64,000 bases of DNA from an uncultured Verrucomicrobiae bacterium (GTDB taxonomy: Bacteria > Verrucomicrobiota > Verrucomicrobiia > Limisphaerales > Palsa-1400). The stretch is from assembly GCA_963702845.1 (NCBI GenBank), contig OY969763.1, positions 4,704,001-4,768,000 of the forward strand, given 5' to 3'. Shown piece by piece: positions 1-64,000 of the stretch (within the stretch, counting starts at the first letter, position 1; each line of letters begins with the position of its first letter). Position numbers and translations under genes: made by a program. The notes under the pieces are model-generated. The model searched no databases and was not told where the DNA came from. It saw only the letters and a list, made by a program, of their open reading frames with translations.

Positions 1-29
1 CAGACAAATAGCGTTCCACAATAATTTGT

Positions 30-2065
30 ATGCAAGTCACATCACTTCTCAGCCGACAGGAAGAGCACGATCACGATCCCTCGTGTGATTGTGGCCACCA
101 GCATTCCCACGTCGTCCTGCCTCTTAAACAGACGCTGCTCGGACTGATTCTCGTTCTTAATTCCTATTTTGTTGGCTGGTGCTTTGGTGACAATGCCAGG
201 CCTGTTGTCGCGGCTAGCGCGATGATCGGCGCAATCATCCTTGGTTTTCCCATCATGGTTGCTGCGATCAAGGATTTCCGTCGCGGCTTGCTCACGACCA
301 ATGAACTCGTCGCCCTCGCTGTCCTCGCGTCCTTTGCCTTCGGTGCAACCGGCAATGGCAATTATCAGGAAGCCGGCGTCATCGCCTTCTTCATGTTACT
401 CGGCCAAATCATCGAAACGCACACCGCCGAAGGCGCGCGGGCTTCCATCGAATCGCTCATCAAACTCACACCGACGAAAGCCCGTCGCATCACCAAACAA
501 GGTGAAGAAGAAGTTGCCACCAAGGACCTCACCGTCGGTGACATGATTCGCGTCCGCCCCGGCGACAACGTTGCGGCTGACGGCATTATCGTGAACGGCC
601 ACGGCTCGTTCAACCAGGCGAACATCACCGGTGAATCGTTGCCCGTTGACAAAAAACCCGGTGACGAAGTGTTTGCCGGAACTCAAAACCTCACCGGGGC
701 CATCGAAATCCGCGTCACGCGCGCTGGCGAAGACACCACCTTGGGCAAGGTCCGCGAACTCATCCTTGCTGCCGAAAAAACGAAGCTACCCCTGATGCGC
801 ATCATCGACCAATACATGGGCTTCTACACTCCGCTCGTGTTGGTCATCGGCGCATTGGTCTGGGCTTTCACTGGCGAACTGAGCCGCGTCATCGCGGTGT
901 TCATCGTGGCCTGCCCTTGCGCATTCATTTTGGCCACGCCCAGTGCCATGGTCGCTGCACTCTCCGCTGCGGCACGTTTGGGTATTTTGATCAAAAACGT
1001 CGGCGACATCGAACTGGCCGCCAAAATCAACGCCTTCGTCTTCGACAAAACCGGCACGCTCACCACAGGCAAACTCGCGGTCAGCCGTTTGGCTCCAGCC
1101 GATGGCATAGCGCCTGCCGAACTGCTCCGCATCGCCGCTTCCGCTGAAAAATACAGCAACCATCCCACTGCGAAAGCCTTGGCGTCGCTCGCTACCGAAG
1201 CCGGTGTGCCCTTGGCCGAACCGAAAGACTTTTCCGAAACTGCCGGTCGCGGCATCGTCGCCCACATTGACGGCTCGAAAGTTGTCATCGGTCGCGCACA
1301 ATGGCTGAAGGACAACGGCGTCGCTGAAGACGTTCTTAAATCCGTCGACTTAAACGAAACCGAAGGCTTCAGCTTATTTTCGTCGCGCGCAACGGCAAAG
1401 GCCTCGGCTGGATCGGTCTTCAGGACCAAACCCGCGACGAAGCCCGCGCTGCCTTGGCTGATTTGAAGACCTGCGGCGTCCGTCGCATTGCGATGGTTTC
1501 CGGTGACCGTCAACCTGTGGCCACGCGCGTTGCCCGTGAAATCGGTTGTGAAGAAGCCATCGGCGAATGCTTGCCGCAAAACAAAGTCGAATTTGTTCGC
1601 GCGATGAAAGCCAAGGGTTATCGCGTCGCGGTCGTCGGCGATGGCGTCAACGACGCACCCGCGCTCGCCGCTGGTGATATGGGTATCGCGATGGGAGCTG
1701 CCGGCAGCGAAGTCGCCATCCATAGCGCCACCCTCGCCCTCATGAACAATGACCTGCGACGGTTGCCGTTCCTGATTCGCCTGTCGCGCCAGACCCGCTC
1801 GGTCATCAACCAGAACTTCCTGTTCGGCATCTGTTTCGTCATTGGCGGCCTCGTGCTCGCAGCGATGAAGTATATCAACCCGATCGTGGCGGCGATGCTG
1901 CACGTCATAGGATCATTGTTGGTTGTCTTCAACAGCGCGCGTCTCGTGCGCCAGGGTGAGGAATTCGATCCGCACCAAACCGTCGTCGTCGAAGCCCGTC
2001 CCCCGGCACCGGCAACACCGGATCCCTCTACGGCACCAAAAATTGCTCCGCGGCTCGCAGCATAA
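30..2065 (+). CDS. Heavy-metal-translocating P1B-type ATPase (Zn/Cd/Pb-type), split by one frameshift near 1380
   Basis: His/Cys-rich N-terminus; TGES, CPC, DKTGTLT and HP motifs in ORF 30..1466; SGD and GDGVNDAPAL in ORF 1454..2065, which continues the same protein in another frame. Confidence 0.93.
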
Positions 2066-2111
2066 GACTACCGTATTTGACAATCTGAACGGGTTTCGTA
2101 TCTATAAACGT

Positions 2112-2633
2112 ATGATACGACCCGTTTCTCTCCTTAGCGCACTCGTCTTGTCATTGGCCTTGGGTGCCATTGCCGCTCCTAAAGTCGGCGACAAAGCACC
2201 GGAATTCTCCGCCAAAGACCAGACCGGAAAAACCTGGGACCTTAAAAACCTCGAACGCACCAAGGCGGTCCTGCTGTATTTTTATCCCAAAGATGATACG
2301 CCGGGCTGCACCAAGGAGGCCTGCGGCCTACGCGATCGCATGGGCGACCTCGAAAAGGACAACGTCCAGGTTCTCGGCGTCAGCTTCGACAACGCCGAAA
2401 GCCATCAAAAATTCATTTCCAAATTCAACCTGAACTTCCCGCTTCTTGTCGATACCGACGGCAAAATTGCCGACGAATACGGCGCCCGCATGAAAGCCCG
2501 ACCCACCATGGCCCGCCGCGTCAGCTTCCTGATCGGCAAAGACGGCACCATCAAACACATCACCGACAATCCCAGTGCAGATGTGCATTTGAAGGAAATG
2601 AAACAAGCCGTCACGGAATTGGCAGCCAAGTAA
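2112..2633 (+). CDS. bcp: Peroxiredoxin (Bcp/PrxQ family) with signal peptide
   Basis: YFYPKDDTPGCTKEAC motif; ATG at 2112 followed by a hydrophobic signal. Confidence 0.88.
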   Translation: MIRPVSLLSALVLSLALGAIAAPKVGDKAPEFSAKDQTGKTWDLKNLERTKAVLLYFYPKDDTPGCTKEACGLRDRMGDLEKDNVQVLGVSFDNAESHQKFISKFNLNFPLLVDTDGKIADEYGARMKARPTMARRVSFLIGKDGTIKHITDNPSADVHLKEMKQAVTELAAK

Positions 2634-2702
2634 TTATTGATTCGCAACGTCAAAGCGGACGGCACGCCGTTTGCTTGATACACAATTGCGAATGCGGAAA
2701 CG

Positions 2703-2757
2703 GCCCCTCACCCGGCACCCCACTATATGCCCTTGGTGAGGGGCTTCCTCTTTTTTA
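2703..2757 (+). terminator. Hairpin with downstream T-run after bcp
   Basis: GCCCCTCACC ... GGTGAGGGGC followed by TTCCTCTTTTTT. Confidence 0.45.
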
Positions 2758-2839
2758 AACCACAATTTAGAATTCAAAGTTCAGAAGCAGCTTGCTCGCG
2801 CCCGCGTCTTTGCTACGCTGCCGGGTGACATCGTCGCCA

Positions 2840-4276
2840 ATGTCAACTAAAGAGACCTTGGCGCACGCTTGCGCGCTATCGTGGGCGATGACGGCGTCGT
2901 CGACAATCCCAAGGAACTGCTCGTTTACGAGTGCGACGCTTACACGATCGAAAAGAATCTCCCGACCGCCGTCGTCCTTCCAGAACCACTGAAGAGGTCG
3001 CCGCATCACCAAAGTTTGCGCCGAATATAAACGTGCCAATCATTCCACGCGGCGCTGGCACAAGCCTAAGCGGCTCCGTTTTGCCGTAACTGGCGGCGTC
3101 ATGATCGCCGTGTCACGCGCATGAACAAAATCTCGACATCGATTTCCGCAATCGACGCGCGCTCGTTGAAGCCGGTTGCGTCAACGCCTGGGTCACCAAC
3201 GCGGTGAAAAGCACAAGGCATGCTCTATGCCCCGGACCCCTCCAGCCAATCCGCCTGCACCATTGGTGGCAATGTCGCCATGAATTCCGGCGGACCGCAC
3301 ACTTTGAAATACGGCGTCACCACCAATCACGTCCTCGGCTTCGAAATGGTCTTGCCCGATGGCGAAGTGGTTTGGTTCGGTACGCGGCCCGACGGCGGCG
3401 AAGATGTCGAAGGCTACGATTTACGCGGAGCCGTCATCGGCTGTGAAGGCATGTTCGGCATCATCACACGTGCGCTCGTGCGCCTGATCCGCGCGCCACA
3501 AGGTTTCAAAACGCTCCTCGGCATTTTCGAAAATGTCGATGCCGCCAGCCAGACCGTCAGTGATATTATCAGCGCCGGAATTGTCCCCGGCGCGATGGAG
3601 ATGATGGACCAACTCATCACCCAGGCTATTGAAGCCGCTTATAAATTTGGTTTCCCGCTTGATGCTGGCGCATGCTTGATCATCGAACTGGACGGTCTGC
3701 AAGCCGGTCTCGAATCTCAGGCAGAACAGTGTCATCGCGCTCTGCAAACAAAACGGCGCGCGCGAAGTGCGCATCGCCAAATCAGAGCAGGAACGCATGG
3801 ATCTCTGGAAATGCCGCAAGCGCGCTTTCGGCGCCATCGGCCGCCTCAGTCCAAACTTTCTCACGCAAGACGGCGTCGTCCCGCGCTCCAAGCTGCCCGA
3901 GATCATGCGCTTCATTCGCAAGTGCAGCGAAAAATACGGCCTGCGCATCCCGAACGTCTTCCATGCCGGCGATGGTAACATCCATCCCTTGATCCTCTAC
4001 GATGAACGCTATCCCGAGCAGGTGCGCGATGCGATCGCCGTCGGCAACGAAATCCTCGAAAAATGCGTCGAACTCGGCGGCAGCGTGACCGGTGAGCACG
4101 GCATCGGCGTCGAAAAAATCGATTTCATGGCCAAGCAATTCACCAAGGACGACCTCGATGCGATGCGAGCTTTGCGAACCGTTTTCGATCCACATGGTCG
4201 CTGCAATCCGCACAAAATGTTTCCCGGTTCAAAACGCTGCGGGGATTTTGCGCCGAAGAAACAAATTGCCGCATAA
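2840..4276 (+). CDS. glcD: FAD-linked oxidase, glycolate oxidase subunit GlcD-like; several frameshifts
   Basis: YAPDPSSQSACTIGGN, KYGVT, HAGDGNIHP and GEHGIG motifs spread over ORFs 2792, 3220 and 3767. Confidence 0.8.
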
Positions 4277-4555
4277 TTTACACGCAGATTGTCGCCCCTT
4301 CGTTCGCCGCAATGGGTGAACATCAGGAAAAATCCGACAAACCGGTTCAGGCGAAAACCGGCGAGATCCCATAACCACGTCACAAGTCCGGTTCCTTAGC
4401 TCGTGACCAACGAATGTTCCAGATGACACGTATACTCAGGCTAGCAACTTCCCCGATGACAAATAGCGCACGCACCCGATTGATAGAATCGCAACCGCTT
4501 CGATATGCTCAAGAGGCGTTAAACGATAGAAGTTAGAGAGAACCCTGAGTGTGTT

Positions 4556-4738
4556 ATGAAAGACCTCGAGACCCTACAGCGAGAGGAAACTCGCGAATCA
4601 GTTGATCCGCAATTTAGCATCACCGCGCCGGAAACCACGCGGGCCGTTCAGCAGTCAGAACCCAACAGCCACCTTCCGTATGTCGATTCATTGATCGGCA
4701 GCGAAAGCTATCGGCTCAGTCCGCTGTCTGAATGGTAA
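4556..4738 (+). CDS. Small hypothetical protein (60 aa)
   Basis: ATG-started intergenic ORF followed by a hairpin at about 4753-4785; no recognisable motif. Confidence 0.35.
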   Translation: MKDLETLQREETRESVDPQFSITAPETTRAVQQSEPNSHLPYVDSLIGSESYRLSPLSEW

Positions 4739-4805
4739 TACGTTGAAGTGCCCAACCCAGGTTCGTCTTCGGACTGAGCCTGAGTTCGGCCCTCCAGCGG
4801 TCAGA

Positions 4806-5036
4806 CTAATCGGGCCACCACCAATCGTGCTTCGGTGGGACCGTCGGTACTGGTGATTGCGTCCAAATGTATTTATCGGTATCCGTGCTCGAACTCACTG
4901 GCGCCCCGGAATACCTCCAGTCGATTTTCGCCGGTTCCCACGACCGCTCAGCACCGCTCGGTTCTGTGATTGTCTTGCCGGTCTGACAACCGATGAGAAG
5001 CAACGCCAGTCCAGCAACTGAAAGGTAAAGTTTCAT
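4806..5036 (-). CDS. Small putative lipoprotein
   Basis: MKLYLSVAGLALLLIGC lipobox-type signal; GGAGG upstream of ATG 5036. Confidence 0.6.
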   Translation of the reverse strand: MKLYLSVAGLALLLIGCQTGKTITEPSGAERSWEPAKIDWRYSGAPVSSSTDTDKYIWTQSPVPTVPPKHDWWWPD

Positions 5037-5081
5037 AGCCCTCCTACCCCAACTTCGCCTAAGCAGACTTTCAGACAAGGC

Positions 5082-6837
5082 TCATTTACCGCGCTTCTTC
5101 TTAAGCTCAGTCATCAAAGCGGCATACGGCAAAGTGTTAATCACGTCCGACTTCTCCAACCACCCTTTCCGCGCGACGCCCGCGCCGAGCCGCAAAAAAC
5201 CAACGTTACTATTATGGTGCGCGTCGCAATTGATGACGCATTTCACGCCTTTATCCTTGGCGTAATGCCAAAGCCGCCAATCCATATCGAACCGATGCGG
5301 GTTCGCATTCAATTCGATCCACGTCCCCGTTTCCGCGCACGCATCGATAATCGCGTGCTGGTTGACCTTGTAAGCTTCGCGCTCGAGCAACAGACGGCCG
5401 GTCAAATGGCCGATGATGTGCACATAAGGATTCTGCACTGCGCGCAAAATCCGCTTTGTCATCTCTGCCTCGCCCTGCTGAAAACTTGGCATGCACACTC
5501 GCGACGACCACATCCAACTCCGCCAGCAAGTCATCTTCAAAATCCAATGTCCCATCCGTCAGAATGTCCACCTCTGACCCGCTCAACAATCGAAACGAAA
5601 CCTTTTCCTGCGCGAGCTTTTTGTTGTAGTTCGCGAACTTCCGCAATCTGCTGCCGCACTTTCGCCGCATCCAAACCATTCGCTTGGAATGATGCCTTCG
5701 AGTGATCGGTTATCGCCCAGTAAGCAAGACCAAGATCCTGCATGTGCTCGGCCGTTTCCTCAATCGTGCAACGTCCATCGCTCCACGTCGTGTGATTGTG
5801 CAGCGAACCTTTCAACTCCGTCCATTCAAGCAGCCTCGGTAAATCACCCTTTTCCCGCGACCGACGAATTCGCCCTGGTCCTCGCGCAATTCCGGCGGCA
5901 CATACGACAATCCAAGTTTCGCAAAAACTTCTTCTTCAGTTTTACATTCAATCAGTAGCTTCGGGTCACGCGTTTCGACTTCCGATTTAAACAACCCATA
6001 CTCATTCAACCGCCACCCACGTTGAATCGCGCGCTGTCGCATGACAATATTGTGTTCCTTGCTTCCGGTAAAATACATCAGCGCATACGGAAACTCCGAA
6101 TCACTCACGACCCGCAAATCAGCCTGAATCCCACCCTCCAACACCACACTCGCTTTCGTATCGCCTTTCGCAGTGACGCTCAGCATGCCGGGTTGTTGCG
6201 TAAAAAATTCAATGATCCCCTGCGGCTTCTTGCTCGAGACCAGAAAATCAATATCGCCAATAATTTCTTTGAATCGGCGCAAACTTCCTGCCGTGCTGCA
6301 CCGAATCACATCCGGATGCGCCCGCAAATTATCCAGAATCGGTTCGGCTACCGCAAAGCATCGCCCAGCAAATGCCGGTCTGCGTATTGGCGTCGGAAAT
6401 TAATCCCCGCGCAAATATTCGTCTGCGTTTTCTCCCCAAACCCATCCAACACCGCGACTTTGCCTTCGTGACACGCCTTCTCGAGTTGCTCGATCGTTTC
6501 GATGCCGAGCTTGTCGTGCAGCGCTTTGATTTTTTTCGGGCCAAGGCCCGGAATGCCCGAGCATCGCGACCAACCCCGGCGGAATCGATGCCTTCAATTC
6601 ATCGTAATACGCCAGCTTACCCGTCTAAATCATCTCCACGATTTTTTCGCGAAGACTATCGCCCACGCCTTTGACCGGCTCAGCATCTTCCGCAAACGCT
6701 TTCTCCAGAGGAATATTGAGCCCTTGCACGGAGCGCGCCGCGTTCGAGTAGGCGCGCGATTTGAAAGGGTTTTCGCCCTTCAATTCCAGCAGCATCGCGA
6801 TTTCACTGAGGATCTCGGCAACCTGATCTTTGTTCAC
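5082..6837 (-). CDS. polX: DNA polymerase X family/PHP-domain 3'-5' exonuclease; multiple frameshifts
   Basis: LLELKGENPFKSRAY N-terminus, AGSLRRFKEIIGDIDFL, YFTGSKEHN, PHP motifs HNHTTWSDG, TDHS, HLTGRLL and DAH in successive frames. Confidence 0.9.
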
Positions 6838-7032
6838 TGGCAAAACATACGGCAGGGCTGGATTTTTAAAAAGCTCCAAGCTCCAAACCCCACGCACCAG
6901 AGAAACATCAAACACCAAGATCCAAACAGCGATGCGCCTTGGGTTTTGGATGTTGAAGCTTCTCTGGATCTTGGATCTTCCGCAGAAAACGATTTGAAAA
7001 CCGCGTCGCACTGTTATCCTCCTCGAACGAAT

Positions 7033-7948
7033 ATGACAAGAAGTGTTTGCTTCCCCTCCTGCTCGCCCTCGCTCCACTTACCGCCTGTAAACACGTTGCT
7101 GTCCAACAACGCCAAAGCGCCGCAAACCCTCACCATCGGCGCGTGGAACATGGAATGGCTGGGCAACACCAACCGCCGCTCCGACCAACCCGATCCGCAC
7201 GTCGTCGCAAATTACATTCGCAACAGCCATGCCCAAGTGCTCGGCCTTGAAGAAATCTGCGAAACCCAACCCGGCACACTGAAAAACATAATTCTCGACC
7301 AAACGGTCGCGCTTCTTTCGACCAACGGCGCGCATTGGCAATATCGCATGTTCGATTCTCACACCGAACGTGGCCAGAATACTGGCGTGATGTGGAATGC
7401 AGATGTTGTTACAGCTAGCGAATCGTTTGAAATTCCGGTCGACCACGCCGAAAGTTCGACGAATCTGAAAAAATGGGACCGCGCGCCTTACGCGACACAG
7501 TTTTCCACCGGCAAAGACAAAACTGATTTCGTCCTCATCCCCGTCCACATGAAATCCAACATCGGCGGCGGCACAACCATTCCGCACCGAAATGAAGAAG
7601 CGCAAACGCTGATCACGGCCCTGCCCAAGATCGAAGAACATTTTCACGGGAACAAAGACCTCGAGCGCGACATTATAATAATTGGTGACTTCAACACCAT
7701 GAAACACAGCGAAGCTTGCATCGTCAGCTACGAAGCGGCCGGTTTCATCGATCTGAACCCGCAAGATGTCGTCACAGAAAAATCACGCCGCTATCCGCCT
7801 GCGCCTTTCGATCGCGCCCTCGTTCGCGGCGTCGCAACCGGAATTTCAATCGCACAAATTCGCCATGATTGAAGATGGCTTTGTCGAAGGCCTCTCCGAC
7901 CATCACCTCGTCACAAGTGAAATCACGATCTGTCGCGATGACGATTAG
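7033..7948 (+). CDS. Secreted endonuclease/exonuclease/phosphatase (EEP) family protein; frameshifts near both ends
   Basis: GAWNMEW, GLEEI, VHMKS, GDFN, and C-terminal LSDHHLV in a shifted frame. Confidence 0.8.
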
Positions 7949-8000
7949 CCGCAAGAGATTGCGCGCGCCTCAAAGCGTGCCTATGCTTTTGGTCCTTGAA

Positions 8001-8585
8001 ATGAGTCCGGCTGCCCCAAACAACAAATCAGGAACGCACCATCAATGTGGCTGCGGCGATCATGATCCTGTCGGCCGCCGCAGTTTTTTCAAGGAGGCTG
8101 CCACGATCGTGCTTGGAGCCGTCGCCGTAATCGCTCCAATCGGCGCTGCCGTTTCCGTCATGCTCGACCCGCTCCATCGAAAAGGCGGCGCAGGCAAATT
8201 TCATTCGCGTCGCGTCGCTCAATTCCGTCCCAGCCGATGGCATCCCTCGAAAATTTGCAATCATCGCTGATCGTACTGATGCCTGGAATCAATATCCCAA
8301 CACCCCTATTGGCGCAGTTTACTTCGCCGCCCGGACGAAAAACAATAGAAGCGTTCAACGTTGTCTGTCCCGCACGCAGGCGGCTTTATCGATTACAACA
8401 CGCAGCAAAATTGTTTTCTCTGCCCACTGCACGACAGCATGTTTTCTCTCGATGGTTCCATTAAAGATCCGAAAAGCCCTTCCCCGCGTCCGATGGATTC
8501 GTTGAAAGTCGAAGTTCGCAATAACGAAATCTGGGTTGCCTTCCAAAACTTCCACGCTGGCACGCGCGAGAAGATCCCGGCATGA
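8001..8585 (+). CDS. Rieske 2Fe-2S subunit of a Rieske/cytochrome b complex; frameshifted
   Basis: Tat-like RRSFF plus TM helix; CPHAG (across a frameshift), CPLHDSMF and PSPRPM motifs; ATGA overlap with cytochrome b. Confidence 0.85.
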
Positions 8586-10366
8586 GCAAGTTACTCGACT
8601 GGCTCGACCACCGCACCGGTTGCCGCAAGCTCACGCACGAGGCGCTCTACGAAAACGTTCCCGGCGGCGCGCGCTGGCGCTACGTATGGGGCAGCACGCT
8701 CACGTTTACTTTTGCGATTCAAATCATCACTGGCCTCGCCTTGTGGGCCGCTTATTCGCCAAGTTCGCAAACCGCCTGGGAAAGCGTTTTCTACATCCAG
8801 AATCACATGAGCGGAGGATGGATTTTGCGCGGCATCCATCACTACACCGCGCAAGCGATGAACATCCTGCTCGTGCTCCATTTGATGCAGGTCATCATTG
8901 ACGGCGCTTACAAAGCTCCGCGCGAAGTGAATTATTGGTTCGGCCTCGCGCTCCTCGTTCTTGTCCTCGGACTGTCACTCACCGGCTATCTGCTGCCGTG
9001 GGATCAAAAAGGCTATTGGGCAACAAAAGTCGCCACTAACATCGCCGCCATCACCCCGTTCGTCGGAACTGCCGTTCAAAAAATTATCGTCGGCGGCGTT
9101 GACTACGGCCATCACACGTTGACCCGTTTTTTTGCACTGCACGCTGGCGTCCTTCCCGGTGCCGTCATCGTTTTGATTGTCGGCCACGTCGCGCTCTTCC
9201 GTCGTCACGGCATCACCGCAAAGAAGCCTTACCGCAAACCCGACGCAGCCTTCTGGCCTGACCAAATGCTGATCGATTCAGTCGCCTGCCTCGCCGTAAC
9301 TGCCGCCGTCATGGTGCTTGTCCTTAAAAACCACGGAGCCGAGTTAGGTCCGCCGGCAGATGCTTCAGAAAATTTCTCCGCTGCGCGTCCCGAATGGTAT
9401 TTCCTGTTCCTGTTCCAGTTCCTCAAATACTTCCCCGGCGGCACGGAAGTTCTGGGTGCGATTGCCATTCCCACCGTCATCATGCTGCTCTTGTTCCTCA
9501 TGCCCGTAATTGGTCGCAAGACCGGCGGGCACAAGTTCAACGTCGCATTATTGTTTGCGCTCATCGTCGGCGCAGCCGCGCTCACGTATGCAGCCGTTCG
9601 GGAAGATCAACATCGTCCCGAAATCATAGCTGCGAAAAATCAGGCCCAACAATCGGCCGAGCGCGTCAAAGACCTCGCTAATTCTCCGCAGGGCATCCCG
9701 CCAACCGGCGCAATTAGTCTCTTGCGCAACGATCCATTGACCCAAGGCCCAAAGCTGTTCGCTAAATACTGCGCCAGTTGCCATCGCTACGACGGCCACG
9801 ATGGCACCGGGCTGAAACTCAAGGAAGCTCCCACCGCCAGCGACTTAAAAGGTTTCGGCTCGCGCGAATGGCTCTCCGGTTTGCTCGATCCCAACCAAGT
9901 GAGCGGCGTGCAATACTTTGGCGGCACCAAATTCAAGAACGGCAAAATGGTGAAATTCGTCACCCGCAAAGTGCGCGGCTTCTCGCCAGAACAAAAAGCT
10001 GAACTCACCAACGTCATCGCCGCCATTTCCGCGGAAGCCTCACTGAAATCGCAAAAGCAACTCGATGCATCCAGCACCGCCCAAATCCAACAAGGCGTGC
10101 ACTCATTCAAAAACGGCGTCGGTTGCGCCGAATGCCACCAGTTCCATTCCAAAGACGCCGACGCCTCTGGCCCTGATCTCACCGGCTGGGGTTCGCGTGA
10201 ATGGATCGTCGGCATGATCAGCAACCCCAAATCCATTCACTACTACGCCGAAGACAACGATCGCATGCCCGCCTTCGCCGACGAAAAGATTTTGGACGCA
10301 CAATCAATCGGCTTGCTGGCCGACTGGCTTCGCGGCGAATGGTACGATCCAGCCGAAGCTCGATAA
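8582..10366 (+). CDS. Cytochrome b/b6 fused to subunit-IV-like region and C-terminal diheme cytochrome c
   Basis: TGYLLPWDQKGYW, TRFFALH, RPEWYFL; heme c motifs CASCH and CAECH. Confidence 0.92.
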   Translation: MSKLLDWLDHRTGCRKLTHEALYENVPGGARWRYVWGSTLTFTFAIQIITGLALWAAYSPSSQTAWESVFYIQNHMSGGWILRGIHHYTAQAMNILLVLHLMQVIIDGAYKAPREVNYWFGLALLVLVLGLSLTGYLLPWDQKGYWATKVATNIAAITPFVGTAVQKIIVGGVDYGHHTLTRFFALHAGVLPGAVIVLIVGHVALFRRHGITAKKPYRKPDAAFWPDQMLIDSVACLAVTAAVMVLVLKNHGAELGPPADASENFSAARPEWYFLFLFQFLKYFPGGTEVLGAIAIPTVIMLLLFLMPVIGRKTGGHKFNVALLFALIVGAAALTYAAVREDQHRPEIIAAKNQAQQSAERVKDLANSPQGIPPTGAISLLRNDPLTQGPKLFAKYCASCHRYDGHDGTGLKLKEAPTASDLKGFGSREWLSGLLDPNQVSGVQYFGGTKFKNGKMVKFVTRKVRGFSPEQKAELTNVIAAISAEASLKSQKQLDASSTAQIQQGVHSFKNGVGCAECHQFHSKDADASGPDLTGWGSREWIVGMISNPKSIHYYAEDNDRMPAFADEKILDAQSIGLLADWLRGEWYDPAEAR

Positions 10367-10428
10367 CTTTGGAGTTTAGAGCTTTTGCGAAACCAACTAC
10401 GTCCACCAAACGTCTGTTTCAAAAACTC

Positions 10429-11742
10429 ATGCACCGCCTAATAGCTGCCCTCCTCCTGGCAATCGCCTTCGCGCCCAATGTCAGCGCCGCCGCCAAAAAA
10501 CCAAACATCCTCTTCATCTTGTGCGACGACATGGGCTACGAATGTCTGAACTGTTACGGCGGCACTTCCTACAAAACGCCGAACATCGACACCTTGGCCG
10601 CTTCGGGAATTCGCTTTCGCAACGCCTACGCCACTCCGCTCTGCTCGCCGTCGCGTGTTGAGTTGATGACGGGGCGATACGGTTTTCGCACCGGCTGGAT
10701 TAACCTGATCGGGCGCGGCGACGATGCGATGGAATATTTCGAACCGAATAAAGAACGCACCTTCGGCCACGTCTTGAAATCGGCGGGGTACGCCACCGCT
10801 CTCGCCGGTAAATGGCAGCTCTGCAACTTCACCGATCATCCCGATCACGTGAACAAATGCGGCTTCGACGAATACTGCTGTTGGACCTGGCAACTAAACG
10901 GGAAGCGAACCTCCCGTTATTGGGAGCCGTCCATTTGGCAGAATGGCAAAGAAAAGAAAGATCTTCAGGAGCCGTATGGCGAAGATATTTTTTGTAATTT
11001 CCTGATCGATTTCATGAAGCGTCATCGTGACGAACCGTTCTTTGCTTATTATCCGATGGTGCTCGTTCACGAGCCGCACACGGCCACGCCCGACAGCAAA
11101 GGTGCGACCAAAGCCCAAAAAAGCGGCAAAGCCGAGAAGGGCGGCGGCGTGGAAGGTAAGCGCCGACGTGCCACGAAGTTATTTCCCGGCATGGTGCAAT
11201 ACATGGACAAAACCGTCGGACGCCTCATGGCCGCATTGGATGAACTCGGCCTCCGCGACAATACAATTATCGTCTTCACCGGCGACAATGGCACAGATCG
11301 CAGTGTCTTTTCGAAAATTGGCGACGTCACCGTGCAAGGCGGTAAAGGAACGGTCGCTGAATTCGGCACCCACGTTCCTTTCATTGTGAGTTGGAGAGGC
11401 ACGATCAAACCGGCGCAGACCAAAGATGATTTGATCGACTTCAGCGACGTGCTCCCGACCATCGCCGAACTCGGCGGCGCGAAGCTACCCAACGCGACCA
11501 TCGACGGCAAAAGTTTCGCCCGCCAACTAACGACCGAAACCGCACCGGCCCGCCAATGGATTTTCAGTCAACTTGGTCATAAGAAACTCGCGCGCGACCA
11601 ACGTTTCATGCTGCACGACGACGGAAGCATCTACGACGTGATTCACGATCCGTTTGAAAAGAAAAACTTGGCGGACAGCAAAGACGCGGAGGTCACGACA
11701 TCAAAAGCGCGCCTGCAAAAAGTGCTGACGGACCTGCGCTGA
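10429..11742 (+). CDS. Sulfatase (formylglycine-dependent S1 family), secreted
   Basis: Signal peptide, KPNILFILCDD, CSPSR, GKWQ, GDNG motifs. Confidence 0.92.
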   Translation: MHRLIAALLLAIAFAPNVSAAAKKPNILFILCDDMGYECLNCYGGTSYKTPNIDTLAASGIRFRNAYATPLCSPSRVELMTGRYGFRTGWINLIGRGDDAMEYFEPNKERTFGHVLKSAGYATALAGKWQLCNFTDHPDHVNKCGFDEYCCWTWQLNGKRTSRYWEPSIWQNGKEKKDLQEPYGEDIFCNFLIDFMKRHRDEPFFAYYPMVLVHEPHTATPDSKGATKAQKSGKAEKGGGVEGKRRRATKLFPGMVQYMDKTVGRLMAALDELGLRDNTIIVFTGDNGTDRSVFSKIGDVTVQGGKGTVAEFGTHVPFIVSWRGTIKPAQTKDDLIDFSDVLPTIAELGGAKLPNATIDGKSFARQLTTETAPARQWIFSQLGHKKLARDQRFMLHDDGSIYDVIHDPFEKKNLADSKDAEVTTSKARLQKVLTDLR

Positions 11743-11803
11743 TTCGCGTGTGGTTCCGGCTTCAGCCGGCATCGTGCGTAACAGGAGATGATTGGAAAAG
11801 GAA

Positions 11804-12196
11804 TTACGGCTTAGCGGCGAGCGGTGCACGCAACGCCATCTTGATCGTCTGAATCAACGTCGACGGCGCGTAAGGTTTCTGCAGAAATTGAAATCCCTCT
11901 GGCAGCGGCAATCCTTTGCACGCTTCATCGTAGCTGTAGCCGGTTGTGAAAACCACTTTCAACTCTGGGTTTTCACCAATGAACTTGTCCGCCAGTTCGC
12001 GCCCGTTCATGCCATCCGGCAGCATCAAGTCGGTCAACAGCAAATCAATCTGTCCCTTCTTCTGAGCCCATTTCTCCAAAGCCATCGCACCCGACGACGC
12101 CTCCACCACCCGGCAGCCGAAACGTTCGAGAACCTTTCGGACCAGTAAGCGCAAAGACTGCTCGTCTTCGACAAGAAACACTGTCGGTGTGTGCAT
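11804..12196 (-). CDS. Single-domain response regulator receiver
   Basis: LVEDE, LLTDLMLP, TTGY, QKPY receiver motifs. Confidence 0.88.
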   Translation of the reverse strand: MHTPTVFLVEDEQSLRLLVRKVLERFGCRVVEASSGAMALEKWAQKKGQIDLLLTDLMLPDGMNGRELADKFIGENPELKVVFTTGYSYDEACKGLPLPEGFQFLQKPYAPSTLIQTIKMALRAPLAAKP

Positions 12197-12266
12197 AAAA
12201 ACGGGTTTAAGATAGCAGCGAACGTGCCATTCGCTTGACGGAGAACCGAAAACAAGACCTTGTCAA

Positions 12267-13472
12267 TCAACCACATCGCTCAATCACTGCCACGATTCCC
12301 TGCCCCACCCCAATGCACATCGCGCAAAGTGCGTAACGTGCGTTGGTCCGCTGCAGTTGCCAGGTCGCCGTCGTGATCAACCGCGCCCCGCTCATGCCGA
12401 GAGGATGTCCCAACGCAATCGCCCCGCCTTGCGGATTGATGCGAGGATCATTGTCAGCCAACCCAAGCTCCCGCATAGACGCCAACGCTTGCGAAGCAAA
12501 CGCTTCGTTGAACTCGAGAATATCCATTTGTTCCAGGGACATCTTCAAACGCGCCAAAAGTTTTCGCGTCGCCGGCACCGGCCCAATGCCCATGATGCGC
12601 GGGGAAACACCTGCAGCGGCAACACCCAACACGCGCGCTTTGGGCACGAGATTGAATTGCTTCACCGCCGACTCACTTCCAATCAGCAACCCCGCCGCAC
12701 CGTCATTAATTCCAGATGCGTTCCCAGCCGTGACCGTCCCATCCCGTCGCACGATAGGTTTCAGTTCTGCCAATTTTTCAAGCGTAGTCGCGCGCGGATG
12801 TTCATCACGTTTTACAACGATTGGTTCACCTTTGCGTTGCGGCAAACAAACCGAAATCAGTTCGGCATCGAACAATCCGTTCGCCTGCGCGGTGGCGGCT
12901 TTGGTCTGACTCCAAAAAGCAAACTTGTCCTGGTCTTCGCGACTGATCCCAAATTTCGCCACTAAATTCTCAGCCGTCTCCGCCATCGAATCCGTCCCGT
13001 AAAGCTCCTGCATTCGTTTGTTCACGAAATGCCAACCGAGCGTCGTGTCATAAATCTCAGCCTGTCGCGAAAACGCCTCCGTTGGTTTCGGCATCACATA
13101 AGGCGCGCGCGACATGCTTTCCACTCCGCCCGCAATCATCAAATCAGCTTCACCCGCTGCGATCGCCCGCGCCGCATAACCCACCGCATCCATCCCCGAA
13201 CCACACAACCGATTCACCGTGCAACCAGAAATTGATTCAGGAAGTCCGGACAACAACGCCGCCATTCGAGCCACGTTTCGGTTGTCCTCACCAGCTTGAT
13301 TCGCACATCCTAAAACCACGTCGTCCACCGCCGTCCAATCAACGCTCGGATTGCGCTCCATCAATGCCTTGATTGGCAATGCCGCCAGGTCATCGGCACG
13401 AATGCTCGACAACGCGCCGCCATAACGCCCAATCGGCGTCCGCACCGCATCGCAAATATAGGCTGCGTTCAT
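12267..13472 (-). CDS. pcaF: 3-oxoadipyl-CoA thiolase-like (PcaF/PaaJ subfamily)
   Basis: GCANQAGEDNRNVARM, NRLCGSG, NEAFA, GHPLG, CIGVGQG. Confidence 0.9.
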   Translation of the reverse strand: MNAAYICDAVRTPIGRYGGALSSIRADDLAALPIKALMERNPSVDWTAVDDVVLGCANQAGEDNRNVARMAALLSGLPESISGCTVNRLCGSGMDAVGYAARAIAAGEADLMIAGGVESMSRAPYVMPKPTEAFSRQAEIYDTTLGWHFVNKRMQELYGTDSMAETAENLVAKFGISREDQDKFAFWSQTKAATAQANGLFDAELISVCLPQRKGEPIVVKRDEHPRATTLEKLAELKPIVRRDGTVTAGNASGINDGAAGLLIGSESAVKQFNLVPKARVLGVAAAGVSPRIMGIGPVPATRKLLARLKMSLEQMDILEFNEAFASQALASMRELGLADNDPRINPQGGAIALGHPLGMSGARLITTATWQLQRTNARYALCAMCIGVGQGIVAVIERCG

Positions 13473-14815
13473 TTTGTCGTTGCCGTCGTCTTTACGTCGG
13501 GAAGTTTAGAATCCTTTACTTGTTTGAGCCCCGTCTTTAGCGCAACGCAAAGCTCATCGATTTCGGTCTCTGTCATCGGCGTCGACAGCGTCCCAGTGCC
13601 GGTCCACATGAGCATCACATTCTTGACGAAGAGATGATCCACTAGCGTATGCAAGCACTTCGCCTGTTCCGGCGTTGCATACGCTTCGCGATAATTGTTC
13701 GGCGGTTCAGTTTTGAAATGGATTCGGAACATCGAACCCGCTCCAGTGACGCACGCCGGAACGCCAGCTTCACAGATCGTTGCCGCAATTTGCGATCGCG
13801 CTTGGGCGCCAAGTTTGTTTAATCGTGCAACAGCCGGACGATCGAACGCATTCATAGCGGCGAGGCCTGCTACCATCGTGATGGGATTCGCCGAGAACGT
13901 GCCCGAGTGCGGGAACAAAACGCGTTCCAACAATGGATTGAATACATCCATCACATCCGCGCGGCCGGCGATGGCACCAACGGGAAAACCGCCGCCGATG
14001 ATCTTGCCCAGTGCGGTCAAATCCGGCTCCAAGCCATACCATTGCAGCGCGCCGCCGTATTCGCTACGAAACGTGATCACTTCGTCAAACACCAGCAACG
14101 CATCGTGCGTCGTCGTCCATTTGCGCAACGCATTCACAAAATCCTGCGTCGCCGGGATAACACCGACCCGGTGCGGCATAGGATCGATCAGCACGCACGC
14201 AAGGTCATCGGCGTGCTCATCGAGGAGCGCAAGTGCGGTTTCCGGATCGTTGAACGGAAGAACGACAACTTCATCCAATGCCGATTGCGGCGTCCCGTGT
14301 ACCACCGGCACGCTCCGTGGATGATTGGCATCACCCCAATTCGCGGGGTGCGCCGATTGGCTCGTCTCCGCATAGTCGTAGATGCCGTGATACGCGCCTT
14401 CGACCTTCGCGATCTTCGGACGGCCGGTAAATGCACGCGCCGCTTTCAAGCAACACATCACCGCCTCTGTCCCGGAATTAACAAATCGAATTTTCTCAAA
14501 CGCCGTCGAGCGTGAACACATGTATTCCGCCAACAAAATTTCCTCTTCCGTCGCATACGAATACGCGGTGCCGCGTTGCAATTGCTTTGTCACCGCCTCG
14601 ACGATCGCCGGATGCGAATGGCCATGGATCAGCGACGTCATGTTGTTCGCAAAATCGATGCGTGTGACGCCTTCAATATCGGTGAACCGACAGCCTTTGC
14701 CGTGACTGGTATAAATCGGATGCGGCTTGCTCAGCACGGCGTTCCGACTCACGCCGCCGGGCAAAACGCGAACGGCACGCTGATACAGTTGACTGCTCTT
14801 CGATGAGTGGCTCAC
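13469..14815 (-). CDS. Class III PLP aminotransferase, GSAM-fold, beta-amino-acid transaminase-like
   Basis: FVNSGTEA, FDEVIT, LGKIIGGGFPVG, SGTFSANP; PGGVSR instead of HemL PGGVNSPVR; no HemL AGSG gating loop. Confidence 0.85.
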   Translation of the reverse strand: MSHSSKSSQLYQRAVRVLPGGVSRNAVLSKPHPIYTSHGKGCRFTDIEGVTRIDFANNMTSLIHGHSHPAIVEAVTKQLQRGTAYSYATEEEILLAEYMCSRSTAFEKIRFVNSGTEAVMCCLKAARAFTGRPKIAKVEGAYHGIYDYAETSQSAHPANWGDANHPRSVPVVHGTPQSALDEVVVLPFNDPETALALLDEHADDLACVLIDPMPHRVGVIPATQDFVNALRKWTTTHDALLVFDEVITFRSEYGGALQWYGLEPDLTALGKIIGGGFPVGAIAGRADVMDVFNPLLERVLFPHSGTFSANPITMVAGLAAMNAFDRPAVARLNKLGAQARSQIAATICEAGVPACVTGAGSMFRIHFKTEPPNNYREAYATPEQAKCLHTLVDHLFVKNVMLMWTGTGTLSTPMTETEIDELCVALKTGLKQVKDSKLPDVKTTATTK

Positions 14816-15480
14816 GACTTCATCCTCGAAAGTAAATTGGTTCCAGTCCGCTTCTGCACCTGGTCGAAGTTCACACCAGGAGCAAGGTCGGCCACGATGA
14901 GACCTTCGGGTGTAACATCGATGACCGCAAGGTTCGTGTATATACGATCAACGACTGCTTTGCCAGTCAGCGGATACGTGCAGTGCTCAACGATTTTTGG
15001 CTCCCCGTTTTTGGTGGTGTGCTCGGTGATGACAAAAATTTTCTTAACGCCCCCGACCAGATCCATTGCGCCACCCACCGCTGGAATCGCAACCGGCTCA
15101 CCTGTTGACCAATTAGCCAAATCACCCGTTGCTGAAACCTGCATCGCGCCCAGCACGCAAATATCGATGTGCCCGCCACGAATCATCACGAAACTATCCG
15201 CATGATGAAAATAGGACGCCCCCGCAATCGCCGTCACCGCTTTTTTGCCGGCGTTGATCAACTCCGGGTCTTCGTTGCCCGGAATCGGAGCGGGTCCCAT
15301 CCCGAGCAATCCATTTTCTGTTTGAAAAATTACTTCGCGCCCGGCCGGGACGTATTGCGCAACCAATTCCGGAATTCCAATTCCAAGATTCACATACGCG
15401 CCGTCCTGAATGTCCGCAGCGACACGTTGCGCCATCTGCTCACGCGTCCACCCGTAAGTTGATTTTGCCACAGCGCTCAT
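14812..15480 (-). CDS. pcaJ: 3-oxoacid (3-oxoadipate-type) CoA-transferase subunit B
   Basis: VNLGIGIP, catalytic ENG (QTENGLLG), GGHID, GGAMDL. Confidence 0.85.
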   Translation of the reverse strand: MSAVAKSTYGWTREQMAQRVAADIQDGAYVNLGIGIPELVAQYVPAGREVIFQTENGLLGMGPAPIPGNEDPELINAGKKAVTAIAGASYFHHADSFVMIRGGHIDICVLGAMQVSATGDLANWSTGEPVAIPAVGGAMDLVGGVKKIFVITEHTTKNGEPKIVEHCTYPLTGKAVVDRIYTNLAVIDVTPEGLIVADLAPGVNFDQVQKRTGTNLLSRMKS

Positions 15481-16187
15481 GGATAACTCCTGTCTTCTCT
15501 TACCAATTGCGATTCCTGCGCCGGATTCGCAACCACAATGAGCCGGTTCACAAAAATACCGGGCGTCACAATGTCTTCCGGATCAAGTTCGCCCGCTTCC
15601 ACAATTTCTTTCACTTGCACGATTGCGATCTTCGCCGCCGTGCACATGATCGGCCCAAAATTCCGCGCCGTCTTGCTGTAGACAAGATTACCATGTCGGT
15701 CCGCCTTCTCCGCCTTGATCAGAGCAAAGTCGGCAATCAACCCGCGTTCCATCACGTATTCGCGCTCGCCGAACGTGCGCGATTCTTTTCCATTGGCGAG
15801 CACCGTCCCGACCGATGTCGCCGTGTAAAATGCCGGAATCCCAGCGCCTCCCGCACGAATGCGCTCAGCCAACGTCCCTTGTGGCACAAGCTCCAGCTGA
15901 ATCTCGCCTTTGCGATACAGCTCGGGAAACACCATCGAATTCGCGCTCCGCGGATACGAACAAATCATCTTCGCGACCTGTCGATTTGCAATCAACGCCG
16001 CCAAGCCAACGCGTCCGCTGCCGGTGTTGTTGCTTACGATCGTCAGATTCTTCGCCCCTCGATCCACTAGTGCATGGATCAACTCAATCGGACTGCCGGC
16101 CTCACCAAACCCGCTGATCATAATCGTCGCGCCATCGTGGATGTCCGCGACGGACGAAGCCAACGACGTTGCGCGTTTGTTAATCAT
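15477..16187 (-). CDS. pcaI: 3-oxoacid (3-oxoadipate-type) CoA-transferase subunit A
   Basis: MINK start, PQGTLAERIRAGGAGIPAFY, TARNFGP, TPGIFV. Confidence 0.85.
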   Translation of the reverse strand: MINKRATSLASSVADIHDGATIMISGFGEAGSPIELIHALVDRGAKNLTIVSNNTGSGRVGLAALIANRQVAKMICSYPRSANSMVFPELYRKGEIQLELVPQGTLAERIRAGGAGIPAFYTATSVGTVLANGKESRTFGEREYVMERGLIADFALIKAEKADRHGNLVYSKTARNFGPIMCTAAKIAIVQVKEIVEAGELDPEDIVTPGIFVNRLIVVANPAQESQLVREDRSYP

Positions 16188-17847
16188 CGCAAGCGCTCCT
16201 GGCAGGTCGCACGTCCTTCGCCGCGGTTGCAGATGCACGGCCTGCCTTTTGTTGTGCGACGTACTTTTCCTGCACGCGGCTCAACTTCTCTTCGATCTGA
16301 TGCAACTCGCCCTCAAAGAAAAACTCCTTCGTATCCAAAGGCACCAACTTATCGACGCGCGTCTCTGTCTCGTCGAACTTCGCGAGGAACACCTTGTCCA
16401 TCCAGGCCATGTTGCGGCTCTCATTGAACTTCAGCGCAAACGCTTTTTGCCCGTTCACCTCCGCCGTGCCCAGGATGGAAAGTTTCCCAGCCGACGTCGT
16501 CATGGTTATGTAACGTGACGGACGATGGAATGACGACAGCGACCGATAAATCAGGTTCGCGACCTTCTCGATGGACGCCAACGGCGCGGTAAAATAGTGA
16601 TATTCGCCCGTGTTGCGTGCGCAATACATCGAATGAAACCGGATGTTCAGCACCGCCAAAATATGCGCGAGATCAACCCAGTTTTGCGCCGAACGCTGCA
16701 CGTCTACCTTGCCGGCCTTGTCCGTATAAAGGCTGACGTGATTCATGATCGGGCTTTGGCTCCGAATGACCACGCCATAGTTCTGCAACCGGCGCATCGC
16801 AGCGAGCGTTGTTGGATTCAATAACTCACGCGGTGTCGAAATGTGAGCCACCCACGAAAGCTGCACGCCATTCTCATGCACCTTCTGGAACAACTTGAGA
16901 ACCTTTTCGTATTTGTTGCTCAAAATCAGTTCCGGTTGAAACGTCAAGGCGCGCGACGCGATACGGATCGTGCGAATGTGCAACAACCGCGGGTCCTCCA
17001 AAATCGGCAAAACATATTGCTCCAGCCGCTCGTATGGAATGTAAGCCGCATCACCGCCGGTGATCAGCAAGTCACTAACTTCCTTGTGCTCGCGCAGATA
17101 CTCGTGGATTTGCGCGATGTCCTCTTGGATGAACATGTCGTGATCACCGCGCACCTGTGCGTGACGGAAACAATACGTGCAAAACGCAAAACAAGTCTGC
17201 GTGCTTTGGTCGAAAACCAATTGCGTCTGCGGATATTTATGCTGACTACCTTCCAGCAACTCGATTCCGCCATTATCCCGTTCAATCCACGGCTTGTTGA
17301 GCAACTGATGCCCGTCGTGTGGATTGGTTTCCTCCATGTATTCGTCAATCACCCGCTTTCGATCCGCCTCGGTCTTCGCAAGCAGATACGCCTCCGTCAC
17401 CTTCTTACGCATCATCGTCGGTTGCGGGAAAACGAGCTGATACATCGGATCATGCTCGTAATCATTCCAATTAATTGTGTTCAGAATGTGCCGCGTCGCC
17501 TTGAACCGGTAAACTTCCACGAACAATTCGCGCTCCGTAATCCGGTCGAGCTTGACCCCATTCTTCGCCAGGATCGCCACCACTTCCCGGAACCCTTGCA
17601 ACTCCGAATACTGCGCGCGGTCATTGAACAAAAACGGGCGCGCTTCCAACAACCCAGAGTGCTGCGGATAAGCTACTTGCAACCGGCTCAGCACACCGTG
17701 CGGCAGAAGATTTTCCGTATCGATGATCGTGCGGACTTCATTCGAATACTCATAACGTTTGAGCATGCCAGCGCGTTGCTCCGCGCTCACCGTCGAACCA
17801 ATGGTCGCCCGGCCGCCCTTTTCGGGCTCAACAGTAGAATTTTTCAT
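16180..17847 (-). CDS. KamA-family radical SAM/PLP 2,3-aminomutase, substrate probably not lysine
   Basis: HKYP, CFAFCTYCFR (CxxxCxxC), LITGGD, QSPI, AGK (PLP-lysine position). Confidence 0.88.
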   Translation of the reverse strand: MKNSTVEPEKGGRATIGSTVSAEQRAGMLKRYEYSNEVRTIIDTENLLPHGVLSRLQVAYPQHSGLLEARPFLFNDRAQYSELQGFREVVAILAKNGVKLDRITERELFVEVYRFKATRHILNTINWNDYEHDPMYQLVFPQPTMMRKKVTEAYLLAKTEADRKRVIDEYMEETNPHDGHQLLNKPWIERDNGGIELLEGSQHKYPQTQLVFDQSTQTCFAFCTYCFRHAQVRGDHDMFIQEDIAQIHEYLREHKEVSDLLITGGDAAYIPYERLEQYVLPILEDPRLLHIRTIRIASRALTFQPELILSNKYEKVLKLFQKVHENGVQLSWVAHISTPRELLNPTTLAAMRRLQNYGVVIRSQSPIMNHVSLYTDKAGKVDVQRSAQNWVDLAHILAVLNIRFHSMYCARNTGEYHYFTAPLASIEKVANLIYRSLSSFHRPSRYITMTTSAGKLSILGTAEVNGQKAFALKFNESRNMAWMDKVFLAKFDETETRVDKLVPLDTKEFFFEGELHQIEEKLSRVQEKYVAQQKAGRASATAAKDVRPARSACDD

Positions 17848-18030
17848 TTGGATCGGTTATCTGATTGTTTAGCTACCTAATCAATCATCTGCACCGACCG
17901 CAGCTCGGGCTAACCCTTTATTGCCATTGCTTTGACATAAATTGTCCGCACCAAAAACCCAGGGCCAGTAGGCCAAGTAGCACCCAACCTTGACCACACA
18001 CTGCGCGCTGGATAGCGTCCACGAATTCCT

Positions 18031-20046
18031 ATGCTTTTACTCCGTGCTGCGGTCTCGCTGTTGATTCTTGGTTCGGCATTAGCGTCAGAGAGCGGCGCGT
18101 CGGCGGAAGTTGTGTTGGCGCGATCAAAGCACTCGACGTGGGTTATCGAACCGATTTCTACAAATGTCGCCGGCGTCACGTTTGCGACGGAGGAGTTGCA
18201 AAAATATTTACGGCAAATGGGTGGAGCAAAATTGGCGATCGTTTCAAAGGCCGCTCAACGCAAAGCGATTGTTATCGGGTTGCGTGCCGATTTTCCGACA
18301 GACGTTGAACACGTTTTGCCACCGCAAAAGCCCGGATACGATGGCTATGCAATTTCCATTCGAGACGACGGCATCGTGATCGCGGGCGACAACGGCCCGG
18401 GCTGCATTTACGGCGTCTACGACCTTCTTGAGCATCTCGGCTGCCGCTGGTTTTACCCCACCATCGATCCGAAGGACCCCGAAGTTGTTCCAAAATTTTC
18501 CACCGTCTCACTAAAAACAAATGCATGGGCAATCGCCTCGCCCATTCGCAACCGGATTTGCAACGGGGACGCGTGGTTTTTCGAAATGGATTATTCCGCA
18601 GCGCTCAAGGAAATGGATTGGGCGATGAAGAATCGGTACAACGCAATGGGCTGGCAGGCCGCCGTGAACACCAGCAAACGATCGTTGTTGCAACAATACA
18701 ACGATCTTGGCCGGGCCGGAATCACCAGCGGAATCGAAAAGCGCGGCATGTTCATTCATGGCCCGGCACATTCGTTCGATCATTTTTTGAAATCGGACAT
18801 TTACTTCGCGAAGCACCCCGAATGGTTCGGCATGCGTAACGGAAAACGCGTTCCGCAGGCAGCGCTCGGAGCCCAGTTTTGCTGGTCCAATCCCGAAGCG
18901 CGCGCCCAGTTTATTGCCAACGCGGAGGCGTTCATCACCAATGCGCCCGACATCAAAATTTTTTGCACGGTCCCGTTTGATGGCGGTGTGGCGTGCGATT
19001 GCCCGGAGTGCCGCAAGCAAGGACCGAGCAATTTGTTGATGGTGTTGATGAAGGAATTGATCGAGCGGTTGCAGCGGTCGCGACCAGATGTGCAGGTCGA
19101 AACCGTCGGCGGCTACGGAGCAGTGCCGAACCCGCCGTCAAACCTCGCGATCATTCATCCGAAACAGCGGATCGTCTGGGCTCAGTGGGGCCGCCACCAC
19201 GGTATCGGCTACGACGATGCGAAATACGAGCGGCACAACCTGGACCTTTGGCGCGTTGCAGCAAAAGGCGGGCTGACGATTTGCCAATATTACACCGACA
19301 ACTTCGCCGAACCGTGGGTGATGGGTCCTTTCACCACGGCAATGCAAAGTGACCGGCGCTATTTTCTGAAGCACAAGGTCGACGCGGTTTATATGTTGAT
19401 GTATTCGCCCGGATACTGGTGGAACCACAGTTTGAACGGTTACATCGCAGGGCACTGCTTTTACGATGCCAGTCTTTCTCCGCGGGACGCGATTTCCGAT
19501 TACGCCCTGCATTATTTTGGAACGAACGCGGGACCGGCTTTGGCCAAATATTACGGAGAATGGGCGGACAACATTGAGTTGAGTTATCGCCTACGTGGTG
19601 AAGCGCGGAAACAGGACAGAATAACACTGGCACGAGAGCGCCAGGATCTGATTGCGCCAGCCGTTGCTGCGGCGAGAACTTCAGTCGAACGCTATCGCGT
19701 GGCAAAAGTAGAAATGTTGCATGGTCTGGCCGAGCAGTTGTACGAGTTGCATCGGCAGCACGATTTGGTGAGGTGGTTACGGATGCAGGGAAAATTTGAT
19801 GACGCTACACGGATGCTGACGAAATCCCGCACGACTGCGGATGAGACGTTGAAGCTATTCCTCAAAATCGCCAACACGAAGGAGGGCTTGATCGACGCCA
19901 ATGAGGTGCGCGGATTCATCACGCTGGCGATGAAAAATTGGATTGAGGAAGAGGCAAAAGCGATTGCCGCAAAAGACCGCACGCGCCCGGCATGGTTGGA
20001 CCGCGATCTTGCGGAAACCGAAGTTAAGCCCGGTGAACCGTTTTAA
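18031..20046 (+). CDS. Secreted DUF4838-like protein (GH67/GH20 N-terminal-like domain plus putative catalytic domain)
   Basis: Signal peptide; ELQKYL..GCIYGVYDLLEHLGCRW; HPEWF, QFCWSNP, CDCPEC pattern. Confidence 0.65.
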   Translation: MLLLRAAVSLLILGSALASESGASAEVVLARSKHSTWVIEPISTNVAGVTFATEELQKYLRQMGGAKLAIVSKAAQRKAIVIGLRADFPTDVEHVLPPQKPGYDGYAISIRDDGIVIAGDNGPGCIYGVYDLLEHLGCRWFYPTIDPKDPEVVPKFSTVSLKTNAWAIASPIRNRICNGDAWFFEMDYSAALKEMDWAMKNRYNAMGWQAAVNTSKRSLLQQYNDLGRAGITSGIEKRGMFIHGPAHSFDHFLKSDIYFAKHPEWFGMRNGKRVPQAALGAQFCWSNPEARAQFIANAEAFITNAPDIKIFCTVPFDGGVACDCPECRKQGPSNLLMVLMKELIERLQRSRPDVQVETVGGYGAVPNPPSNLAIIHPKQRIVWAQWGRHHGIGYDDAKYERHNLDLWRVAAKGGLTICQYYTDNFAEPWVMGPFTTAMQSDRRYFLKHKVDAVYMLMYSPGYWWNHSLNGYIAGHCFYDASLSPRDAISDYALHYFGTNAGPALAKYYGEWADNIELSYRLRGEARKQDRITLARERQDLIAPAVAAARTSVERYRVAKVEMLHGLAEQLYELHRQHDLVRWLRMQGKFDDATRMLTKSRTTADETLKLFLKIANTKEGLIDANEVRGFITLAMKNWIEEEAKAIAAKDRTRPAWLDRDLAETEVKPGEPF

Positions 20047-20070
20047 CAAAAATTTACCTCTAATGGCGCG

Positions 20071-22722
20071 TCAAGGCGTCCATTTCAGGCGATAAAATGC
20101 CGGCGAGACCGGGCTGCCGATGTCGTGGAAGTCATCGACAAAATCGAAGATGCCGCTGGAAACCGGCGCGTTCGTGAAGATAGTCGTCCAAACAGGCAAG
20201 TTGGTTGAGCGATCGATGAAATAAGTAGAGCCTGCATTTGCAGAATATCGCAAGACAATCGAAGTGCCATTCGTGACCACCACTTCCGCAAACTGAGCTG
20301 ATGCCGGTGCGGCAATACTCTTAATCGTCACGACTCCACTCACTGTTGCTCCGTGACCATCACTCAACGTATAGCTGAATTGATCCGTCGCGCTCGCGTT
20401 ATTGGAATACGAGATAGACGTCGAGTTTGTTGCGAGAACAATTCCATTCACGCTGCTCGCACTGATGCTCGCGACGGTTAACGCGTCTCCGTCCGCATCA
20501 GCGCCGTTGCCGGTCAACGCGCTAAACGGAATCTGCAGAACAGCAGGCGCATTGTTCGTAAAACTCAGCGTACTGGATATCGAGGGCTTGCGATTGACTT
20601 TGATTGAGCCGTTAACTGTCAGACCACCGGTATACCAATTCAATCCGGCACTGAGCGCCGGAAGATTCGAGCTGACGAACCCACCGCTGTAGCTCGGCGC
20701 CGAGAATAAAGTGAAGACTTCGCCGCCGATGAGTGTTCCGCCGGTATTATTCACAAAGAGAGTCCCGCCGTAATTAAGCGTGCCCGACAACAGAACAATT
20801 TTGCCGGCAAGCGACGACCCGCCGTTGCGATTGACCGGTGTATAAACCATTCCGTTTAGCGTAGGCGCGGTGCTCAACGTCAGCGTGCCTAACGACAAAC
20901 TTGGCACGATCGTGCCGCTCGCGGTTACGTTGACCGCACCAGATATTGCCCCCTGCCCCATGAGGGTGCCGCTGTTCACCGTCACCGGCCCGCTTCCAGT
21001 CGCGGAACCTGTGGTGTTGCTCACGACGAGAATGCCGGCATTCACAGTCGTGCCGCCAGCGTACGTATTAGCCGCCATGAGTTGGAGCGTGCCGCTTCCG
21101 CTTTTGACAAGGCCACCATTTGTAACCGGAACGTTTATGGATACATCGGCAAAACTCGTCCCATTACCGATCGTCAACGTTCGAGTGCCACCACTCAAAT
21201 CGACCAATCCCGAATTACCAGAACCACTGCCTTTCGCGATCGTTGCCGTGGCGTTGTTGAGCGGATTGATTGTCGTGTCGCCACTGATGAGAATTTTTGC
21301 AGGCGCCGACGCATGCGGCATCAAATTGATCGTATTGAACGTCAGCGCGCCGCCCGAAAGTGTGAACACAGCGTTCGTATCGACTTGCAACGTGTGCACG
21401 TTGAGCGCGCCGCTACCAAGCGTCGTTGGCCCGGAGAACTGCGCTGAAATGGGGCCGCCATGCAAAACGAGCGCCGAATTATCCGCACGATAGGTCGGAT
21501 TATAGTTAATTGTCAGCGACCCGCCGTTGATGTTCAGCGTCTCGCGATTGTAAAGTTTGCGAACGTTGTAGCTGCCGGTCGAAACGCTCACGGTGATATT
21601 CGCGCTAGCGCGCTCCAGGATGACCGTGTCGTATTGACCAGAAGTCGGACCTGTCCCCGCCGCACCGGGAACGCGCGGTGTCGGCAAACCACCGGTGTCA
21701 TATGGCGGCGGCTGATCTGCGGGCGTGACCGGATCGGCCGGGGTTTGCCCGCTGTTCCAATTAGCGAGCGCGCTCCAATCGCCGCTGGTGTCGTTCCACC
21801 AGACAGCGGGAACCAAATAATTGCGAACGTATTCAAGATCGCCGTGTGAGATGTCGGCGTCACAAGTAGTATCAACATTGTTAAAGCCGGGAATGGAAAC
21901 GGCAGTGTCGTATTGCCAGAACGACCAAGGGTTGGCGTTGCCATAGTCATCCCAAGGCCCATAAAAACCGGCGTACGTATCTTTCGGGTTGTCCGTCTGC
22001 TCGTTGTAAGTAGTTGGATATCGAGCATCCCAAAGCATCGGATACGCCGGACCGATTGCGCTGGGCATGTAATAACGCGGTTTTGCGATTGAATCGCGAT
22101 GCGCCTGCGTTGCGCTTTGCAGTGTGCTGGAATAATTGCCGTTGATATAGATGCACGGTCGGATCTGCATCACCGCGTAAAGGCGATCGGAAAAATCGAC
22201 AATAAATTGCGCGAGCGTGTCGCTGCCGGAACCCGCTTCCATGTCATACATCGGCATCAAATATCCCGGCCGCATCCACGGTCCTGCCATTTGAAGAAAG
22301 TGATTCGCTTCGTCGGTGCCGGTATTACCCGCAACATCCGGACGTCCGAAATGATAAGAGCCAATCACCATTCCCGCCGCAACAGCACGAATCAAATTTT
22401 GGACGAAACGCGGATCGTCGTAGCGTTGCGAGAGCGTCTGTTGACCTGTGCCGCCCGGAAAACCCGCCGTTTGATCCACACCGGTCGTGCCACCTCGCGT
22501 GGCGCGATGGAATACGAACACGCAATTGCCATTGGTATAGGCAGTGTTCCAGTTCGATTGCACAATGCTGCCGTTCCAATACGAAATATCTGCTCCGAAC
22601 GAGCGCACTTGTGCGGTTGACGAAATGCTGCTGGTGAACAGTAATGTGCTTACAAAAAGGGGCGCAATTCGGGCGGCAAAACCGTCCAGCCACCGCTTGC
22701 CCTGCGGTCGTTTTCTTTTCAT
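20071..22722 (-). CDS. GH25 lysozyme-like domain plus autotransporter-associated beta-strand repeat, Ig/cadherin-like domain and C-terminal FYRL-type domain
   Basis: GADISYWNG, GSYHF, DME, WSFWQY (GH25); GLVKSGSGTLQLMAANTYAGGTTVNAG; DADGDAL..FSYTLSDG. Confidence 0.8.
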   Translation of the reverse strand: MKRKRPQGKRWLDGFAARIAPLFVSTLLFTSSISSTAQVRSFGADISYWNGSIVQSNWNTAYTNGNCVFVFHRATRGGTTGVDQTAGFPGGTGQQTLSQRYDDPRFVQNLIRAVAAGMVIGSYHFGRPDVAGNTGTDEANHFLQMAGPWMRPGYLMPMYDMEAGSGSDTLAQFIVDFSDRLYAVMQIRPCIYINGNYSSTLQSATQAHRDSIAKPRYYMPSAIGPAYPMLWDARYPTTYNEQTDNPKDTYAGFYGPWDDYGNANPWSFWQYDTAVSIPGFNNVDTTCDADISHGDLEYVRNYLVPAVWWNDTSGDWSALANWNSGQTPADPVTPADQPPPYDTGGLPTPRVPGAAGTGPTSGQYDTVILERASANITVSVSTGSYNVRKLYNRETLNINGGSLTINYNPTYRADNSALVLHGGPISAQFSGPTTLGSGALNVHTLQVDTNAVFTLSGGALTFNTINLMPHASAPAKILISGDTTINPLNNATATIAKGSGSGNSGLVDLSGGTRTLTIGNGTSFADVSINVPVTNGGLVKSGSGTLQLMAANTYAGGTTVNAGILVVSNTTGSATGSGPVTVNSGTLMGQGAISGAVNVTASGTIVPSLSLGTLTLSTAPTLNGMVYTPVNRNGGSSLAGKIVLLSGTLNYGGTLFVNNTGGTLIGGEVFTLFSAPSYSGGFVSSNLPALSAGLNWYTGGLTVNGSIKVNRKPSISSTLSFTNNAPAVLQIPFSALTGNGADADGDALTVASISASSVNGIVLATNSTSISYSNNASATDQFSYTLSDGHGATVSGVVTIKSIAAPASAQFAEVVVTNGTSIVLRYSANAGSTYFIDRSTNLPVWTTIFTNAPVSSGIFDFVDDFHDIGSPVSPAFYRLKWTP

Positions 22723-22838
22723 TCGTTGGGTTCGCTCAATTTACCCAATCCAACGTGTCAACACAAGTGAACAAGCCGCTTTAATTGCTGATTTGCTGCC
22801 AAATTCTCCGAATCCAACGACGCCTACACAAATCGGTT

Positions 22839-23078
22839 TTAGAGAAGTCCTGACGTTTTGAGTTGTCCGCGAAAATCGCTCACATCGCGCAAGGCCTTAT
22901 CGATCGTCACGTCGTAATCCAGCGCAAGTTGCTCGACAATGAATGCGTCACTTTGATCTTGCATCAGCCCGCGCAAAATCGTCAACCCCATCGGGCTGAC
23001 CTGGAAGCTGTTGCCCGTGGTTGGATCGAAAACCAACCCATCTTCGTTCACCGCGAGTTTAGAAAGTGTTTTCATCAT
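22839..23078 (-). CDS. Stand-alone PqqD-family (RRE-fold) protein
   Basis: 79 aa; LVFDPTTGNSFQVS..IL..L..IVEQLALDYDV...RDVSDF..L pattern. Confidence 0.75.
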   Translation of the reverse strand: MMKTLSKLAVNEDGLVFDPTTGNSFQVSPMGLTILRGLMQDQSDAFIVEQLALDYDVTIDKALRDVSDFRGQLKTSGLL

Positions 23079-23224
23079 TTCTGGCGCTACATTGAATTCA
23101 CACCGTTAATGATTTATTTTGCCACAAGAGGAAAATTGTTAAGACCGTGTAAAAAATTTCGTGGGAGGAGGTTCCTACCCCACAAACAAAACGGAATAAA
23201 CCATCACCCCACCGAGTCCAACCA

Positions 23225-24457
23225 ATGTTAATGAAATTCCTTTCGACTCTGGTAATCTGCGCAATCACCTGCCTGACCGCCCTCGCTGCAGACGCCCCAA
23301 AATACCTCTTCTTCAACATCGCTCCCGGCGCAGAACATTTTTACACCGAACAATCCATCCGCAATGCGTTCGACGAACTGCCCAAAACTCTCCACGTCAT
23401 CGACAATCCAAACCTCCGCGTCGGCCTCTCATTCATCTTCAGCACACTGCAAACGCCAACTGAACAAATCGCCCAGCGCATCCGCACCGCACTCGATTGC
23501 AGCGAAAAATCAAGTGTCCCCGTCCTGATCGCGCTCGACGGCCAAAACTGGTGGGAAAGCCGTCCTGATTTATGGAACTGGTGGGACCCGACCAAACCCG
23601 GCTACAACCCGAGCAACATTTTCAACGTCGAATGGACCGGCTGGAGCCCGACCAACGCCATCAAAATAAGCTGGCGCAATTGGGGCACCATCCATCGCGT
23701 CGCACCCGCCCAAAACATTGCGAGCCCCAACATCCTTGCCCTTCACCTGCAGGCCTTGCGCGATCTCATTCCCATCATGGTCGAGTGGCATCGCAAACTT
23801 CCCGACGACCGCAAGTGGCTGTTCGGCGGAGTCAAACTCGGTTGGGAAACCAGCATCGGCTACAACGCATATTATTATCCCGACGGCAATCGCTACCTCG
23901 ATCAGTGGCCAACCGATTCCTCACACGACCCTGCAACCGTGCTCAACTGGAACAAAGGCTTGAGCGGCGGCGCGGTTCAAATCGGATACGCAGCCTTGAC
24001 CAGTGCTCGATTGAAAGACCACGGCGCAATCACGCGCGACGACATCGGCCTCGTCACCGCGTGGTATTTTGAAAAACTCTGCCGCACCGCACACGAAGCC
24101 GGCCTCACGCGCGAAGTTACTTTCACCCATCAAGGCGGAACCTACGAACCGTGGCAGAAGCAGCTCCCCTTTTGGCCCGCCATCAACCAATGGTCCACCC
24201 CAGGCTGGAGCTTCTACGGACTCGCCCCCAAAGACGCGGGCCCGCTCGACAAAGAATTGGACAATCAAAACCAACAACAATGGGCCGCTTGCGAATGGTG
24301 GTGGGGCGCCGGCAACGCCACCGACTGGGAAGACCATTTCGCGCGCACCCTCCATTTCCACGACTGCCGCTTCATCGACGTCTACAACTGGACCCACATG
24401 TTCAGCAACGATGTCGCCGGCCAGCGCGCCGTGCGAAGTCTAGTCGCAAGGTGGTAA
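23225..24457 (+). CDS. Secreted hypothetical protein, Trp-rich, possibly glycoside-hydrolase-like
   Basis: Signal peptide, 410-aa ORF with coding-like codon use. Confidence 0.6.
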   Translation: MLMKFLSTLVICAITCLTALAADAPKYLFFNIAPGAEHFYTEQSIRNAFDELPKTLHVIDNPNLRVGLSFIFSTLQTPTEQIAQRIRTALDCSEKSSVPVLIALDGQNWWESRPDLWNWWDPTKPGYNPSNIFNVEWTGWSPTNAIKISWRNWGTIHRVAPAQNIASPNILALHLQALRDLIPIMVEWHRKLPDDRKWLFGGVKLGWETSIGYNAYYYPDGNRYLDQWPTDSSHDPATVLNWNKGLSGGAVQIGYAALTSARLKDHGAITRDDIGLVTAWYFEKLCRTAHEAGLTREVTFTHQGGTYEPWQKQLPFWPAINQWSTPGWSFYGLAPKDAGPLDKELDNQNQQQWAACEWWWGAGNATDWEDHFARTLHFHDCRFIDVYNWTHMFSNDVAGQRAVRSLVARW

Positions 24458-24496
24458 ATTCCTCGCGCGTTCGCAACCGATTCGATACTCTCCCGC

Positions 24497-25216
24497 ATGG
24501 CCAAATTGGTTTTCGACATCGAAACCTCTGCTCTCCCGGTGGAAAACTTCGACGAAGCGCAACAGGAATACCTCTTTCGCGAAGCCCAGAAAATCGAGGA
24601 CGCAACCGAACGCGATACCAAGCGCGACGAAATTCAGCGCTTCTTCAGTCTCTGGCCTTTTACCGCCCAAGTCGTCTGCGTCGCCATGCTCAACGCCGAC
24701 AGTTGCCGCGGACAGGTTCTCTTCACCTCCGAAGATGCCGAGGACGGCGGTGAAGTCCCCGGCTCCGTTGAATTCGTCGCGTGCGCTGACGAAACCGAAC
24801 TGCTCACCGCATTTTGGGACGTCGCCAAACATTACGATTCTATTGTCACCTTCAACGGTCGCGGCTTCGACGTGCCCTTCATGTATCTCCGCTCCGCCAT
24901 TCTCAACGTTCCCGTCAGCCAAAAAAATTGGCTCGGCTACCGCTACCAGGTTGAACCGCACTGCGACCTGTTGGAGCAACTCACATTCTATAACGTCAGT
25001 GGTCGTGACGGCGCCGCCCGCCGTTTCAATTTGGATTTCTATTGCAAAGCTTTTGGCATCGAATCGCCAAAAGCCCACGGCGTCTCCGGCAATGACGTGA
25101 ACCAAATGATGGCCGAAGGGCGCTTCCGCGAAATCGCCGAATACTGTGCCCGCGACGTCCACGCCACCGTCCTGCTCTATAAAATTTGGAAAGAGCGTCT
25201 TTCAGGAATAAAATAA
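24497..25216 (+). CDS. DEDD 3'-5' exonuclease (PolB-exo/RNase H-like)
   Basis: FDIET, TFNGRGFDVPF, HCDL, YCARDV. Confidence 0.85.
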   Translation: MAKLVFDIETSALPVENFDEAQQEYLFREAQKIEDATERDTKRDEIQRFFSLWPFTAQVVCVAMLNADSCRGQVLFTSEDAEDGGEVPGSVEFVACADETELLTAFWDVAKHYDSIVTFNGRGFDVPFMYLRSAILNVPVSQKNWLGYRYQVEPHCDLLEQLTFYNVSGRDGAARRFNLDFYCKAFGIESPKAHGVSGNDVNQMMAEGRFREIAEYCARDVHATVLLYKIWKERLSGIK

Positions 25217-25221
25217 ATCAA

Positions 25222-25948
25222 ATGGCCAGCACCAGTCATGGGCCCTTGGGCAAGCTTCCGACCCAACCAGTCGACATGCTGGTCTGCTTCGCCGTCAAAG
25301 AAGAAGCCAAGTTTTTCTCGCCATTGCGCGAAGTCCGTGTCGCCAAAGGCGCCCGCGAAGAAGTCCGCATGCGCGCCTTCTGCCAGGTCTGGATCACCGG
25401 CATGGGCCGCACCAACGCCGCCCGCAGCATCCGCGAAGCAATCGCCAAAGTGAAACCCGAGCGCGTCATCACCGCAGGTTTCGCCGGCGGGCTCAATCCG
25501 AAAGCTCAAAGCCGGCGACATCCTCTACGACGAAGATTTCGACGCCGGCCTCGCCAACCAATTGGAAGACCTCGGCGCAATTTCAGCGAAATTTTGCTGT
25601 CACCGCCGCGTCGCTATCACCACCGAAGAAAAATTCAACTTGTGGCAGGAAACCAGTGCCGACGCCGTCGAAATGGAATCCTCCGTTATCCGCACCATCT
25701 GCAAAGAATTTAGAATTCCCAGCGCCACTGTTCGTGTTATCTCTGATGACGCCCACCAGGATCTCCCGCTCGATTTCAACGCGCTCATGACCTCCGAAGA
25801 CAGGATCGATTATCCGAAATTGATTTGGACCGTGTTGAGTCGCCCCAGCCGAATTCCAAAACTCATGGAATTCCAACGCCAAACCATCGCCGCCTCACAA
25901 AAATTGGGATCAGTCCTACAAGACCTGTTGCGCGGCGAACGTTCCTAG
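25222..25948 (+). CDS. Nucleoside phosphorylase family protein (HpnG/MTA-nucleosidase-like); frameshift near 25505
   Basis: TGMG, AGFAGGL, AVEMES, RVISD; close to hpnK/hpnD. Confidence 0.75.
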
Positions 25949-25950
25949 GG

Positions 25951-27111
25951 TCAAGGAACCAACAACGTCACGCGATAATATCTCGCGCTCGTGTCCGGAG
26001 TATCATCCACCGTAATAACCCCACTAATCGAAGCATAATCCCCAATCACCGTCCATCCCGTCGAAAAATCATTCCGCGACTCCAGCCGGTACGTCCTCTG
26101 GTTCGCCGCCGTCCACGTCAGCTCAACCTGCGCCGGTGGCCCGACTAATTTCACACTCAAAAACTTCGGCAAATTCGGCAACACAAAACCCGCATTATCA
26201 ATCACCCCGGGTGCGTTCGCATAATCCGCAAACGCAATCTGCGACAACTGACTCGCCGACAATCCATTGCTGTCCACGCCAAACCGCAGCTTGTCATGTC
26301 CCAAGGTAAAATTGGTAATCGTCAGCGTATCCGTGCTCCAGTCTTCAGCATGACTATCCGTAAACTGCAACGTGCTGTTCCCATTCCCAAAATCAATCGT
26401 GCGCGCCAACGACGGAGTCGGCCCTGTCATCGCGAGCGTCCCCAGGTTCTGACTAAATCCACCCGTCCCAAATGTCGGCGGCGTATCCGTAAAATTATCC
26501 GTCCCGCCATTGCCCAAAACGAGCCTAGTCGTCGAAGGCAGCCGATTATTTCCGCCGAGTTGCAACACACCACCTTCAATCGTCGTATCCCCGCTGTAAG
26601 TATTCGTTCCGCCAAGAATCACCGTCCCTAACTTATATTTGTGTAAAGCATCCGTCGTCCCCGGCGGATTTTGAAGTGACACATTCACTCTCGCCACATG
26701 TCCAGGCAGCACTGAAATGTGATTCGTCCCATGCGTGATCAACAACGGCGCGCCAGCAATCGTCACCGTCCCATCATCGAAATGCATATCACGAACCGTA
26801 ATCGACCCATTGTTTGTCGAAACCGTAATCGTGTAAGCGCCCGTCGCGTCACCCCCATTGGAAAACGCAACGTTACTGTCCTGTGGATACGCCGCAGGGT
26901 TGCCGCTGCCATCATCAGTGGTGCCGTTATCAGACCAATTCGCCGACGTTGCATCCCACGTGCCCGACGGCGCATTGCCAGCACCCGTGGCGCTGCCATT
27001 GCCATCCCAATAATAAATCGCGCGCGCACTTGGCCCGATCAGGCAAATGGACACAAAGAGGATGCAAGCTGTAGACAATCCGAGACCGCGTTGGAAAGGT
27101 CGTTGGGACAT
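25951..27111 (-). CDS. Secreted protein with autotransporter-associated beta-strand repeat and C-terminal YYRV-type domain
   Basis: Signal peptide, YYWDGNG, KLGTVILGGTNTYSGDTTIEGGVL. Confidence 0.75.
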   Translation of the reverse strand: MSQRPFQRGLGLSTACILFVSICLIGPSARAIYYWDGNGSATGAGNAPSGTWDATSANWSDNGTTDDGSGNPAAYPQDSNVAFSNGGDATGAYTITVSTNNGSITVRDMHFDDGTVTIAGAPLLITHGTNHISVLPGHVARVNVSLQNPPGTTDALHKYKLGTVILGGTNTYSGDTTIEGGVLQLGGNNRLPSTTRLVLGNGGTDNFTDTPPTFGTGGFSQNLGTLAMTGPTPSLARTIDFGNGNSTLQFTDSHAEDWSTDTLTITNFTLGHDKLRFGVDSNGLSASQLSQIAFADYANAPGVIDNAGFVLPNLPKFLSVKLVGPPAQVELTWTAANQRTYRLESRNDFSTGWTVIGDYASISGVITVDDTPDTSARYYRVTLLVP

Positions 27112-27176
27112 GCAAGAACTCTGCCATTCGTAATAAATCAGTCAAGCGCATTGAGCGCCCCGTACGCATATTTCCG

Positions 27177-27227
27177 CGTATCGCAGGTTTCCAAACCTGC
27201 CGTATCGCCGACTTCCAAGTCGGCAGG
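27177..27227 (+). repeat. REP-like double-hairpin repeat, family A, copy 1
   Basis: CGTATC-GCAGGTTTCCAAACCTGC-CGTATC-GCCGACTTCCAAGTCGGC; related copies at 42158, 42224, 51835 and 53659. Confidence 0.85.
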
Positions 27228-27293
27228 GCATCAAAACGCAAACAGTCCCGTAATTTTCGTCCACCCTCACCTTCAAAACCGCACTGCCCAAGC

Positions 27294-28979
27294 TTGAGTT
27301 TCCCAAAACTTTCGACAGCTTTAAGGCCATTGAAACCGCGTGCTCAACTCAACTGGCCACGCCTGCTCGCCGCCTTCACCACCGGCCTGCTTCTCGCCGC
27401 CGCATTTCCTAGCCTGAATCTGACCATCGCCGCCTGGATCGCCCCCGGCCTCATGCTCTGGGCGTGCTGCAACGATTCTTCACAATTCCGCCTCGGTTAC
27501 ATCGCCGGCCTGGGCCGCTGGCTCGGTTCAATTTACTGGCTCCTCTTCATCCCGTTTCATTGGCATGCCGTCACAGGCTTCCTCGCCCTCGCCTCCGTCC
27601 TCGCCCTGTTCACCGCCGCATGGTGCCGGATCTGTTTAAAAACTCTCGGCCCAAACGAAGGCTCCTTCTCCGATCGTCTCAGCAAATTAACATTAAAAAA
27701 ACAAATCCTCTGGCCCGCCCTCTGCGCAGCAACCTGGGTCGCAATCGAAATGGGAACCGCCCGCGTCTTCACCGGCTTTCCCTGGAACATCCTCGGAGCA
27801 TCGCAATTTCACTGCGTATCCCTGATCCAAATCGCGTCCTTCACCGGCGTCTACGGCATTTCATTCCTCGTCGTCTGGACCTCCGTCGCGCTCGCAACCG
27901 CCGTCGCACTCAAAACTCCTCGCCGCGCCAGCCTAGCTTTGATCCCACCGCTCGTCGCCACACTCGCCGCCATGATTTACGGGCAAATCTCCCTAACTGC
28001 TCCCGAACCCATCTCCAAAAAAATCAAAATTGCACTCGTCCAACCCTCCATTCCTCAACCCACCATCTGGGACGCCAACGAAAAAACAAACCGCTTTCTG
28101 AAGCTAGTGGCCCTTTCAAAACAAGCCCTCGAAACATCTCCCGATCTGCTCGTCTGGCCCGAAACCGCCATGCCCGACATCTTCACGCGCAACAAATTCA
28201 CCCAGGACATCGTCTCCGGCCTGGTAAAATCAAAAAAGGTTTGGATGGTCATGGGTGCCAGCGATTCGCGCCCGAAATTAAACGGCGCACCCGCTGATCT
28301 CGATTGGGCCAACAGTGCGTTCCTCATTTCGCCCGCCGGCGACCTCGCCTCACGCTACAACAAAAAACACCTCGTCATCTTCGGCGAGTACATGCCGCTC
28401 GCGGACATCTTCCCGTTCCTCGCAAAACTCCGTTCCTCAGGCGCAGGACTCGCCGCCGGAACCAAAAACATCACCTTCACCACCTCCGCACCCTCCGCCC
28501 ATTTCCCGGTGGTCATCTGTTACGAAGACATGTTTCCTCACGAAGTCCGCGACCGCGTAAATAACGAAACCGATTTCATTCTCAACCTCACCAACGACGG
28601 CTGGTTCGGCGAGAGCAACGTCCAATGGCAACACGCCATCAACGCTTTATTTCGCGCCGTCGAAAACGGAATTCCCCTCGTGCGTTGCACGAACAACGGC
28701 CTAACCTGTTGGATCGATGCCCACGGCCGTCTACACGAAATCTATTTCAACGGCTCGACGAACATTCATCAACCCGGCTGGAAAATCGCTGAAGTCCCGC
28801 TTCGTCCACCAAACCTACCCGCCACTTTCTACACCAAACATGGGGACGTTTTCGGCTGGGCCTGTGTCGCCTTTGCAATTATCGGTTGCGCCATGTTAAG
28901 TCGCGCTACTGCGACTGACTCGTCGCAACCGAAGCCACCTTCGCCGTCTGTTCCTTCTCGTGCTCGCTGTAGCTCGTAA
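27294..28979 (+). CDS. lnt: Apolipoprotein N-acyltransferase
   Basis: TGFPW, VWPET, KHLVIFGEY, ICYED, TNDGWFG, RAVENG. Confidence 0.93.
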   Translation: MSFPKLSTALRPLKPRAQLNWPRLLAAFTTGLLLAAAFPSLNLTIAAWIAPGLMLWACCNDSSQFRLGYIAGLGRWLGSIYWLLFIPFHWHAVTGFLALASVLALFTAAWCRICLKTLGPNEGSFSDRLSKLTLKKQILWPALCAATWVAIEMGTARVFTGFPWNILGASQFHCVSLIQIASFTGVYGISFLVVWTSVALATAVALKTPRRASLALIPPLVATLAAMIYGQISLTAPEPISKKIKIALVQPSIPQPTIWDANEKTNRFLKLVALSKQALETSPDLLVWPETAMPDIFTRNKFTQDIVSGLVKSKKVWMVMGASDSRPKLNGAPADLDWANSAFLISPAGDLASRYNKKHLVIFGEYMPLADIFPFLAKLRSSGAGLAAGTKNITFTTSAPSAHFPVVICYEDMFPHEVRDRVNNETDFILNLTNDGWFGESNVQWQHAINALFRAVENGIPLVRCTNNGLTCWIDAHGRLHEIYFNGSTNIHQPGWKIAEVPLRPPNLPATFYTKHGDVFGWACVAFAIIGCAMLSRATATDSSQPKPPSPSVPSRARCSS

Positions 28980-29334
28980 GCAATGCCCCAATTGCGATCA
29001 GCATCACGCCACCCCAACGAATCGCCGAAACATTTTCATGCAGAATAAATTTCGCCGCCAGCGTCGTAATAATAAAACCCAACGATGTCAGCGGCCAAAT
29101 TAAGCTCACATCCTTTTGCGAAAGCATATAGCACAGCGCCCCAAAAAAAATCGCCTCCAGAAACACGCCGAACACAATTTTCCCATTCGTCGCGCCTTCG
29201 ACAATAACGCGTCCAATCTCGCCGGCGCTAACCGTTTTGATGCCGTGCAACTCCTTCAATCCACCCGCTAGAAAGGCAACGCCAATCGATTCGATGATCG
29301 CGGCCACAATAAGAATAACGAAAATTTTCAGCAT
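28906..29334 (-). CDS. EamA/DMT small membrane transporter (paralog 2)
   Basis: Four to five TM helices; DVSLIWPLTSLG...LHENVSAIRWGG. Confidence 0.8.
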   Translation of the reverse strand: MLKIFVILIVAAIIESIGVAFLAGGLKELHGIKTVSAGEIGRVIVEGATNGKIVFGVFLEAIFFGALCYMLSQKDVSLIWPLTSLGFIITTLAAKFILHENVSAIRWGGVMLIAIGALLTSYSEHEKEQTAKVASVATSQSQ

Positions 29335-29338
29335 ACTA

Positions 29339-29767
29339 TTATAAATGTCGCACGGACGCTGTGGGTGCAGTTTTCGCCGCCTGCTCCTTTTGATGCTCGC
29401 TGTAGCTGGTCAGCGCCGCGCCGATCGCTATCAGCAAGACTCCACCCCATCGCATGGCAGACACCCGCTCGCGCAGGATAAACTTCGCACTTACCGTCGT
29501 TACAATAAAACCCAACGAAGTCAGTGGCCAGACAAGACTCACGTCCTTTTGCGAAAGCATGTAGCACAGCGCGCCAAAGAAAACCGCCTCAAGAAAAACC
29601 CCGCAGAGGATTCTTCCGTTCCTCAGAATTTCTAGAAAAATCCGCCAAATCTCGGAGATGCTGATGGTTTTAATGCCATCAAGCTCTTTTAAGCCACTTC
29701 CTAGACAAGCAACGGCAATCGATTCGATGATCGCGCCCACGAATAGTATAATAATTATTTTCGCCAC
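29339..29767 (-). CDS. EamA/DMT small membrane transporter (paralog 1)
   Basis: Close paralog of the adjacent gene; DVSLVWPLTSLG...LRERVSAMRWGG. Confidence 0.8.
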   Translation of the reverse strand: MAKIIIILFVGAIIESIAVACLGSGLKELDGIKTISISEIWRIFLEILRNGRILCGVFLEAVFFGALCYMLSQKDVSLVWPLTSLGFIVTTVSAKFILRERVSAMRWGGVLLIAIGAALTSYSEHQKEQAAKTAPTASVRHL

Positions 29768-29768
29768 A

Positions 29769-30587
29769 CTATAAATCCCCGTAACGAATCAATTCGATGT
29801 TGAGTTCTCGCACGAGCGCTTTTGTCTTCGGGCTGACCAGGGCGTCGAACTCATTCTTAAACTGGTCAAGAGAGGGATGCGAGTAAAGTTCTGAAACCCC
29901 TGAAGGTAAATCCGGCAATAGCTTAGTCACATAATCCTCATCGACCCGCGCATTTTGCAACAATCCAAAAACCGCATCCGTATGGGCGAAGTTTTTCCGC
30001 TCAAATGTCGAGCGTTCCCACGCCGACAAAAACTTAAAAATGATCGTGTGGCCAATCCGATAAATCCATTCACCTGATGCTATTCGCGCATTCAGAAAAA
30101 ACCGATCATTCGTCAACCGCATCCGCCGGATACGAAACCGCTCCGCATTTTCGACGAGAATCGAAAAAATCGCAGGGTGCATGTGCAAATGTAGATGCCC
30201 ATTCACATGATCCAGTGGCAGCCCGGTTGCATGAAACTTCTCAAACTGCGCCGTGATCTCATCGCGCAGTTGCCGCCGACAAGCCGGTGAAAAAAAGTAA
30301 CGCATCCCCGCCGATGCCGGATTATTCGTAAATTCCCCCTTCGCATCGACCAAATTGGGGATCCTCTCCGGCGGCAACACAGATTTCCCGCACACAGTCG
30401 TCAGATGCAAACCAACCCCGAGCTTCGGATTCTCACGCGCAAGCTCCACCGCCTCATCAAAACCGACCTCATTCACCATCAAACTCGTCGTCGTGAGAAT
30501 TCCTTCCCGATGCGCCCGAATCACCGCCTGATTAATAGAATGCGACCGCCCAAAATCATCCGCATTAACAATAAGCCGTCGTCGCAT
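29769..30587 (-). CDS. hpnK: Hopanoid-associated YdjC-family deacetylase HpnK
   Basis: IVNADDFG, GVGLH, DHVNGHLHLHMHP, ELYSHP; next to hpnD. Confidence 0.85.
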   Translation of the reverse strand: MRRRLIVNADDFGRSHSINQAVIRAHREGILTTTSLMVNEVGFDEAVELARENPKLGVGLHLTTVCGKSVLPPERIPNLVDAKGEFTNNPASAGMRYFFSPACRRQLRDEITAQFEKFHATGLPLDHVNGHLHLHMHPAIFSILVENAERFRIRRMRLTNDRFFLNARIASGEWIYRIGHTIIFKFLSAWERSTFERKNFAHTDAVFGLLQNARVDEDYVTKLLPDLPSGVSELYSHPSLDQFKNEFDALVSPKTKALVRELNIELIRYGDL

Positions 30588-30625
30588 TTACTTTAGCGTT
30601 TAGCCTTTAGCCTTCAGCCTTGTCT

Positions 30626-31495
30626 TCACGGCGTCCCATAATTCGGCACCACCGCGCCTCGAAGTATTCTCAGCCACGTCCGGAAAATCAGCGCCAGCTT
30701 CTGCGCCTTCGTCAACCGCGTCGGTTCCGGTCCAAAAACATCAAACCGCGTCCGCTCCAACTTCTGCAACAACCGCCAATAAACCGACCCCATCAACTCC
30801 GCCGCACCCATCGCGCGCCGATCCTCCAGCGGCAACGTCTGTCGCGCCAACTGGTAATACTTGCGCGCCTGCTGCGACACACTCCGTGCCAGCGCTTCGA
30901 ATCGATCCGAATACTCGCCGCGCAAAATCTCCTGCTCCGTCACCTTGAACCGCGCCAGCTCGCTCAACGGCAAATAAATTCGTCCCCGCTCCGCGTCCGT
31001 CTTCACATCGCGCAAAATATTCGTCAACTGCAGCGCCTTCCCGAGGTAAATCGCGTAATCCCGGCACGCCGCATTCGAATAGCCAAAAATCTCAATACTC
31101 AATAAACCCACCACCGACGCCACCCGATAACAATACTGCTCCAGGTCCGCAAAATTCTCGTAACGCTTGATATCCAGATCCATCTCCACGCCCCGAATTA
31201 GCTCGTCGAAATATTCAAACGGCAAATGATAGTGCGCGATGACCGGCTTGAACTCCTTGTTCGTCGAAAACGCAGGAATGCCTCCATCGCACGCGCGCCG
31301 AATATCCTCGCGCCACTTCGCCAGCGCCACCCGCCGTTGCTCCACCGGCACGCTTTCCTCATCCGCCACATCATCCACCTCGCGACAAAACGCATACAGC
31401 GCCGACATCGCGTCGCGCTTCGCCCGCGGCAAAAGCACAAACGCCAGCGCCAGGTTCGACGCACTCTTCCGCGTTATGTTTTTGCTCTCCTGCAT
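30626..31495 (-). CDS. hpnD: Presqualene diphosphate synthase (squalene/phytoene synthase family)
   Basis: YAFCREVDDVAD, YCYRVAS, LQLTNILRDV, GRIYLP. Confidence 0.85.
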   Translation of the reverse strand: MQESKNITRKSASNLALAFVLLPRAKRDAMSALYAFCREVDDVADEESVPVEQRRVALAKWREDIRRACDGGIPAFSTNKEFKPVIAHYHLPFEYFDELIRGVEMDLDIKRYENFADLEQYCYRVASVVGLLSIEIFGYSNAACRDYAIYLGKALQLTNILRDVKTDAERGRIYLPLSELARFKVTEQEILRGEYSDRFEALARSVSQQARKYYQLARQTLPLEDRRAMGAAELMGSVYWRLLQKLERTRFDVFGPEPTRLTKAQKLALIFRTWLRILRGAVVPNYGTP

Positions 31496-31692
31496 TTGCT
31501 CGCGTGAACTTTAATCACAAACCGACACAAATAAACGAGCACAAAAAAAGGCCGCTTTCTCACAATTCCACCATTGTGCCAAAAAGTGATTGGCAGCGCC
31601 TCCCGGCTTGGTATCGTCCTGCAATACATCCAACACAGCTCGCGCTCGAATCTCTTCCAGCCCGAGTTCAACGTTTAGTGGGATTAAACTCT

Positions 31693-34600
31693 ATGAAAAC
31701 AGGTCTGAAATTTTACTGCGCCGCGATTGTCCTCGCCGCCGCAACCGCTCTCAATACCTTCGCCGCCGTCATTCCCAACGTGAATGTCATAGGGGCCTCC
31801 TCCGAATATGCCGCCGGTCGCGACCAGCGCCGCGGAACCAATGTCCTCGGCGGCATCGGATTGTTCGGTGACATCCATACCGCCGATCCCGCAGGCAACA
31901 TGTGGATGACCTCCGCCACCGCCACCAACGTCGGCGCATTTACAAACGCCTTCCTGACCTTTGATCTCGGTGCAAACTACACGGTCAGCCGCCTCAAAGT
32001 CTGGAACTACAACGGCCCCACCAACGGTGCAGGCTCCGGTGCCAGCGTCAAAACCGCCGCCATTTCCTACAGCGCCGACAATGTCACTTATACAACAAAC
32101 CTTCCGAGTGCCAACTTCAACGCCGCGCCCCTTCTCTTCACCAACTTCGGCCAAACCATCGACATGGGAGGAGTCTCAGCCCGTTACGTTCGCTTGAACG
32201 TCACCACCATTTACTCCACCACCACAACCAGCAACCGCGTCGGCCTCGCCAAAGTCCAATTCATTGACGACACCGTCCCACCGACGGTAATCCTCGCCAC
32301 CCGCAATTTCTCCGCCAACCAGGTCACCGTGCAGTTCTCCGAATCCATCCTGCCCTCAACCGCAACCAACATCGCCAACTACGGCATCCAGTCCGGCGGA
32401 ACAAGCGCAACCATCCAAAGCGCCACGATGGGCACCTACAGCGACACCGTCGTCCTCCAAACGTCGCTACTCGATACAAATCTCACCTACACCATCACCG
32501 CCCAAAACATCCGCGACGCCGCCAACACTATCAGCATCGCCAGCACCAATTTAACCATTGGCTCCGAATTAGTCGCGTGGCTCCAAGCCGATAACGGTGT
32601 CACCGCCGACGGCAGCGGCTTCGTCAGCCAATGGAACGACCAATCCGGCAACGCCAATAACGCAGTCAATGCCACCAACGCTACCCAACCCACCCTGTCC
32701 AGCGGCGTAATCAACGGGCTTCCCGCCGTGCACTTCGACGGCACATCCCAACTTCTCGAAATCCCATTCAATTCCACCCTCGTGGCCAATCGCGATTTCA
32801 CTTTCTACATCGTGATGAGCGCCGACAGCGCGGACCCGGGCGCCGTGCAGGGCCCCATCAGCCTCTGTTACACCAACGTCCCCGGCCACTTTGATTTCCA
32901 AATCGCGCGCACTACAGGCAAACTCTCGTTCCTTCGCGGCAATCGCTATGGACTATCCTCATTCGCCGCCACTGCTGCGATTACTCCGGGCCAATATTAC
33001 CTCGTCTCCTTCGTCATGCGCGGCACCAACGCGACCGCTTACTTGAACGGAAGCTTCAACGGTCGCAGCGCATTTACCACTGGAACATTCACGGTAGGAA
33101 ACGCCGTCCGAATCGGCCTGCGACAAGACTTAGCCACGAAATTCCGTGGAAATATTGCTGAAGCCATGCTGTTTCGCGGTGCCGTTTCAGACACCGAACG
33201 TTTGAATCTCGACACCTACATCGCCAACAAATACGCCCTCCCCATCGTCACCCTCGCTATCACCCAACAACCGACCAGCATCACCCGCCTCGCCGGCCAA
33301 CGCGCATCATTCGGAGTTGTCGCAACCGCCGGTTCGCCGACCATAAACTATCAATGGCAAAAAGGCGGCGTGAATATTCCCAACGCAACCAACTCCACTT
33401 ATACAACGCCCGTTACACTAGCCGACACCGGCACGTCTTATCAGGTGATCGTTTCCGTTCCAGGCGGATCGACCGCGACGAGCACGGCCGCGACCCTCAC
33501 TGTCCAGGCAAACACCCAAGCCCCGACCCTCATGTCCGCCAGCCGAGTTGCCAACAGCGCCACCGATATTCTCCTGGCTTATTCCATTGCAATGAATCCT
33601 GCCAGCGCGACCAGCATAGCAAATTATTCGCTCAACAACGGCGCGACAATTTCGTCCGCAATTGCTGGCAGTGCACCCAATCAGGTCATATTGACAACTT
33701 CCGGCCTGACCTCATCCAACGCCTATTATCTCTCTGCCCAAAACGTAAAGGACACTTTCAACAACACCATGGTCCCGACTTCAACGCTCGTGGTGCCCGC
33801 CAATCTCTCGATCTGGCTCAAAGCCGATGCCGGTGTCATTACCGATATTCCAAGCTCTATCAACGAATGGGACGACCAAAGCGCCAACACCAATAACGCT
33901 CTCCAATTTTCCCAATCCGATCGAATGCCCACCTACGCTTCCGGTGCCATCAACGGTTTGCCCACGGCCCGCTTCGATGGACTCAGCAACTATCTCGAAG
34001 CCGCCTCTTCCCCGAGCCTCGCCTTCAACGGCGACATGACCATCTACGTCATTGCCAATTTCGCCGACTTCACCGGCCCTCGCGAAATCCTTGGCAAAAC
34101 CCTCGCCAATCAACCCGCGCCATTTGATTACTACGCCCAAAACGCAACCACCCTGCGCTTCTATCGCGGCAACGGCACCGTCAACAGTTCCGCCGTCGGT
34201 GCAAAAAATATTTCAGCCGGCTCGCCTCATCTCCTCTCCGTCACGATGCAAGGCACAAACGTCAGCCAATATCTCGACAGCGCCCTCAATGCCACCGGCG
34301 GACTTTCCATAACCATTGCCGACGCCGGCACGCCTCTCAAAATCGGCTCGCGCGACGATCTTTTCCAGTTCATGAAAGGCGACATCTCCGAAATTATCAT
34401 CTTCAACTCCTCGATCTCAGCGAATGACCGCGCCGCCATCGACGGCTATCTCGGTGCAAAATATTTCCCAATCTCCTTCACCCAACAACCATCCGATGCC
34501 GCCGTCATCGAAGGCGCCACCGTGTCCTTCAACACAGCCGTTTCCGGAGTCGGTGTCTCCTATCAATGGTACGACGTCACCGCCGGAGGTTCAGTCGCGC

Positions 34601-35823
34601 TTCCGGGCCAAACCAGCACCAACCTCGTCTTCACCGCGCAAGCCACCCAGGACCAACATCAATATGCAATGGTCGTCACGGCAGGATTAACTTCAGTGAC
34701 CAGCTCCATCGTCACCCTCACCGTCCAAAGCAGCGCTCCCGTCATCACCTCCGATCTCCCGGCCGAATTACTCGCCTACACCGGCTCCACCATCAAACTC
34801 GCCGTAACCGCCCTTGGCTCCGCGCCCATCGCCTATCATTGGCAAAAGAATGGCGCAAACTTATCCGACACCGCGCAGCTCACCGGCTCCCATAGCAACA
34901 TCCTCACCATCGCCAACGCCCAGGCAGGCGACGCTGGCAGTTACCAACTCCTTCTCTCCAATTCCGTCGGCCCCAACAACAGCGTCCTCGCAACACTCGT
35001 CGTCGAATCGCGCCCGACCTTCAACACGGACGGCAATGGTTGGAAACTCAATGGCGGCTCAGGCATCGCCAACAATGTGCTCACCCTCACCGACGGCGCC
35101 GCCAGCCAAGGCCGCAGCGCCTACTTCACCTATCCGCTCTACATCAGATCCTTCGGTGCCGCCTTCACCTATCAAGACGTCAACACCGCAGGCGCAGACG
35201 GCGCTACCTTCATCCTTCAAAACGCCCCCGCCGGCATCTCAGCACTTGGCTCTGTCGGTGCCGGTTTAGGCTACGGCGGCATCACGCCCAGCTTCGCCAT
35301 CGAGTTCAACATTTTCGCGAACAACACCGTCGGCATCGCACTCCGCACAAACGGCGTCACCGGCAAACCCTACACAGCAACCACCCCCGTCAACATCGCC
35401 AGCGGTGATCCCATCAACGTCACAATTCTCTACGCCAACGGCACCCTCCAACTGACCCTTCAGGACACCATCACAACCGGTTCCTTCTCCACCAACCTCA
35501 CCATCGATCTTCCGACCGCACTCGGGGCCGACACGGCCTACGTCGGATTCACCGGTGGCAGTGGCGCAACCACCTCAACCCAACAAATCAGCAACTTCGC
35601 ATACCTGCCCTACCCAACCCTTTCCGCCCAACTCAACGGCAGTGGCAAAATCCTCCTCTCCTGGCCCGCGTCCATCGGTGGATACAACCTCCAAACAAAA
35701 TCCGACCTCAGCGCTGGCACATGGCAAAACTCCGGCGCGCCCATCACCCTCACCAACGGCCAAAACCAACTCCAGATCACACCAGTTGGCAGCGCCAATT
35801 TCTACCAACTCATCCTGCCGTAG
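31693..35823 (+). CDS. Large secreted multidomain protein (discoidin-like, two LamG-like, Ig repeats, legume-lectin domain, C-terminal FYQL-type domain)
   Basis: Signal peptide from ATG 31693; duplicated WL.AD.GV...W.DQS..N modules; ITQQP..YQW Ig repeats; ADG.TF and AYVGFTG lectin motifs. Confidence 0.8.
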   Translation: MKTGLKFYCAAIVLAAATALNTFAAVIPNVNVIGASSEYAAGRDQRRGTNVLGGIGLFGDIHTADPAGNMWMTSATATNVGAFTNAFLTFDLGANYTVSRLKVWNYNGPTNGAGSGASVKTAAISYSADNVTYTTNLPSANFNAAPLLFTNFGQTIDMGGVSARYVRLNVTTIYSTTTTSNRVGLAKVQFIDDTVPPTVILATRNFSANQVTVQFSESILPSTATNIANYGIQSGGTSATIQSATMGTYSDTVVLQTSLLDTNLTYTITAQNIRDAANTISIASTNLTIGSELVAWLQADNGVTADGSGFVSQWNDQSGNANNAVNATNATQPTLSSGVINGLPAVHFDGTSQLLEIPFNSTLVANRDFTFYIVMSADSADPGAVQGPISLCYTNVPGHFDFQIARTTGKLSFLRGNRYGLSSFAATAAITPGQYYLVSFVMRGTNATAYLNGSFNGRSAFTTGTFTVGNAVRIGLRQDLATKFRGNIAEAMLFRGAVSDTERLNLDTYIANKYALPIVTLAITQQPTSITRLAGQRASFGVVATAGSPTINYQWQKGGVNIPNATNSTYTTPVTLADTGTSYQVIVSVPGGSTATSTAATLTVQANTQAPTLMSASRVANSATDILLAYSIAMNPASATSIANYSLNNGATISSAIAGSAPNQVILTTSGLTSSNAYYLSAQNVKDTFNNTMVPTSTLVVPANLSIWLKADAGVITDIPSSINEWDDQSANTNNALQFSQSDRMPTYASGAINGLPTARFDGLSNYLEAASSPSLAFNGDMTIYVIANFADFTGPREILGKTLANQPAPFDYYAQNATTLRFYRGNGTVNSSAVGAKNISAGSPHLLSVTMQGTNVSQYLDSALNATGGLSITIADAGTPLKIGSRDDLFQFMKGDISEIIIFNSSISANDRAAIDGYLGAKYFPISFTQQPSDAAVIEGATVSFNTAVSGVGVSYQWYDVTAGGSVALPGQTSTNLVFTAQATQDQHQYAMVVTAGLTSVTSSIVTLTVQSSAPVITSDLPAELLAYTGSTIKLAVTALGSAPIAYHWQKNGANLSDTAQLTGSHSNILTIANAQAGDAGSYQLLLSNSVGPNNSVLATLVVESRPTFNTDGNGWKLNGGSGIANNVLTLTDGAASQGRSAYFTYPLYIRSFGAAFTYQDVNTAGADGATFILQNAPAGISALGSVGAGLGYGGITPSFAIEFNIFANNTVGIALRTNGVTGKPYTATTPVNIASGDPINVTILYANGTLQLTLQDTITTGSFSTNLTIDLPTALGADTAYVGFTGGSGATTSTQQISNFAYLPYPTLSAQLNGSGKILLSWPASIGGYNLQTKSDLSAGTWQNSGAPITLTNGQNQLQITPVGSANFYQLILP

Positions 35824-35890
35824 AAACCCGACTTCAATCTTTGGATCGGCCGACGTGCGCAGGCTCGTCGTCCGTCCAATTCGTACAAAC

Positions 35891-35918
35891 AAAAACGGCG
35901 AGGTTTTCACCTCGCCGT
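35891..35918 (-). terminator. Intrinsic terminator of rplU-rpmA (possibly bidirectional)
   Basis: ACGGCGAGGT-TTTC-ACCTCGCCGT hairpin; the adjacent A-run is a U-tract on the minus strand. Confidence 0.7.
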
Positions 35919-35941
35919 CTGAAAAATTTCGCTGTGCTTAA

Positions 35942-36208
35942 CTAGTTCGACTTCGCAGCTGCGGCTTCCGCCAACACATTCACACGACGGCTACCTTTAT
36001 CGAACAACACCTTGCCATCCGCCAGGGCGAACAACGTCCAATCGCGGCCGGTGCCCACATTCTTACCCGCGACAAACTTCGAGCCGCGTTGACGAACGAT
36101 GATACTGCCGGCGGTGACGAACTGGCCGCCAAATTCTTTTACGCCGAGACGTTTGCTAACGCTATCACGGCCGTTACGAACACTTCCTTGTCCTTTTTTA
36201 TGTGCCAT
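35942..36208 (-). CDS. rpmA: 50S ribosomal protein L27
   Basis: [22 protein letters not shown]. Confidence 0.98.
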
Positions 36209-36220
36209 AAAATTGTCCTG

Positions 36221-36532
36221 TTAAGGTTTGATCTCTTTAATTTTGACGATGCTCAGCTCCTGGCGATGGCCGATCTTCTTGTGATAACCTTTGCGGCGCT
36301 TCATTTTGAAGCTCACCTTTTTCTCGCCGCGGATATGCTCCACGACATCCGCCACCACCGTCGCCTTGGCGATCAATGGCGAGCCGATGGTAAATTTGCC
36401 CTCGCTGCCGACGAACAACACCTTATCAAAGGTATGCGGTTTGCCTGCCTCGGTGGCAACGTGTTCAATTTCAAGCGTGTCACCAGCGGTGACGCGATAT
36501 TGTCTGCTTCCAGTTTCGATAACTGCGTACAT
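36221..36532 (-). CDS. rplU: 50S ribosomal protein L21
   Basis: [12 protein letters not shown]...KRRKGY..GHRQ; upstream of rpmA. Confidence 0.97.
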
Positions 36533-36770
36533 AAAAAATAGTCCGGTTCTAAAAGAGCGGTAAATTCGACCAGAACGGATAGTCCGTGTCAACCTTTTCC
36601 GAGCCGCTGAATATTGCCTAAAAACTGCCAGATGCAAGCCGTTTGTTCGCGATTCTGTCCAAAACAACGGTAATTTTCAACCCTTCGACATTTTGACCTC
36701 CGCCTTTCAACTCTGGCCCCTCGACCTTCGACCCTCGACTCTCGACCTTTCCACGTCCGCACGATTCATT

Positions 36771-36798
36771 TTGACAATTACTTCTATCCGGCTACATT
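36771..36798 (+). promoter_or_regulatory. Sigma70-type promoter of tRNA-Ala
   Basis: TTGACA, 16-bp spacer, TACATT, 36 bp upstream of the tRNA. Confidence 0.6.
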
Positions 36799-36834
36799 TT
36801 CGATCGTGAACCACAGGGAAATGTGGTTTTGGAT

Positions 36835-36910
36835 GGGGTCGTAGCTCAGTTGGTAGAGCACCACAATGGCATTGTGGGGGTCATCGGTTCGAACCCGTTC
36901 GGCTCCACCA
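36835..36910 (+). tRNA. tRNA-Ala (GGC)
   Basis: 76-nt cloverleaf; GGGGTCG/CGGCTCC acceptor with G3:U70; CCACA-ATGGCAT-TGTGG anticodon arm; GGTTCGAA T-loop; encoded CCA. Confidence 0.96.
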
Positions 36911-37028
36911 TCCTTCCTTTTCAATCGCTTACGTTCTGTTTTCCGCACCCTTTTGCTTTCGCCCTCTCGACTTTCGACCTTCGACCAATCCCAACTGTCA
37001 CACTTTTCCATTCCAAGCCACTCCCTAG

Positions 37029-38654
37029 ATGACTATGCTTTCAAACATCATCTCGGCTGAACCCATATCGACCGACGCCCAATTAGTTGAATCCGTTTTG
37101 AACGGCGACCGCGACGCCTTTGCCCAGCTCGTCGCCAAATACCAAAACCCCATCGCCGCCTTCACTTACAGCGGCTGTGGTGACATCAGCCGGAGCGAGG
37201 ATCTTGCCCAGGAAACATTCATCATCGCCTGGCGCAAACTCCGCGACCTCAAAGAACCCGCCAAATTCAAAAGCTGGCTCTTCGGCATCGCCCGCAACCT
37301 CATCCACAACTCCGCGCGCCGCCAAACCCGCAACCCGCTCGCCACCTCCGACCCAATCGATGAAAATTTGACCAGCACCGCTCTTGCCGCCAACCCAACC
37401 GACCACGCCATCACCAAAGAAGAACAAGCCATCCTTTGGCAGGCCCTCGAACACATCCCGGAACCCTACCGCGAGCCGCTGGTCCTTTTCTACCGTGAAC
37501 ACCAATCCATCCAACGCGTCTCCCAAACCCTCGACCTCACCGAAGAAACCACGCGCCAACGCCTCTCGCGCGGCCGCAAACTCCTCCACGAACGCGTCAT
37601 CGCCTTCGTCGAAGGCGCACTCCAACAAACCGCGCCAGACCAAACCTTCACCGCCGGAGTCCTCGCGGCTCTGCCTACTGCTGCGGCAACCACAGCGACA
37701 TTGACCGCCTCATCCATCAAAGGCACCGCTGGCAAAACCGCCGCATCCATCGGCCTCAAAATCTTTCTTGTGCCATTCCTCTGGCTCCTCGGCGCGCTCG
37801 CGGCGACATGGTCGTCGATCTTCAAACTGACCAACTCGAAGCGCGAACGAAAATACGCCATCAAAGCCGCCATCGTTTTCTGGACCTACAACATCATTTG
37901 GGCCGCGTTCTGGATCGTGCTGCAAGCATATGGCGATTGGCGACATCACCACAAAGCGCTGACCCTGACCTTGGACATCTCGATGATTCCATACGCCATC
38001 GGTCTCTACGCCATGTTCTCCGTCAATAGGCGCACCCAACGTCGCATTCGCATCGAAGAATCCGGCATGACCACCGACCCCGGCCTTCTGGGCACCGGCC
38101 AGCCATTCGAATGGCGCAGCCGCCGCGAATTCCTGGGCGTCCCCCTCGTTCACGTCCGTTTCAACCCGGAGTTGAAAGACAAAACCGCTGCCAAAGGTTG
38201 GATCGCCATCGGCACGCGCGCTCACGGAATCGTTTTCGCCGCAGGCGGACTCGCCGTCGCGCCGATTGCCTGGGGTGCATTGGCGATCGGCATCGTGGGC
38301 CTCGGCGGCTTCGGCATTGGTGTGCTCGCCTTCGGCGGCATTGCTATTGGCTGCGCTGCAGTCGGCGGCGCCGCGATTGGCTACATGGCGTATGGCGGAA
38401 TGTCGCTGGCCTGGCTCGCTGCATATGGTGGCGCTCCCATCGCGCACGACTTCGCCATCGGTGGCCAAGGCCTTGCCGCGCACGTCAACGACGATGCCGC
38501 GCACGCATTCTTCGATCAAAGCCTCTTCTTCCGCTTCGCCGGCCCATTCACTGGTGTCATGGTCACGGTATCGTGGCTTTTCCCACTCGCGACCGTCTGG
38601 TTCAAAAAGCGGTTTGGGAAACGAACTGAAAACACTTTGAATCTCGCGAAATAA
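37029..38654 (+). CDS. ECF sigma-70 factor fused to a C-terminal multi-TM Gly-rich extension
   Basis: EDLAQETF, FKSWLFGIARN, region 4 RQRLSRGRKLL; hydrophobic GxxAxG repeats at the C-terminus. Confidence 0.85.
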   Translation: MTMLSNIISAEPISTDAQLVESVLNGDRDAFAQLVAKYQNPIAAFTYSGCGDISRSEDLAQETFIIAWRKLRDLKEPAKFKSWLFGIARNLIHNSARRQTRNPLATSDPIDENLTSTALAANPTDHAITKEEQAILWQALEHIPEPYREPLVLFYREHQSIQRVSQTLDLTEETTRQRLSRGRKLLHERVIAFVEGALQQTAPDQTFTAGVLAALPTAAATTATLTASSIKGTAGKTAASIGLKIFLVPFLWLLGALAATWSSIFKLTNSKRERKYAIKAAIVFWTYNIIWAAFWIVLQAYGDWRHHHKALTLTLDISMIPYAIGLYAMFSVNRRTQRRIRIEESGMTTDPGLLGTGQPFEWRSRREFLGVPLVHVRFNPELKDKTAAKGWIAIGTRAHGIVFAAGGLAVAPIAWGALAIGIVGLGGFGIGVLAFGGIAIGCAAVGGAAIGYMAYGGMSLAWLAAYGGAPIAHDFAIGGQGLAAHVNDDAAHAFFDQSLFFRFAGPFTGVMVTVSWLFPLATVWFKKRFGKRTENTLNLAK

Positions 38655-38678
38655 AAATCGTTCATTCCTAGCAGCCGA

Positions 38679-38710
38679 GGCCTGTCCCCCGTAGCCTTGG
38701 CGAAGGTGAA
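38679..38710 (+). repeat. Short dispersed repeat GGCCTGTCC..TAGC..GCGAAGG, second copy at about 48977-49010
   Basis: GGCCTGTCCCCGTAGCCTTGGCGAAGGTGAA vs GGCCTGTCCTCCATAGCTTCACGCGAAGGAGGA. Confidence 0.55.
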
Positions 38711-38818
38711 TAACGAGGCTCTAACTTCCCTACGTGTGAATCCTGGTTACATTTGAGCCGGTCTCTCCCCCCATTCTATTGACGCGGAACTTTCCCGGCC
38801 CGATGCTGTTTACCTGGT

Positions 38819-40015
38819 ATGACGCTGCAAAACCTTATCGCCACCGCTCACGAAAACGGCGCAAGCGATTTGCATCTTGAAGCCGGCATGCCACCGGCTA
38901 TCCGCGTCCGTGGCGCGCTGCGACTTTTCAGCGATCCCATCGCTGCCGAAACCCTTCTCGCCGCCGCCAAAGAAATCATTGGCCAACACCATTGGCCCGC
39001 GTTTCTCGAACGTCGTTCTTACGACCTCTCGAAAACTATTTGCGGCGCGCGTTGTCGCATCAACATTCTCCAAACATCACGCGGCATCGGTTTTGCCATT
39101 CGATTACTGCCCGCGTTTCAAGCCACGCTCGACACCCTCAACCTGCATCCTGATCTAAAAAAACTCGTAGACCATTCCAACGGCCTCGTTCTCATTAGCG
39201 GTCCGACTGGTAGTGGCAAAACTTCGACCCTCGCCGCGCTTATCCAAACCATCAACCTCGGCGCGGAAGTTAAACACATCGTCACCGTTGAGAGCCCGAT
39301 CGAATATTCCTTTCGTCCGCGTCGCGCCTTCATCCGCCAGCGCGAAGTCGGCCGCGACACACCCAGCTTCGAGCAAGCGTTGCTCGACAGCTTGCGCGAA
39401 GATCCCGATGTCCTGATGGTCGGAGAAATGCGCGATCCCGAAACGATGCGCCTGACCCTCAACGCCGCCGAAACCGGCCATCTCGTTTTTGCTACCGTCC
39501 ATTCCTCGACTTGCGCTGAAGCCCTGCAACGCGTCGTCAGCGCGTTCCCTGCTGAAATCCAAAACAACGTCGCCGCGCAACTCGCCGATTGCCTCATCGG
39601 CGTTGTCTCCCAACGACTCCAATTCCGTCAGAGCCAAAACATCGTCGTGCCCGAATGTGAAATTCTCCTTTCGAGCCATCCGGTGAAAAACTTCATCCGC
39701 AACCGCGACTTTTTCAAAATCCAAACGGTTTTGGAAACCGGCGCAGAACACGGCATGTGGACCTTCGCGCGCTATCGCACATGGCTCGAGAAACGCACCA
39801 ATTTCCACGTCCCGACAGCCACCGTCGAACCCGAAGAACCCGAGGCAATCGAACCCGAAATCACGTTACCAAATATCCGCACCACAAAAACAAAACCCGA
39901 AGAACCCGAACGCGCGCCCGTGCCACAGAAGCCATCATCCGGAGCGCCGCCTTCGTCCGGCCGAATCGAAATCGAGCCCGACGAAGAATTCGAAAAAATC
40001 CTCAAAAAACCATAA
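38819..40015 (+). CDS. pilT: PilT/PilU-family type IV pilus ATPase
   Basis: ASDLHL, GPTGSGKTS, QREVG, LREDPDVLMVGEMRD, ETGHLVFATVH. Confidence 0.88.
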   Translation: MTLQNLIATAHENGASDLHLEAGMPPAIRVRGALRLFSDPIAAETLLAAAKEIIGQHHWPAFLERRSYDLSKTICGARCRINILQTSRGIGFAIRLLPAFQATLDTLNLHPDLKKLVDHSNGLVLISGPTGSGKTSTLAALIQTINLGAEVKHIVTVESPIEYSFRPRRAFIRQREVGRDTPSFEQALLDSLREDPDVLMVGEMRDPETMRLTLNAAETGHLVFATVHSSTCAEALQRVVSAFPAEIQNNVAAQLADCLIGVVSQRLQFRQSQNIVVPECEILLSSHPVKNFIRNRDFFKIQTVLETGAEHGMWTFARYRTWLEKRTNFHVPTATVEPEEPEAIEPEITLPNIRTTKTKPEEPERAPVPQKPSSGAPPSSGRIEIEPDEEFEKILKKP

Positions 40016-40149
40016 TTTTTCCCCTCTTCGCTTCCCGCAAAACTTACTTTTCAGCCTTTAGCCTTCAGCCTTTTCTGTCGCCCGCGGCGTTCTTTCCTCC
40101 CCGCCCTCGCCACCGTCTGATTCAAAAACGCTTTAGCAAACGCCTCGAT

Positions 40150-40803
40150 TCACTGCAAAAAGTAATCTATATGCACGAACGTGGGCGGCAGGTCATATGG
40201 CGAGAAGTCGGAATAGAGCAGCCAGAAATATTCGATGCCAACAACTTTGCTTATGATTTCCATGGCGTATCTATCCGTAGGATAGATTTTTCTGTGCTCT
40301 CCGGTCATTTTGGACCGCGGCACCGCCCACGTCGGACGACCTTTTTTCTTATTTCGCTGTATCTCTGCCCTTAATTCCTCCTCCGTCATTCTAAAATCAA
40401 CTGGTGTGGCAACTATTTTGGGCTCGAGCAGTGCCAGGACGCGATCCTTGTCAGGTTTGGTCGGGCATAAATCCAGAATTGCGCGGCGCACGAAAAGTAA
40501 ACCTTTGATTGCGGGACGTGGATGACTGTCCAGTGGCTGGCCGCCACGATACAGCCAGAAGCTGAACCCGTCTTCGCCCTGCAAAAACCCAAATACATAG
40601 GCGTCGCTTAATGCCAATGATAAGTCACGCGACAGCTCTGCTAACTTCGTGCCGCCGTGATCTTCGTTGCGTTTATCGTAAACGCCGACCCAATCGGCAC
40701 CGGAAATACCGACATAATAGTCGTACTGCTTAAGCAATCGCAGCGCGGCGGTGACCTGTTCCACCGACTGCATGCGCACGTGAATTGATCCAAACCATCC
40801 CAT
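40150..40803 (-). CDS. Hypothetical protein
   Basis: 217-aa ORF with ATG start filling the intergenic space; no recognised motif. Confidence 0.6.
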   Translation of the reverse strand: MGWFGSIHVRMQSVEQVTAALRLLKQYDYYVGISGADWVGVYDKRNEDHGGTKLAELSRDLSLALSDAYVFGFLQGEDGFSFWLYRGGQPLDSHPRPAIKGLLFVRRAILDLCPTKPDKDRVLALLEPKIVATPVDFRMTEEELRAEIQRNKKKGRPTWAVPRSKMTGEHRKIYPTDRYAMEIISKVVGIEYFWLLYSDFSPYDLPPTFVHIDYFLQ

Positions 40804-40965
40804 ATATGGAAATTGCTGCGTACAATAGTCGCGTCAATTCCGAATTAAAACGCAAGAGTTTAGATCTGCATTCAAGCTCTCGCAACTTCCGCCGCGGAAC
40901 GTTGCAAAAAAATTTCTATGCTTCAGCTGAGACGCAATTTCCCTTAATTTTGTCGTTAATCGACT

Positions 40966-42129
40966 ATGCTGCACCGTTTTTCAAAATTAAGTGGCTGGAT
41001 TGGAATTGTTCTGTTGGCGTTTGCGGGTGAATCCGTTTGCGCTCGTCCGCAAGCACCCCACGAAATCAAATCCTACAATATTGATTTCAACTGGGGCCCT
41101 GGCGGCCCCAACGCCTTCCCCAATCCTGGCCTGTGGGCGGATGCTGACCCGGCGGCGCATGTCGCTTGGTATAAAAGCATCGGCTGCAACGTCATTCAGA
41201 CCTTCTGCGTCTCTTGCAACGGCTATGCCTGGTACAAGAAAGGCGTCGTGCCTGAACAACCTGGCCTGAAGCATGATTTCCTGCCCGAAATGGTCAAGCT
41301 GGCACACCGGCAAAACATGCTGGTCATGGGTTACTTCTGCGCTGGCTCCAACACTCGCTGGGGCCAAATGCATCCCGACCTGAGTTACGGTTTTCCTTCC
41401 GAACCGCACATTCCTTTCACCGACGAATACCTCGCCTATCTCGACAGCGCCATCCGTGACGCCGTGAAAAAGACCGGCATCGACGGTTTCATGATGGATT
41501 GGCTGCGCATGCCCACCAGCCGAAAGAGCAACCACGACCATTGGCTGGACTGCGAGAAAAAGCTTTATGCGCAACTGATGGGCACGGCCTTCCCCGGCGA
41601 GACCAACATCACCCAGGTCCAAATGACCGAATACGGACGCAAAGCCGTCGATCGTTGTTGGCAAACCATTCGCAAAGCCGCCAGGGAAACCAATCCTCGC
41701 TGTCTGGTCTGGCTGACCTGCTGCGACATCAACGATCCGGACATCGCCAACTCCCGAGCGCTGAAAGAGACCGACTGGCTGCTCAACGAAGCGGGCGACT
41801 CTGCGCGCACCGAGGCCGCACAGAAAATGATCGGTCCGCGCACGCGGCTTATCACCTGCCTTGCGTTGTGGAATAAACAGGATGCGAACCTCATCGTTCC
41901 GGCGGCGAGAAAAGCCGGCATCGGCCTGTTTGGCTTCACCAAACCCACCCAAGGCAATCTGAAACCGCCGGCTTCCTTCTATCTCCAAAAACCGACGCAG
42001 TCCTTTCAAGGTGACGACCTCAACATCGCCGTTCTGGCGCGCACCTATTTGGGACTGCCGCAGGATTTTGTCCAGCCAGCAACCGAAACCCCGGTGCCAA
42101 AGCCAAACCCAGGAGCCGATCCGCGATGA
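40966..42129 (+). CDS. Secreted glycoside-hydrolase-like protein (fucosidase/GHL6-like TIM barrel)
   Basis: Signal peptide; GYAWY, DFLPEMVKLAH...VMGYF, GIDGFMMD. Confidence 0.5.
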   Translation: MLHRFSKLSGWIGIVLLAFAGESVCARPQAPHEIKSYNIDFNWGPGGPNAFPNPGLWADADPAAHVAWYKSIGCNVIQTFCVSCNGYAWYKKGVVPEQPGLKHDFLPEMVKLAHRQNMLVMGYFCAGSNTRWGQMHPDLSYGFPSEPHIPFTDEYLAYLDSAIRDAVKKTGIDGFMMDWLRMPTSRKSNHDHWLDCEKKLYAQLMGTAFPGETNITQVQMTEYGRKAVDRCWQTIRKAARETNPRCLVWLTCCDINDPDIANSRALKETDWLLNEAGDSARTEAAQKMIGPRTRLITCLALWNKQDANLIVPAARKAGIGLFGFTKPTQGNLKPPASFYLQKPTQSFQGDDLNIAVLARTYLGLPQDFVQPATETPVPKPNPGADPR

Positions 42130-42157
42130 GGCGCATCGTTCCCCTGACATAGCTCGC

Positions 42158-42289
42158 CGTAGCGCAGGTTTCCAAACCTGCTGTATCGCCGACTTCCAAG
42201 TCGGCAGGCGTAACCGAACCCGTGCAGGTTTGGAAAGCCGAACGTCGGCCTCGCCGTGCGATACAGCAGACTTGGAAGTCTGCGCTACG
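42158..42289. repeat. REP family A, inverted pair (42158-42208 and 42224-42289)
   Basis: CGTAGCGCAGGTTTCCAAACCTGC... and inverted ...GCAGACTTGGAAGTCTGCGCTACG; second copy interrupted by an 18-bp element. Confidence 0.85.
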
Positions 42290-42675
42290 AAAAAAAGCGG
42301 CAAAAAGTTACCGCGACTGGGTGTTACTGGGCGCGACTAGGCGTGACAAGTTGGAGTGCAGTCGCACCCCGGTCGCGGTAGCAGTCGCAGTCAGTCGCAC
42401 TCGCCTTTTTTGTGGCGGTCCATCGCCAGCTTGATTTGCTGGTGTGGAGGCTGAGTTACTATTTTCAGCACGATAACTACTATGGGGCGAACACCCCATA
42501 TCGCAGTTTGGATTTCTCCCTAGAGTTCTATGCGTAACCAAAAGCAATGACTCTGGACTGTCTAAACCGCCGCACGCCGCCGCCGCATCGCAATTGAGAC
42601 TGCAGTGCAATATTTCGGCGGCCGACGACGAAGCGAATGCAGTTCTGGAACAAAACAACAAATTGGAAAACCATT

Positions 42676-43500
42676 ATGCTGCATACTCAAAACATACTCA
42701 AAAAACATCTAAGGATAGTCTTTATCGTCGCCGGGGCGCTCTTTGCGCACCATAACGCGATTGCAATTCCGACTGTAGACCTTGGGTCCGCCTCTGGTTT
42801 TGCCGTCCTGGCTGGCTCTGCAATTACAATAGCTGGCCCTGTCAATTCGACCACCATAACTGGAGATATCGGTTCCTATCCAACCGCCTCCATCAGCGGC
42901 ACTGGAAACCTTGTCCTAAACGGGGTAAACCACGGAGGCGATGCGGTCACTCAGAACGCCAAAAACGATCTAACCGCTGCGTATGTCAATGCTGCCTCAC
43001 GGACGCCGACTACCACTTACGCTCCGATATTTGATCTCGGCGGATCAACACTATCATCCGGTATTTACTTCGACCCCTCGTCATTCGGGCTTACAGGGAT
43101 ATTGACGCTGGACGGCCACGGCGATGCTAATTCAGTGTTTATTTTCCAAACCGTTTCTGCTCTTACCACCGCTTCGAGCAGCCAGATCAATCTGATTAAT
43201 GGCGCGCAGTCCTGCCACGTTTTTTGGGCGATTGGCAGTTCGGCAACGCTCGGAACGGACTCTGCCTTTGTGGGAAATATCTTAGCTTTAACATCCATTA
43301 CCCTGGATACAGGTGCGACATTGGATGGCCGGGCGCTGGCGCAGAATGGTGCTGTCACCCTTGACAACAACGTTATTACAAAATCCGATTGTTTGGATAC
43401 TCCATCTACATCTGTGCCGGATACAGGAAGTACAGCGTTGCTGCTCGGTCTCGGAGTGGTGCCGCTGTTTGCTTTCAGGCGCTCGATACGTTCCGTGTGA
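42676..43500 (+). CDS. Ice-binding-like protein (DUF3494) with VPDSG/PEP-CTERM-type sorting tail
   Basis: FAVLAGSAIT, LTLDGHGDANSVFIFQ, VFWAIGSSATLG, GRALAQNGAVTLD; VPDTGST, TM and RR tail. Confidence 0.88.
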   Translation: MLHTQNILKKHLRIVFIVAGALFAHHNAIAIPTVDLGSASGFAVLAGSAITIAGPVNSTTITGDIGSYPTASISGTGNLVLNGVNHGGDAVTQNAKNDLTAAYVNAASRTPTTTYAPIFDLGGSTLSSGIYFDPSSFGLTGILTLDGHGDANSVFIFQTVSALTTASSSQINLINGAQSCHVFWAIGSSATLGTDSAFVGNILALTSITLDTGATLDGRALAQNGAVTLDNNVITKSDCLDTPSTSVPDTGSTALLLGLGVVPLFAFRRSIRSV

Positions 43501-43515
43501 GTCCGTGCCGCCGTG

Positions 43516-44124
43516 CTAATCCGTGTGCGCCCTCCTCATCGAGGTGCGCACGCGGTACAGCCTCTCCGTAAATCCACCTTCTTTTTCAAAAGCACTCGCC
43601 TGCGCCTTCAGTTGTTTATCCAACAACCAGCAACACAGATTCAGCAAAGACAGGGCCCCATTCGCCGCCAACTCACACGAAGACACAGACACACACCGAC
43701 TCTCACGGACCTTCGCCGACGCAGACCGACGCCGCTCATCAGTGATCCACTCTCGAAACTGCTTCAACGTCGCACACCTTGTCGCCTTAAACCTTTTCAA
43801 GACTGGATCATCCACAGCCAGAATCTTAAATCCGCGTTGCCGCAAAAAATCTTCATAATCCAGCCGCAACTCTTCGAGACTTGCGCGCGCCACATTCGTG
43901 AGCCTCAGTTCCGTTTTCTTCGAAGTTCCCGAAGCTTGGCTACCCTCTGCAATATTCTGCACGCCGCTTCGCGCCGCCTGAACCATTTGGTCCCTCGTGC
44001 GACTTTTCAATTCCACATAACGTTCACAAAACCGCACCGTCACGTCATAAATGAGCTGCCCGAGTTGAAACGTTTTGAGCTTTCGATACCCGCCGTGTTC
44101 CGGAATCAATTCCTCACGATTCAT
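43516..44124 (-). CDS. Four helix bundle protein (23S rRNA IVP/Avd-like family) with four-helix-bundle suffix domain
   Basis: GGYRKL, DQMVQAARSGVQNIAEG, VARASLEELRLDYEDFL, FEKEGGFTERLY. Confidence 0.88.
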   Translation of the reverse strand: MNREELIPEHGGYRKLKTFQLGQLIYDVTVRFCERYVELKSRTRDQMVQAARSGVQNIAEGSQASGTSKKTELRLTNVARASLEELRLDYEDFLRQRGFKILAVDDPVLKRFKATRCATLKQFREWITDERRRSASAKVRESRCVSVSSCELAANGALSLLNLCCWLLDKQLKAQASAFEKEGGFTERLYRVRTSMRRAHTD

Positions 44125-44204
44125 CAACACCGATTAACAGCTATCCTGCGTCCTCCTGTCAACCACAGCATTTGAGCACAGCCGTCGTCCCTCTCTCATT
44201 TCGC

Positions 44205-44270
44205 GTTCGTCCATGGGTGTCCGTGCAGGTCTGTGTGAGTCCGTGTGAGTCCGTGAAAGTCCGTGTCCCC
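44205..44270. repeat. Tandem ~10-bp GTCCGTGTGA-type array; related arrays at 43491-43528, 43675-43711 (inverted) and 44504-44549
   Basis: GTCCGTGCAG GTCTGTGTGA GTCCGTGTGA GTCCGTGAAA GTCCGTGT. Confidence 0.8.
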
Positions 44271-44410
44271 ATCGCATGCTCGGCCGTCGCAGCAACCCAG
44301 CCGCCCGCAACCTCGCCGTCATCGTCCGCACCATCGGCCACGATCTAAAACTAAAACCCCAAATCAAAACCTCCACCTCTCATTTACCCCGCGGTTTCAA
44401 CCCGGGGTAA
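44270..44410 (+). pseudogene. C-terminal remnant of an HTH addiction-module antitoxin/regulator
   Basis: Hand translation HRMLGRRSNPAARNLAVIVRTIGHDL resembles the SL.RML...GNP.A.NL..I tail of HTH antidote proteins; 5' part absent. Confidence 0.45.
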
Positions 44411-44652
44411 TGCGGCCAAACCCACAAACTACCCAACCGGTTCCAACGGTTTCCTCTGCCCTTTGTAATCTGCAATCTGTAATTTGTGATTTGCAGGCCT
44501 GTCGTCCGTGTGAGTCTGTGTTCGTCCGTGCAGGTCCGTGTGAGTCTGTTCTTCCCCGCCCCTGGCCCCCGATCGCTCCACCAAAAAAATCCTGAAAGGA
44601 TTAGAACCACTCAGCCCATGGTTGCGCGTTGCGCTACCCTGGGTAAAAACAT

Positions 44653-44692
44653 CCCAAACGAAGTTTCACGACAGCGCGACGACGGAGTTAAT
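44653..44692 (+). repeat. 40-bp direct repeat, copy 1
   Basis: CCCAAACGAAGTTTCACGACAGCGCGACGACGGAGTTAAT; 38/40 identical to 45817-45856. Confidence 0.9.
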
Positions 44693-44716
44693 GATTTTTT
44701 TCTCGGTCAATACGCC

Positions 44717-45620
44717 TCACTGGCGTGACGAAGTCGCATTGTGTCCGTCCTCTAGTTCATTGCCAGTAGTGAACTCGTCAAACCGTCCATTGCGATACAC
44801 GAAAAGCTTCCGGGTCAGACGATAAGACCCGCCAGTTGAAGCTTGTTTCACCATCAGCTTCATCTTCTCAATGCCCTGCGGATCCTGGCTTCCGGTCACC
44901 AACAATAAGTCACGAGTCGGAATGGCAACGACCCTGTCTCCTTTCACATCCATTTCAATGTTGGTCCAAACCGAATCGAGCACCAGCAGGCTGGCTTCGT
45001 AGTCTCCTCCCGCAGTAATTATGTAAAGACCGTTTGTCCCGTGGCGTTTAATCTCGGGAAGAAGGCGTTCAAGATTCGCGCAGGCAAGCGCTCTCAGATC
45101 GACCTCTCGATCTTCGCCAACTCCAAATCGCTCAATTCCAGATAACGAATGCTCTTCGGCGAATCCTGCACATAAAAAACCACGAGATCCGGGTTCAAGT
45201 CTTCGTAGACCCATTCTGGGGGCTTCTTTGCGCCGCGGCTGACAAATACCTGTCGAGTTTCCTCCAACCAGGCACGGTCTTTAATAACTGGCACAATCCG
45301 CGTGCGGTCCATTCCACCTCGGTTCGGATCGAAGCTCTCTAAGCCTGCCACGACGAATCGCTGTATCACGTCTGCCTTTGATTTGGGATCCTGCTTGTAC
45401 AGGTCATAAGCGTTGTTCAGGAACGACGTTGAGCCGTGCCCATCAGCAGACGTGACTCTGACTTCCAAGTCCCTTACGATGGCCAGCTTAAGTCCCGGGT
45501 TCGCTTTTCTGAGTGCATCGGCAAATTCGAGAGTGAACTGGTTTGGCATGATAATATCAGAGTGCGAGCAACCGGAAGATAATCCGAGCGCGGCAAGCAG
45601 GACCTGCACGATGCGTTTGA
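44717..45620 (-). CDS. DUF1444-like protein, frameshift near 45100; start uncertain
   Basis: IVPVIK..W, VVFYVQDSP..IRYL, A.ANL, GGDYEASLL, VAIPTRDLLLVTG across two ORFs. Confidence 0.65.
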
Positions 45621-45816
45621 TATATTTGCCCAAAATCTTTACCGAGAACTTTATGTTTCGTACCTCTGGTGTTGTTGTAAAAGCTATTTGGTCGGTTGTG
45701 CCCAAGCAACCGCAGAATATGCGCGAGTCCTTGCAAACACTCTGCCGCAACCATATTCCAAAATCCCGAAGGGATGACTGAAACTAGCCCGGCGTTTTAA
45801 CGCCGGCTACAAGTAA

Positions 45817-45856
45817 CCCAAACGAAGTTTCACGAAAGCGCGACGAAGGAGTTAAT
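45817..45856 (+). repeat. 40-bp direct repeat, copy 2
   Basis: CCCAAACGAAGTTTCACGAAAGCGCGACGAAGGAGTTAAT. Confidence 0.9.
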
Positions 45857-45934
45857 AAATTCTGGTCGTGTGAGAGCGTGCTGGTCCGCATTCCCAAATT
45901 GCGCATTACAACCAACACGATGTAGCCTTTCCCC

Positions 45935-46885
45935 ATGAAGCTACCGGTAGAGGGGACGCCATTGCTACCACCAGATATCGCCGCTCCTGAAAAACAACTG
46001 CTCACATATCGCTCGCACCCGCGTCTATTCGCGATTCCGCCAACCGCAACGGCAGCAGAAGGAGAATTCGAGGGGCTCTATTTATGCGAGCGTCACGTTC
46101 ATCGCCACGGCGCAAACCTTCCACCCTACATCGGCGATTACACAATTTCCATCGAAGGCGGCGTTGAAAGCTCCGGTCAACTACTCGAGGTGGGATCCAA
46201 GCTCGGAGCGATGACCGCTGATTTAGACCGATTCTTTGTCTACGCATGCGGAGAACCGCTGCTTCCAGTTGGTTTCTCGTTTTCGTTCGATTCAACACCG
46301 AACGGATGGCAGTCGAATCGCGACGATCTCAAAGATTACTTCTTGCAGCATTGCACGAAAACAATCGCAGTCGTTCGTGTTACAAACCAGAAATGGATCT
46401 CAATGCCATATTTTCCGTTGCGTCCTGCCCTAGAAGCGAGAGACAGATTTAAATCGGCGGATACAATAACGGCGGCATTGGTCGACCTTCACTACGGTGC
46501 GCTCAAAGTGCCGATCGGCGAAGGAAGACTGTTTTCTTTGGCTCGAGGACTCGAACTTGCGCGAAAGGTAATCCCTGGCAACGATGACGACGCAAAAGAA
46601 AAGAACCTTGCGTTGCCGGTGGGCGCTCTTAAGCGATCTCTGCACTGGCTGTTTGATGTAGGCAATAACCGGTACAATACGCGGCACGTGGTGAAGCGAG
46701 GTGCCCCAGCTGCCGTTCTGCACCCGCGCATGACAGGCGAAGAGTTGACTGACTACCAATCGGACGCCGATTACGTCCTTCGTAAGCTGATATGCGACAG
46801 GCTTAAGATATTGTGTCCGAATCTACAGCCGGCTGGTCCAAGTATGGAAACGCAGCAATCCCAACACACCGAAGGTGCGTCGTAA
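45935..46885 (+). CDS. Hypothetical protein with possible C-terminal HEPN-like domain
   Basis: 316-aa ORF; LFSLARGLEL helix followed by RYNTRH (Rx4H). Confidence 0.55.
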   Translation: MKLPVEGTPLLPPDIAAPEKQLLTYRSHPRLFAIPPTATAAEGEFEGLYLCERHVHRHGANLPPYIGDYTISIEGGVESSGQLLEVGSKLGAMTADLDRFFVYACGEPLLPVGFSFSFDSTPNGWQSNRDDLKDYFLQHCTKTIAVVRVTNQKWISMPYFPLRPALEARDRFKSADTITAALVDLHYGALKVPIGEGRLFSLARGLELARKVIPGNDDDAKEKNLALPVGALKRSLHWLFDVGNNRYNTRHVVKRGAPAAVLHPRMTGEELTDYQSDADYVLRKLICDRLKILCPNLQPAGPSMETQQSQHTEGAS

Positions 46886-46905
46886 TATTTCCATCGACAA
46901 TCCTA

Positions 46906-47135
46906 TTAATGCCCGTTTGAGCTACCAATTTTCTGCGCTTCGGCCGGAATGATATAAACGGTCGTGAGAAGGTTCTCCACTACCTCGAACGCTGCGTATA
47001 ACCCATCCTCGGTATTCGCTTTGATTTCGTGGGCTGCTCCATTTCCTAGAACCCGTATTTGCTGCAAAATGTCGCGCCTTCGGCGGTGATGACACCTCGC
47101 TGTGTTAAGTCATTAATCCGTTGCTTGAGATCGTT
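46906..47135 (-). pseudogene. Truncated, frameshifted DUF4145 (HEPN-superfamily) remnant
   Basis: Hand translation DLKQRINDLTQRGVITAEG / DILQQIRVLGNGAAHEIK...VENLLTTVYIIP; no start found. Confidence 0.6.
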
Positions 47136-47242
47136 GCAGGTTGGTGGCGCCATTAACTGGGCCGCGTCGGCCCGATGACTTCAGCGCCCTCACTTCGAAA
47201 TCACAAAATATTTGGCGTCAGTCCTTGATGAGCCGTAAACAC

Positions 47243-47974
47243 CTACCAATACAAATTAGTCCGACTAGGTGCCGGATAATCCGACGGATTATCCCCAAGC
47301 ACCGGTGGGAAAGCAAAATACGCAACATGCCCGTCGCCAAAGAGCATGTTGAAACGACGCTGGCCTTTGTCGTTGTGCCACCACGTGCTTGAGTCGGTGC
47401 CAACGTCGTTCGATGGGAGCTCCCAATCCCAATCACCTTGGATAATTTTATTGCCCGGACTAGTCGCAATTTCACTCGCTTTGATGGGCACGGCCCCATC
47501 GGCATAAGACGGGTCTGAGTCCGCAGTGACATGTTGAACCATCCAGTCGTCCACGTCGTGTTGCGGGCAGTAACTATTTCCATAAGACACGAAACAGTTA
47601 TCCACCTGGTACCTGGCTTCGCCCCTGTCCGAGGGACAGCGCCAGGCCGTCGCAGCGGGTACATATCGATTCAAAACCCGGTTGGCATAGTCGTTGGTAG
47701 TGCCGAAAGCAGCGGCGACACCCGAATCAAGAGTATCGGCGCCCCGTTGGCCTCCAGCCGAAGCCCAACCGCGAATGCGGGGGTACCAATCACTATTATC
47801 GCTGACGTACATCTGCCAGCCCAAGCCGATCTGATGCTGGTTGCTGGTGCACTGCGCCAGTTGGGCCTTCTTTTTGGCCCGGCTCAGCACTGGCAGCAGC
47901 AACGCGGCCAGGATCGCGATAATGGCGATGACCACCAGCAACTCTATCAGCGTGAATGCCCGCCTCATTTTCAT
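47243..47974 (-). CDS. Prepilin-type N-methylation protein with H-X9-DG-type C-terminal motif (DUF1559-like)
   Basis: [35 protein letters not shown]. Confidence 0.88.
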
Positions 47975-47986
47975 GTCGTCCACTCG

Positions 47987-48409
47987 TTATATGTGCGCCG
48001 ATTGGGCGCAAACGCCGTGCATTCGCCTCTTCAACTCTTCAGCAACCCCCCGCGCATCCTTCGGCGTGATAAAAATCGTTTCGCAAGCAATCCGTCCCCT
48101 GATCGTAATCGCCAACCACTCACCCACCAACCGACTTTTATAAGAATAAACAGCAGGTCCGTAACGCAATAATGGCAGCAGTAAAACCACCTTGTACCAC
48201 GGCCACACCTCCACCGATGTCACGTCATCATAGCTGACCTTCCGCTTTCCCATTGCCAATGGGTTAGGAATTTCAAATCCATCGACCAAAAACTGAATAC
48301 CATCATAAACCAACTTTTCCGCTCCAGAGCCCTGGGCGACTTTTCTGAAACCCTTCAACACGAGGACTCCGACAATTCCGAAAAATAAAAGGACCAGAAA
48401 AATTTCCAT
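47987..48409 (-). CDS. Hypothetical membrane protein
   Basis: GAGGAG RBS, N-terminal TM, 140 aa, directly upstream of the prepilin gene. Confidence 0.55.
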   Translation of the reverse strand: MEIFLVLLFFGIVGVLVLKGFRKVAQGSGAEKLVYDGIQFLVDGFEIPNPLAMGKRKVSYDDVTSVEVWPWYKVVLLLPLLRYGPAVYSYKSRLVGEWLAITIRGRIACETIFITPKDARGVAEELKRRMHGVCAQSAHI

Positions 48410-49164
48410 GGCGTCTCCTCACTCAGTGCATCCGACGAATCTCGTGTGGATCGTTGGCCTTCATTTGCCGATGTTGCCTCTCCGAAGAACGCCACGCAAG
48501 TCCTCGCAAATCACTTTCCTAGTAAAAGCTTATTTCCGCTAAGAAGGTTGCCCCACCAAAACCCATAAACTCCTTCGATGATTGAGCCAGTAAAATCGGC
48601 AGCAATCCCTTCCCATCTGCGAAATCCCGTGATTCCTCTCTTTGTGCTCTCTGCGATCTTTGCGGTTAAATATTCTTCAACTTGCCGCAGCCGCGCGTTG
48701 GACGTTGGCCATTCGCCTCTCAAGTTTTGAGTTTTAAGTTTCCTCTCTGCGCCTTTGCTTCTTTGCGCCTTCGCGTTGAAAACCTCCTTCAACTTCCATG
48801 CCAACCACCTAAAAACGCACGATTTCGTCATAAAAAAGTGCTGTTTCTTTCCCTGATTTCCCTCCTTTCCCTACATTTTTTGACCAGTCGCTACTTCCTG
48901 CCATAATTCACCTACGCGGGTCGCTGGGACCGAATGGCCCCACGCGCAAGCGTGCCGCTGAGCAATAACGCTCGTCGGCCTGTCCTCCATAGCTTCACGC
49001 GAAGGAGGAAACATTAAAATGTACACTTATGCACAACGCTCGCACTTGTCATCACACCTTGGCGTCCTTCGCGCCCTTCGCGAGACAAGAAGGGAACCGG
49101 AACTTCCGGCCGAACCATTCCGAACCAAACCGAAGTAATCCGAACCATTCCGAAGATAAAAATT

Positions 49165-49881
49165 ATGAACACTGAAACCAGCACCCACCGCCGTAAAGGC
49201 CACATCGCCCGATTGCCGAAGGCCCTTCGCGACAAGGTCAACTCCATGCTCGATGATGGCGCGACCTACGGCGCGATCATCGAGGAACTAAACAAATCCA
49301 CCAACCCTCCCCTGCCCCATCCCGTCACCGAAGACAACGTGGGCACATGGAAAGAAGGCGGCTACCAGGATTATTTGCGCAACCAACAATACCTCGACGA
49401 AATTCGTCTGCGCCAATATCCATCCGAAGACTTCGCCCAGAACTTCGACGCCACATCCGTCGGCAACGCCACCATTCAACTCGGCATGCTCCACGTCTTC
49501 GAATCATTGCGCGCCCTCGGCTCAGGCAAACTCGACCTCAGCAACGATCCCATGGCCTTTGCCCGCGTCATGAACTCCGTCGCGCGCGCCAGCCGCGAAC
49601 TCATGCTCCTGCAAAAATATCAGGATGCCAACGCCCTCGCGCGGCTGAAACTCCAACCCCTTCTCGATCCAGAGCGCGAACTCACCGACAGCGAAACCAA
49701 AGCCATCGTCAGCCAGGTCGACAAAATCCTCGGCTTATCCGGCCCCTTACCTGACCTCGTTTCAATTGGTAGGGACGATCGCGCGGTTCGCGGAGCGAAC
49801 AACAAAACAATTTGTTCTAATGTCACGTCGTCCGTTCCGCCGTCGTCCGCTCTCAACACTCAACCATCAACCAACAACTAA
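49165..49881 (+). CDS. Mu gp27/DUF3486-like protein (putative small terminase subunit)
   Basis: RKGHIARLPKALRDKVNSML..G.TY..I...L N-terminus; directly upstream of a Mu-like large terminase. Confidence 0.65.
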   Translation: MNTETSTHRRKGHIARLPKALRDKVNSMLDDGATYGAIIEELNKSTNPPLPHPVTEDNVGTWKEGGYQDYLRNQQYLDEIRLRQYPSEDFAQNFDATSVGNATIQLGMLHVFESLRALGSGKLDLSNDPMAFARVMNSVARASRELMLLQKYQDANALARLKLQPLLDPERELTDSETKAIVSQVDKILGLSGPLPDLVSIGRDDRAVRGANNKTICSNVTSSVPPSSALNTQPSTNN

Positions 49882-49883
49882 TT

Positions 49884-51668
49884 ATGACCATCGACAACGA
49901 AAACCATATCAACCGCCACTTCATGCCGCATCAAATCCTCTGGATTCGCGGCGAAGAACCGATCCACGCCATCGGCAAACAAGCCGTCGCCCTCGCCGAA
50001 AAATCCGTCCGCATCGGCTGGACCTACGCCGACGGCTTTAAAAACGTGCGCAAACGGATCCTCCACAAAAACCGCGATTACCTTTTCGCCACCAAAGATT
50101 ATGCCAGCGCGCTCGAGTACATCAAACAATGCTACCAATTCGCCGAAATCTTCAACGTCACCCGCAGCATCAAATCACACGGCGAAGAAATCCTCAGCGT
50201 GAACCGTCTCGACGACAAAGGTCGTCCATCTGCCTTCACCGAAGACGTCAAAGTCGGCGTGATCAAATTCGACAACGGCTCGCGCATCATCGCCTTCAGC
50301 GCCAACCCACAAGCCATGGCCGTCTACGGCGGCGACGTCGGCCTCGACGAATTCGCCAAACATCCCAATGCCCGTCTCCTCTGGGAGACCGCCCAGGGCC
50401 GCGTCACCTGGGGTTATGATTTGGCCGTGTGGTCGAGTCACGATGGCGAAGACACATTGTTCAACGAATTCGCACAGGAAGCACGGGTGAGTGTAAGAAA
50501 ACCGATTGACGTAATTGAACGCGACAGCGTCTTGGACTGCGGCAGTCCTCTGCCGCTTTTGGGGTTCGACGGAGTCGCGGGTTCAAATCCGAAAGCGCCA
50601 GAGGGGCCGAACGTCGGCCTCGCGGAGCGCAGTCCAAAAGCTTCGCCAGTCCGAACGCCCGAGACGACTCCGAACATCCCTTGGAACCTTTATTACAAGG
50701 TCACCATCCAGGACGGCATCAACAACGGCCTCGTCGAAGTCATCAACAAATCGCGCGGGACTAAGTTTACCGCGGACCAATTCCTGGCCGATTGCAAAGC
50801 ACGCGCGCGGGATGAGGAAGTTTTCCAACAAGCGTATATGTGCAATCCGCTCGGTGCGGCCACCAATCACATCGTGGAATGGAGCGCGATCGAACGTTGC
50901 CGTCACGATTACAAGATCGAGCGTGTCCATCTCGAAGCGGACGAAGTCCAACAACAATTCGGTGCGTTCAATCCGTCGAGTGCGCGCGAACGGGAAAACA
51001 ACATCGAAGCGTTCCTATGCAAAAAGTTTCCATCGCTGGATTTCAATCCCATCCACAGCACGCCCACGTTCCGGCTCGGCTTCGACGTCGCCGCCAGTGG
51101 CACGGGTGATCTGGCCGTCATTTACATCGACGAGAAAAAGGGGGACGAACATTGGCTTCGTGCCTTGTTCACCTGTCGCACCGAAGACTGGCACTTTCTC
51201 AAGACGGTCCTGTTCTATTTCATGAACACGACCGGTTCGCTCAAAGGCGCCGGCGACGAAACCGGTCTGGGCCGCCAGATCTGTTGGGAAGCGGCGCAGA
51301 AATTCGGGTCGCGCTGGAAATCGGTGAACTTCGCCAGCAAGAAGCACGACCTTGGTTTCAACCTGATGAACCAGTTGAGCGTCGCGCAAAAGCGTTTCCC
51401 GAGCAGCGAACACGACATCGCAGGCGACTACTATGCGCTCAAGAAAATGTTCAACGGCAACAAATGGAATTTCGCCGAAGGCAAAAACGCGCTCAACCCG
51501 GCGAGCCATTGCGACATCGCCTGGGCCGGCGCATTGGCCAGCGAAGCGCCCAAGAGCGGCGGCGGCATCGGCATTTCCGTGCTGATGGAGGGCGGCACGT
51601 GGTCGACGTATCACACTGACGATCCGATTCCCAAGCCGACGCCGTATCCGGGTAAGGCGGTTTGGTAG
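49884..51668 (+). CDS. Mu gp28-like large terminase subunit
   Basis: FMPHQ..W, EKSVRIGWT (Walker A-like), VGLDEFA (Walker B), FQQAYMC, nuclease GFDVA..GD, DETGLG, HCDIAWA. Confidence 0.85.
   Translation: MTIDNENHINRHFMPHQILWIRGEEPIHAIGKQAVALAEKSVRIGWTYADGFKNVRKRILHKNRDYLFATKDYASALEYIKQCYQFAEIFNVTRSIKSHGEEILSVNRLDDKGRPSAFTEDVKVGVIKFDNGSRIIAFSANPQAMAVYGGDVGLDEFAKHPNARLLWETAQGRVTWGYDLAVWSSHDGEDTLFNEFAQEARVSVRKPIDVIERDSVLDCGSPLPLLGFDGVAGSNPKAPEGPNVGLAERSPKASPVRTPETTPNIPWNLYYKVTIQDGINNGLVEVINKSRGTKFTADQFLADCKARARDEEVFQQAYMCNPLGAATNHIVEWSAIERCRHDYKIERVHLEADEVQQQFGAFNPSSARERENNIEAFLCKKFPSLDFNPIHSTPTFRLGFDVAASGTGDLAVIYIDEKKGDEHWLRALFTCRTEDWHFLKTVLFYFMNTTGSLKGAGDETGLGRQICWEAAQKFGSRWKSVNFASKKHDLGFNLMNQLSVAQKRFPSSEHDIAGDYYALKKMFNGNKWNFAEGKNALNPASHCDIAWAGALASEAPKSGGGIGISVLMEGGTWSTYHTDDPIPKPTPYPGKAVW
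50521..50647 (+). repeat. REP-like palindromic element (family B) inserted in frame in the terminase
   Basis: TTGGACTGCG...CCTCTGCCGCTTT ... AAAGCGCCAGAGG...CGCAGTCCAA inverted arms. Confidence 0.75.
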
Positions 51669-51796
51669 GGCGAGGCTCCCGCCGAGCTGGGTTCGCGCAA
51701 CGTGCGGAAAGGCTCAGCAGGAGCTTCGCCCTACCGAGTTTTCGAAAGAACGGCCGCGCGCGGAGCCGGAAGGTCCGGTTCGCAAACGCGCCCTAC
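51664..51796. repeat. GTAG-type REP cluster (family C) between the terminase and argS; degenerate relative at about 49768
   Basis: GGTAGGGCGAGGCTCC...GGAGCTTCGCCCTACC, second GCCCTACC end at about 51796; the terminase stop lies in the GTAG. Confidence 0.7.
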
Positions 51797-51834
51797 CAAC
51801 GCGGAAATTCGTACGCGCGTGAACATGGTTACGT

Positions 51835-51884
51835 CTGCCGATTTGGAAATCGGCGATACGGCAGGCTCGGAGGCCTGCGATACG
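51835..51884 (-). repeat. REP family A copy downstream of argS
   Basis: CTGCCGATTTGGAAATCGGCGATACGGCAGGCTCGGAGGCCTGCGATACG. Confidence 0.8.
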
Positions 51885-51887
51885 CAG

Positions 51888-53618
51888 CTACATCGTCTCG
51901 GTGACTTCGATGCCGAGGACTTCCAAGCCTTGCTTGAGGACTTTGGCGGTCACTTCGCACAAGGCGAGGCGAGCGGCGCGTTGGGGACCTTCGGCTTTGA
52001 GCACGGGGCAATTCTCGTAGAAGCGCGCGAAGTGGCCGGACAAATCGTAGAGATATGTGCAGAGAAAATTCGGGCGGTAATCCTCGGCGACGGCTTCGAG
52101 GACCAGGCCGAAGTTCAACAGGTGTTTGGCCAAAGTGAGTTCTTCGGGAGCGCCGAGCGGGATTTCGCCGCCGCCACCGGCGTTATCGAGATCGCCTTTG
52201 CGGAAAATACTGCGGACGCGGGTGTAGGAGTATTGCAGATACGGCGCGGTGTTGCCCTGGAGCGACAGCATCTTGTCCCAACTGAAGACGTAATCGCTCT
52301 GGCGATTTTGGGAGAGGTCGGCGTATTTGATGGAGCCGAGGCCGACGACCCGCGCGATTTCGAGGCGCGCTTCTTTGGTCATGTCGGCGTTTTTTTCGCT
52401 GACGACTTTGAAGGCGCGTTCTTCGGCTTCGTCGAGCAGGTCCTCGAGTTTGACGGTGTCGCCCGAGCGGGTTTTGAACGGTTTGCCGTCTTCACCGAGG
52501 ATCGAGCCGAACCAGACGTGGGCCAGTTTGACGCCGGTTTCCGAATGCCATTTGCGGAAAGCGGTGAAGATCTGGCGAAAGTGCAATTGCTGGCGACCGT
52601 CGGTGACGTAAATGATTTCGTCCGGCTTCGCGCCCCACGTGCCGCCTTCCATGCGGAATTGCAAGGTGGCGAGGTCGGTCGTGGTGTAATTGAAACCGGC
52701 GTCGCTCTTTTGCACGAGCGCGGGATGTTCTTTCAAATCGGGAACATCATCAAACGGGACGATGAGCGCGCCTTCGCTCTCGCGGGCGAGACCGCTTTTT
52801 TTCAGGTCTTCGATGACGTTTTTGAGGCGTGGATTGTAATAGCTCTCGCCGTAGGTGTAATCGAATTTGACGCCGAGCCGGTTATAGACGCGTTCGAATT
52901 GCGTTTCGGAGAGCGCGATCATATCGCGCCAAATTTGCAGGTTCTCCTCGTCGCCGCTCTGGAGCTTGACGAGTTCCTGGCGCGCTTCGTCGAGCACGGC
53001 CGGATTTTGTTCGCAGGCGGCGTTGACCAATTTATAGAGGCGCTCCATTTCGCCGATGGGGTCCTTTTCGAGCGCGGCTTTGTCGAGGTGCTGTTTCCAG
53101 CCGACGAGCAATTTGCCGAACTGCGTGCCCCAATCGCCGATGTGGTTGTCGGTCACGACGCGATGGCCGAGCAGACGCAGGACGCGCGCGAGGGAATCGC
53201 CAAGAATGGTCGAGCGAATGTGACCGACGTGCATCGGCTTGGCGACATTGGGCGAACTGAAATCGATCACGACCGTGCGCGGCTTGGTCGTCTTTTGGAA
53301 AAACAGGTGTTCGCCGCGAAGCGCGCCAACGAGTGTTTTGCCGATGGCGGATGGTTTGAGGGTGAAATTGAGAAAGCCGGCGCCGGCGATCTCGACTTTG
53401 TCGCACCACTCGGAGACGTCGAGCTTGGCTTTGACGTCGGTGGCCAACTGGCGCGGGTTCATCTTGCGCTCTTTGGCGAGCGACATGAGAGCGTTGCTTT
53501 GGTAATCGCCGAACTTGGAGTCCGTTGCAGGGCGCACGAGAACGCGGGAGACATCCGCGTCCGGGAGAATGGCGCGAACGGCTTCCTGCAATTTTTGTTC
53601 GAGAAAGATGTGTAGCAC
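51888..53618 (-). CDS. argS: Arginine--tRNA ligase
   Basis: FGDYQ, SSPNVAKPMHVGH, GDWGTQFG, FKTRSG, GNTAPYLQY. Confidence 0.97.
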   Translation of the reverse strand: MLHIFLEQKLQEAVRAILPDADVSRVLVRPATDSKFGDYQSNALMSLAKERKMNPRQLATDVKAKLDVSEWCDKVEIAGAGFLNFTLKPSAIGKTLVGALRGEHLFFQKTTKPRTVVIDFSSPNVAKPMHVGHIRSTILGDSLARVLRLLGHRVVTDNHIGDWGTQFGKLLVGWKQHLDKAALEKDPIGEMERLYKLVNAACEQNPAVLDEARQELVKLQSGDEENLQIWRDMIALSETQFERVYNRLGVKFDYTYGESYYNPRLKNVIEDLKKSGLARESEGALIVPFDDVPDLKEHPALVQKSDAGFNYTTTDLATLQFRMEGGTWGAKPDEIIYVTDGRQQLHFRQIFTAFRKWHSETGVKLAHVWFGSILGEDGKPFKTRSGDTVKLEDLLDEAEERAFKVVSEKNADMTKEARLEIARVVGLGSIKYADLSQNRQSDYVFSWDKMLSLQGNTAPYLQYSYTRVRSIFRKGDLDNAGGGGEIPLGAPEELTLAKHLLNFGLVLEAVAEDYRPNFLCTYLYDLSGHFARFYENCPVLKAEGPQRAARLALCEVTAKVLKQGLEVLGIEVTETM

Positions 53619-53658
53619 AGCTATCGGTTAAATCTGGCGCTGCTTTGTGTCTCTGACA

Positions 53659-53709
53659 CCTGCCGATTTGGAAATCGGCGACACAGCAGGTTTGGAAACC
53701 TGCGATACG
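53659..53709 (-). repeat. REP family A copy upstream of argS
   Basis: CCTGCCGATTTGGAAATCGGCGACACAGCAGGTTTGGAAACCTGCGATACG. Confidence 0.85.
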
Positions 53710-53720
53710 GCGCGACTCCT

Positions 53721-54188
53721 TTATTTCGGCGTAGAGAATTTTTTGATCACCTCGAACATGGCGGCGGCGTCCGGGGCTTGTTCCAGTTCCAGGCGAAAAT
53801 CTTTCATGTGCAGCAATTTTGCGATGCTGGCCAAGGTATGAAGATGTTTCTGGAACTGGCCTTGCGGGACGAGGAACAACATGACGAGGTTGACCGGCTG
53901 ATTGTCGAGCGCGTCGAAATTGACGCCGGTCTTGGAACGGCCGAGCGCGCCGACGACTTCGGTGATGAGATCGGTCGAGGCGTGCGGGATGCCAATGCCA
54001 AAGCCGATCCCGGTGCTCATGGAGGTTTCGCGCTTCTTCACGACAGCGGCGATGGCCTCCCGATTTTCGGGCCGGATCTTTTTGGTGGCGACCAGATTTT
54101 CGATCAGTTCATCGATTGCATCCCAACGATTGGCAGCTTTGAGCTGGGGGAGCAAATTTTCCGGACCTAAAATATCGCCTAAATTCAT
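53721..54188 (-). CDS. PTS IIA component (Ntr/fructose-type)
   Basis: RETSMSTGIGFGIGIPHA; FDALDNQPV. Confidence 0.9.
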   Translation of the reverse strand: MNLGDILGPENLLPQLKAANRWDAIDELIENLVATKKIRPENREAIAAVVKKRETSMSTGIGFGIGIPHASTDLITEVVGALGRSKTGVNFDALDNQPVNLVMLFLVPQGQFQKHLHTLASIAKLLHMKDFRLELEQAPDAAAMFEVIKKFSTPK

Positions 54189-54413
54189 ACGAAACGCTTG
54201 TTCATTTCGCCTGAAGCGCAACCGCAATTCAAGAGGAATGTTCGCCGAACGTCGGCCTCGCACGAGGAAGAGACCAAGAAGAAACGCAAAACGAAGAATT
54301 AAGATGCGCTCGTCCGCAAAAAAAACTATTCTGTAGTATTGCGTAAGCGCCGCATTTCGTTAAAAAATAGCAAAATTTTATATTCGACCACAACGGGTCG
54401 GTGACTGTCAGAG

Positions 54414-57400
54414 ATGAGTTCGCGAAAAAACCACAACATTTTATCAGGGCCACCGCCTAAACAAGGGCTTTACGATCCGCAATTTGAGCACGACGCATGC
54501 GGCGTAGGTTTCGTCGTTAACGTCGCTGGGGCAAAATCGCACAAGATCATTTCTGACGCGCTGACGATCCTGATGAATTTGGATCACCGCGGCGCGTGCG
54601 GATGCGAAGTGAACACTGGTGACGGCGCAGGCATTCTGATGCAGATGCCGCACAAGTTCCTCGAACAGGCGTGTGCGGAAGCGAAAATTAAATTACCGGC
54701 GGCCGGTCAATACGGCGCTGGAATGGTTTTTCTGCCGCGCAATGCGACGGCTCGTAAAACGTGCGAAAAGCAGTTTGAGCAAATTGTCGCTGAAGAAGGA
54801 CAGACATTTTTGGGTTGGCGCACGGTGCCTTGCGATAATTCTTCCCTGGGCAACACGGCGCAGGCTTCGGAGCCGTTTATTCGGCAGGTATTTATTGGTC
54901 GGTCGGCGGATTTAACCGATGACATGGCGTTTGAGCGGAAGCTTTACGTTATTCGCAAACGCGCGGAACGGGCACTTCGCTACGGCGAAATCAAAGGCGC
55001 GCACGTTTTTTACGTCTGCTCGCTGTCCTGCAAGACGATGGTTTATAAGGGCATGTTGCTGACGAAGCAGATGGACGCGTATTTCCCGGACTTGAAAAAT
55101 CCGGCGATGGAAAGCGCGCTGGCGCTGGTTCACTCACGGTTCAGCACGAACACGTTCCCAAGCTGGGATCGCGCGCATCCGTATCGTTACATCGCGCACA
55201 ACGGCGAAATCAACACGCTCCGCGGCAACATCAATTGGATGCACGCGCGCCAGGCGATGTTTGAATCGAAGTTGTTCGGGGACGATCTGAAGAAACTTTT
55301 GCCCATTATTAATACGGATGGGTCTGACTCGGGGATGTTCGATAACTGCCTGGAGTTGCTCGTGCTCTCGGGACGTTCATTGCCGCATGCGATGATGATG
55401 ATGATTCCGGAGCCGTGGTCGAATCACGAGACCATGAGCGACGAGAAGAAGGCATTCTATGAATATCATAGCTGCCTGATGGAGCCTTGGGATGGTCCGG
55501 CGGCGGTGGCGTTTACGGACGGCAAACTAATTGGCGCGTGCCTGGATCGTAATGGTCTGCGACCGTCGCGTTATTACGTGACCAAGGATGGCTTTGTCAT
55601 CATGGCGTCGGAAGTGGGAGTGCTCGATATCGCGCCGGAAAACATTTTGCAGAAAGGGCGCTTGCAGCCCGGTCGCATGTTCCTTGTCGATACGGAGGAG
55701 GGCCGCATCGTTGCCGACGAAGAGATCAAACAGGAAATCGCGACGGAACATCCGTATCGCCAATGGCTCGATAAATATATGCTCGAGCTGGCGCGCGTTC
55801 CGGAAGCAGAACATCTCGCTGAGCCTTCGCACGAAACGGTGATGCAACGGCAGCAGGCGTTCGGTTATACGTTCGAAGATTTGCGCATCATCATGGCGCC
55901 GATGGCGCGCGATGGCGTGGAAGCGATTGGCTCGATGGGCACGGACACGCCACTGGCGGTTTTGTCCGATAAACCGCAGCTGCTCTATAACTATTTCAAG
56001 CAATTGTTCGCGCAGGTCACGAATCCGCCGATCGATTGTATTCGCGAAGAATTGGTCACCTCGGCTGAAACGACTATCGGCACAGAAGGCAATTTGCTCG
56101 AACCGAAGCCTGAGAGTTGCCATTTGATCGAGCTGAAGACGCCGATTCTGACGAACGAAGAATTTGCGAAGCTCAAGCACATTAATCAGCCTGGATTTAA
56201 ATCCAAGACGCTTTCAATTTTGTTCAAGGCGTCGGATGGCGAAGAGGGTTTGGCGAGCGCGATGCAGAATTTGTATGAACAGGCCAGTCGCGCGATTGAG
56301 CAAGGCGTTAATATTCTGATTTTGTCGGACCGCGGAGTTAGTAAGGATCTTGCGCCGATTCCGGCGTTGCTGGCGGTTTCGGGCATGCATCATCATTTGA
56401 TTCGCGAAGGCACGCGCACACGCGTGGGCCTGGTGCTCGAATCGGGCGAACCGCGGGAAGTGCATCATTTCTCGTTGTTGATCGGTTACGGCGCAGGAGC
56501 GATCAATCCGTATGTGGCGTTCGAGACGCTTGACGACATGATTCGTCAGGGCTTGCTCGTGAAAGTCGACCACAAGACGGCGTGCAAGAATTTTGTTAAG
56601 GCGGCGGTCAAAGGCGTGGTGAAGGTCATTTCGAAGATGGGCATCTCCACGATCCAGAGCTATCGCGGCGCGCAGATTTTCGAAGCGATTGGTCTGCATC
56701 CGCACGTTGTTGAAAAATATTTTACGGGCACGGCTTCGCGCGTTGGTGGCATTGGCCTGGATGTGATCGCGACTGAAGCGCAAAAGCGACATCAACACGC
56801 GTTCCCGGATCGCCAGGTGAACGGCCACACGTTGGATGTGGGCGGTCAATATCAATGGCGTCAGGACGGCGAGCATCACCTGTTCAATCCGCAGACGATT
56901 CACAAGCTACAGAAGGCTTGCCGCACGGGTGATTACAAAACTTTCAAGGAATACTCCGAGTTGGTTAACGACCAGTCGAAGAAACACGCGACGTTGCGTG
57001 GTTTGTTGGAGATTAAGTTTCCGAAAAAACCGATTTCGGTTTATGAAGTTGAATCGGTTGAGTCAATTTTGACGCGCTTCAAATCGGGCGCGATGTCTTA
57101 CGGTTCCATCAGCAAGGAAGCGCACGAAGCGCTGGCCATCGCGATGAACCGCATCGGCGGCAAGAGCAACACGGGCGAAGGTGGCGAAGATCCCGCGCGT
57201 TACAAACTTGAGGCGAATGGGGATTCGAAGAACAGTGCGATTAAGCAGGTTGCCTCTGGCCGTTTCGGCGTAACGAGCGAATACCTCGTGATGGCGCAGG
57301 AACTGCAAATCAAGATGGCGCAGGGCGCAAAGCCGGGTGAAGGCGGGCAGCTTCCAGGAGCGAAAGTTTTCCCATGGATTGCGAAAGTTCGCTATTCCAC

Positions 57401-59033
57401 TCCGGGTGTCGGTCTCATTTCACCGCCGCCGCACCATGACATTTACTCGATCGAAGATTTGGCTGAGTTGATCCACGACCTGAAAAACGCGAACACGAAA
57501 GCGCGTATCAGCGTGAAGCTCGTAGCTGAAGTTGGTGTGGGCACGATTGCGGCGGGCGTCGCGAAGGCGCACGCGGACGTAGTCCTGATCAGCGGCTACG
57601 ACGGCGGCACGGGTGCTTCGCCGATCACCAGCATTAAGCACGCGGGTATCCCGTGGGAGCTCGGTCTTGCCGAAGCGCACCAGACGCTGGTGCTGAATAA
57701 TCTGCGCAGCCGAATCGCGGTTGAAACGGATGGTCAGTTGAAGACTGGTCGTGACGTGATCGTTGCGGCGTTGCTCGGTGCTGAAGAATTTGGTTTTGCG
57801 ACCGCGCCACTCGTGACGCTGGGTTGCATTATGATGCGCGTTTGCCACTTGAACACGTGCCCGGTTGGCGTTGCCACTCAAGACGCGGAATTGCGCAAGC
57901 GGTTTACCGGGGATCCGGCGCACACGGTTAATTTCATGCGCATGATTGCGCAGGAAGTTCGTGAGCTGATGGCGCAACTTGGCGCGCGCAACGTCACCGA
58001 CCTCGTCGGCCGCACTGACTTGCTCGAACCGCGCAAAGCTATCGACCATTGGAAAGCGCGCGGGCTGGATTTCTCGAACATTTTGTATCAGCCGAAAGTG
58101 GCGAAGGACGTCGGTCGCTTCAAACAGATGGAACAGGACCACGGGCTGACCGAAGCGCTCGATAACACGCAGCTTTTAAAAATCTGCGAACCGGCGCTGG
58201 CGAAGGGCCACAAAGTCGAAGCGAAAATTCAAATCCGCAACGTCAATCGCGTTGTCGGGACGATCCTCGGTAGCGAACTGACTCGTCGCCATGGCGCGAA
58301 AGGGTTGCCGGACGATACGATCAAAATTCATTTCACCGGTTCGGCCGGTCAGAGCTTTGGCGCTTTCATGCCGCGTGGTATCACGTGGACGCTGGAAGGC
58401 GACGCGAACGATTACGTCGGCAAAGGTCTTTCTGGTGGCAAGATCATCGTTTATCCGCCGAAGGGTTCGACCTTCGCTGCGGAAGACAACATGATCACCG
58501 GCAACGTGGCGTTTTACGGCGCGACGTCGGGCGAAGCCTACGTCAGCGGTATGGCCGGCGAACGGTTCTGTGTTCGTAACAGCGGATTGCATGCTGTTGT
58601 TGAAGCGGTGGGCGATCATGGTTGTGAATATATGACCGGCGGCCGCGTGGTTGTTCTCGGCGCGACTGGCCGTAACTTTGCCGCGGGTATGTCCGGCGGC
58701 GTGGCCTACGTGCTGGATGAAGTCGGCGATTTCAAGAGCCGTTGCAATCAGCAGATGGTCGGCCTGGAAAAATTTGAAGGCGCTGAAGAACTCGAACAGA
58801 TCCGCCAGATGATCGTGCGGCATGCCGAGTTGACTCACAGCAAACGTGCCGCGAAAATTCTCGCCGCCTGGAGCGAGATATCCGGCAAGTTTGTGAAAGT
58901 TATTCCGAAGGACTACAAACGAATGCTCGCCTGCATGAAAAAGGCAGAGCAATCGGGCTTGAGCGGCGAAGAAGCTGTGATGGCCGCCTTTGAAGAAAAC
59001 GCCCGCGACGTGTCCCGTGTTGGGGGTAGCTAA
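54414..59033 (+). CDS. gltB: Glutamate synthase large subunit
   Basis: [38 protein letters not shown]-terminal domain. Confidence 0.98.
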
Positions 59034-59063
59034 ACAATTTGAAATTTAACAGATAAACCAGAA

Positions 59064-60542
59064 ATGGGTAAACCCACAGGTTTCATAGAATATTTACGCG
59101 AGCTGCCGCTAGACCGGGCAGCGCTCGAGCGCATTAACGACTGGAACGAGTTCCACCTTCATATGAAGGAGGACAAGATGCGCGAACAAGCCGCGCGCTG
59201 CATGGATTGCGGCATTCCGTTCTGCCACACGGGCACGCTTATCAGCGGCATGGCTTCGGGTTGCCCGATCAACAATCTCATTCCGGAATGGAATGATCTG
59301 GTTTATCGCGGGCTTTGGAAGGAAGCACTCGACCGTCTCCATAAGACGAACAATTTTCCTGATTTCACCGGTCGCGTCTGCCCTGCTCCTTGCGAAGGAT
59401 CATGCGTGCTCGGCATCAATGCTCCGCCGGTCACGATTAAGACGATCGAAGCGGCGATTGCGGATAAAGGTTGGGATTCGGGCTGGATTGTTCCTGAACC
59501 ACCGCAAAAACGCACCGGCAAGAAAGTTGCCGTGATTGGTTCTGGTCCTGCGGGGCTTTGCGCTGCGGCACAGTTGAACAAGGCTGGTCATAATGTCAGC
59601 GTTTTCGAACGGGACGATCGGCCCGGCGGGTTGCTCATGTATGGCATCCCAAACATGAAGCTCGATAAGCAATTGGTGTTACGTCGTATCGACCAGATGG
59701 CGAAGGAGGGCATTCAGTTCGTCAATAACACCGAGGTCGGAAAGAATTATTCCGCTGAAAAATTGCGCAAGGAATTTGATGCGGTCGTCATCTGCACCGG
59801 CGCGACGAAAGGCCGCGACCTGCCGATCGAAGGACGGCAGCTTGGTGGGATCCATTTCGCGATGGAATTTCTACGCGGCAATACGAAGAGCATTTTGGAT
59901 AAGAGCAAAAACGGCAACTTGATCTCGGCGTGTGGAAAAGATGTTGTCGTGATCGGCGGCGGTGACACTGGAACGGATTGTGTGGGCACGTCGTTGCGCC
60001 ACGGCTGCAAGAGCCTCGTTCAGGTTGAAATTTTGCCACGTTCTCCGATGGAGCGTGCCAAGGACAATCCGTGGCCGGAATGGCCGAAGATTTATCGTCT
60101 CGATTACGGCCAGGAAGAAGCGGCCGCGAAGTTTGGCGCTGACCCGCGAGTGTATCTCACGACGGCGATGAAGTTCGAAGGTGATGAGAACGGGAACGTC
60201 AAAGCCGTGCACACGGTTGAAGTGAAGTGGGAGAAAACTGAAAAAGGATTTACGCCAGTGCCTGTTGCCGGGACGGAAAAAGTTCGTCCTACACAACTTG
60301 TGTTGTTGGCGATGGGATTCCTCGGGCCGGAACAGCCGTTGCTCGAACAGCTCAATGTTGAACGCGATGCGCGTTCCAACGCGAAAGCTGATTTCAATAA
60401 GTACACGACCAACGTCAAAGGCGTGTTCGCCGCTGGCGATGCGCGTCGTGGACAGAGCCTTGTCGTCTGGGCCTTCAACGAAGGTCGTGGTGCGGCGCGT
60501 GAATGCGATCGCTATTTAATGGGCTCGACGGATTTGCCGTAG
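59064..60542 (+). CDS. gltD: Glutamate synthase small subunit
   Basis: [33 protein letters not shown]. Confidence 0.97.
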
Positions 60543-60564
60543 TCAAGCAGACTTCGGCATACGC

Positions 60565-61332
60565 ATGAGAACCCAACGCTCCGGCGCAAACATTTCATTT
60601 GTTGCCTTCACATTAATTGAATTGCTGGTGGTTATCGCCATCATCGCCATTCTGGCGAGCATGCTTTTGCCGGCGCTCGCGAAAGCAAAAGACAAATCCC
60701 GCCGCATTGTTTGCATAGGGAACCTGAAGCAACTCGGGCTCGGGAGCGTCATGTACGCGGGCGATTGGAATGGGCTCTATACCGGCAACGTCAGCTATTA
60801 CGACGACAATGATAACTGGATGTATGGCGATTACGTGAAGAACACGAAATCGTTCGTTTGCCCGAGCACGCAAAATACGGTTCGAAATTTGAAGGTGAAA
60901 AATGCGCTGGGGCTGACGGAGTATGTCGATCTGCAATACTTTGCCACGAATCAGAATTCGCCCTTCGGCTACACGTATGAAAATTTTGCGTGGTGGGCCG
61001 GATTTACCGACAGCCCAAAAGCCGGACCAGCGGGTTCGAGCCAGGAAAAAAAGAGTGAACGCAAAGTTGTTGCCCGTGCGCATGCCGGGAACAACCTAAA
61101 CCTTCAAGGAATTATTCCCGGCCCGACGCGCACGTTTCTGATCGTGCATGCGGACAATTATTACAACAAAACGAATCCCGGAGCGATTTACGATTGGCCG
61201 GACAAGACCGATGGGCATGGCGATCTCGGTTTTCAAGCGACATACGCCGATGGGCACGCACAACTAATCCTGTTGCGCGATTGGCTTATAGCACGCGAGC
61301 TGTCCTGCGACACGTGGCGCACGAGCCCGTAA
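60565..61332 (+). CDS. Prepilin-type N-methylation protein (H-X9-DG/DUF1559-like)
   Basis: [27 protein letters not shown].......YADGH. Confidence 0.85.
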
Positions 61333-61380
61333 TCACCTCTTTACTTGTCAGTTGTTCGTTTTGGCGGAACACTAGTTTGT

Positions 61381-63528
61381 ATGCCAAATATGGAGGAGGA
61401 CCACGCCGCTTCGCAGTTGGTTCCAGGATTTTTGGTCGGGGGTGGGCGCTTTGCGTTGGTTCACCAGATCGGCGCAGGTGGGATGGGGACTATTTGGCTC
61501 GCTCAGGACGAACGACTGAACGAACGTGTTGCGCTAAAATTTCTTTCCGCAGCATTTCGCGACGATGCAGCCGCCCTTGCCAATCTTCGCAAGGAGACAC
61601 AAAAAAGCCGGAAGCTCACGCATCCGAATATCATCCGCATCCACGACCTTTACGAAGCGCCGGATGAATTGGCATTCATCTCGATGGAGTTCGTCGATGG
61701 AATAGACCTCGCGCAATTAAAGGCAAAGCAGCCGCACTGTATTTTCACGTGGGAATTCTTGCAGCCGATCGTGAAACAACTCTGTGAGGCGCTCGGCTAT
61801 GCGCACGGCGAAGATGTCATTCACCGTGATCTGAAGCCGGCAAACATGATATTGGACGCGAAGGGGCGACTGAAACTCGCTGACTTTGGCTTGGCGGCGT
61901 TGATATGTGAACCGTATTCGAGCGCGCAACCTAAAGGATCCTGGGCGGGCGGCACAATCAATTACATGAGTCCGCAGCAACTCTACGGGTTCGCTGCTGG
62001 AATTCCGGACGACATCTATGCGCTGGGTGTGATTCTCTACGAATTACTCACCAGCCGAACGCCTTTTTACGTCGGGGACATTGCGGAACAGACGCGAACT
62101 GTTGACGCAATTCCGATTACAGACCGCCTCGAAGAGTTTGAGTTGAAGAATGAAATCCCGCGTGACGTGCGCGCGATGATCATGGCGTGTTTGTCGAAAG
62201 ACCCGGATACACGCCCGCCGTCGGCGCGCGCGGTAGCGGAATGGATTGGACTGACGGCGACAAGTGCGCCGAAAAAGCCAATCGGGGAACCCACTCCCGA
62301 ACCGGCGGTTGCCGAAGAGCCCGTCGAGATTGTGGAAGCGGCTCCTCGCCGTGGAACTCGGCGCGTTGCAGTGGCGATCATTGCGGCGGCAATCGTTGCG
62401 GTCCTGGGCGCGTTCGCCGCGTATAAATTCGGATCAGAAGCATCACAGCATCCAAGCGCCGGCGAGCACAAATCGTATCGAACGATTGACACTTCCTTCA
62501 ATCCGGGGACCGGCGCCAATGTGGAAGTTCGCGCGCTCGCAGTGCAGAAGGATGGCAAGGTCATTGTGGGGGGCAGGTTCACGTTATTTAACGAGGACAG
62601 ACATGTGGGCTTTGCGCGACTAAACCGGGATGGCAGCATCGATCCGAAAAGCGTCGTGCAAACGGATGGCACAGTTTGGTCGCTGGCGTTGCAGCCCGAT
62701 GAGAAGATTTTGCTCGCCGGTGATTTCAGCAATGTAAATGGGGACAAACATGCGACGATCGTCCGTCTCAACCAGGATCTCGCCATCGACAACACGTTCG
62801 ATTGCCAGAGCGGAAAGAAATGTGACATCCGGGCAATTCTGGCCGGGAATGGAAAAATATTCGTGGGCGGACCGCCGATGCAGTTTCACGGTGTGAAGTT
62901 CGATCGCATCGCGCAGTTGGATATGAGTGGCAATCCGCTTGAGGGGATTGCGCATGCGAATGGAAATGTTTGGACGTTTGCCATGCAGACCAATGGGCAA
63001 TTGGTAGTCGGCGGCGAATTCAATCACACGACCGGCGGAAAACGAAATCATCTGTTGCGGTTGACTTCTGACGGTGAGGTCGACAAGGACTTTACGCCAA
63101 ATCCAAATCAACGCGTATTCGCAGTGGCGGTGCAACCAGATCAAAAAATTATCGCAGGCGGTTCCTTCGACCGAATTGCTGGAACGCAGATGCATTGTAT
63201 CGCGCGTCTAGAAGCAGACGGCAACATCGATAAGACCTTCAATCCGGGCTTAGGCGCGGACAGCAGTGTTCAGGCGCTGGCATTGCAGGCGGACGGAAAA
63301 ATCCTGATCGGCGGAACGTTCCACCAAGTTGATGGTGTTTCGCGCGACTGCATCGCGCGGCTGAATCGCGATGGAACCGTCGACCAGAGTTTTGGCCCTG
63401 AAGGTATTTCAGTTGTTGTGCGTGCGCTGGCAGTTGCGCCCGACGGAAGTATTCTGGTCGGGGGTGGATTTACGAACGTAGACGGAGTAGAGCGCCGCAA
63501 CCTCGCGCGGCTAAAAGTGAAACCTTGA
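61381..63528 (+). CDS. Membrane Ser/Thr protein kinase with extracytoplasmic delta-60 (DUF5122-like) beta-propeller repeats
   Basis: GAGGMG, VALK, HRDLKPAN, DFG, YMSPQ; TM; repeated ALAVQ.DGK..GG.F...RLN.DG.D..F. Confidence 0.9.
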   Translation: MPNMEEDHAASQLVPGFLVGGGRFALVHQIGAGGMGTIWLAQDERLNERVALKFLSAAFRDDAAALANLRKETQKSRKLTHPNIIRIHDLYEAPDELAFISMEFVDGIDLAQLKAKQPHCIFTWEFLQPIVKQLCEALGYAHGEDVIHRDLKPANMILDAKGRLKLADFGLAALICEPYSSAQPKGSWAGGTINYMSPQQLYGFAAGIPDDIYALGVILYELLTSRTPFYVGDIAEQTRTVDAIPITDRLEEFELKNEIPRDVRAMIMACLSKDPDTRPPSARAVAEWIGLTATSAPKKPIGEPTPEPAVAEEPVEIVEAAPRRGTRRVAVAIIAAAIVAVLGAFAAYKFGSEASQHPSAGEHKSYRTIDTSFNPGTGANVEVRALAVQKDGKVIVGGRFTLFNEDRHVGFARLNRDGSIDPKSVVQTDGTVWSLALQPDEKILLAGDFSNVNGDKHATIVRLNQDLAIDNTFDCQSGKKCDIRAILAGNGKIFVGGPPMQFHGVKFDRIAQLDMSGNPLEGIAHANGNVWTFAMQTNGQLVVGGEFNHTTGGKRNHLLRLTSDGEVDKDFTPNPNQRVFAVAVQPDQKIIAGGSFDRIAGTQMHCIARLEADGNIDKTFNPGLGADSSVQALALQADGKILIGGTFHQVDGVSRDCIARLNRDGTVDQSFGPEGISVVVRALAVAPDGSILVGGGFTNVDGVERRNLARLKVKP

Positions 63529-63610
63529 GCCAGATTTCGCGCCGGTTCCCCCACGGGTTTTTGCGGCAATCTCCCCATGGACTTGACCCACTCGGTGAGT
63601 GAAGTTGCTG

Positions 63611-63770
63611 CGGGAACGGAAAAAGGGAAACGGGAAAAAGCAGGGTATCAAAAGGGGACAGAATCAGGGATAGGGATTTAGGGGAAAAGGGAGAATTGCG
63701 CTCTCAGATAGTTGCCGACGGGTCTTGAAAGAGGCTAACTGGGTTTCGGCCAATCTGAGGGCGTTTTTCT
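63611..63770 (+). ncRNA. Candidate small RNA: GGA-rich leader plus long stem-loop and U-tract
   Basis: Nine GGA motifs at 63611-63693; CGCTCTCAGAT/ATCTGAGGGCG stem at 63699-63763 followed by TTTTT. Confidence 0.3.
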
Positions 63771-63883
63771 GTACTTCTCAAACCGCTTTTTAGCCACCGA
63801 TGCCTGCATCTAAAGCTCACCTGTGTTTCAGGAGTGGCTAAACACGCTTGTTACTGAGGAAATCAGCAGTCTAGAATCGGCGC

Positions 63884-64000
63884 GTGCATACGGTCAAAGT
63901 TGATTTGGGCGCGCGGAGTTATGCGATTGAGATTGGCGGCAAGCTCCTTTCCACGCTCGGCAAACACTGCGCTGATTTTAAACTCGGTGAACGTTGCGCT
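63884..64000 (+). CDS. aroB: 3-dehydroquinate synthase, N-terminus only (cut by window end)
   Basis: GTG start; hand translation MHTVKVDLGARSYAIEIG matches the typical AroB N-terminus. Confidence 0.75.
   Translation, partial: MHTVKVDLGARSYAIEIGGKLLSTLGKHCADFKLGERCA

Follow-up and report, generated by a model that had tools for sequence, protein, structure and literature searches.

The five minus-strand genes at positions 12267–17847 of the window, the 64,000-nucleotide stretch of DNA analyzed here, are best read as a single operon for the catabolism of L-2-aminoadipate, an interpretation to which we assign a probability of about 0.65. They encode, in order, a KamA-like radical-SAM enzyme, the PcaI and PcaJ subunits of a CoA-transferase, a class-III transaminase and a PcaF-type thiolase, and as judged from sequence would together carry lysine through 2-aminoadipate, 3-aminoadipate, 3-oxoadipate and 3-oxoadipyl-CoA to succinyl-CoA and acetyl-CoA. 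Catabolism by this operon would be oxygen-independent and redox-neutral, with 2-aminoadipate, an amino acceptor and CoA yielding succinate, acetyl-CoA and an amino acid. The sequence-only reading had proposed the segment from 2-aminoadipate to succinyl-CoA plus acetyl-CoA, and that proposal is supported by conserved synteny across phyla, by an arginine in place of a lysine-binding aspartate in the radical-SAM active site, by repeated linkage to 2-aminoadipate-producing enzymes, and by the presence in the same genome of a gene pair for lysine 6-transaminase and piperideine-6-carboxylate dehydrogenase. Our literature search found no description of such a 2-aminoadipate route.

The open reading frames lie at 16180–17847 (555 residues), 15477–16238, 14812–15480, 13469–14815 and 12267–13472, all on the minus strand, and overlap at four of four junctions, in agreement with the layout that the sequence-only reading had described. 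By their coordinates, three overlaps span 4 nt (ATGA at 15477–15480, GTGA at 14812–14815 and ATGA at 13469–13472). The fourth is ATGATTAA at 16187–16180, where the ATG of pcaI begins at 16187 and the TAA of the radical-SAM gene ends at 16180; an AGGAG lies upstream of this ATG, at 16200–16196. The pcaI frame is open back to a GTG at 16238, and because the NCBIfam PcaI profile begins at residue 18 of that longer frame, translation probably starts at ATG 16187, and the previously claimed 8-nt overlap stands. The intergenic region between the operon and a divergent DUF4838 gene (17848–18030) is presumed to contain the promoter; a consensus scan of it returned no sigma-70-like site. Within about 8 kb, profile annotation shows flanks unrelated to lysine, encoding a receiver-domain protein, a sulfatase, a cytochrome b/c fusion, the DUF4838 glycosidase-like protein and a GH25 protein. 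Ring-cleavage and lysine-fermentation genes (kamDE, kdd and kce), earlier remarked to be missing nearby, are indeed not among the genes annotated in that range.

The cassette recurs well beyond the window. We compared 91 related loci and assessed the full cassette in those where 4100 nt or more of sequence follow the radical-SAM gene: all five genes are present in the same order and on the same strand in 46 of these 46, and for 90 of the 91 the gene order agrees over all the DNA available. The named genome loci derive from Verrucomicrobiota, Phycisphaerae, Lentimicrobiaceae, Rikenellaceae and Sumerlaeota MAGs, and their cassette flanks are mutually unrelated. Among 201 sampled genomes of the window's phylum, the ortholog was found in one, the window's own. 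With this conserved order, these unrelated flanks and this sparse distribution, the five-gene block behaves as a self-contained module. The sequence-only reading had proposed, as a test, co-occurrence of this KamA-like clade with pcaIJF and the aminotransferase across genomes, and its interpretation passes it.

The first gene (16180–17847, minus strand) encodes P0001, a divergent KamA-family radical-SAM/PLP enzyme that we propose as a 2-aminoadipate 2,3-aminomutase. Its match to the KamA model TIGR00238, a family that includes lysine 2,3-aminomutase (LAM), EpmB, and the glutamate and arginine 2,3-aminomutases, is weak (69.5 bits against a cut-off of 199.2). The protein falls below every curated KamA-family cut-off and, by sequence, is placed outside all characterized subfamilies. 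Given these scores and an identity of about 20% to canonical KamA, we infer even its reaction type. The only PDB sequence match is 2A5H, the LAM of Clostridium subterminale, which was also the top Foldseek match (E = 4e-16, the next being 3e-5) to an AF2 model with a pLDDT of 90.2, making lysine 2,3-aminomutase the nearest fold to the modelled structure. C219, C223 and C226, R228, the GGD at 264–266 and K455 are invariant. The enzyme has in common with LAM the GGD, the Fe-S cysteines in their CxxxCxxC arrangement, the carboxylate Arg two positions beyond the last of these cysteines, and the PLP Lys; R228 and K455 correspond to LAM Arg134 and Lys337. Relative to both its paralogs and canonical KamA, it is longer at the N-terminus by about 90 residues and carries an insertion at approximately 372–388. 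LAM carries a Zn site, whereas the C-terminal part of the operon enzyme has no Cys cluster, and the genomic partners of its gene are unlike those of LAM/KamA.

The two enzymes also diverge at the lysine-binding positions, where Asp293 and Asp330 of LAM are replaced by R411 and T448. The R411/Asp293 correspondence emerged both from the HMMER profile alignment to 2A5H and from a MAFFT alignment with the canonical KamA paralog of the same genome, which retains both lysine-binding Asp; T448 aligns with Asp330. A basic residue at the Asp293 site has a parallel in glutamate 2,3-aminomutase (reportedly Lys/Asn). Arg411 would bind the distal carboxylate of 2-aminoadipate while the enzyme, using a 4Fe-4S cluster, SAM and PLP, would transfer the C2 amino group to C3, giving 3-aminoadipate. 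As R411 is near-invariant also in the wider family of non-cassette paralogs, it may not be specific for aminoadipate.

The next step would fall to the product of the fourth gene (13469–14815, minus strand), a class-III aminotransferase of the GSAM fold (PF00202). This protein is hemL-like yet scores under the hemL equivalog cut-off (341.4 against 527.3 bits), which rules out GSAM itself. The best PDB matches are 6K8H (408 bits) and ForI 6SSD (379 bits), with GSAM at about 238 bits. StoTA of Sphaerobacter thermophilus (6K8H), MesAT (2YKU), VpAT (4AO9) and ForI are beta-amino-acid transaminases of the GSAM-like class-III subgroup, and have been studied either with aromatic and aliphatic beta-amino acids or as part of a nucleoside-antibiotic pathway. 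The 6K8H enzyme is a characterized beta/gamma-amino-acid transaminase (PMC10589169). The operon enzyme aligns with it end to end, and R24 and K271 match, by hand count, its R36 and K282, so that the PLP Lys and the proposed carboxylate Arg are retained. Acting on a beta-amino acid, as its family does, it would convert 3-aminoadipate to 3-oxoadipate, although a beta-amino dicarboxylate, as proposed here, differs from 6K8H-type substrates.

The transferase genes sit between those for the aminomutase and the transaminase, an order that would also fit a scheme in which the transferase first makes 3-aminoadipyl-CoA and the transaminase converts this ester to 3-oxoadipyl-CoA for the thiolase. A free beta-keto acid would thereby be avoided, and precedent for an acyl-CoA beta-transaminase reportedly exists; Kat is a 3-aminobutyryl-CoA transaminase. 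We nonetheless regard this sequence of steps as unlikely: the closest solved relatives of the transaminase use free beta-amino acids, and the proposed carboxylate Arg (R24) is kept; the PcaI/ScoA-type family is defined on 3-oxoacids; and 3-oxoadipate is an ordinary free intermediate of the beta-ketoadipate pathway.

With transamination preceding CoA transfer, the PcaIJ-type transferase would convert 3-oxoadipate and succinyl-CoA to 3-oxoadipyl-CoA and succinate. Both 3-oxoacid CoA-transferase subunits exceed curated cut-offs: subunit A (PcaI/ScoA type; 15477–16187, minus strand) scores 342.9 bits with TIGR02429 (cut-off 128.5), and subunit B (PcaJ/ScoB type; 14812–15480, minus strand) scores 308.1 bits with TIGR02428 (cut-off 243.55) and contains TENG, in which the ENG motif presumably bears the catalytic Glu. 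The last gene (12267–13472, minus strand) encodes a 3-oxoadipyl-CoA thiolase of the PcaF/PaaJ type that passes both the PcaF equivalog TIGR02430 (681.9 bits, cut-off 597) and NF006551 (704.6 bits, cut-off 605), has 6PCA, a beta-ketoadipyl-CoA thiolase, as its best PDB match (545 bits), and contains Cys, His and Cys stretches at what we take to be the motif positions. On this equivalog-level assignment it would cleave 3-oxoadipyl-CoA to succinyl-CoA and acetyl-CoA. The transferase and thiolase are in these respects those of the beta-ketoadipate pathway, but that pathway is fed from catechol or protocatechuate, whereas the proposed route would be entered from an amino acid through the aminomutase and transaminase. 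Because PcaIJ/ScoAB transferases and PcaF-like thiolases can take other 3-oxoacids, the family names leave the chain unfixed.

One such chain, put forward as an alternative by the sequence-only reading, would run from glutamate through beta-glutamate to 3-oxoglutarate, followed by decarboxylation to acetoacetate or formation of a CoA ester, and thiolysis. ScoAB-type transferases use acetoacetate, and the closest PDB match of subunit A is ScoA (3CDK); moreover, the residue at the LAM Asp293 site is basic, as in glutamate 2,3-aminomutase. However, the glutamate 2,3-aminomutase model gives the radical-SAM protein 52.7 bits against 650, the PcaF-grade thiolase is far under the cut-offs of acetoacetyl-CoA thiolase models, recurrent cassette neighbors make 2-aminoadipate and not glutamate derivatives, and the annotated flanks hold no glutamate-specific neighbor. 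Weakened by thiolase grade and neighbors, glutamate is retained as a rival substrate that we consider very unlikely.

Those recurrent neighbors point to 2-aminoadipate. In six related loci the cassette adjoins genes making 2-aminoadipate or its semialdehyde, the linked types being piperideine-6-carboxylate dehydrogenase, lysine 6-transaminase, a pipecolate-oxidase-like gene and split saccharopine-pathway enzymes. The dehydrogenase lies by the cassette in L037 (two copies), L070 and L080 (NF050084, 793–812 bits, cut-off 730), with a partial copy in L040, and tblastn with the own-genome protein located it in L005 and L032 too. In L005, it and lysine 6-transaminase are divergently adjacent to the cassette; L070 carries an AmaA-like pipecolate oxidase and an ABC transporter alongside it; and in L080 it directly follows the thiolase gene and is itself followed by a saccharopine dehydrogenase homolog. 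Saccharopine dehydrogenase and lysine-ketoglutarate reductase homologs lie directly upstream on the same strand in L052. This linkage is confined to a minority of loci: of 59 non-redundant locus groups whose flanks extend for 2 kb or more, 4 contain the dehydrogenase, and two further lysine-linked cases are L040, where the flank is short, and L052.

The absence of informative neighbors at most loci, an aminomutase in no characterized subfamily and the wide substrate range of the closest transaminase relative would suit the same four reaction types acting on lysine (through beta-lysine), leucine (beta-leucine), 2-aminobutyrate, methionine or 2-aminopimelate. Such substrates are decidedly unlikely, as both lysine-binding Asp are gone from the radical-SAM enzyme while a separate canonical KamA with both is present in the genome, the thiolase is PcaF-grade, and the linked enzymes strip the epsilon-amino group of lysine before the cassette would act. 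The neighbors also bear on direction. The four reaction types are reversible in principle, and reverse adipate pathways employ relatives of the PcaF-type thiolase (PMC8706239), which would favor synthesis from succinyl-CoA and acetyl-CoA via 3-oxoadipate to 3-aminoadipate and possibly 2-aminoadipate. Against this, the linked piperideine-6-carboxylate dehydrogenase is an aldehyde dehydrogenase yielding 2-aminoadipate, NRPS, ligase and export genes are not among the annotated neighbors, and the LysR and XRE-cupin regulators that are present among neighbors of related loci would be typical of catabolic operons. The biosynthetic direction is most improbable, and equally so the purposes it might serve, production of a beta-amino diacid or supply of 2-aminoadipate.

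For catabolism, 2-aminoadipate would arise from lysine via aminoadipate semialdehyde/piperideine-6-carboxylate. The window's own genome could supply it through an unlinked lysine 6-transaminase (573.7 bits, cut-off 520.8) and piperideine-6-carboxylate dehydrogenase (815.5 bits, cut-off 730), encoded about 1.6 kb apart on one strand elsewhere in the genome. In one set of five cassette genomes the dehydrogenase is above cut-off in all five; in a second set of five it is partial in one and was not found in four, one of which has lysine 6-transaminase above cut-off and another a saccharopine dehydrogenase homolog. In the phylum sample, which is phylogenetically non-independent, 6 of the 200 other genomes have the dehydrogenase above cut-off. 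Two cassette MAGs of unknown completeness (G206 and G209) yielded none of the queried lysine genes. Active site, gene linkage and own-genome genes thus each lend support to 2-aminoadipate as the predicted substrate.

Clostridial lysine fermentation (KamA, KamDE, Kdd, Kce, Kal/Kat) is likewise anaerobe-compatible, starting with a radical-SAM 2,3-aminomutase and ending with CoA-transferase and thiolase-type steps. In contrast to that route, the operon aminomutase would act on 2-aminoadipate, with the epsilon-amino group already oxidized away, the clostridial kamDE, kdd and kce are not near the cassette, and the products would be succinate and acetyl-CoA instead of butyrate and acetate. Aerobic routes share the upstream portion, in which lysine 6-transaminase, the saccharopine route or the pipecolate route is followed by piperideine-6-carboxylate dehydrogenase, and then proceed by 2-aminoadipate transaminase to 2-oxoadipate and on through HglS or glutaryl-CoA; profile searches of the window's own genome gave no match to HglS, and the best 2-aminoadipate transaminase score, 238.7, lies below the cut-off of 650. 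Unlike these aerobic 2-aminoadipate routes, the proposed operon route would need neither O2 nor oxidative decarboxylation.

The cassette consists of five minus-strand genes, and every open reading frame was confirmed: the radical-SAM gene, encoding the 555-aa protein P0001 (16180-17847), CoA-transferase A (ORF 15477-16238), CoA-transferase B (14812-15480), a class-III transaminase (13469-14815) and a thiolase (12267-13472). According to these coordinates, start/stop overlaps of 4 nt are present at three of the junctions. For CoA-transferase A, the sequence ATGATTAA at 16187-16180, an AGGAG at 16200-16196 and a match to the PcaI profile from residue 18 of the full-length ORF onward make the ATG at 16187 the most likely start, and hence an 8-nt overlap with the radical-SAM stop codon. 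Five minus-strand genes with overlapping junctions, this 8-nt overlap among them, had been proposed from a sequence-only reading of the window, and coordinates and sequence agree with that description. A consensus scan of 11600-18200 returned one promoter-like and seven terminator-like sites, not above shuffled sequence. The nearest other genes encode a single-domain response regulator, a sulfatase, a fused cytochrome b/c protein, a GH25 protein and a DUF4838 glycosidase-like protein, the last transcribed divergently from the operon. The response-regulator receiver gene (11804-12196, minus strand) lies on the same strand and starts 70 nt past the thiolase stop; it is probably not a cassette member, since none of the related loci showed such a gene after the thiolase. 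The same reading had noted an absence of ring-cleavage and lysine-fermentation genes nearby, and this holds for the 11 proteins scanned within ~8 kb of the cassette, among which there were no aromatic-catabolism or lysine-fermentation genes; pcaGH/B/C/D or cat genes were likewise missing both from these proteins and from the annotated flanks of related loci.

Conserved synteny across genomes had been named as a check to make on the operon, and the cassette proved to be a strongly conserved block. A one-genome-per-species scan yielded 11 loci, from seven Verrucomicrobiota-type MAGs and one MAG each of Phycisphaerae, Lentimicrobiaceae, Rikenellaceae and Sumerlaeota, and the best 80 of 367 relatives from a metagenome scan were kept; the five window proteins were then compared by tblastn with all 91 loci, which form 81 groups at at least 95% nucleotide identity of the radical-SAM gene. 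Wherever 4100 nt or more of DNA follows the radical-SAM gene (46 loci), all five genes occur in the same order and on the same strand, and in 90 of 91 loci gene order agrees to the end of the available DNA. The exception (L041:3965-8283) carries, in this order, a transaminase, a radical-SAM ortholog (60% identity), a FabG-like SDR and a GGACT/AIG2-like gene and lacks the CoA-transferase and thiolase genes; the aminomutase-transaminase pair may feed other downstream chemistry as well. Flanks vary from locus to locus: no shared neighbour was present in the nine named genome loci with upstream DNA, and the recurrent regulator neighbours are XRE-HTH plus cupin genes in 7 loci and LysR genes in 7 plus 3 loci. 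An ortholog was found in 1 of 201 genomes sampled from the window's phylum, that one being the window's own (two others gave paralog-level matches), an incidence too low for co-occurrence to be profiled within the phylum. Given the differing flanks and this scarcity, the cassette is a module complete in itself whose distribution is patchy.

The downstream enzymes fall into known families above curated cut-offs. CoA-transferase A scores 342.9 bits against TIGR02429 (cut-off 128.5) and CoA-transferase B 308.1 bits against TIGR02428 (cut-off 243.55), both above threshold in families (pcaI/scoA and pcaJ/scoB) that do not tell PcaIJ from ScoAB. The translation of CoA-transferase B contains TENG, within which the ENG motif is presumably the site of the catalytic Glu of this subunit. 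The thiolase passes both the PcaF equivalog TIGR02430 (681.9 bits, cut-off 597) and NF006551 (704.6 bits, cut-off 605), and its best solved relative is the beta-ketoadipyl-CoA thiolase 6PCA (545 bits). Its translation contains NRLCGSG, GHPLG and CIGVGQG, stretches that we take to hold the catalytic Cys, His and Cys residues, respectively.

The transaminase was considered as HemL (glutamate-1-semialdehyde 2,1-aminomutase), an assignment rejected because it falls below the cut-off of the HemL equivalog TIGR00713 (341.4 bits, cut-off 527.3) and beta-transaminases score higher. Its best PDB matches are 6K8H (408 bits) and ForI (379), well ahead of GSAM entries at ~238 or less; the beta-transaminases 2YKU and 4AO9 score 233 and 223. 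In excerpts of PMC10589169, 6K8H is described as a Sphaerobacter thermophilus omega-transaminase active on beta- and gamma-amino acids, an Arg of which is proposed to bind the substrate carboxylate. K271 of the cassette transaminase aligns with K282 of 6K8H, the PLP lysine, and R24 with R36 (alignment positions counted by hand). These similarities suggest that the enzyme belongs with the beta-amino-acid transaminases of the GSAM-like subgroup, with 3-aminoadipate as its predicted substrate. A rival order of events would place CoA transfer first and transamination at the level of the CoA ester; the order we favour, in which the free beta-amino acid would be transaminated before CoA transfer, is one that relatives active on beta-amino acids would permit.

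P0001 falls short of TIGR00238 for the KamA family (69.5 bits, cut-off 199.2) and lies far under the cut-offs of all KamA equivalogs, including TIGR03820 for lysine 2,3-aminomutase (LAM) proper, EC 5.4.3.2 (69.6 bits, cut-off 525.4), and TIGR04368 for glutamate 2,3-aminomutase (52.7 bits, cut-off 650), and 24 of 24 relatives scanned are likewise sub-threshold KamA proteins. The sole PDB sequence match of P0001 is the LAM structure 2A5H, and a Foldseek search with an AlphaFold2 model (29 sequences; pLDDT 90.2, pTM 0.89) also returned 2A5H first (E 4.4e-16, target TM 0.66), eleven orders of magnitude better than other radical-SAM folds (next entry 3.2e-5). By sequence, P0001 is a distant KamA relative only. 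Searched exhaustively with HMMER, 1.84 billion representatives yielded 1451 matches at E<=1e-3, among them just two that are closely related over their full length (61% and 39% identity); the others, proteins of 400-530 aa that are 27-37% identical, make up a wider family, and a protein atlas search returned unnamed or KamA-like clusters only. Cassette orthologs have in common an N-terminal extension of ~90 residues, helical and confidently modelled (residues ~20-110 of P0001; 17520-17790, minus strand), and an insertion of roughly 9-17 residues (near residues 372-388; 16684-16734, minus strand). Both are absent from paralogs and canonical KamA and could serve as a substrate lid or oligomer interface. 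One wider-family paralog, P0032 (882 aa), has an N-terminal flavin N-monooxygenase-like domain (259 bits to a histamine N-monooxygenase model, below cut-off), a fusion that suggests that some wider-family paralogs work in natural-product pathways.

Residues expected of a radical-SAM/PLP aminomutase are retained in P0001. C219, C223 and C226 of the CxxxCxxC motif, R228, G264-G265-D266 and K455 do not vary in any of three alignments (29, 12 and 15 sequences), and both the 4Fe-4S/SAM motif and the SAM-binding GGD motif are thereby kept. In LAM, we take Lys337 to be the PLP-binding lysine, Arg134 the alpha-carboxylate Arg, and Asp293 and Asp330 the residues that bind the epsilon-ammonium of lysine. 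R228 of P0001 sits two residues past the third Cys, and K455 aligns (MAFFT) with the PLP Lys, the K of GGGGK, of a canonical KamA encoded elsewhere in the same genome. That canonical gene (L107:1339-2574, ~5.373 Mb) encodes 411 aa, scores 332 bits to TIGR00238 and retains both lysine-binding Asp, in QCD and VIDAPGGGGK; P0001 is thus one of at least two KamA-like proteins that the genome encodes. A profile alignment to 2A5H places LAM Asp293 opposite Arg411 of P0001, and in the MAFFT alignment the two Asp of the canonical KamA fall on Arg411 and Thr448. P0001 as a canonical LAM was rejected on the loss of both Asp together with the presence of this canonical paralog.

In glutamate 2,3-aminomutase, Lys and Asn replace the two Asp of LAM. 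With both acidic residues lost and an Arg gained, the site of P0001 is in keeping with a substrate that bears a distal carboxylate, not with lysine. Arg411 is near-invariant in non-cassette paralogs too and so points to an acidic substrate class, not to a C6 chain specifically. Glutamate and other amino acids are less probable rival substrates; 2-aminoadipate is the one we favour, and genes that form it are found beside the cassette in some related loci.

The sole recurrent metabolic neighbour in annotated flanks is an aldehyde dehydrogenase. L-piperideine-6-carboxylate dehydrogenase (hereafter the dehydrogenase) exceeds the NCBIfam equivalog cut-off (793-812 bits vs 730) in L037 (two copies), L070 and L080, occurs as a partial copy at the contig end in L040, and was also detected in L005 and L032 by tblastn with the own-genome enzyme; a sixth dehydrogenase, that of L074, is of another type and was left out of the count. 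In L005, a lysine 6-transaminase homolog and the dehydrogenase sit directly upstream of the cassette and are read from the other strand, and L070 has a LysR gene, an AmaA-like pipecolate oxidase (458 bits, below the cut-off of 600), the dehydrogenase and Liv-type ABC transporter genes. L052 carries, on the same strand immediately upstream, homologs of glutamate-forming saccharopine dehydrogenase (314 bits to 1E5L, 270 to the human AASS SDH domain) and lysine-ketoglutarate reductase (265 bits to the human AASS LKR domain). Directly past the thiolase of L080 are the dehydrogenase and then a saccharopine dehydrogenase homolog, followed by two ORFs without an NCBIfam or PDB match. Three distinct upstream modules, of the transaminase, pipecolate and saccharopine routes, are thus joined to one cassette, and all converge on aminoadipate semialdehyde and 2-aminoadipate. 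Lysine linkage is a minority arrangement: of 59 non-redundant groups for which 2 kb or more of flank is available, 4 have the dehydrogenase, and L040 and L052 add two. In the flanks, annotation extended to recurrent clusters and to 79 ORFs no more than 1.2 kb away, together with tblastn searches for five queries.

Other neighbours were seen in single or paired loci. Directly past the cassette in L056 (L056:15748-19127) are a gene of the isocitrate/homoisocitrate-dehydrogenase family and a fusion of HMG-CoA-lyase-like and CaiB-type CoA-transferase domains. Both score below cut-offs (the former below all of them) and are ambiguous, and they were set aside as substrate evidence; a tie to C6/C5 diacid metabolism is possible. 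An aspartokinase gene, best matching the lysine-sensitive type below cut-off, adjoins the cassette on the opposite strand at L028:7851-9203 and L035:1347-2699. In the Rikenellaceae MAG (L009:7472-9779), a sodium:solute symporter and a carbon-nitrogen hydrolase, the latter a PRK10438-type amidohydrolase above cut-off, lie directly upstream on the same strand and could act in precursor uptake and deacylation.

In whole-genome searches, all five cassette genomes of one set have the dehydrogenase above cut-off; in the five of a second set it is partial at a contig end in one and was not detected at E<=1e-150 in four. Of 200 other genomes in the phylum sample, 6 carry it above cut-off, as does 1 of 14 control genomes, ratios that are indicative only because related genomes are not independent. 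Among cassette genomes without it, G208 has a lysine 6-transaminase above cut-off and G207 a saccharopine dehydrogenase homolog (47% identity), and none of the three genes was recovered from G206 or G209, which are MAGs of unstated completeness. The window's genome, a single contig of 6.03 Mb, encodes the dehydrogenase (815.5 bits) and lysine 6-transaminase (573.7 bits, cut-off 520.8) ~1.6 kb apart on one strand and 2.7 Mb from the cassette, and should therefore be able to make 2-aminoadipate from lysine. A search of sequencing runs gave soil DNA data sets with small shares and no RNA data set. One gene of the Pup-ligase family and one proteasomal-ATPase-like AAA gene lie directly beside this lysine 6-transaminase (L100:14693-18071, ~2.022-2.025 Mb) and constitute a pupylation-type system in an apparent Verrucomicrobiota genome. 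HglS has no match in the genome and no 2-aminoadipate transaminase reaches cut-off (best 238.7 vs 650), so that the search for these two enzymes turned up no recognised means of 2-aminoadipate disposal besides the cassette. The same five genes could, with much lower probability, be read in the biosynthetic direction; a genome equipped to form 2-aminoadipate from lysine is consistent with the catabolic direction that we infer.

We assign a probability of roughly 0.65 to a route in which lysine would be converted to 2-aminoadipate, through unlinked genes in the window's genome, and the cassette would complete its breakdown. P0001 would catalyse a radical-SAM/PLP 2,3-shift of 2-aminoadipate to 3-aminoadipate, transamination would give 3-oxoadipate, CoA moved from succinyl-CoA would give 3-oxoadipyl-CoA, and thiolysis would release succinyl-CoA and acetyl-CoA. 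Full-text literature searches, with subscription journals and patents outside their scope, found no description of this route: 'beta-aminoadipic' in PMC9854754 stands only within the title of a cited reference, where it names what lysine 6-aminotransferase produces, and excerpts of PMC8706239 concern synthetic adipate routes only. The enzyme families and reaction types are already known; what would be new is the pathway that combines them and the predicted specificity of the aminomutase.

With slightly better than even confidence, we regard the cassette as the signature operon of a branch of lysine catabolism that is undescribed, widespread and independent of oxygen, in which P0001 would be the first 2-aminoadipate 2,3-aminomutase, 3-aminoadipate a natural metabolite, and the end enzymes of the beta-ketoadipate pathway would serve amino-acid rather than aromatic breakdown; the paralogs that share Arg411 may make up a large group of acidic-amino-acid 2,3-aminomutases that is still uncharted. 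If true, this would add an activity to the radical-SAM aminomutases, correct the routine labels 'lysine 2,3-aminomutase', 'glutamate-1-semialdehyde aminomutase' and 'aromatic-degradation pcaIJF', and supply enzymes for producing or breaking down beta-amino dicarboxylic acids and C6 diacids. It would also provide a new redox-neutral exit from lysine catabolism without oxidative decarboxylation or O2, and would explain 2-aminoadipate disposal in anaerobes and microaerophiles of many phyla.
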